The notes under the pieces were generated by a model that made no database searches, was not told the DNA's origin, and saw only the letters and a list, made by a program, of their open reading frames with translations. A DNA stretch of 29,793 nucleotides from a virus (lineage: Duplodnaviria; Caudoviricetes), in the IMG/VR virus record IMGVR_UViG_3300032312_000744, positions 1-29,793 of that record; one strand, written 5' to 3'. Position 1 is the first letter of the stretch; each line of letters starts with the position of its first letter. This document shows positions 1-29,793 of this stretch, piece after piece. Position numbers and translations under genes: made by a program.

Positions 1-2
1 TT

Positions 3-1088
3 ACATTTGATGCTAACTTCTCTGGTCTTGGTTACCAAGATCTACGCCAGTTGTCATCAACATCAACACTTTACGCAACAATGTTGATGGAAGAACGCAT
101 GATGCTTATGGCTCGCGGAACTGCATCAGGTTACTCTGGCGCACTTTCAGCACCAACAGTTGTTACTGGTTCACCAGCGGCAAGCGGTTCACAAACTGCA
201 CTTGCATCAGGAACCTATTATGTTGCCGTAACTGCTGACGCAGGTATTTCAGGTAACGGTTTTGGTGAGTCAATTGCTTCTGCAATTGGAACTGAAACAG
301 TAGCAACAGGTGATGTTCTAACAGTTATCGTTTCAACACCCGTAGTTGGCGCACTTGGTTACAACATTTATGTTGGAACAACAACAGGTTTGGCTAACTT
401 GAAGTATCAAGGAACTCTAAAGGGAACTGGTACATTCACAATTCAAGGTGCTAACGCAACAGTTACAGGCAACAACGCCGCATTTACAACAACAGGAGCC
501 GCAGCATCTCGCGCAACAGCAGACACATCTGCTTACGCAACAGGTTACGACGGTATCCTCGCAACAGTTCTTGGACCTAACACAGGTTTCAACAACGCAA
601 TCAACTCAACATTCAGCACTTCAAACCCAGGTGGAGAATTCCAGACTGCGTTTGCGGCTATGTACCAGAATGTAAAGGCTGATCCTGACCTTGTTCTACT
701 TAACGGAAACGATCGTAAGCAACTCTCTGATGCAATCAAGAGCGGCTCAAACGCTAACTACCGTTTGGTTATCAACAACCCAGGTGAAGACGGCACAACT
801 TACGGTTCAATCGTAACTGGCCTACAGAATGAAGTAACAGGCAAGGCTGTTGATCTCATGGTTCACCCATGGCTCAACCAGGGCGTTGCTCCAATCCTTT
901 CATTCACACTTCCAATCCCTGACACAGAGGTATCTGATGTATGGGCGAACTTCCTAGTACAGGATTACATGGGCATTCAATGGCCAGTAACACAGTTCTC
1001 TTATGACTTCTCAACATACTTCCGTGGCACATTCTTCTGCTCTGCTCCTGCATGGAACGGCGCAGTTTCAGGAATTGTAAACGCGTAA
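3..1088 (+). CDS. Major capsid protein (5'-truncated by the window edge), with an inserted Ig/FnIII-like beta domain
   Basis: The frame is open from position 3 (TFDANFSGLGYQDLRQLSSTST...), so the real start lies upstream. Strong codon bias, a strong hairpin after the stop and neck genes downstream. The C-terminus (DLMVHPWL...QWPVTQFSYDFSTYFRGTFFCSAPAWNGAVSGI) resembles HK97-fold capsid ends. Confidence 0.8.
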   Translation, partial: TFDANFSGLGYQDLRQLSSTSTLYATMLMEERMMLMARGTASGYSGALSAPTVVTGSPAASGSQTALASGTYYVAVTADAGISGNGFGESIASAIGTETVATGDVLTVIVSTPVVGALGYNIYVGTTTGLANLKYQGTLKGTGTFTIQGANATVTGNNAAFTTTGAAASRATADTSAYATGYDGILATVLGPNTGFNNAINSTFSTSNPGGEFQTAFAAMYQNVKADPDLVLLNGNDRKQLSDAIKSGSNANYRLVINNPGEDGTTYGSIVTGLQNEVTGKAVDLMVHPWLNQGVAPILSFTLPIPDTEVSDVWANFLVQDYMGIQWPVTQFSYDFSTYFRGTFFCSAPAWNGAVSGIVNA

Positions 1089-1097
1089 TTAACAACT

Positions 1098-1145
1098 GAA
1101 TAGAAGGGAGGGTGCGTTTCTCAAGGGCGCACCCTTCCTTTATTC
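1098..1145 (+). terminator. Long hairpin after the capsid gene (intrinsic terminator or attenuator)
   Basis: GAATAGAAGGGAGGGTGCGTTT / GGGCGCACCCTTCCTTTATTC pair over about 20 bp with G-U pairs. Confidence 0.75.
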
Positions 1146-1159
1146 AATAAGGAGGCAGC

Positions 1160-1438
1160 ATGGCTAGATGGGTAGCACCTGATAAAGGTGTCAGAGAAAC
1201 AGTTATTGGCAATTCAACCTACCGCCCCGATCGCAGCGGCATCTACACGGTAGACAACGCCAAGCACGCAAAGTTAATGAAGGCTGAAGGTTATTTTGAA
1301 GCGGCATTAAATCCTTATGACAGTAAAGACGGCGAACGAGGATTTACTTGCGTAGAATGTGGCTTTGGGAGTTGGTTTGCATTGTGTTCACGATGCGGGC
1401 ATAACAATTCCAGTATTCCAACGGATGGGAATTCATAA
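1160..1438 (+). CDS. Hypothetical protein with C-terminal Zn-ribbon
   Basis: RBS AAGGAGG; CVECG...CSRCG motif. Confidence 0.75.
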   Translation: MARWVAPDKGVRETVIGNSTYRPDRSGIYTVDNAKHAKLMKAEGYFEAALNPYDSKDGERGFTCVECGFGSWFALCSRCGHNNSSIPTDGNS

Positions 1439-2326
1439 ATGGCAACGGGCGTAACAACAGACACCTTCTCAGAGCAGTCATATTTGACCGTTCAGGAATA
1501 CAAGAACGCGCCCACCTCGATTGACTATGACAACCTGGTAGTTGGCGGCAACGCAACGGCTCAAGATGCCGAACTCAAGAATGTAATCCTTCGGGCTTCG
1601 TCTTACATGGATGAATACCTGAACCAAAATGTGGTGGCCAACCGAGCCACAGAAACACAGCGAGTCCGCTTAAACAACATGGGCTACATCGCTTTGCATC
1701 CAAATCAAAGCCCGATCATCTCGCTGGAGAGTTTCTACTACGGCGGCTCTCCCACCAACTTAGTGGCGGTACCTGATCCTTCTCAATGCTGGTTTGAAGA
1801 GCAACAGATTCTCATTCCTTTATCGCAGATGGCAACCACTTATTCCTCTGCGGGGCCTTTGGCTTTTGGCCCTGGAATTGGCGGGTCCCAACAGATCTTT
1901 ACTAAGTACACCTATGTGGCTGGCTTTGCCAACACAACCGTTGTATCGGGAACGGCTGGGGCTTCCACGATCGTTGTGGCCGATCCAATTGGAATCATCC
2001 CTGGCGAAATGCTGCGCATCTCAGATGGCGCAAGCAGCGAAACCGTCTATGTGAGTTCGTCTTACACTTATGGAAGCGCAACACTCACTTTGGCCTCTCC
2101 GCTTCTTTTCACACATGCTGCGGGCGCTGCAATTGGCAATATGCCAAACGCAATTAAGCAAGCCTGTATTTTAATCACCACGGCTTTCATCAAGATCCGT
2201 GGCGACAACTCTTTAACCATGAACATCACAACCCAGCCGCAAGGAAGCATCCCTGGAACGGCTCGTTATGGCGGAGAGATTTCCATGGCGTTGAGCATGG
2301 TCGATAAGTACCGCAGGATTAGGTAA
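1439..2326 (+). CDS. Head-to-tail adaptor (gp6/gp15-like) with inserted beta domain
   Basis: Position after capsid. YLTVQEYK...ILRASSYMDEYLNQ at the N-terminus, and YTYVAGF...MPNAIKQACIL...VDKYRR at the C-terminus, are typical of adaptors. Confidence 0.7.
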   Translation: MATGVTTDTFSEQSYLTVQEYKNAPTSIDYDNLVVGGNATAQDAELKNVILRASSYMDEYLNQNVVANRATETQRVRLNNMGYIALHPNQSPIISLESFYYGGSPTNLVAVPDPSQCWFEEQQILIPLSQMATTYSSAGPLAFGPGIGGSQQIFTKYTYVAGFANTTVVSGTAGASTIVVADPIGIIPGEMLRISDGASSETVYVSSSYTYGSATLTLASPLLFTHAAGAAIGNMPNAIKQACILITTAFIKIRGDNSLTMNITTQPQGSIPGTARYGGEISMALSMVDKYRRIR

Positions 2327-2814
2327 TGGCGGGCCGCGTAGGGGTCAGAAACACGCTCGCTGCGTTTATTTCCAACCCGCAAATCACAAACCTGAACCAA
2401 GTCTTTACTTCCTTTCCCAAGCGCATCAACTATCAAATCAATTCACAGCCTGGTCAGTTGACCCGCTCGGCAGTTGTTATTTTCATTGCGGCAGAAACCG
2501 AAACACGCCTGGCGATCGGTGGCGCTCACAACGGCTGGAAGCGCGTGGATTACACATTGATTTTGCAGGTTTATACCCACTCGATGCATCGCAATGCCGA
2601 GGATGTAATGGATGACTTTGATGTGCTAATCGACAACATCAAAGAGCGACTGCGTTCCGACCACAATTTTGGCGACCCAACGGGTAATCTAGTGTGGCAA
2701 GGAGCCGAACCGATCATCAACGCACGCTACGGAGAAGTCTCGACTACCAATGAGGGCGCTTCAGAAGTGTTTGCTGAGATAGAATTCGATGTTACTGAAA
2801 TGATCCAAGCATAA
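2326..2814 (+). CDS. Tail terminator / neck protein
   Basis: Size of 162 aa, position before the tail tube, alternating beta/alpha pattern; TAATG coupling to the previous gene. Confidence 0.55.
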   Translation: MAGRVGVRNTLAAFISNPQITNLNQVFTSFPKRINYQINSQPGQLTRSAVVIFIAAETETRLAIGGAHNGWKRVDYTLILQVYTHSMHRNAEDVMDDFDVLIDNIKERLRSDHNFGDPTGNLVWQGAEPIINARYGEVSTTNEGASEVFAEIEFDVTEMIQA

Positions 2815-2822
2815 GGAGCAAC

Positions 2823-3026
2823 ATGAAACTGAAATACAACGGAACAGATGAACGAGTGTTCCCATCGCTGGGGATCACAGTAAAACCAGGTGACGAGTTT
2901 GACGCACCCGAAGGCTTTACTCATCCTGATTGCTTAGCACCAGGAGCAGCGAAGCCAGCAGCAATTCCAACACCAGCCCCAACCAAGTCTGCCGCGTCAG
3001 ACAACGACTCTAAGGAGAGTGAATAA
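2823..3026 (+). CDS. Small virion-module hypothetical protein with Pro/Ala-rich tail
   Basis: RBS AAGGAG; coupled to the tail tube gene. Confidence 0.65.
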   Translation: MKLKYNGTDERVFPSLGITVKPGDEFDAPEGFTHPDCLAPGAAKPAAIPTPAPTKSAASDNDSKESE

Positions 3027-4012
3027 TGTCAGTACAGCAATCCGTACGCTCGTACCTGGGTATCGCTAAAGAAGTGACCAAGGGTACGATCGTTGCACCT
3101 ACAGATTTTATCCCAGTAGCAAAAGACAACATTAAGCCTGTTGATGTGGTAGATCCGCTCTACGACACAGGCCTTCGTGGGTCAAATGTTGTGAACTACG
3201 CTTATCTACAGGGCCGCACACGCTCGACTTTTGACTTTGGCGGCGCAGTATTTGCCGACACAGTTGGATACGCTCTTGCTGGGCTTCTTGGAAGCGTGGC
3301 AACAACAGGTGTAAGCGCACCTTTCACACACACAATTTCTCTAAAGAACAGCCTCACATCAGGTGCAGACGATCAGCCAATCTCATACACATTGACTGAC
3401 TTCTACGCAGCAGATGTTCGTTCTTATCCAGGCTGCCAGTTCTCAGACTTCTCATTGAAGTTCAACGCTGACGGAATGCTTGAGTATGACACAAAGACAA
3501 CAGGCTGGGCATCAAGCGCAGTCGCCGATCCAACTCCAACATTCAGCACCCTTCTACCAACTGTGGTATGGCGCGGTGCTGTTTCTATCGGCGGCGCTAC
3601 AGTTTCTGACGCTATGAGTGGCAACATCGACATGGCTCGATCAGTCACACCTGTTTATGGCATCAGCAACATTCAGAACCCTTACCAGGTTTTCTTGGGG
3701 CCTTTGGAAGTAACAGGCAAGATCACCTTCATCATGGAGGATGACACAGAACTAACTCGTTACCTTAATAACACTCAACCAGCAATCGTTCTCAACTGGG
3801 CCTATGGCACAGGCGCGGGTGCGGTTCAAATCCAAGCCACAATCTCTAAGGGCGCTTACACAGCCGCTGTTATTGAACGCGGCGAGGACTTTGTACAAGT
3901 CTCAATTGATCTAAACGGCCAGGCAAACACAACTGACGCTGGATCAACAGGCGGCTTCTCACCAATCAAGTGGGTTCTACAGAACGCGAAAGCATCAGGA
4001 ACCTACGCTTAA
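3026..4012 (+). CDS. Major tail (tube) protein
   Basis: SYLGIAKEVTKGT N-terminus, 328 aa, high-expression codon bias, followed by chaperone and tape measure genes. Confidence 0.85.
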   Translation: MSVQQSVRSYLGIAKEVTKGTIVAPTDFIPVAKDNIKPVDVVDPLYDTGLRGSNVVNYAYLQGRTRSTFDFGGAVFADTVGYALAGLLGSVATTGVSAPFTHTISLKNSLTSGADDQPISYTLTDFYAADVRSYPGCQFSDFSLKFNADGMLEYDTKTTGWASSAVADPTPTFSTLLPTVVWRGAVSIGGATVSDAMSGNIDMARSVTPVYGISNIQNPYQVFLGPLEVTGKITFIMEDDTELTRYLNNTQPAIVLNWAYGTGAGAVQIQATISKGAYTAAVIERGEDFVQVSIDLNGQANTTDAGSTGGFSPIKWVLQNAKASGTYA

Positions 4013-4018
4013 GTCCAA

Positions 4019-4099
4019 GAGCAGGTGGGATCGGTTGATGGCGACCGCCTTCCCGCCATCCCACCCACCTGCTCCCTTTAGGTTATGATTTAGGAAGGC
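4019..4099 (+). promoter_or_regulatory. Structured intergenic RNA (two-stem hairpin, possible pseudoknot or terminator)
   Basis: GAGCAGGTGGG (4019-4029) pairs with CCCACCTGCTC (4064-4074). GATGGCG (4037-4043) pairs with CGCCATC (4054-4060). Loop GCCTTCC is complementary to GGAAGGC (4093-4099). Confidence 0.6.
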
Positions 4100-4118
4100 A
4101 AACAATTAGGAGGCAAAA

Positions 4119-4472
4119 ATGTCAGAAAAGATAACACTACCTTCAGGCGCAACTGTGACTTTGAAGGACCCTAAATCTTTACGCGTCAAAGATCGCAAGC
4201 GCGTGTTGAAAACAGCAGATGTTGAAGGCGGAGATTTAACTCGAGCCTTAGCACTAGGCGATGCGTTGATTGCGATGTTGATTGAGGATTGGTCGCTTGA
4301 CCTCTTGATCCCCGCACTTAAGATCGACAACCTCGATGAATTAGAAATGAAAGATTACGATGCTTTGGTTGACGCTACAAAGGATGCGCAGAAGTTTCTG
4401 TTCCCTTCTTTGGGCGATACAACCGAGAATGAGCAAGACCCAAAAGCGGGTACCGACAACTCGAACGCTTAA
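4119..4472 (+). CDS. Tail assembly chaperone (gpG-like)
   Basis: RBS AGGAGG; follows the tail tube; ends just after the slippery site C CCA AAA. Confidence 0.85.
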   Translation: MSEKITLPSGATVTLKDPKSLRVKDRKRVLKTADVEGGDLTRALALGDALIAMLIEDWSLDLLIPALKIDNLDELEMKDYDALVDATKDAQKFLFPSLGDTTENEQDPKAGTDNSNA

Positions 4473-4663
4473 GGTGGTGGCTTGAGGGTGGCGAGCGCCG
4501 ACCTGATTTAGATTACCCCGATGAGGAGTGGTACTACTTTCAGTTCGCCGATCGCTTTGGATGGACACCCGCGCAAGTGGATGATCTACCCGCAGGGACC
4601 GCTGATTGGTTGTTGGGAATAGCAGCAACTGTGACTAAGATGCAAAGCGAGGTGCGTGATTGA
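4439..4663 (+). CDS. gpT-like extension of the tail assembly chaperone reached by programmed -1 frameshift (gpGT = 4119..4663)
   Basis: The X XXY YYZ site CCCAAAA at 4439-4445 is in the chaperone frame. The -1 frame reads PKSGYRQLERLRWWLEGG...FADRFGWTPAQVDDLPAGTADWLLGIAATVTKMQSEVRD*, with no start codon of its own near the 5' end. Absent from the ORF track. Confidence 0.85.
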   Translation, partial: PKSGYRQLERLRWWLEGGERRPDLDYPDEEWYYFQFADRFGWTPAQVDDLPAGTADWLLGIAATVTKMQSEVRD

Positions 4664-5094
4664 CATTTGAATTCACAAACCTGCCTAAAGTCTTAGCCGC
4701 TCTTGGCAAAACAGAAGTCGATGTAAACAACGCTGCACGCTTTGCGATCGGTATGGCGGCGGCCGAAGTTGAACGGCAAGCCAAAAAGAACGCAAACACA
4801 GGAACCCACCCACGAGGCCAAGGCCACATTCCAGGTACAGGTCCTGGTCCCAATGTTATGACTGGTAACTTGCGCCGATCCATTTACGCGCAAACCAAGA
4901 TCGGCTTTGGCAATTCGTATGTGGCAGAAGTTGGCGCTTCCATGGTTTATGCACGCGCTGTTGAAATGGGCCTTCCAGAATGGAAATCAGGAGTAAAATA
5001 TCCGTATCTTGTACCTGCCGCTGAAAGTCTGAAACAATCAGGCAAACTCAGTAGGACATTTATTGGCGCGTTTTCATCGTATTTGAGGAGTTAA
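4660..5094 (+). CDS. HK97 gp10-like tail completion/neck protein
   Basis: P..TGNLRRSI, YARAVEMG and YPYLVPA motifs; TTG start overlapping the gpGT stop. Confidence 0.8.
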   Translation: MTFEFTNLPKVLAALGKTEVDVNNAARFAIGMAAAEVERQAKKNANTGTHPRGQGHIPGTGPGPNVMTGNLRRSIYAQTKIGFGNSYVAEVGASMVYARAVEMGLPEWKSGVKYPYLVPAAESLKQSGKLSRTFIGAFSSYLRS

Positions 5095-5097
5095 TAG

Positions 5098-8022
5098 ATG
5101 GCATCAACAATCCCGCCAATCCTCATTCAGATACAAGCAGATGTTTCTCAGTTAAAAGCGGGTCTTGCCCAGGCACAGAACGCGATCAAAGGCGTAGATG
5201 ACAATGTAAAAAAAGCCAGCACAGGCATGAGCAACTTTGTGGGCAACCTGAAAAAGGTTGGTGCCGCACTCGGTACTACTTTTGCCGCGACTCAAGTTGC
5301 CGCGTTTGCCAAAGAGTCGATCATGGCTGCCAGCAACATGCAAGAGTCTTTATCAAAGGTGCGAGTTGTATTTGGCGAAGGCGCTGCGGAGGTTGAAGCG
5401 TTTGGTAAGAGTGCTGCGGCGAACTTAGGTATTTCTAACCAGGCTGCTTTAGAAGCGGCTGGAACTTACGGTAACTTATTCCAGGCGTTTGGTTTAGGCC
5501 AAGGCGAATCGCAAAAGATGTCCACCAGCCTTGTTCAGTTGGCCGCAGACATGGCTTCGTTTAACAACACATCCATCGATCAAGCCATCACCGCTTTACG
5601 CTCAGGTCTTTCAGGTGAAACAGAACCTCTCAAGCGGTTCGGCGTTGCCCTTTCAGAAGTTCGTCTGAAAGAGGAAGCCCTGCGCATGGGTCTGATTAAA
5701 ACAACAAGTGGAACTTTGCCTGTTGCTATCAAGTCCCAGGCCGCTTACTCATTGATCTTAAAAGACACGGCGCTTGCGCAAGGCGACTACGCTCGCACCG
5801 CTGACGGAACCGCCAACACAATGAAAACGCTGCAAGCCAAAATGGAGGATGCGAAGGTTGCCCTTGGCGATGCTTTGATGCCAGCCTTTAAAGGATTGCT
5901 AAAAATATTAGATTTGCTTATACCTGTCCTTACAAAAATTGGTGAATTCTTTAAAAATAACCAAACGGAAGTTAAGGCTTTTGCTATCACGGTTGGCGTT
6001 CTTTCTGCTGCTTACGGTGTTTACACTTTGGTCGTAAAGCGAGCGGCTATCCAACAGGCAATCTTGAATGGCATCATGGCAATCAATCCATTTGTAGCAA
6101 TTGCTATTGGTATTGGATTAGCAGTTGCAGCCCTTGTTAAGTTGTGGAATACCAGCGAAGGATTTAGAAAAGCGGTTATTCAAGTTGGAAAAGTTGCTCT
6201 AAATGCTTTTGCCGCAATAGTTCCTATGGTTGGTCAGGTCTTTGAAGTGATCATGAAGGTGGTCACGGGACCATTGCGTTCTTTGCTATTAGTTCTTTCT
6301 AAACTTCCAGGCGTTGGCAAATACGCCAAGGCTGGCCTGGACATTATGAATAAAGGTCTAGATGGCATTAGCGATTTTGCTAACGCGGCATCAAAGAAAG
6401 CAAAGGATCTCTCTGCTGGTTTAGACAAGATGGGTGCTGCGGCAGATAAGAATGCGCAAAAGGTAGAAAAGGCAACCAAAGGTGGAAAAGGTAAGCCAGG
6501 CGTTGTTGATCCTAAGGTTGAAGCGGCAGCAAAAGAAGCAGCAGACAAAGCCAAAGAACGCGCCGAAAAGATGCTTGAGATTGAGACGGCTTTCATTGAG
6601 AAATCAATTGAGGCGCATGAAAAATATCAAGAAAAGGTTGCTGACCTACACGCAGCCTATGGAGAAGCGATCTCCCAGGCCGAGGAAGCCGACCGCGAGC
6701 GCCGAGCCGATGCGCAGAAAACTTATGATGCGGCTGTGGCTGATGCCCAAAAGGTCCACACCCAGGCCATGGTGGACATCGCAAAAGATTATGCAAAGAA
6801 AACAGCAGACATTGAAGCAACCCTTCAAAGAAAACTTATAGATTTAAAACAAGCGGCGGCTGCAAAGTCCGCTGATTTGCGAGTAAAGGCTGCTGAAAAA
6901 GAAGAGTCAATCATCAAGCAGTCTGTTGATCGCTTGCGCAGCGCCTTTGCCTCAGGCACAGGTTTCAGTTTGACCGATGCCTTCAAGGGTAAGACTTCGG
7001 GTGGACTTCTAGAGCAAATGAAAAAGCAATTAGACGATGCCAAGAAGTTACAAGAGGCTGCGGGTTATCTTGCGGGTCAAGGCTACGCACAAACCTTTAT
7101 TGAACAAGTTGTAAAAGCAGGTCCTGAAGTTGGCCTCAAGATGGTTGATGAACTTAAAAAGGCATCCCCTGAACAACAGGCTGAAATTCAAAACACCTTT
7201 ATGGATCTTGAGAGCATCCAAGAAACAGGCCTGGACACTTTGGCTAAATCAATGAACAACGGAGCAAACTTAGCCACAGCAGAATTGCGCCAGGCTTACG
7301 ATCAGGTGGCAATTGATCTTAAGAACTCCTTGGCAGAAGTTGATCGTGAGTTAATGACTTCCCTGGCCGAAGCCAACGCCGAGTATGCACGCGCCATGAG
7401 CGAAGCAAAGGTTGAACGCGATGCTCGTATGCTTGAAGCGGCCACACAATTACAAACCGCAATTGCAGAAGCCAAAGCACGCCTTGAGGCTTCTCTTGCC
7501 GAATCTGCTGCAATATTACAGAAAGCCCGCGAGGAAGCGCAAAAGAAACTTAATGAGGGCTTAGCCGAAGCGCAAAAGGTTCTACAGAAATCTTTATTAG
7601 AAGCGCAAGTGGCCTACCAAAAGGCCATTGATGAGATTGCCTACACAACTGCACAGAAGTTGACCGCACTTAAAGAACAACTTGCTTCTGTGGCTGCGGC
7701 CACCGCCGCGCTGCAATCAGCGCAATCCGCCTACGCTGCAACGGCTGCTGCTTCAACAACAACGGCAACAGGAACAAAGGGTTCAACTACAACAACTGCA
7801 ACAGGCACAAAAGGAACAACTACAAACACTAACATCACGCAAAACTTCACCACAACCAAAGTTGATCCAGCCGATGTTCATCTTGCTACTGTAAGCGCTG
7901 TGAAATATGGAGCCGCGGTCACGGTTAACACAACAACTCTTGCTGGTATTGCGAAGGCTAGTTCAACTGCGACTAGTGGGCCAACCGCATTTTCTTTAAT
8001 GTCAGGGTTAAGGGATAGATAA
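5098..8022 (+). CDS. Tape measure protein
   Basis: 974 aa, Ala/Lys/Glu helical. LAADMASFNN...ALRSGLSGETEPLKRFGV motif; central hydrophobic segments. Confidence 0.92.
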   Translation: MASTIPPILIQIQADVSQLKAGLAQAQNAIKGVDDNVKKASTGMSNFVGNLKKVGAALGTTFAATQVAAFAKESIMAASNMQESLSKVRVVFGEGAAEVEAFGKSAAANLGISNQAALEAAGTYGNLFQAFGLGQGESQKMSTSLVQLAADMASFNNTSIDQAITALRSGLSGETEPLKRFGVALSEVRLKEEALRMGLIKTTSGTLPVAIKSQAAYSLILKDTALAQGDYARTADGTANTMKTLQAKMEDAKVALGDALMPAFKGLLKILDLLIPVLTKIGEFFKNNQTEVKAFAITVGVLSAAYGVYTLVVKRAAIQQAILNGIMAINPFVAIAIGIGLAVAALVKLWNTSEGFRKAVIQVGKVALNAFAAIVPMVGQVFEVIMKVVTGPLRSLLLVLSKLPGVGKYAKAGLDIMNKGLDGISDFANAASKKAKDLSAGLDKMGAAADKNAQKVEKATKGGKGKPGVVDPKVEAAAKEAADKAKERAEKMLEIETAFIEKSIEAHEKYQEKVADLHAAYGEAISQAEEADRERRADAQKTYDAAVADAQKVHTQAMVDIAKDYAKKTADIEATLQRKLIDLKQAAAAKSADLRVKAAEKEESIIKQSVDRLRSAFASGTGFSLTDAFKGKTSGGLLEQMKKQLDDAKKLQEAAGYLAGQGYAQTFIEQVVKAGPEVGLKMVDELKKASPEQQAEIQNTFMDLESIQETGLDTLAKSMNNGANLATAELRQAYDQVAIDLKNSLAEVDRELMTSLAEANAEYARAMSEAKVERDARMLEAATQLQTAIAEAKARLEASLAESAAILQKAREEAQKKLNEGLAEAQKVLQKSLLEAQVAYQKAIDEIAYTTAQKLTALKEQLASVAAATAALQSAQSAYAATAAASTTTATGTKGSTTTTATGTKGTTTNTNITQNFTTTKVDPADVHLATVSAVKYGAAVTVNTTTLAGIAKASSTATSGPTAFSLMSGLRDR

Positions 8023-8885
8023 TGCCAGCCGTAATTGCCAATTATTCGTTCTCATTTAACAATCAAGTCTTTGGCGGAACTGGATCGCCATACCAAATCT
8101 TAAGTGTTGATGGCTTGGAAGGTTTGCCAGGCATCCGCTCCCAAGATGACAACCGAGGCTATGCAGACGGTATGTTCTCGGGCCGCGACTTCCTTGGCGG
8201 CCGTATGATCACCATGTTGGTTCAGGTTCTTGGTAATGGGACTGGATCGGCTCAGGCTAATTTCAACACCCTTCAGTTGGCCCTTTTACCCCAGGCAAGC
8301 GGCACTACGCCCCTTTACTTTATCTTGTCGAATGCCGCTGGGGAACAGGTCATAAACGCCCGCGTACGAGGCTTGAGCGCCTCTGTAGACCCCAACTACA
8401 CCTACGGATACATCGTGGCACAAGTTAGTTTCTTTTGCCCTGATCCTCGTTATTACGACTCCAACATTCAGACCGCAACTTTAAATTACACCCCACCAGG
8501 TGGCCGCACATACAACCGTGTGTACAATCTTGTCTACGGTGGTGGATCGGTATTAATTACAACCAACATTGAAAACAACGGGTGGACTTCTACCTATCCG
8601 ACCATCGTGCTAAATGGCCCAATCATCAACCCAATCCTGGGCAACCAAACCGAAAACTTGGCTTTAAACTTCACTTGTTCGCTAACCAACACGGACTTCC
8701 TGACCGTGGATTTATACAATAAACTAATAACTTTGAACGGAAACCCCGCTCGAAACTTGCTGGCTACGGGTCAATGGTTCTCTGCACAACCAGGTACTAA
8801 CTTGTTCTACCTAACAGGCAACGCAGGTAGTACAGTTGTGGGTGTGACAGGTGCAACTGTGACTTGGCAATCGGCTTACATTTAG
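8022..8885 (+). CDS. Distal tail protein (Dit)
   Basis: Directly follows the tape measure gene; FFCPDPRYY and PGTN motifs. Confidence 0.8.
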   Translation: MPAVIANYSFSFNNQVFGGTGSPYQILSVDGLEGLPGIRSQDDNRGYADGMFSGRDFLGGRMITMLVQVLGNGTGSAQANFNTLQLALLPQASGTTPLYFILSNAAGEQVINARVRGLSASVDPNYTYGYIVAQVSFFCPDPRYYDSNIQTATLNYTPPGGRTYNRVYNLVYGGGSVLITTNIENNGWTSTYPTIVLNGPIINPILGNQTENLALNFTCSLTNTDFLTVDLYNKLITLNGNPARNLLATGQWFSAQPGTNLFYLTGNAGSTVVGVTGATVTWQSAYI

Positions 8886-8893
8886 GAGAATAA

Positions 8894-9877
8894 ATGACAG
8901 TTAGAACACCGCCCAGTTGGTTGCAAAACGGCTCTCACCCTGCTGAAAACGATCGCCTCACAACTCAGGCACTTTGGGCCACCACAGGTATCATCAACAG
9001 CGCTTCTTTACTTGTCACGCAAAACACTCCTCCTGGTCTTTCTGTTGTTGTTGCTTCAGGATGGGCCGCAATTGTTGGAACCACGCAAGCCAACATGGGA
9101 ACTTATGTAACTTACAACGATGCAAGCGCGGTTCTTTCTTTAAACACCGCGAACCCAACCAACCCAAGAATTGACCTTGTTTGCGCAACTGTAAATGACG
9201 CGTACTACACAGGATCGCTCAACAATGTTGTGCTTCAGGTCGTTGCGGGAACCCCTGCGGGATCGCCTGTTGCCCCAGCGCTTCCAGCCAACTCGATCTC
9301 ATTGGCAACCGTGGCTGTTGGTGCGGGCGCAACGGCAATCACAAACGCAAACATTACCGACACGCGTGTTCTTGTAACTACAAACATTCCTGAGTCGGGC
9401 GACATCAGCGCAGTCAACGCAGGAACAGGTCTTTCAGGCGGAGGCTCTAGCGGATCTGTAACTTTGGCCATCGACACCGCCGTAACTGCGGATTTAACAA
9501 CTGCGCAAACACTTACAAATAAAACTTTAACCACCCCTACATTAACTTCACCATTAATCAATGTTGGTATCAACGCGCAAACTGGAACTTCCTACACCAC
9601 AGTCTTGGCCGACAACGGCAAACTTGTAACACAAACCAATGCCAGCGCAATCACCACAACGATTGCACCATTTGCAAGCGTGGCTTATCCCGTAGGCGCA
9701 CAAATAAACTTTACTCAATTGGGCGCAGGGCAAGTGACGATTCAGGGCGGAGCAGGAGTGACGGTGGTTTCAACTGGGGCCACAGCCGCAACCCCAAAGA
9801 CTCGCGTTCAATATTCAACGGCTACCGCTATTTGTATCAGCCAAAATAACTGGCTAGTGTTGGGTGACATTGCATGA
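8894..9877 (+). CDS. Minor tail / fibre protein
   Basis: NPRIDLV baseplate-type N-domain, AGTGLSGGG and QTLTNKTLT stalk motifs, C-terminal beta domain. Confidence 0.7.
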   Translation: MTVRTPPSWLQNGSHPAENDRLTTQALWATTGIINSASLLVTQNTPPGLSVVVASGWAAIVGTTQANMGTYVTYNDASAVLSLNTANPTNPRIDLVCATVNDAYYTGSLNNVVLQVVAGTPAGSPVAPALPANSISLATVAVGAGATAITNANITDTRVLVTTNIPESGDISAVNAGTGLSGGGSSGSVTLAIDTAVTADLTTAQTLTNKTLTTPTLTSPLINVGINAQTGTSYTTVLADNGKLVTQTNASAITTTIAPFASVAYPVGAQINFTQLGAGQVTIQGGAGVTVVSTGATAATPKTRVQYSTATAICISQNNWLVLGDIA

Positions 9878-10128
9878 GCCGTCTAGCCTTAACGCCTACA
9901 AATGTTCCTGCCTCGGAAACAGACATTTCTACACCAACTCTTAGGGCTGGAGATTTGTATTACAATACAACTGAAGGATTAAAAGTTTACACAGGATCAG
10001 CCTGGGCCGCTATCGGGACACCACCGCTTACCGAAGTAGATGCAGGTGTGTTTGATAGTATTGCCCCTTATAATGGTGGCGATCCAACAACGACTTCAAC
10101 GCAGACCGTAAACGGAGGAACTCCCTGA
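9874..10128 (+). CDS. Small fibre adaptor protein
   Basis: GDLYYNTTEGLKVYTGSAW fibre-type motif; NGG repeats at the C-terminus. Confidence 0.6.
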   Translation: MSRLALTPTNVPASETDISTPTLRAGDLYYNTTEGLKVYTGSAWAAIGTPPLTEVDAGVFDSIAPYNGGDPTTTSTQTVNGGTP

Positions 10129-10760
10129 TGGCAGTTGTAACACAAATCCAAGTACGCAGGGGAACTGCATCTCAATGGACTTCTACTAATCCAACGCTCG
10201 CCGCAGGTGAGTGGGGTTATGAAACAGACACTAACAAAGTCAAAATTGGCACAGGATCAACGGCCTGGAACTCTTTAGGCTACCAAGGCGCAGGTGATAT
10301 TGAAGGTGTAACCGCTGGAACTGGTCTTAGCGGCGGAGGAACAAGCGGAACAGTTACAGTTTCAATTAATACCGCTGTCACGGCCGATCTAACTACAGCG
10401 CAAACATTAACTAATAAAACCTTAACTGATCCAAAAATTAATCTTGCTTTTGATGCAGAGACCGCTTCCTACACGGCAGTTCTTGCTAACAACGGTCAAG
10501 TAGTCACGATGGACAATGCATCGGCTAACACATTTTCTATTCCAACCAATGCTTCCGTGGCTTTCCCAATTGGCACACAAATAAATGTGCTACAAATTGG
10601 CGCAGGGCAAACCACAATCCAAGCCGTCACAAGCGGAACTACTACGATCCAATCAACCGGCGCCACCGCCGCTGCACCTAAATTGAGAGTGCGTTATAGC
10701 GCAGCCACTTGCCTCAAAGCAGGAACTGATCTTTGGTATGTGTTTGGAGACATTTCATAA
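10128..10760 (+). CDS. Fibre protein with Mtd-like (hyaluronidase-like) N-terminal domain
   Basis: QIQVRRGTASQWTSTNPTLAAGEWGYETDTNKVKIG; stalk and C-domain paralogous to 8894..9877. Confidence 0.78.
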   Translation: MAVVTQIQVRRGTASQWTSTNPTLAAGEWGYETDTNKVKIGTGSTAWNSLGYQGAGDIEGVTAGTGLSGGGTSGTVTVSINTAVTADLTTAQTLTNKTLTDPKINLAFDAETASYTAVLANNGQVVTMDNASANTFSIPTNASVAFPIGTQINVLQIGAGQTTIQAVTSGTTTIQSTGATAAAPKLRVRYSAATCLKAGTDLWYVFGDIS

Positions 10761-12484
10761 TGCCTATTATTGGAATTCTTGACTCTGCAAAAACTGGAAA
10801 TTTAGGGCTAGTTGTTGATTATCTTGTTGTTGCTGGTGGTGGCGGTGGTGCAGGTCGTGGTTCTCGCGGTGGTGGTGGTGGTGGCGCTGGCGGATTGCGC
10901 TCTACTGTAACGGCGACAGGCGGTGGTGGAACTTTAGAATCTCCGCTTACTCTCAATCTTAATACTTCTTATGCGGTAATTATTGGCGCAGGTGGTCCCG
11001 GTCAATTTGGCGGATCAAACGGCAGCGACTCTATTTTCGCTACAATAACTTCTACTGGTGGCGGTGGCGGTGGATACTCTGGTGGCGGATCTAACGGCGG
11101 TTCTGGTGGTGGTGGCTACGGTGATCTTAGTACGCCGCAGGCTGGCGGCACAGGTACAACCAACCAAGGTCGTGCAGGCGGTAGCGGATTTAATTTTGGT
11201 GCTGGCGGTGGCGGTGGTGCTGGTTTTGCTGGAAATGCTGGAAATAGTAACGGTGGTAATGGCGGTGCTGGTGTAGCGGTATCAATCACTGGTTCTTCTG
11301 TAAATTATAGTGGCGGTGGCGGTGGCGGAAGTTACAATACTGGTGGCTCTGGTGGTGCTGGTGGCGGTGGTAATGGTGGCGGTCAATTAACTACTGGCGG
11401 TCAAGGACAACCGGGTACTTCAAACACGGGCGGAGGCGGTGGTGGTGGTTCTCTTGCTGCTGACGGCGGTGGAAGTAGTGGTGGTTCAGGAATCGTTATT
11501 GCTCGCTATGCTGGAACTACGCAAAGAGCGTACGGTGGAACTGTAACCACTTCGGGCGGAAATACAATTCACACATTTTTAACTTCGGGCAGTTTTTATA
11601 CAGAGGGCGCAGTCGGAAATCCTAAAGCAACAGGTGGCTTGATTTATGTAGATGCAAATTATTGGTATCACTCATTTATTTCTTCTGGTACTTTCACACC
11701 ATCACAAAATCTAACAAATGTCGAATACATCGTGGTCGCTGGCGGTGGAGGTGGCGGTAATAACGCTGGTTCTGGCGGTGGCGCAGGTGGTTACCGCTCT
11801 TCAGTAGTTGGCGAAATGTCCGGTGGTGGTGCTTCTGCTGAAAGTCGTTTGTCTATGAATAGCGGTGTTAATTTTACGGTCACTGTGGGTGCTGGTGGAG
11901 CGGGATCTTCTATTGATAATGGAGGTCGTTTCAGAGGTGCGCAAGGCGCTTCTAGTAGTTTGTCCGGAACGGGTATAACCACAGTATCTACTTCTGGTGG
12001 CGGAAATGGAACATCGGGTGGTTTCCCTGTTCCTGCTGACGGCGGTAATGGAGGATCGGGCGGTACGGGTGGCGGAGCGACTGCCTATGGTGGCGGAGAC
12101 TCTTCTGGTACAGGCGGTTCAGGCACCGCGGGAGAAGGTTTCGGTGGCGGTAGTGCTTCTGCTAGCGGTCTCGCACTTGCTACCGGTGGCGGTGGTGGAG
12201 CGGGTGCTGCTGGCCAAAGTAGATCTGCAAATGACTCAAATCCAAATTATTACGCAGGTAATGGTGGTATTGGCGTAGCGAGTATTATGGCGTCAAGAAC
12301 AGGAACGGGAAAAGACGGATATTATGCTGGAGGTGGTATTGCTTTTGATACTGCCGGAACTGCTACTGCCGGTTTGGGTGGTGGTGGAACGGCAGGAGTG
12401 AATGGTTGGCTCAATAGCGGTGGTGGTGGCGGAGAAGCAGTAAATGGCGGTTCAGGTGTAATCGTAATTCGTTACGCAAGATAA
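10760..12484 (+). CDS. Glycine-rich putative adhesin / receptor-binding protein with two tandem Gly-rich domains
   Basis: ATG at 10760 by TAATG coupling. Two copies of Y(L/I)VVAGGGGG...GGSG(I/V)(V/I)(I/V)..RY. Confidence 0.75.
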   Translation: MPIIGILDSAKTGNLGLVVDYLVVAGGGGGAGRGSRGGGGGGAGGLRSTVTATGGGGTLESPLTLNLNTSYAVIIGAGGPGQFGGSNGSDSIFATITSTGGGGGGYSGGGSNGGSGGGGYGDLSTPQAGGTGTTNQGRAGGSGFNFGAGGGGGAGFAGNAGNSNGGNGGAGVAVSITGSSVNYSGGGGGGSYNTGGSGGAGGGGNGGGQLTTGGQGQPGTSNTGGGGGGGSLAADGGGSSGGSGIVIARYAGTTQRAYGGTVTTSGGNTIHTFLTSGSFYTEGAVGNPKATGGLIYVDANYWYHSFISSGTFTPSQNLTNVEYIVVAGGGGGGNNAGSGGGAGGYRSSVVGEMSGGGASAESRLSMNSGVNFTVTVGAGGAGSSIDNGGRFRGAQGASSSLSGTGITTVSTSGGGNGTSGGFPVPADGGNGGSGGTGGGATAYGGGDSSGTGGSGTAGEGFGGGSASASGLALATGGGGGAGAAGQSRSANDSNPNYYAGNGGIGVASIMASRTGTGKDGYYAGGGIAFDTAGTATAGLGGGGTAGVNGWLNSGGGGGEAVNGGSGVIVIRYAR

Positions 12485-12496
12485 AGGAGAAGGCTA

Positions 12497-12676
12497 ATGA
12501 AAAAAGAAAAGATCACGCAATGTTATAGTTACGAAGTAGTCATGTTGGTTCACATTATTGCTGATGATGAGACAATTGCTAAATCACAACTAGATGAAAA
12601 AGGTGGCATAGTGACAAAACGAGAAGTTAAATTACTTAATGCCGTTACGCTTTATGGTGAAAAGGAGAAAGAATAA
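12497..12676 (+). CDS. Hypothetical 59-aa protein (MKKEKITQCYSYEVVMLVHII...), below the ORF-track cut-off
   Basis: RBS AAAGGAG; fills the gap exactly and its stop overlaps the next ATG. Confidence 0.7.
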   Translation: MKKEKITQCYSYEVVMLVHIIADDETIAKSQLDEKGGIVTKREVKLLNAVTLYGEKEKE

Positions 12677-13020
12677 TGGCTCATTTTGCAGAAGTAATTG
12701 ACGGAGTTGTAGCACGCGTTATTGTTGCCGAAGATAAAGAATGGTGTGAGAAAAATCTTGGCGGTACTTGGGTTCAAACTTCGTACAATACTTATGGAGG
12801 AGAACATAAACTAGGCGGAGAACCATTGCATAAAAATTATGCCGGCGTTGGTATGTTATTTGACGGCGTAGGATTTCACTCTCCTCGACCATATCTCTCT
12901 TGGACATTGGATGAAGATACTTATTTGTGGAAAGCGCCAGTACCTCAGCCAACAGACGGCAAGTTATACTCTTGGAATGAAGAAGATCAAGAATGGGTAG
13001 AATTCCCTGTAAGTGAGTAA
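12676..13020 (+). CDS. Hypothetical protein, probable partner or chaperone of the Gly-rich fibre
   Basis: MAHFAE...WVQTSYN...KNYAG...W.APVP.P motif set; RBS AAGGAG; Trp-rich C-terminus reminiscent of tail-fibre assembly proteins. Confidence 0.6.
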   Translation: MAHFAEVIDGVVARVIVAEDKEWCEKNLGGTWVQTSYNTYGGEHKLGGEPLHKNYAGVGMLFDGVGFHSPRPYLSWTLDEDTYLWKAPVPQPTDGKLYSWNEEDQEWVEFPVSE

Positions 13021-13026
13021 GGCATC

Positions 13027-14142
13027 ATGCCAACTACCACTTACCGGTACCTCTTTGTAGACCTTCCGACCAACACAATCATCGCCGAGTTGCCTTTAAC
13101 AGGGGTGGCTTTCACACAGCAGTTAAACCAGGCTGGAACTTTTACAGGCCATCTTTTACTTTCAGGTGTTGATGCAGCCGCCTTTAACATCGATGCCTCC
13201 ACGATTCCTGGCAAGTGCGGCATTTATGTCGACCGCAACGGTGTGCTTGTTTGGGGCGGAGTTATTTGGGGCCGAACCTATAACAGCACAGAGCAAAACC
13301 TGACCTTTACAGCCCGCGAGTGGATTTCATATTTTGAACGCCGCCGCATTACGCAAACGGTGGACTTCTCAAACATCGACCAGTTGGTGATTGCCAAGAC
13401 TTTGATTGAGGATGCCCAAGACGCTCCTTATGGTGACATTGGAATTCTTTACAACACCGCAGGGCAAACTACCTCAGGCGTTTTAATTGATCGCGTTTAC
13501 TATAACTACGAACTTAAAACTGTTTTTAATGCTGTCCAAGATTTATCGCGTCAAGATGATGGATTTGATTTTGACATTTACATTGAATATGACAATGTGA
13601 CTGGCCTTCCAACTAAGGCTTTTAACACTTACTTTCCAAGAAGCGGAACTCCTTACAGCGCCAATAATTCCCAGGCTCTTGTCTTTCAGTTCCCTGCGGG
13701 CAATGTTGTTGAATATGAGTATCCCGAGGATGGATCAATCGCTGCAAACACAATATACGCTTTAGGCGCTGGTTCTAATGAAGGTAAGTTAATTTCAACT
13801 GCGCAAAACGCAGCCTTCCTCACGGATGGTTGGGCGCTGCTTGAGGATCAAGCCAACTACTCCGACATTACCGACCAAACGGTGCTGAATGAGTTGGCAA
13901 CAGCCCAAGTGATTGCCGTGTCTTATCCACCAACAACTCTCAAAATAGTTGTGCCACCGTTTGTTATTCCCGAGTTTGGTTCCTATAAAGTAGGCGATGA
14001 CGCTCGTATCTTGATTCAAGACAATCGCTTCCCCGAAGGATTGGATGAGATTTATCGCATCGTAGGTGTTTCTGTGCAGCCTGGTGAGGATGGACCTGAA
14101 CGCGCTACGCTTACATTGACCCAGGGTTCAGGAGAAGCGTAA
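13027..14142 (+). CDS. Baseplate hub / Tal-like minor tail protein
   Basis: LNQAGTFT, VDRNGVLVWGGVIW and YKVGDD motifs typical of actinophage gp37-like minor tail proteins. Confidence 0.75.
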   Translation: MPTTTYRYLFVDLPTNTIIAELPLTGVAFTQQLNQAGTFTGHLLLSGVDAAAFNIDASTIPGKCGIYVDRNGVLVWGGVIWGRTYNSTEQNLTFTAREWISYFERRRITQTVDFSNIDQLVIAKTLIEDAQDAPYGDIGILYNTAGQTTSGVLIDRVYYNYELKTVFNAVQDLSRQDDGFDFDIYIEYDNVTGLPTKAFNTYFPRSGTPYSANNSQALVFQFPAGNVVEYEYPEDGSIAANTIYALGAGSNEGKLISTAQNAAFLTDGWALLEDQANYSDITDQTVLNELATAQVIAVSYPPTTLKIVVPPFVIPEFGSYKVGDDARILIQDNRFPEGLDEIYRIVGVSVQPGEDGPERATLTLTQGSGEA

Positions 14143-14756
14143 TGGCATACATAAATCAACCCCCAGCCTTGCAGCAGATGTTTGCCGATCTTGACAGCCG
14201 ACTTCGCAAATTGGAAACTGCGGTGCGTTTTACCGCGCCCGATGTTTCAAATGAGCCGACCTATCCAAGAACTGGCGACATCATCTTTGATAACACGCCC
14301 GATCAAATGAAGTATTGGAACGGAACCGAGTGGGTTGTCTTTGCTGATGATTATCTTGGCGTTCCTAAAATTGCTTTTACATCCACCTGGACAGGCACAG
14401 GACTGGCTTACACAGGCACGCCAGCCACAGGGTTTTATTCCAGGGTTGGCAAGATGGTTTTCTTTACGATCAGGGTCAACTGCACAACCGTGACAAACTT
14501 TGGGACAGGTAATTATTCGCTCACTTTACCCACAGGTTTGCAGCCCAACATAAACAATCTAGTAACTGGCGGTTTGCACCATGTCGCAAGCGGAGATCAT
14601 TATCTGCTTTACATGGATTTTGATGCCGCTAACTTGACCGCCGAACTTTACTATCCTCAGTCAAATGGCACGATGGCGCGTATGGATCACAACAGTCCGC
14701 ACACATTACAGACAGCCGATTTCTTTTATTTTACAGGCATGTATTTCTTAGCATAA
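14142..14756 (+). CDS. Minor tail protein
   Basis: N-terminal coiled coil (LDSRLRKLE); YSRVGKMVF and YSLTLP receptor-binding-head-like motifs. Confidence 0.65.
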   Translation: MAYINQPPALQQMFADLDSRLRKLETAVRFTAPDVSNEPTYPRTGDIIFDNTPDQMKYWNGTEWVVFADDYLGVPKIAFTSTWTGTGLAYTGTPATGFYSRVGKMVFFTIRVNCTTVTNFGTGNYSLTLPTGLQPNINNLVTGGLHHVASGDHYLLYMDFDAANLTAELYYPQSNGTMARMDHNSPHTLQTADFFYFTGMYFLA

Positions 14757-14770
14757 GTTATCATTACAAC

Positions 14771-14989
14771 ATGACACCTAATGAATGGCTTGGCATTTGC
14801 GTTGCCGTCTCAACCCTTTTGGGCTCTTTGGCAATTGCGGTGCGCTTCTTAGTGAAGCACTATCTATCCGAGTTGAAACCTAACGGCGGGGCAAGCCTTC
14901 GGGATGAGCAAAACAGACAAGGCGAAACAATCAAACGGCTGGAGAACCGCGTAGATGAAATTTATCGCTTGTTGGTTAATCGCGCTTAG
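14771..14989 (+). CDS. Single-TM membrane protein with coiled coil (lysis cassette)
   Basis: N-terminal TM helix, ELKPNGGASLRD motif; no Shine-Dalgarno, TATCAT 6 nt upstream. Confidence 0.7.
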   Translation: MTPNEWLGICVAVSTLLGSLAIAVRFLVKHYLSELKPNGGASLRDEQNRQGETIKRLENRVDEIYRLLVNRA

Positions 14990-15137
14990 CCTGACAAGTT
15001 GCGGGTATCAAGGCTACACGCGTTATCCTTGCCAGGAATATGAGAACTGGGCTAAAGCGGAATGCAACCCGCCGCAATGCGAAGCGGTCGGACAATGCAC
15101 TAAGGACCTACTACCGAATGTGGACACAAATGAGTAG
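14955..15137 (+). CDS. Small Cys-rich predicted lipoprotein
   Basis: Signal peptide with lipobox LTS-C16; four further Cys in the mature part. Confidence 0.6.
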   Translation: MKFIACWLIALSLTSCGYQGYTRYPCQEYENWAKAECNPPQCEAVGQCTKDLLPNVDTNE

Positions 15138-15414
15138 AAAACGACTCACACCCGAGGAACTGCACGCTCGCCTAATAGTTACTATTGGGATTCTACTTGC
15201 GTTGGTATTTGCAGGATCGGTCTTTGCCATGCTTTACGCTCTGGTATTTGTGACCCAACCCATGTCGCAAGCCCCAAACGATGCCGCTTTCATTGATCTT
15301 GTCTCGACACTTTGCGTCTTTCTGACTGGCACGCTTTCAGGCATCCTGAGTGCAAATGGGTTAAAATCTAAACCAAAGCCGAAGGAGGGTGAAGTCGATG
15401 AGCCAACGCGATGA
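15130..15414 (+). CDS. Two-TM membrane protein (holin-like)
   Basis: Start probably at MSRKRLT (15130); two hydrophobic helices and a charged C-tail. Confidence 0.65.
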   Translation: MSRKRLTPEELHARLIVTIGILLALVFAGSVFAMLYALVFVTQPMSQAPNDAAFIDLVSTLCVFLTGTLSGILSANGLKSKPKPKEGEVDEPTR

Positions 15415-15913
15415 GTTAGTGGCGGTTGCACTTAAAGAAGTGGGAACGATCGAAGGACCAAAAGATAACGAAACTAAGTATGGCGCATTCACAAAGGCTA
15501 ACTTTCTGCCCTGGTGCGGATCGTTTGTAATGTGGTGCGCAAACCAAGTCGCGCTCAAGATCCCGAACTGCGTATCAACTCAAGCGGGGGCCAAGGCATT
15601 CTTGGATAAAGGTCAATGGCAAGCAGCCGAGGAAGCGACACCGCTACCTGGCGACATCGTTTTCTTTGACTTTCCAGGAGATGGGATTGACCGCATTTCC
15701 CATGTGGGCATCGTTGTTAAAGACAACGGCAACGGAACAATCACCTGTGTTGAGGGCAATACCAGTCCCGACAAGAAGGGCAACCAAAGAAACGGTGGCG
15801 AATGCTGCCTAAAGGTTCGCGCTTACAAGAAAAAGAACGGAAGCAAGTTAGTCAAATCGCAGCCTGTAGCAATTGTGGGCTTCGGTAAACCAAAGTTCAA
15901 GGAGACCAAATGA
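15398..15913 (+). CDS. Endolysin, CHAP-domain peptidase/amidase
   Basis: PWCGSFV (catalytic Cys), PGDIVFF, SHVGIV (His), EGNT. Confidence 0.9.
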   Translation: MSQRDELVAVALKEVGTIEGPKDNETKYGAFTKANFLPWCGSFVMWCANQVALKIPNCVSTQAGAKAFLDKGQWQAAEEATPLPGDIVFFDFPGDGIDRISHVGIVVKDNGNGTITCVEGNTSPDKKGNQRNGGECCLKVRAYKKKNGSKLVKSQPVAIVGFGKPKFKETK

Positions 15914-16152
15914 ACGCAAAGTTAAAAGCAGCACTTGAGTCATACGCACGATCCTTCGTGGTTGCGGCCATCGCCGTCTACTCAACAGGGGAAACCGATC
16001 TGAAAGCCATCTTGATTGCTGGCTTAGCCGCAGTTGCTGGCCCAGCGATCCGCGCTATCAATCCAAAGGACCCAGCGTTTGGCTTTATTGCCAACGCGGT
16101 TGATGTTGAGATCAAGGCGCTTGCTAAGAAGTCCAAAAAGAAAATCAAGTAA
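15910..16152 (+). CDS. Holin (r1t-like)
   Basis: Two short TM segments and a basic C-terminus, immediately after the endolysin; RBS AAGGAG. Confidence 0.7.
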   Translation: MNAKLKAALESYARSFVVAAIAVYSTGETDLKAILIAGLAAVAGPAIRAINPKDPAFGFIANAVDVEIKALAKKSKKKIK

Positions 16153-16164
16153 CCGCAGCGAATT

Positions 16165-16203
16165 GCACCCGACTTTCTCTCGAGGTCGGGTGCTTTCTCT
16201 TTC
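16165..16203 (+). terminator. Intrinsic terminator ending the late operon
   Basis: GCACCCGAC / GTCGGGTGC stem followed by TTTCTCTTT. Confidence 0.85.
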
Positions 16204-16241
16204 ATAACTGTTAAGGTACCCTTTAGGCTCGAGGAGGCATC

Positions 16242-16487
16242 ATGCTTAATGACAAATTCATTGAAATCTTGTCGAAGCGACAAATTCGGCGCGGCTCAGA
16301 ATATTGTGCGTATCAAGACTTGTATAACAAACTGAGCAAAGAGGATCAAAAGGCACTTGATAATGCGTGGGCAAAGAACTACCCGACAAATCTAATAGTC
16401 CAAGCCTTGCGTGCAGATGGACATAAGTGCAGTTCTGACACGATCCGACTTCATAGAAACGGCACTTGCAGATGTCCGAAGGAATAG
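16242..16487 (+). CDS. Hypothetical helical protein with C...HRxGxCxC metal-binding motif
   Basis: RBS GAGGAGG; HTH-like IVQALRADGHKCSSDTIRLHR segment. Confidence 0.7.
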   Translation: MLNDKFIEILSKRQIRRGSEYCAYQDLYNKLSKEDQKALDNAWAKNYPTNLIVQALRADGHKCSSDTIRLHRNGTCRCPKE

Positions 16488-16726
16488 ATGCGCTGTTAAA
16501 AGAACGCGGTCGAATGTATGGCCAGGCTGTTGATAACTTCACAGCCATTGGCCGAGGCTGGGGCGCAATTCTAAACATTGAGGATATTCCACCGTATCAA
16601 GTGGCTCTGATGATGGACTTCCTTAAAACGATCCGTTGCGCAATTAATCCAACACACGAGGATTCTTGGCAGGACAAAGCGGGCTATTCAGAACTAGGGA
16701 AACGGATTGCTCTTGATGAGTCTTAA
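16472..16726 (+). CDS. DUF6378-like small all-alpha protein
   Basis: ER...YG...NF..I...W...VALMM..LK..R...HEDSW.D.AGY pattern. Confidence 0.75.
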   Translation: MSEGIDALLKERGRMYGQAVDNFTAIGRGWGAILNIEDIPPYQVALMMDFLKTIRCAINPTHEDSWQDKAGYSELGKRIALDES

Positions 16727-17750
16727 AAATCAATTTGATGAGATGCCTGAGGGCGTTGAGTCCAACGATGTGAAAGAACTGCGCCAGGCGATGCTTCGCT
16801 TGCAGAAGCAACTGAAACAATCCAAAGAACGCAATGAAGACTTGGTATTTGCTACTCGCCAAGCAGCATACGATGCAATGCTTACCTTTGGAAAGATAAC
16901 GCCAGTTCCAACAGTTGCTATTGATAAACGCAAGGCCAAAGGTGAGGTGGCCCTGTGGCACATGACGGATTGGCAAGGCGCAAAACGCACCTCCAGTTAT
17001 AACTCACAGGTCATGCGCAGACGAGTGATGGAATTCGCCGAGAAAGCGGTAAGAATCACCGACATTCAACGCGCCGATCACCCTGTAAAAGAAGTAACCA
17101 TTGCCTTTGGTGGCGACATGGTTGAAGGCCTGTTTAACTTTCCAAGCCAAGCATTCGAGATCGACAGCACCTTGTTTGAGCAATATGTTAATGTTTCACG
17201 CCTTTGCGTTGATGTTGTTCGTTTTGCCCTGGCCAACTATGAAAAGGTAACGGTGGTTCCCGAGTGGGGAAATCACGGTCGCATTGGATCAAAGCGCGAC
17301 AATGTTCCACGGTCGGATAACTTTGACCGAATGTGCTACGAGTTGGCCCATCAATTACTGCAAGGCGAAAAGCGCCTGGTTTGGCAGGACTGCCCTGAGG
17401 ATATTCAACGCATCGAGATCGGTAACTACCGAGCGCTCTTAATTCACGGAGATGAAGTAGGCCGCAACGGATTTGCTTCCCCTGGTGCAATCGTTCAACA
17501 CGCAAATAAATGGCGTTCGGGTTCTTATCCCTGGGAGTTCCGTGATGTTTACATCGGTCACTATCACACGCACGCAGAGTGGTCTATGGCCAACGGACTC
17601 GGAGCGGTTTATCAAACAGGCTCAACGGAGTCCGACAATCGTTATGCAGGTGTGATGCTTGCAGCCAGCGCAACTCCATCGCAACGCCTTCACTTCATTG
17701 ATCCAGTAAAAGGTCGTGTTACAGCCGCTTACAAAGTTTGGCTAGATTGA
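16716..17750 (+). CDS. Calcineurin-like metallophosphoesterase with N-terminal coiled coil
   Basis: Motifs TDWQ, GGDMVEG, GNHG, IHGD, GHYH. Confidence 0.85.
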   Translation: MSLKNQFDEMPEGVESNDVKELRQAMLRLQKQLKQSKERNEDLVFATRQAAYDAMLTFGKITPVPTVAIDKRKAKGEVALWHMTDWQGAKRTSSYNSQVMRRRVMEFAEKAVRITDIQRADHPVKEVTIAFGGDMVEGLFNFPSQAFEIDSTLFEQYVNVSRLCVDVVRFALANYEKVTVVPEWGNHGRIGSKRDNVPRSDNFDRMCYELAHQLLQGEKRLVWQDCPEDIQRIEIGNYRALLIHGDEVGRNGFASPGAIVQHANKWRSGSYPWEFRDVYIGHYHTHAEWSMANGLGAVYQTGSTESDNRYAGVMLAASATPSQRLHFIDPVKGRVTAAYKVWLD

Positions 17751-17825
17751 GGCTTCGGCTGCATCCACAGCGTCATCAACAGAGTAAGAATGTTCCTTAG
17801 AACATTGTCCACATTCCTTGCACAT
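17742..17825 (-). CDS. 27-aa Cys-rich micro-protein (MCKECGQCSKEHSYSVDDAVDAAEASI)
   Basis: TGATG coupling to the upstream minus-strand gene; CxxCxxCxxxH. Confidence 0.5.
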   Translation of the reverse strand: MCKECGQCSKEHSYSVDDAVDAAEASI

Positions 17826-18034
17826 CAATCATCCTCATAATCATCACCGTAATCGCTGGTGATCAACCTCATGTCAGCGATGTCCACGCCGTTTTCTTTT
17901 GCTTTATCCATCGCTTCTTTGAATGTGGTTAAGCAACGGTTGGTGAGATCGGAAACCATGTCGGGATATTGGGCTTCAGTTCCCAATTCCACGGCAAGGC
18001 CACCTAGTCGGATCGAGATTTGTGAATAAGCCAT
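17825..18034 (-). CDS. Acidic hypothetical protein, 69 aa (MAYSQISIRLGG...)
   Basis: AAGGAGG RBS 6 nt before ATG at 18034; CATAAT -10-like hexamer upstream on the minus strand. Confidence 0.75.
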   Translation of the reverse strand: MAYSQISIRLGGLAVELGTEAQYPDMVSDLTNRCLTTFKEAMDKAKENGVDIADMRLITSDYGDDYEDD

Positions 18035-18144
18035 GGGAGACCTCCTTGCCGAAATTATGCCTGTAATGCCGCCTGTAATGAATCCGCCGCGCCCGAACAA
18101 GGGGTCCTTCCAAATCCTGGGGGTTTGTGCCAACCTTAACCCAC

Positions 18145-18163
18145 CAGGGCGAAAGCCCCCAAA
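18145..18163 (+). repeat. 19-bp leader element CAGGGCGAAAGCCCCCAAA, copy 1
   Basis: Identical to 22866-22884; GGGC-GAAA-GCCC hairpin just before a GAAAGG RBS. Confidence 0.85.
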
Positions 18164-18179
18164 CTGAAAGGAAGGCCCC

Positions 18180-18740
18180 ATGGCAGAGAAATACAGCCTT
18201 GAGGATTACGAAACGGTCGAATCGCGTCTGCGCCGACTATATGAAAAGTACCCATCTGCACGATTGCTTACAGACCTGGTCTACCAGGATGAGCGCCGCT
18301 TCATCTGCAAGTCATTCTTGTATCTAGATCCCAAAGACCCAACACCGCACTCCACAGGTTTTGCCGAGGAGATTGTTGGCGCGGGCTTCGTGAATAAAAC
18401 CTCAGCCCTCGAGAACTGCGAAACTTCCAGCATTGGCCGTTGCCTTAGTAACTCGGTCCTGTGCCTTGGCGCACCAGTTGGCAAGCGCCCATCGCAAGAA
18501 GAGATGCAAAAGGTCGAGCGTTACAAAGCCGAACCACGCAAAACGGCGGTCAAGAAACTGTCGTGGACCGATGATCAATTAAAACTGGCCGAAGCAGCCA
18601 TTCAGACGGTTGCGGCAATGAGCGACAAGGATAAGTTGCGCGAGTTGTGGACTGGCAGCGCGGAGATTATTGATGCGCCAATAAACGGAACAACCCTGAA
18701 AGATGTAATAAATGCTCGCGTTGCGGAGTTAAGTGCCTGA
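18180..18740 (+). CDS. Single-strand annealing protein (Rad52/Sak-like)
   Basis: Y.TV..R, TG.AEE and VNKTSALENCETSSIGR motifs; same operon as the exonuclease. Confidence 0.7.
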   Translation: MAEKYSLEDYETVESRLRRLYEKYPSARLLTDLVYQDERRFICKSFLYLDPKDPTPHSTGFAEEIVGAGFVNKTSALENCETSSIGRCLSNSVLCLGAPVGKRPSQEEMQKVERYKAEPRKTAVKKLSWTDDQLKLAEAAIQTVAAMSDKDKLRELWTGSAEIIDAPINGTTLKDVINARVAELSA

Positions 18741-19045
18741 TGGAAAATAAGGTTGTTATTGCACGCAACGCACAACGAACCTCTATCGCAGCCGCGCAAA
18801 AGGTCCTACCCAGGACTGGATCATTACGCCGCAAGGTTTATGAATACATCCTGGGCCAGGGCTTGCGCGGGGCAACCGATCAGGAGATTGAGAAAACCCT
18901 GAGCATTGAAGGTAACACGGTGCGCCCAACCCGCATCAGCCTGGTCAAAGATGGCTACATCTTAGACACGGGAACAACGCGTAAAAACCAACACAACAAT
19001 GACTGCATTGTTTGGAGAGCGGTCGAGGAAGGAATGATGTTATGA
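18740..19045 (+). CDS. Winged-helix DNA-binding protein
   Basis: GATDQEIEKTLSIEGNTVRPTRISLVKDGYI. Confidence 0.7.
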   Translation: MENKVVIARNAQRTSIAAAQKVLPRTGSLRRKVYEYILGQGLRGATDQEIEKTLSIEGNTVRPTRISLVKDGYILDTGTTRKNQHNNDCIVWRAVEEGMML

Positions 19046-19344
19046 GCGACAAAACTAAGAAGTTCCAGCCCAGCGCTGGCTTTGTGGTATCGGTTCACAT
19101 GAACAAGTTAGGGATCAGGGCCGTGGCCGCTGAGTTAGATGGAATGTTTGCTGAAACCTTGGCCGAGGCGATGGATAAGGCTGGGTTCCAGTTGGTTCCC
19201 GATCCATTTAACCTGACAAGCGATGCCAAGAAGGTAATTGAAATGGAAGAGCGGCAAAAGACCGCTGGATTAAAACTGGTACAGGAACCCGTACAAGATG
19301 AGGAGGCGGTTGATGAACCAAGTGGTGACTCCACAGCAGATTGA
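19042..19344 (+). CDS. Hypothetical protein
   Basis: ATGA overlap with the previous stop. Confidence 0.6.
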   Translation: MSDKTKKFQPSAGFVVSVHMNKLGIRAVAAELDGMFAETLAEAMDKAGFQLVPDPFNLTSDAKKVIEMEERQKTAGLKLVQEPVQDEEAVDEPSGDSTAD

Positions 19345-19681
19345 AGCGCGGCTTTACGCTTTATCCAAAGAAGTCGATGAAGGACACGAAGGCTTGGTGC
19401 AAGCCGAACAAGCGTTTCATCAAAAGACCGCTGAGTACGAAGTTGCGATGGCACGCAGCCGCATTTCTTTGGCCAGCAAGTCATCGCCAACTGGAAAGAA
19501 TTACACGGTAGGCGAGCGCGAGGACATGGCAATTATAGAAAATGCAGAGCAACACTTTATGATCGCCACCGTGGAAGCCCAGGTAAAAGCAGCCCGAGCA
19601 AATGTGCAAAGGTTAAAAACCCAGGTAGAAATCGCACGATCCATGAGCGCTTCAGTCAGAAGCAGTATGGATTTAAGTTAA
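19313..19681 (+). CDS. Coiled-coil protein (possibly UvsY-like recombination mediator)
   Basis: RBS GAGGAGG; all-helical; recombination context. The function is a guess. Confidence 0.55.
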   Translation: MNQVVTPQQIEARLYALSKEVDEGHEGLVQAEQAFHQKTAEYEVAMARSRISLASKSSPTGKNYTVGEREDMAIIENAEQHFMIATVEAQVKAARANVQRLKTQVEIARSMSASVRSSMDLS

Positions 19682-19833
19682 TGGCTATTGATCCAAACGA
19701 CTGGAAAATGGCCGAGCGCATTGCTGAAAACAGCAACACTTACAAAACGCCCCAGGAAGTTCTAGCGGCGTTTGAAGAGTTTATGAAGCAAGTTGAATCT
19801 AACGAGGAAGAAGGCGAAAATGAAAAGGATTAG
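19681..19833 (+). CDS. Hypothetical 50-aa acidic protein (MAIDPNDWKMAERIAENS...)
   Basis: TAATG coupling; fills the gap between flanking genes. Confidence 0.6.
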   Translation: MAIDPNDWKMAERIAENSNTYKTPQEVLAAFEEFMKQVESNEEEGENEKD

Positions 19834-20356
19834 TTCAGTTTTGGCGGCGCTGTTAGCGCTTGGGATGATGCCAAGTGCAATTGCGGATGTTTATGTAAAG
19901 GTCGATGCCAATGGTAATGCGATAGGTGGGGCGATAGTTTGTGATGCTTCAACCTGCGGCGAGGGATCATTGTACTCGCAATTAACACTTGGGCCTGGCG
20001 AGCGTTATGTTTTGCAGGGACTGGGCCATGCAGGAATTGGCAATAACAACCCTGGGGTCGGTGTAAAGGTGGAGATCCCAACACAAACTTGGACCGTGAC
20101 AAATAACAACACACCCGATCCAATTGTGACGACTTTCACGCCCTACGAACCGCCACGAATAATCTCCGTTGCGCCTGTTGTGGTTGAAACAGCAACTGCA
20201 ACATCTGACACCGCTACAGTCACAATTAAAACCGAAACGGCAACCGCAAGCGTGGACACTTCAACTGTGACTATCACGGACTTAGATGCCAAGATAAAAG
20301 AACTGCGCACCCTCATCGCCTGGATTGAGGCGTTGTTAGCGAGGTTGTTCAAATGA
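19820..20356 (+). CDS. Predicted secreted protein with Thr-rich linker and amphipathic C-terminal helix
   Basis: Signal peptide MKRISSVLAALLALGMMPSAIA-D; ETATA repeats. Confidence 0.7.
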   Translation: MKRISSVLAALLALGMMPSAIADVYVKVDANGNAIGGAIVCDASTCGEGSLYSQLTLGPGERYVLQGLGHAGIGNNNPGVGVKVEIPTQTWTVTNNNTPDPIVTTFTPYEPPRIISVAPVVVETATATSDTATVTIKTETATASVDTSTVTITDLDAKIKELRTLIAWIEALLARLFK

Positions 20357-21024
20357 TAGATTTACAAGGAATGCTTATTAAATCGCTGGAGGCTTTTGAT
20401 TCCCAACGCGACCGATCGCAACAGGTAGAAGTTGGGCCGTCAGCCATCGGTGGTTGCCGCCGCCAGGTTTATCACATCCTAAAGCAAAGCCCGAAGGTCA
20501 ACTCCGAGACAGAGTCTTTGGCTTCAATCCTGGGAACTTTCATTCACTCAGGTATTGCAGAGGCCATCAAGCGAGAGGACCCATTCGGCGATAACTTCAT
20601 CATTGAGCAGGAGGTAACCTTTGGGAACCTTAAGGGCCATGTTGATTTATTTATTAAGGACCTGGGCATGGTCGTGGACTGGAAAACCACTAAGAAAACA
20701 TCACTTCGTTACTTTCCCAAGTTGCAGCAGCGAATGCAGGTACAGGTTTATGGTTATCTCTTGGCCCAAAACGGCCACGAAGTAAAGAATGTGGCCTTGG
20801 TTGCGATCCCACGCGATGGAATTATGACCGAGATTCGCGCCCATGTAGAACCCTACGATGAAGCCCTGGCGCTTGAAGGTTTGGCCTGGCTGAATGATCT
20901 CAGAGCGCTTGTTGCTTTGAACGGCCCAGCACCTGAACCAACCGAACGCTTGAACTTTTGCGCCGCGTATTGCGACTTCTACGACCCGACTGGAGAGGTG
21001 GGATGCCCGAGTACAAACAGGTAA
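20353..21024 (+). CDS. Cas4/RecB-like PD-(D/E)XK exonuclease
   Basis: GPSAIGGC, GHVD, VDWKT, Q.QVY and three C-terminal Cys. Confidence 0.88.
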   Translation: MIDLQGMLIKSLEAFDSQRDRSQQVEVGPSAIGGCRRQVYHILKQSPKVNSETESLASILGTFIHSGIAEAIKREDPFGDNFIIEQEVTFGNLKGHVDLFIKDLGMVVDWKTTKKTSLRYFPKLQQRMQVQVYGYLLAQNGHEVKNVALVAIPRDGIMTEIRAHVEPYDEALALEGLAWLNDLRALVALNGPAPEPTERLNFCAAYCDFYDPTGEVGCPSTNR

Positions 21025-21416
21025 ATTGGGAGGATGCAGAATGTCGTGGCACTTATACCGAGTTGTTTTATCGGGTGGAGGAGGAGAGAAACCAATCCGC
21101 CTACAAATACATCAACGCGGTTCGCACGATTTGCGGCCGTTGCCCGATCCAACGAGAATGCTTGGCCTACGCTTTTGGCAACGAGGACTTTGGGGTGTGG
21201 GGCGGCTTGACCAGCCTAGAAAGGCGATCAGTGGGCGACCCTGAAAAATATCCGATCCAGTTAAACCGAGCGCTGAAGGCGCTGCAATTGTTCGGCATTA
21301 GTTACAAAGAAGTGAGGGAGACTTATGAGCATTCGATTAATGTCGGAATGTTGGCGGACCGATTTGCCAACCGTAGAAAAGATGGTGCTGCTGGTGATAG
21401 CGGATCATGCCTCTGA
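21003..21416 (+). CDS. whiB: WhiB-family transcription factor
   Basis: Four Cys (C...CxxC-x5-C) and GVWGGLT..ERR. Confidence 0.9.
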   Translation: MPEYKQVNWEDAECRGTYTELFYRVEEERNQSAYKYINAVRTICGRCPIQRECLAYAFGNEDFGVWGGLTSLERRSVGDPEKYPIQLNRALKALQLFGISYKEVRETYEHSINVGMLADRFANRRKDGAAGDSGSCL

Positions 21417-22131
21417 TGATGGAACCGAGGCCTGGCCTTCCCAGGCAACAATTGCGGCCAAGGCAAGCATCTCGATAAGGACCGTTCAGAGGGCCGTAAA
21501 CAGCCTCGTGGCGGCTGGTTATCTTTGGATGGAGAAAGGTGCTGGGGGCAGCGTTAATTGCCGCGAGGATCGCAGACCGCACCGATACACGATTAATATT
21601 AAAAGATTACGAGGCGACATAGAGTCTACCCGCGAGGAGCGGGGCGACATTGAAGCCGACAACGGGGCGACTTTGGCGACACCTACGGGGCGACTTTCAC
21701 GCCCCATGAACCACCCTAATAAACCATCCAATGAAACACCCGAGTTTGATTTATTTTGGAAGAGTTACCCAATCAAGGTGGGCAAAGCGGCTGCGCAAAA
21801 AGCGTGGGTGAAGGCGATCAAGATTGAGTCGGCCGATGTAATTATTGCTGGCGCTGTTCGTTACGCAGAGGACCCAAACCGTCACCCATCTTTTACGGCT
21901 CACGCTGCCACCTGGCTCAACGCCCATCGCTGGAACGACTCACCTTTGCCGCCTCGGGTTTTAACACCCGAGGAACGGCGCGAGAAAGAGTTGGTTGAGT
22001 CCAGGGCTAAGTCAGAAAAAGAACGGTTGGAAACTTTGCGTTGGCAGGAAGAGATCAAGGAACAGGCAGCCTTGGCGGTTCCAGTTCCTGAAAACTTGCG
22101 GGAAATACTTATGAAATCTTTACGGAAATAA
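21325..22131 (+). CDS. Replication initiator (N-terminal wHTH)
   Basis: LLVIADHA...AWPSQATIA.KASIS.RTVQRA; C-domain FDLFWKSYP.KVGK...HAATWLN..RW.D; internal iterons. Confidence 0.85.
   Translation: MSIRLMSECWRTDLPTVEKMVLLVIADHASDDGTEAWPSQATIAAKASISIRTVQRAVNSLVAAGYLWMEKGAGGSVNCREDRRPHRYTINIKRLRGDIESTREERGDIEADNGATLATPTGRLSRPMNHPNKPSNETPEFDLFWKSYPIKVGKAAAQKAWVKAIKIESADVIIAGAVRYAEDPNRHPSFTAHAATWLNAHRWNDSPLPPRVLTPEERREKELVESRAKSEKERLETLRWQEEIKEQAALAVPVPENLREILMKSLRK
21610..21705. repeat. Iteron-like repeats (putative replication origin) inside the initiator gene
   Basis: GGCGAC at 21613, 21643, 21666, 21675 and 21689; CGGGGCGAC at 23-bp spacing (21640, 21663, 21686). Confidence 0.7.
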
Positions 22132-22142
22132 CCTCTGAAAAG

Positions 22143-22189
22143 ATGACAGAACTCTCTTGTAACCCTTACAATTCTCGTAACCATTACAA
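22143..22189 (+). promoter_or_regulatory. Sigma-A-type promoter overlapped by two palindromic operator-like sites
   Basis: ATGACA-18 nt-TACAAT; TTGTAA-CCC-TTACAA (22157-22171) and TCGTAA-CCA-TTACAA (22175-22189). Confidence 0.6.
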
Positions 22190-22202
22190 CTTGGAGGTTG
22201 AA

Positions 22203-22391
22203 ATGAGTACACGAGTCGTTATGCCAACCCTGGTGCAGAGCGGTGACACAATTATCATCGGCGATCATCGTTGGTTGGTGAAGTCTTTATCTGAACCCGA
22301 CTACGCAGGTTTCATTGATGCTGCGATGGTAGACGCGCAAGGCCAACAGAAATGGTCATGTCTCTACGATGCGGTTACAATCGAGGTGTGA
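22203..22391 (+). CDS. Small beta-barrel-like hypothetical protein
   Basis: RBS GGAGG before ATG 22203. Confidence 0.65.
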   Translation: MSTRVVMPTLVQSGDTIIIGDHRWLVKSLSEPDYAGFIDAAMVDAQGQQKWSCLYDAVTIEV

Positions 22392-22759
22392 TCAGTTTCA
22401 GAGTAGATGGGCTTCCTGTTCCGCAAGGTTCGATGAGAGTTTTCAACGGCCATGTAGTTCATAACAAGGGAGCAGAGTTAGCGGTGTGGCGATCGGCAGT
22501 TGCGATTGAAGCACGCCGCGCTGGATGCACCCCTGAACCTGGTGCAGTTAAATTAGATTTACTTTTCTCAATGCCAAAACCAAAAACAGTAAAACGATTA
22601 TCACCAACGGTTGCACCTGATCTTGATAAATTAATCCGCGCCGTTCTTGATTCGATGACTGCCATCGCTTATTTGGATGACGGCCAGGTAACGGAAATCA
22701 ACGCCATGAAGGTCTACGGAACCGCGCCATTCCTGGAAGTTGGGCTTTGGCGGTCCTAA
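22388..22759 (+). CDS. rusA: RusA-like Holliday junction resolvase
   Basis: PVPQGS, PDLDKLIRAVLDSMT and DDGQV motifs; GTG start. Confidence 0.9.
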   Translation: MISFRVDGLPVPQGSMRVFNGHVVHNKGAELAVWRSAVAIEARRAGCTPEPGAVKLDLLFSMPKPKTVKRLSPTVAPDLDKLIRAVLDSMTAIAYLDDGQVTEINAMKVYGTAPFLEVGLWRS

Positions 22760-22865
22760 TTGTCCGATTGTGGATAAAACTCACAGGATAACACGCGTAA
22801 AAATAGTCAAAATAAGTGCCACATAAACTGGAGATTTCTTTAGAAACCTCTAATGTATGTCTCAA
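22760..22865 (+). promoter_or_regulatory. AT-rich control region with DnaA box and putative early promoter
   Basis: TGTGGATAA (22769-22777); palindrome GAGATTTCTTTAGAAACCTC (22831-22850) directly before TAATGT. Confidence 0.5.
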
Positions 22866-22884
22866 CAGGGCGAAAGCCCCCAAA
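22866..22884 (+). repeat. 19-bp leader element CAGGGCGAAAGCCCCCAAA, copy 2
   Basis: Identical to 18145-18163. Confidence 0.85.
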
Positions 22885-22900
22885 GACGAAAGGCACAGAA

Positions 22901-23173
22901 ATGACACAGGTAACACTTAGCCGCAAAGCAAAGTGGAATTCATCGCTTCGCTCCGAAGGTGATTTTAATGTCACTCGCTACGCAATAGTTAACAATCGCT
23001 ACTTCAAAGTTTCAGGTTCAACTTATGTTTGGACCGTTGAAGAGGTTGATCACGAAGGCGAGCGCCTCTGCACAGAGATCGGTCACCTCGAGTGGGATTT
23101 CTACGGATACATCGGTAACGCAAGAGATCTACAAACAGCACGCAAGATGATCGCAGAGAGGGCGGCAAACTAA
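22901..23173 (+). CDS. Hypothetical protein
   Basis: RBS GAAAGG before ATG 22901. Confidence 0.7.
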   Translation: MTQVTLSRKAKWNSSLRSEGDFNVTRYAIVNNRYFKVSGSTYVWTVEEVDHEGERLCTEIGHLEWDFYGYIGNARDLQTARKMIAERAAN

Positions 23174-23400
23174 TGTCAACAACACAAACAGCGGGTCGCT
23201 TCATTTGCGCGATGCACGGAACAAGAGTGTGGCAAATGCCAAACGGTCTTTACAGAACGGATCATGATTACTACGAGTACGACTCTGCTTTGGATGCGTT
23301 GAAAGCACACACCGCAATTCAAGAGTCAATCAAATTAGAAAAGAAGGCGACTGAGTATCGCGTTCTTGCCAAGAGCCTGATTTCAGAAAAGAGCCGATAA
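23173..23400 (+). CDS. Hypothetical protein
   Basis: TAATG coupling. Confidence 0.65.
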   Translation: MSTTQTAGRFICAMHGTRVWQMPNGLYRTDHDYYEYDSALDALKAHTAIQESIKLEKKATEYRVLAKSLISEKSR

Positions 23401-23499
23401 ATGAGATGCCCTAAATGCGGGACCGAACCGCACACACCAATTCAAATTAAACGCGCTGGAATGTGTCGTTGGTGCGAGAAGCAACAGGAGGCCAAATGA
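23401..23499 (+). CDS. 32-aa Zn-finger micro-protein (MRCPKCG...MCRWCEK)
   Basis: Two CxxC pairs; abuts both neighbours. Confidence 0.6.
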   Translation: MRCPKCGTEPHTPIQIKRAGMCRWCEKQQEAK

Positions 23500-23702
23500 A
23501 AAGATGCTGCGACCTTGTTTACTGGAAGCACAAGGATGGTTGGGATGTTTACCACCGATCAGAATGCCAGCCGATCAACGGAACCTGGGTCCCCGATTGG
23601 TTCGACAACTTTGTGATCGAGGATGCGCCAACCAAAGCGGCGGCCAAGGCGGAGATCGCCAGCCGACACATCCTGGGACTGTGCCTGGTGAGCGCATGTT
23701 AA
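23496..23702 (+). CDS. Hypothetical protein
   Basis: RBS AGGAGG; ATGA overlap. Confidence 0.65.
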   Translation: MKRCCDLVYWKHKDGWDVYHRSECQPINGTWVPDWFDNFVIEDAPTKAAAKAEIASRHILGLCLVSAC

Positions 23703-23812
23703 AAAGAAAGAAAACCGAGGTCATAATTGTGACCTGTCACGGTTGTGCGCGTGAGTACCTGATTGGAAAGAAAGAAATACGAGTAACTAACTACTGCGGA
23801 GGCTGCAAATGA
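23696..23812 (+). CDS. 38-aa Zn-finger micro-protein (CHGC...CGGC)
   Basis: Two CxxC pairs; overlaps both neighbours. Confidence 0.55.
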   Translation: MLKRKKTEVIIVTCHGCAREYLIGKKEIRVTNYCGGCK

Positions 23813-23946
23813 ATGAATGTCCTATGTGCGGGCGCACAACCAAAACCCTGGTGGGTCGTTGGTATCAATACGACAACGGAGAGCAATTCTTAACCTGGGT
23901 TTGCATTCCTTGCGCTGATTTACACGCAAGCCTGGTAAATAAATGA
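23809..23946 (+). CDS. 45-aa Zn-finger micro-protein (MNECPMCG...CIPC)
   Basis: RBS GGAGG; ATGA overlaps at both ends. Confidence 0.65.
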   Translation: MNECPMCGRTTKTLVGRWYQYDNGEQFLTWVCIPCADLHASLVNK

Positions 23947-24221
23947 GCGAGATAAAACTGCACATGATCGAGGAGGACTTCGAGCAAATGGTCCACACCT
24001 CGATGCCCTGGGGCGGCCATTGGATTGAGCAGATTAATCGCTTTGAACCTGCCCCGATGCTTCACTGGCGCTACGCCTACTGGGTCGACAACTTCATGGC
24101 GGTCCTTCTTTGCCGCGCATATTTGACCACCCAAAACTGCGAAACGCAGACGGTTTGGGATCGGGCATTTAATTGCCACCTGATTCTCACAAACTATGAA
24201 ACACAAACCTGGAGGTCCTGA
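23943..24221 (+). CDS. Hypothetical Trp-rich protein
   Basis: Coupled ORF, 92 aa. Confidence 0.65.
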   Translation: MSEIKLHMIEEDFEQMVHTSMPWGGHWIEQINRFEPAPMLHWRYAYWVDNFMAVLLCRAYLTTQNCETQTVWDRAFNCHLILTNYETQTWRS

Positions 24222-24424
24222 TGCATAAGTTCAAAGTCGAGATGGAGATCAACTATGAGGGCGAAATTGGGGTGGAGCGCCCTGAGCGCCCGCTCAGTAA
24301 ATCTCACAAAAATGCACTAATGCGCGAGGCGGTGTGGCTACAAGTGGCCGATGCCATGGCAATCTATGGGTTACAAGCGGCCGTCAAATCGGTGGTCGTT
24401 GCGAGGGCAAAGGATGAATTATGA
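24221..24424 (+). CDS. Hypothetical protein
   Basis: RBS GGAGG; TGATG coupling. Confidence 0.65.
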   Translation: MHKFKVEMEINYEGEIGVERPERPLSKSHKNALMREAVWLQVADAMAIYGLQAAVKSVVVARAKDEL

Positions 24425-24603
24425 ATAACGCACCAGTTTATCGCCGCCGCAGGTTTGTGGCGTTTGTAGTAATTCCAGCGGTTGTGCTGGGCTTGTTAAT
24501 TAGTTACGCAACACGCGATCTTTGTTATGTGGGGGCCGAACACGGCAACGCAATGGGCTACGGCTCTTGCAGCGCCATGATTGATCGGGTGGTGGGCAAA
24601 TGA
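24421..24603 (+). CDS. Small single-TM membrane protein
   Basis: YRRRR followed by a hydrophobic helix; two external Cys. Confidence 0.65.
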   Translation: MNNAPVYRRRRFVAFVVIPAVVLGLLISYATRDLCYVGAEHGNAMGYGSCSAMIDRVVGK

Positions 24604-24827
24604 GTCCAGGCTTTAGCATGATGGGGTCGGGCATTTATTCGGAGGAGGTGGACCGAGAAATTGTATGCGCCGAGCGCTGCGAGTCTTGTTCGGATGAAGG
24701 CAAAACCTGCGATGCGGTGTGGGAGGAGACTCTTTCAACAGATGACTGGGGCAATATCGACAACGATGTGAAGTGCGAAAAGTGCGAACACACAATTAAT
24801 TACAAAGAGGAGAGGCATTATGACTGA
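24600..24827 (+). CDS. Acidic Cys-rich (Zn-binding) hypothetical protein
   Basis: CAERCESC...C...CEKCEH. Confidence 0.65.
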   Translation: MSPGFSMMGSGIYSEEVDREIVCAERCESCSDEGKTCDAVWEETLSTDDWGNIDNDVKCEKCEHTINYKEERHYD

Positions 24828-25041
24828 AATCTACGAATACATGATCCAGGTGGTTGAGGATGGGGCTGTAACTTGGAGCCGCCGCTTCGACAACGCCGTT
24901 GACGCAGTTCATACTTACGATCGCTTCACGGACTTTGGCTTTGCCAAGTGGCAGCGTGAGATAGTCCTGGTTGAGCCAAATGGAAGAGGACACGCGAAGG
25001 TGTTTGAAGGACCCCTTTCCAAGGCGCTCAAGGTAAAATAA
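24820..25041 (+). CDS. Hypothetical protein
   Basis: RBS GAGGAGAGG. Confidence 0.65.
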   Translation: MTEIYEYMIQVVEDGAVTWSRRFDNAVDAVHTYDRFTDFGFAKWQREIVLVEPNGRGHAKVFEGPLSKALKVK

Positions 25042-25074
25042 ACCGCTCCATTCCCGAACCGAGAGGAACTGAAA

Positions 25075-25164
25075 ATGGATGAAATGATCAATCGCTGCGC
25101 GTATGGTGCGTGGCACTATGGTGAAAAACTGTGCGAAGTCTGCCGAAAGGGGCGGATCGAGTAA
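25075..25164 (+). CDS. 29-aa Zn-finger-like mini-ORF (MDEMINRCAYGAWHYGEKLCEVCRKGRIE)
   Basis: RBS GAGAGGA; C-x5-H-x5-CxxC; same frame as the downstream transglycosylase. Confidence 0.55.
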   Translation: MDEMINRCAYGAWHYGEKLCEVCRKGRIE

Positions 25165-25605
25165 GCGGTTAAGACCCCGAAGCGAGTCCTCTTAGCAGCC
25201 GCGTTAGCGGTTGGACTCCTTGCAGCAACCTCCGCAGAAGCGCAAGCGCCGCATTTAAGCCAGGCACAGAAGGTAAAACAGATGTCGCCCAAGTCTTATG
25301 CGCTGATGAAAGTTGAGTCGAGGTGGCTCAATGCCAAGCGTGAGTTTGCCTGTTTAGATCTGCTGTGGCATAAAGAAAGCGGCTGGAACCACAAAGCCAG
25401 AAACCCGCATTCATCGGCCTTTGGCATTCCACAATTTCTCGACTCCACCTGGTTGAATTACAAGTATCCTTTGCGGCCTAAAGACCCGCAGGTGCAAATT
25501 GACGCGGGGCTTCGATACATTTACAAGCGTTACGAGACCCCTTGCCAAGCCTGGGAGTTTTGGAAACGCAAAGCAGGACCCGATTTAAGAGGAGGTTGGT
25601 ATTGA
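25165..25605 (+). CDS. Secreted lytic transglycosylase (SLT/lysozyme-like); true start unresolved
   Basis: CL..LW.KESGWN, SSAFGIPQ, QIDAGLRYI..RY..PC.AW. The frame is open from 25165 with a signal peptide, but the first ATG is at 25282. Confidence 0.82.
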   Translation, partial: AVKTPKRVLLAAALAVGLLAATSAEAQAPHLSQAQKVKQMSPKSYALMKVESRWLNAKREFACLDLLWHKESGWNHKARNPHSSAFGIPQFLDSTWLNYKYPLRPKDPQVQIDAGLRYIYKRYETPCQAWEFWKRKAGPDLRGGWY

Positions 25606-25694
25606 TGAGCATGGACTCTCCATTTGGCCTTCCTTTGCGAGTTGATCATCCAACCGTTGATCCCACCGAGTGGGATGACGAGGATGACGATTAA
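25605..25694 (+). CDS. 29-aa acidic micro-protein (MSMDSPFGLPLRVDHPTVDPTEWDDEDDD)
   Basis: RBS GAGGAGG; TGATG coupling. Confidence 0.55.
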   Translation: MSMDSPFGLPLRVDHPTVDPTEWDDEDDD

Positions 25695-26025
25695 GCAAAG
25701 CCTGGTCAATCTTGTTATTCAGAGAGCGGGCGGCTACTGCGAAACCTGTGGCCGACCCGCTTCTGAGTCTATGGCCCTGCACCATCGCAAGTTAAAGTCC
25801 AGGGGCGGCAAAGACTCCGCCAGCAACTTAATTTATGTCCACCACGAATGCCACAATCTTGGAACCGAGTCGATCCATTTGCGCCCTGCTTACGCAGCCG
25901 ACAAGGGGTGGATGGTTGGCTCTTGGGCCGACCCTGAAAACACGCCGATGCATTTACCTGACGGCCGCATTGTTTTATTACAAAATGACGGTAAGATTAC
26001 AGTCCTAGAGGGAGGAACAATATGA
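25684..26025 (+). CDS. HNH endonuclease
   Basis: CETCG...HHRK..SRGG....SNL...HHECH. Confidence 0.85.
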   Translation: MTIKQSLVNLVIQRAGGYCETCGRPASESMALHHRKLKSRGGKDSASNLIYVHHECHNLGTESIHLRPAYAADKGWMVGSWADPENTPMHLPDGRIVLLQNDGKITVLEGGTI

Positions 26026-26417
26026 GCATTCCAGTAACAATCAAAGGCAACTTGGGGTCTGATCCTGAATTGAAATATGTAAAAACAGCGCGTGGAGATG
26101 CGGCGCTTGTAACCTTTTCACTTGCGCACACGCCAAGAGAACGCAAAGGCGATGAATGGGTAGAGGGCGAGACGATTTGGTTCCGCATCACAACCTGGGG
26201 CGACAAAGGCGAAATTTATGTCGATGCGCTAAAGAAGGGCGACACCGTTCTTGTCCAGGGCAGCATGAAACAATCTACATTTAAGGGGCGTGATGGTGTT
26301 GATAAAACGGCTTTGGAAATCAACGCGACTGACATTGGTATCGTTCCCAAGATTATGCGCACTTCTGCATCTCGCGGTCAGGCTCAAGTTAGCAGAGCGG
26401 AAGCACCTGGATGGTAA
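26022..26417 (+). CDS. ssb: Single-stranded DNA-binding protein
   Basis: GNLGSDPELKY, WFRITTWG, LKKGDTVLVQG. Confidence 0.92.
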   Translation: MSIPVTIKGNLGSDPELKYVKTARGDAALVTFSLAHTPRERKGDEWVEGETIWFRITTWGDKGEIYVDALKKGDTVLVQGSMKQSTFKGRDGVDKTALEINATDIGIVPKIMRTSASRGQAQVSRAEAPGW

Positions 26418-26596
26418 GCGAAGGGTTGATCTCTGCCCAGGAGGTTGCCACTCGATTGAATATTACAATGAACAACCTCAGGCAGTTACAACATCGAAAG
26501 CAACTCGTGTGGGTGCAGAAAGTGGGCCGCAATGTCTATTATCTTGAACAGGATGTGGTCGCGCTCGCGGTCAAACGAAAAGGGTCTATCGAATAG
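26411..26596 (+). CDS. MerR/excisionase-like HTH protein
   Basis: ISAQEVATRLNIT..NLRQ...YY.EQDV. Confidence 0.75.
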   Translation: MVSEGLISAQEVATRLNITMNNLRQLQHRKQLVWVQKVGRNVYYLEQDVVALAVKRKGSIE

Positions 26597-26609
26597 TAGT
26601 ATCGCCACC

Positions 26610-26780
26610 ATGATTGTTATTGAAGGAGAAGTAACAGTTGCGGAGATTGACGAAGCGCTGCGCAACATTAGAGAGATGCTTGTAGATCGGTACGGCAATC
26701 GTTTATCACATCAAAAGAAAGAATTGTTGCTGAGTAGCATTGATGATTTACTTGACGCAAGGATTAATTTAACTAAGTAA
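26610..26780 (+). CDS. Hypothetical helical protein, probably leaderless
   Basis: ATG 7 nt after TAGTAT; no Shine-Dalgarno. Confidence 0.6.
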   Translation: MIVIEGEVTVAEIDEALRNIREMLVDRYGNRLSHQKKELLLSSIDDLLDARINLTK

Positions 26781-26791
26781 GAAGGCGAGCG

Positions 26792-27955
26792 ATGGAAGTA
26801 ACGAGAAGGCTGATTGCAGATTTACAACTGGACCCTGGTAACGCACGCCTACATTCCCAAAAGAACCTGGATGCGATCAAAGCAAGCCTTACAAAGTTTG
26901 GCCAGCGCAAACCAATTGTAATCACAGGCGATGGCTTGGTGCTTGCGGGCAACGGAACGCTTGAAGCGGCCAAAAGCCTCGGTTGGGATCACATCGCTGT
27001 AACTGTCACCCCAGTTGATTGGGATCTTGATACGGCACGCGCTTATGCTTTGGCAGACAACCGCACCGCTGAATTGGCGGAATGGGATGAAGCAGTCCTG
27101 GCACAGCAACTTTTGGAATTGCACGATGCAGACTTTGATATTGAAGCACTTGGTTTCGAGATGCCACAGGTAATTGAGCCTGAGCCGCTCGACGAGGATG
27201 AAATACCCGCTGAGCCTGAACCCAAGGTCAAACACGGCGACCTTTGGAAGTTGGGAGAGCATTTATTATTTTGCGGCGATGCAACCGAAGTTGGCGCTTA
27301 TGAACGCTTGTTGGGCAATGACCAAGTTGATCTAGTTTGGACCGACCCACCGTATGGCGTGTCTTATGTCGGCCAAGGAGGAATGACCATCGAGAACGAT
27401 AACTTGGACATCGGAGCGCTTGAGGAATTCTTGCGTCAATCATTCAATTCCATGGTTACTTTTACCAAGCCTGGCGCTTGTTGGTATGTGGCTGCACCCT
27501 CGGGTAACTTGTTCCAAGCCTTCAGCATCCCGCTCAGCGAATTACAAGTTTGGCGACACACGCTCGTGTGGGTAAAGGATGCCTTGGTTATGGGCAGGGC
27601 CGACTATCACTACCGCCACGAGAGCATTTTCTACGGTTGGACCCCTGGGGCCGCGCATCAAGAACCACCTGATCGCAAACAGGACTCCGTGTGGGAAGTT
27701 CCTCGGCCTCGGTCAAACAAGGAACACCCAACGATGAAGCCAATTGAATTAATTACACGCGCCATCAACAACTCATCAAGAGCCAATGACCTGGTGCTTG
27801 ACCCATTTGCGGGGAGTGGTTCAACCCTGATTGCTGCGGAACAGACAAGACGGCGTGCCAGGGTGATGGAAATTGACCCGAAGTATTGCGATGTAATCAT
27901 TGCTCGCTACGAACGAGTTACAGGTGGCAAAGCAGAACTTTTGCCTGGAAATTGA
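26792..27955 (+). CDS. ParB-like N-domain fused to an N4-C/N6-A DNA methyltransferase (beta-class motif order)
   Basis: N-terminal DPGNARLH...FGQRKPIV...LAGNG...LADNR; DPPY before HPTMKP and DPFAGSGST. Confidence 0.9.
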   Translation: MEVTRRLIADLQLDPGNARLHSQKNLDAIKASLTKFGQRKPIVITGDGLVLAGNGTLEAAKSLGWDHIAVTVTPVDWDLDTARAYALADNRTAELAEWDEAVLAQQLLELHDADFDIEALGFEMPQVIEPEPLDEDEIPAEPEPKVKHGDLWKLGEHLLFCGDATEVGAYERLLGNDQVDLVWTDPPYGVSYVGQGGMTIENDNLDIGALEEFLRQSFNSMVTFTKPGACWYVAAPSGNLFQAFSIPLSELQVWRHTLVWVKDALVMGRADYHYRHESIFYGWTPGAAHQEPPDRKQDSVWEVPRPRSNKEHPTMKPIELITRAINNSSRANDLVLDPFAGSGSTLIAAEQTRRRARVMEIDPKYCDVIIARYERVTGGKAELLPGN

Positions 27956-27962
27956 GCAAAAG

Positions 27963-28622
27963 ATGGAGGAAGCCGAGCAAAAGATTACAGTCGAGGTAAT
28001 TCAAGCACCCGAACAGACAGCCGAGGAGAAGGCTGCTGAACGAGAAGCCAAAGAACTCAAGGTCCTGGAACTACGCAGGGCGGGTTTTACTTTTCAACGG
28101 ATAGCCGAAGAGGTCGGGTACGCAACACCGTCAGGTGCGCAGCGAGCGCTGGAAAGAATTATGACGCGCAATGTTCCTCAAGCGCCCGAGGAGTTTCGCT
28201 GGCAAGAGTTAGACCGTTTGGATCGAATGCAGGTTGCTTTGTGGCCCAGGGCTATGAAAGGTGATGATCGTGCTATCGGTACGATTGTGCGTTTGATGGA
28301 AAGAAGGGCAAGATTGGTGGGGATAGATGCTCCACAGCGAATCCAAGCAGAGGTGGTGAATTATGACGGAACTAGAGACATTGACGGAGACATTGAACGC
28401 ATCGTCAATATCCTCCGAGGAGTGGATAGCAGCGAGCCGCTGGAAGTGGAAAGTGGAACAGGCGAGATCGGAACAACTGCCACCGCAGGGGAGTTGGAAG
28501 ACTTGGCTTTACATGGCGGGGCGCGGAGCGGGCAAGACGAGAACGGCAGCGGAGTGGTTGGCGTGGGAGGCGATTCAAAACCCGATGACGCGCTGGGCGA
28601 TAGTAGCCCCGACCTTCGGTGA
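27963..28622 (+). CDS. terS: Terminase small subunit (HTH)
   Basis: LELRRAGFTFQRIAEEVGY HTH; ERRARLVGIDAP; directly upstream of the large subunit. Confidence 0.75.
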   Translation: MEEAEQKITVEVIQAPEQTAEEKAAEREAKELKVLELRRAGFTFQRIAEEVGYATPSGAQRALERIMTRNVPQAPEEFRWQELDRLDRMQVALWPRAMKGDDRAIGTIVRLMERRARLVGIDAPQRIQAEVVNYDGTRDIDGDIERIVNILRGVDSSEPLEVESGTGEIGTTATAGELEDLALHGGARSGQDENGSGVVGVGGDSKPDDALGDSSPDLR

Positions 28623-29751
28623 TGCTCGAGATACCTGCGCTGAGGGCCAATCAGGGATTCTAGGCGTTCTGCGCAGATACCGAATGCTCAAGACTTGGAA
28701 CCGCAACAACGGCGAGATCATTCTCAACAACGGTTCACGAATTAAACTTTTCTCGGCCGATGAACCCGAGCGCTTCCGAGGCCCGCAACACCACGGAGCC
28801 TGGTGCGATGAGTTGGCTTCTTACCGATATTCCGATTCTTGGGACCAGTTGCAGTTTGGGCTACGCCTGGGCGAACACCCCAGGGTTATCGTTACCACCA
28901 CCCCCAAGCCAACTCCCCTCATTCGGGCCTTAGCGGGCCGCACAGACGGCTCTGTGGTGGTCACACGCGGCTCAACCTTTGATAACGCAGCCAACCTTGC
29001 CCCAGCAGCCTTGTTGGAACTCCAGGCCCGATACAACGGCACACGCCTGGGCCGCCAGGAGTTGTACGGAGAAATCCTCGAGGATGTCGAAGGCGCTCTT
29101 TGGACCAAGGGCCTGATTGAACGCGCTCGCCTTCCCAAAGCCCCACCTTTATCTCGCATCATTGTTTCAATCGACCCTGCGGTTACAAACACCAACGAAA
29201 GCGATGAAACTGGAATTCTTGTGTGCGGATCGGATGCCAACGGTCACGGTTATGTTCTCGGCGATTACTCGTTCCGTGGATCACCGCTTGATTGGGCCAG
29301 CAAAGCCGTGGCCGTATTTGATGAATGGAAAGCCGACAGCATTTTGGTTGAAGTTAACCAAGGCGGCGACATGGTTAGCGCTGTGTTAAAGCAGGTGCGC
29401 CTGGGCTTACCAATCCGTGAAATCCGCGCCCATGTTGGAAAGCGTCTGCGTGCAGAACCAGTTGCCGCAATGTATGAGCAAGGCCGTATTCACCACATTG
29501 GTGAGTTCCCCTTGCTCGAGGATCAGATGACAATATGGACACCGCAAGATGCAAAGTCGCCTGATCGCATCGATGCAATGGTTCAGGCTTTCTCTGATTT
29601 ACTTGGCAGAGCCAGCATTTCATCTTACTTTGGTGCACTCGCAAACTTCTGTCCAGGTTGTGGGTTGCCGATGCCAAAAGCAATGTCGCATTGTTCTAAG
29701 TGTGGAAGCGCTATGATTGCGCCTACTCAATCTGAAGTGGCCGAGGAGTGA
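28363..29751 (+). CDS. terL: Terminase large subunit with C-terminal Zn-ribbon
   Basis: Walker A AGRGAGKT, Walker B WCDE, TTTP, nuclease IDPA...DETG, SPDRIDA. Confidence 0.93.
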   Translation: MTELETLTETLNASSISSEEWIAASRWKWKVEQARSEQLPPQGSWKTWLYMAGRGAGKTRTAAEWLAWEAIQNPMTRWAIVAPTFGDARDTCAEGQSGILGVLRRYRMLKTWNRNNGEIILNNGSRIKLFSADEPERFRGPQHHGAWCDELASYRYSDSWDQLQFGLRLGEHPRVIVTTTPKPTPLIRALAGRTDGSVVVTRGSTFDNAANLAPAALLELQARYNGTRLGRQELYGEILEDVEGALWTKGLIERARLPKAPPLSRIIVSIDPAVTNTNESDETGILVCGSDANGHGYVLGDYSFRGSPLDWASKAVAVFDEWKADSILVEVNQGGDMVSAVLKQVRLGLPIREIRAHVGKRLRAEPVAAMYEQGRIHHIGEFPLLEDQMTIWTPQDAKSPDRIDAMVQAFSDLLGRASISSYFGALANFCPGCGLPMPKAMSHCSKCGSAMIAPTQSEVAEE

Positions 29752-29752
29752 A

Positions 29753-29793
29753 ATGTCTGTCGTTTATAACACCGTAATCAACCAAGGCGCTAA
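29753..29793 (+). CDS. Start of the next gene (MSVVYNTVINQGA...), truncated; likely structural
   Basis: RBS GAGGAG; open to the window end. Confidence 0.5.
   Translation, partial: MSVVYNTVINQGA

Follow-up and report, generated by a model that had tools for sequence, protein, structure and literature searches.

The window analysed here, that is, the whole 29,793-nt stretch given by the IMG/VR record IMGVR_UViG_3300032312_000744 (29.8 kb, 77% complete), belongs to a tailed phage with terminase, tape measure, SSB, HNH and RusA genes, and carries a mini-ORF followed directly by the frame of a lytic transglycosylase that has no canonical start codon ahead of its predicted signal peptide. On the sequence itself, the mini-ORF starts with ATG at 25075 and ends with TAA at 25162-25164, the frame is then open to the TGA at 25605, no in-frame ATG, GTG or TTG occurs after the TAA before 25282, and the two complementarities and both copies of GCGGTT described for this junction in the original prediction are all present. 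The features of the region, in coordinates of the window, are as follows:

25034..25039, plus strand: promoter -10-like hexamer TAAAAT (putative), about 41-42 bases before the mini-ORF ATG
25061..25067, plus strand: strong ribosome-binding site of the mini-ORF (sequence and duplex energy)
25075..25164, plus strand: mini-ORF of 29 codons with a C/H-CxxC pattern, found upstream of the enzyme in 190/201 loci
25145..25152, plus strand: distal SD-like run GAAAGGGG, located within the mini-ORF 10 bases ahead of its stop
25158..25161, plus strand: proximal SD-like bases, with G25159 nine bases before the candidate start
25162..25167, plus strand: TAA stop of the mini-ORF and 3-base spacer (sequence)
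25168..25170, plus strand: candidate non-AUG start GTT; the homologous codon is non-canonical in 108/108 junctions
25171-25173, plus strand: AAG, the next codon after GTT, a less likely alternative start
25168..25242, plus strand: predicted Sec-type signal peptide (basic n-region, hydrophobic h-region, A-x-A; composition)
25168..25605, plus strand: ORF of 145 codons for the signal peptide and SLT-family lytic transglycosylase (PF01464)
25184..25218, plus strand: bulged hairpin within the signal-peptide coding region (covariation, 45 representatives)

The enzyme matches Pfam SLT PF01464 (E 1.2e-6, 28.5 bits vs. a cut-off of 21.3) as well as a PHROG transglycosylase, and its E-S-x-W and G-x-x-Q motifs are invariant in 38/38 proteins, as is the glutamate (38/38) predicted to be catalytic, at 25375-25377; no relative was found by sequence among solved structures. 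The endolysin is a separate gene at 15398-15913 (PHROG matches) and is followed by a small hydrophobic holin-like ORF (region 15398-16152). Since the window thus has its own endolysin and holin-like ORF, we take the SLT gene not to be the main lysin, and it lies far from the lysis cassette, among small genes ahead of HNH and SSB. The habitat-labelled metagenomes with matching DNA are freshwater and the named relatives of the enzyme are from actinobacteria and their phages; hence, the host is probably actinobacterial, and the product would be exported by Sec and would cut the peptidoglycan of this host. Among isolated phage records the best match was 51.5% over 66% of the query, with no family member among the best 40 of 272. 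Elsewhere in the window, a tail-assembly-chaperone-like ORF (4119-4472; region 4119-4663) has the heptamer C CCA AAA at 4439-4445, where slipping to -1 would add 74 codons and close the gap up to TTG 4660; this we take to be the ordinary programmed frameshift of long-tailed phages. RNA reads of one run covered the window at 25557-25700 only, the junction lying outside; two further RNA runs contained only small shares of it.

A trivial explanation for the lack of a start codon would be an indel or assembly error, for which we found no sign, the junction being shared by independent contigs. Specifically, one assembly (which may be of the same source) spans the whole stretch with 0 differences, the junction is also covered by contigs from two other studies, without an indel among the differences listed there, a metagenome contig whose protein is 99% identical has the same stop and the same GTT, and five close viral contigs have the stop and likewise no start codon. 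The matching junctions in viral and metagenome contigs therefore rule out assembly error.

Homologous loci were gathered by the enzyme, by the mini-ORF, and by two patterns that cover the junction or its flanks while leaving the candidate codon unspecified; pattern matches encoding no SLT were dropped (1/37 and 9/27), and 51 of the 131 loci of one collecting step were left out of the set. The catalytic motif was located in 201 of 210 loci (the other 9 were dropped), and the 190 of these with a mini-ORF gave 109 distinct junctions; of the 11 without, nine are cut by contig ends and two are distant homologs. The set of 108 junctions also used below joins the earlier loci to the later scans, with a shorter key for distinctness, and in a single locus (L207) the anchor was moved by hand from AGG to ATA. 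Alignment of these homologous phage loci showed the start-less signal peptide behind a mini-ORF to be conserved, as anticipated. Every junction retains the n-, h- and c-regions in the frame of the enzyme, with at least one K/R in codons 2-6 in 106/109, a mean h-region hydropathy of 2.78 (minimum 2.07) and A-x-A in 99/109; the hydrophobic stretch, whose lack of conservation would have counted against the original prediction, is thus conserved.

At the position homologous to GTT 25168-25170, six codons before the h-region, the 108 junctions have ATA (39), CTG (39), GTT (24), ATT (3), TTT (2) or ACG (1), and ATG, GTG or TTG in 0/108; that is, close homologs do not have the normal start codon that a recent mutation in the window would imply. 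The codon is one mismatch from ATG in 82/108 (ATA, CTG, ATT, ACG) and GTT or TTT in 26/108, bearing in mind that this near-cognate set was defined only after the data were seen and that the sequences are related. In the set of 109, the position has 5 codon forms vs. 24 and 17 at the flanking codons, its leucine is CTG in 47/47 (gene-body share 0.11) and its isoleucine ATA in 34/36 (gene-body share 0.25), and ATG/GTG/TTG make up ~19% of the L/I/V/F/M codons in the gene body. The constraint appears to be likeness to ATG rather than a hydrophobic residue, since L385, a true SLT locus (E 4e-20), has ACG (Thr) there. A tree from a short alignment of the mature enzyme (120 columns; long branches, related sequences, possible recombination) requires at least 11 state changes among candidate codons, none to ATG/GTG/TTG, and the codon-unspecified scans returned 36 and 18 family loci, all non-canonical, many of which overlap earlier contigs. 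A few observations count against the candidate codon, however. The AAG that follows it in 73/109 junctions is also one mismatch from AUG and could serve as the start in some lineages, and 15/109 junctions contain a canonical codon in frame ahead of the h-region (TTG two codons on in 8, GTG four codons on in 1, far upstream in 6), which some lineages could use. Further, non-AUG starts in E. coli reach 1-2% of AUG for CUG, AUA, AUU and AUC, and 0.1-1% or less for other codons; GUU and UUU fall outside the four stronger near-cognates, the value being that of the group and not per codon (10.1101/063800), and this weakness counts against the candidate start as well.

The lack of a canonical start is a property of this gene family and not of phage SLT genes generally. 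A canonical start precedes the hydrophobic N-terminus in 22/24 other phage SLT genes, assessed by eye (30/120 control loci had a short closed frame, and 24 of these were SLT-like), so that the feature was not seen as a general habit of such genes; canonical starts are also found in the cellular homologs (29 loci, by eye) and in the other genes of the window (56 ORFs checked). The leader-hairpin cassette was absent from the 29 cellular loci scanned, and a search of GTDB for prophage copies gave only distant homologs (8 loci; 73/121 genomes of one order). A distant homolog in an actinobacterial MAG (L231:2965-2990, and L229) has a GTG start and no leader, and its upstream region shares nine letters, GAGTAAGCG, with the stop region of the window, by chance or as a shared ancestral binding site. 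Another phage SLT (L313) has a stop just before the mature region and no start before it in the stretch examined, and two loci of the same type (L286, L319) have an intact TTG-led N-terminus.

The mini-ORF stop lies within -1 to +7 of the candidate codon in 108/108 junctions, as found by a script that searched this range only, an earlier unlimited count having given the same offsets (start minus stop: +6 in 64, -1 in 26, +5 in 8, +2 in 6, +7 in 2 and +3 in 2). Thus, the stop overlaps the candidate start or stands within a few bases of it, as would be expected for termination-reinitiation. The shapes include 26 four-base overlaps of the ATGA type (A-TAA, A-TAG, C-TGA) and six one-base overlaps of the TAATG type, the two types that dominate coupled gene pairs (PMC10666635, in the part available), and we count this similarity for a termination-coupled start. 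The stop shares the frame of the signal peptide in 66 junctions and is shifted to -1 in 40 and to +1 in two, with at least nine frame changes on the mature-enzyme tree and a one-base spacer difference even between close relatives (L023/L085 vs. L086/L183).

The mini-ORF has a codon-position entropy of 0.95 at third positions vs. 0.23 and 0.30 at the others (58 sequences, partly picked by synonymous pattern). Its peptide, which has no Pfam or PHROG match, bears metal-type residues (C, H, C, C in the window; four Cys in many relatives) and may bind zinc, as this pattern suggests. The leader position appears to outweigh the zinc finger, because three loci (L398, L400, L406) have lost the Cys motif (one Cys) and kept a 20-codon ORF with its stop overlapping ATA (A-TAA), and we regard the mini-ORF as likely to be a ribosome-delivering leader. 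The -10-like hexamer upstream, with T, A, A (fourth) and T (sixth) invariant in 45/45 representatives (chosen to be less than 90% identical) and TAAAAT in 30/45, would act as a promoter and suggests one small transcription unit. RNAalifold predicted 0 pairs in the promoter/mini-ORF region (45 sequences) and no Rfam family was found, and a conserved structure or riboswitch upstream was rejected on these grounds.

Ribosome-binding potential was scored as mean duplex energy with an anti-SD motif. Over the 45 representatives, the mini-ORF ATG has its energy minimum at -13 (-7.2 kcal/mol), and in the family profile the candidate codon has its minimum at the same -13 (-4.8 kcal/mol) and a second one at -21; a G stands at -9 from the candidate codon in 106/108 junctions, whatever the stop offset. 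The shared register and the G at -9 count for a start at this codon. Hence, the family has an SD-like site at normal spacing, which is weak in the window: the proximal bases give -2.5 kcal/mol there (counted against the candidate), and the distal run GAAAGGGG, at -6.9 kcal/mol, is the strongest SD-like site there. With the proximal site weak and the distal one strong, fresh initiation at GTT seems unlikely and a hand-over from the leader is favored.

The original prediction placed an H-type pseudoknot just after the stop, with a first stem (25168-25174 with 25190-25196), a second (25184-25189 with 25213-25218) and an alternative pairing of the GCGGTT copies with 25197-25202. A selected RNA structure is indeed found there, although not that one: the second stem and the alternative stem together form a covarying hairpin, whereas the first stem did not hold up. 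In the hairpin, the outer stem (25184-25189/25213-25218) and the inner stem (25197-25202/25207-25212) enclose a 7-base bulge (25190-25196), and its pairs are formed in 92.8% of 559 cells, with 50 two-sided changes; 0/500 shuffles reach this value and slid partners are 24-48% paired. RNAalifold finds the hairpin unaided, and its stability exceeds that of synonymous recodings in 45/45 representatives (mean z -2.1; a control segment gave -0.58); the window's own fold, with z -1.49, is not beyond chance. On the tree, twelve changes on each side of pair 44/74 collapse to 14 pair changes, while the outer pair 41/77 has no joint changes (3+3 vs. 6). The bulge includes an invariant A (25194), the third position of codon +8, which is A in 109/109 junctions over six different codons. 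By comparison, the first stem is 61.3% paired vs. 59.3% when shuffled, two of its pairs are broken in 30/45 and 35/45 representatives, and its 18 two-sided cells (10.4 shuffled; 2/500) come mostly from one pair. A covariance model, which is not a pure structure test because it scores the coding sequence too, found six held-out family loci, 18 more and one place in the window, and hit 0/24 phage and 0/29 cellular control loci. Rfam gave no match below E 0.42 in 24500-26200 and 0 at gathering score in 8 relatives.

The distance of the hairpin is fixed to the candidate start, not to the stop. Counting the first base of the candidate codon as +1, the firm base of the hairpin is at +16 (+17 in the window), the position at which initiation complexes give a toeprint (+16/+17; PMC9841429, in the part available), and we count this coincidence for initiation at the candidate codon. 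In an E. coli screen, structure just downstream of the upstream stop correlated negatively with coupling (PMC12548453, in the part available), and the hairpin may therefore repress rather than help.

We thus consider it probable that the leader terminates and that translation re-initiates with fMet at the adjacent near-cognate codon, with SD-like pairing behind and the hairpin ahead, giving an output that would be low and IF3-sensitive. Non-canonical re-initiation was one of three options in the original prediction and is the one that best fits the SD register, the geometry and the lack of a canonical start. Under this model, ribosomes would load at the strong site of the mini-ORF, translate the leader and terminate at the TAA, and the terminating ribosome would be handed to GTT 25168, 3 bases past the stop, where fMet-tRNA would read the near-cognate codon. 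The hairpin, at +16/+17, may hold or slow the ribosome with GTT in the P site, i.e., it would position or throttle the ribosome and may act as a brake, and the weak start would keep enzyme output low. In E. coli, both non-canonical starts and re-initiation without an SD are inhibited by IF3 (PMC2268962, in the part available). A bolder version, which we put forward only tentatively, is a start-codon-tolerant cassette in which the leader delivers, the hairpin backstops and almost any AUG-like triplet, GUU and UUU included, starts translation, the bulged A being a possible contact for a protein or the ribosome through which the export of this enzyme could be switched in the course of infection.

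Alternatively, the same near-cognate codon might be used by fresh initiation on its own SD, with the mini-ORF an independent small protein and the hairpin dampening the start or keeping it unpaired. The SD register is tied to the codon and not to the stop, the region upstream has no conserved structure for translation to open, and conserved non-canonical starts of S. aureus rely on strong SDs (PMC13009471, in the part available), all of which agree with fresh initiation; however, the proximal SD of the window is weak and the stop keeps its position in every junction, even where the Cys motif is lost, and we regard this alternative as rather unlikely. The downstream canonical codon at Met 25282, with the hydrophobic stretch a relic or a by-product of the hairpin, is the choice of gene callers, which start the enzyme there or at scattered internal codons, and the hairpin does constrain part of the h-region. 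Nevertheless, an ATG occurs at this position in only 32/109 junctions; in the stretch from the h-region to 15 codons ahead of the catalytic Glu, 28/109 have no ATG and 5/109 no canonical codon at all; and all three regions of the signal peptide stay in the enzyme's frame throughout, which makes a start at 25282 hardly credible.

A further alternative is readthrough in the in-frame lineages, or a frameshift or hop in the others, stimulated by the hairpin and giving a zinc-finger/signal-anchor/SLT fusion; readthrough and a -1 shift were the other two options given originally. Stimulators of readthrough usually take the form of a hairpin located 3' of the stop, 66/108 junctions are in frame, and database fusions exist in which Q stands at the stop (P0007, P0027). 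Yet, a single readthrough mechanism cannot serve the whole family since the stop occurs in all three frames; as a rule it is contradicted by the 42/108 junctions in which the signal peptide is out of frame with the stop and by the close relatives that differ by one spacer base. Moreover, most of the stops are TAA, in differing 3' contexts, and the confinement of one codon to near-cognates would be left unexplained. The proposed -1 shift from the +1-frame ORF finds a slippery heptamer into the enzyme frame in 1/109 junctions, with the ATG-led +1 ORF reaching the stop in only 67/109, and stop hopping or bypass was rejected, with take-off and landing codons matching at two bases in only 11/109. 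A recoded genetic code or suppressor tRNA was likewise discarded, as no tRNA is encoded in the window and TAG ends other genes. Three full-length fusion proteins with Q in place of the stop (P0007, P0027, P0122) probably stem from gene calls with TAG read as Q, the simpler explanation because P0027 equals locus L008 at 149/150 residues with the sole difference at TAG, and no DNA with a Gln codon at the stop was found (0 matches each for the P0027 and P0007 patterns). Overall, we find recoding of this kind very unlikely. Only slightly less doubtful to us than the downstream start, and still most improbable, is that the codon is made AUG-like after transcription, or that start checking is relaxed by phage or host (through low IF3 or a changed initiator tRNA), either of which would turn the gene on at a defined point in the infection. 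This would explain the very weak codons GTT and TTT, and excess IF3 inhibits non-canonical initiation (PMC2268962, in the part available); however, no single base change makes ATG from ATA, CTG, GTT, TTT and ACG (A-to-I editing of ATA, for instance, cannot cover CTG, GTT, TTT and ACG), the window has no tRNA, and the phage's other genes and the cellular homologs are canonical. Hence, we favor re-initiation at the near-cognate codon after termination of the leader.

In gammaretroviruses, a pseudoknot 3' of the stop stimulates readthrough, and the phage junction resembles such sites in that a stop is followed by 3' RNA structure; unlike them, the stop is in frame in only part of the junctions (66/108) and varies in frame and identity, two interlocked stems are not conserved (no second stem interlocks with the hairpin), and the distance is set by the candidate start. 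Downstream hairpins that aid initiation are known in eukaryotes, e.g., the alphavirus downstream loop. Eukaryotic Kozak-effect hairpins that aid non-AUG starts also have a stable stem one ribosome edge downstream (PMC13270972, in the part available), although that effect concerns scanning 40S subunits and the effect of the candidate phage hairpin could be repressive. A natural bacterial or phage case of initiation aided by such a hairpin was not found in full-text literature searches, which covered few subscription journals. The start in phage fr is UUG, and coupled pairs, fr and MS2 included, use AUG, GUG or UUG, unlike the candidate start. As in the coat-lysis coupling of fr and MS2, a wall-active product is tied to termination of an upstream ORF through short overlaps or gaps (PMC12548453, PMC10666635, in the parts available); in MS2, however, control comes from RNA structure that covers the start site, whereas at the junction studied here no conserved structure is seen around the candidate start, and its hairpin is placed beyond the ribosome footprint on the 3' side. 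Closer parallels for the codon are infC and pcnB (AUU) of E. coli and ccpN (AUA) and cvfC1 (AUU) of S. aureus, where selection-kept weak starts lower or condition output (10.1101/063800, PMC13009471, PMC5499595) and a near-cognate codon is likewise conserved where the protein must begin. Unlike these AUU/AUA genes, the phage family swaps six codons, including GTT, TTT and ACG, and, unlike the S. aureus starts, which have strong extended SDs and give about 10-30% of AUG in reporters (PMC13009471, in the part available), the window has a weak SD, an abutting upstream ORF and a downstream hairpin. The SLT enzymes of actinobacteria and of Streptomyces and Gordonia phages share PF01464, E-S-x-W, G-x-x-Q and the signal peptide, but the relatives examined start with ATG, GTG or TTG and are without the leader-hairpin cassette. 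The cassette, conserved bacterial GUU/UUU starts and non-AUG SLT genes of freshwater actinophages were not found in full-text literature searches (few subscription journals covered), and the parts available of PMC10202952, PMC13515050 and PMC9094748 do not mention the cassette.

In bacteria, a handful of genes are known to have a conserved non-canonical start, mostly AUU or AUA. In this phage family, six codons interchange, a canonical codon never appears in 108 junctions, and a covarying hairpin stands at the leading edge of the ribosome. If our model is true, the family would offer a natural series (six codons, six spacings, one hairpin) for testing re-initiation after termination, and also whether downstream structure can place ribosomes, and GUU and UUU would be added to the natural start codons. 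Finally, with a non-canonical start, gene callers truncate the N-terminus of the protein, and databases would then contain a class of secreted phage proteins whose entries lack the signal peptide.
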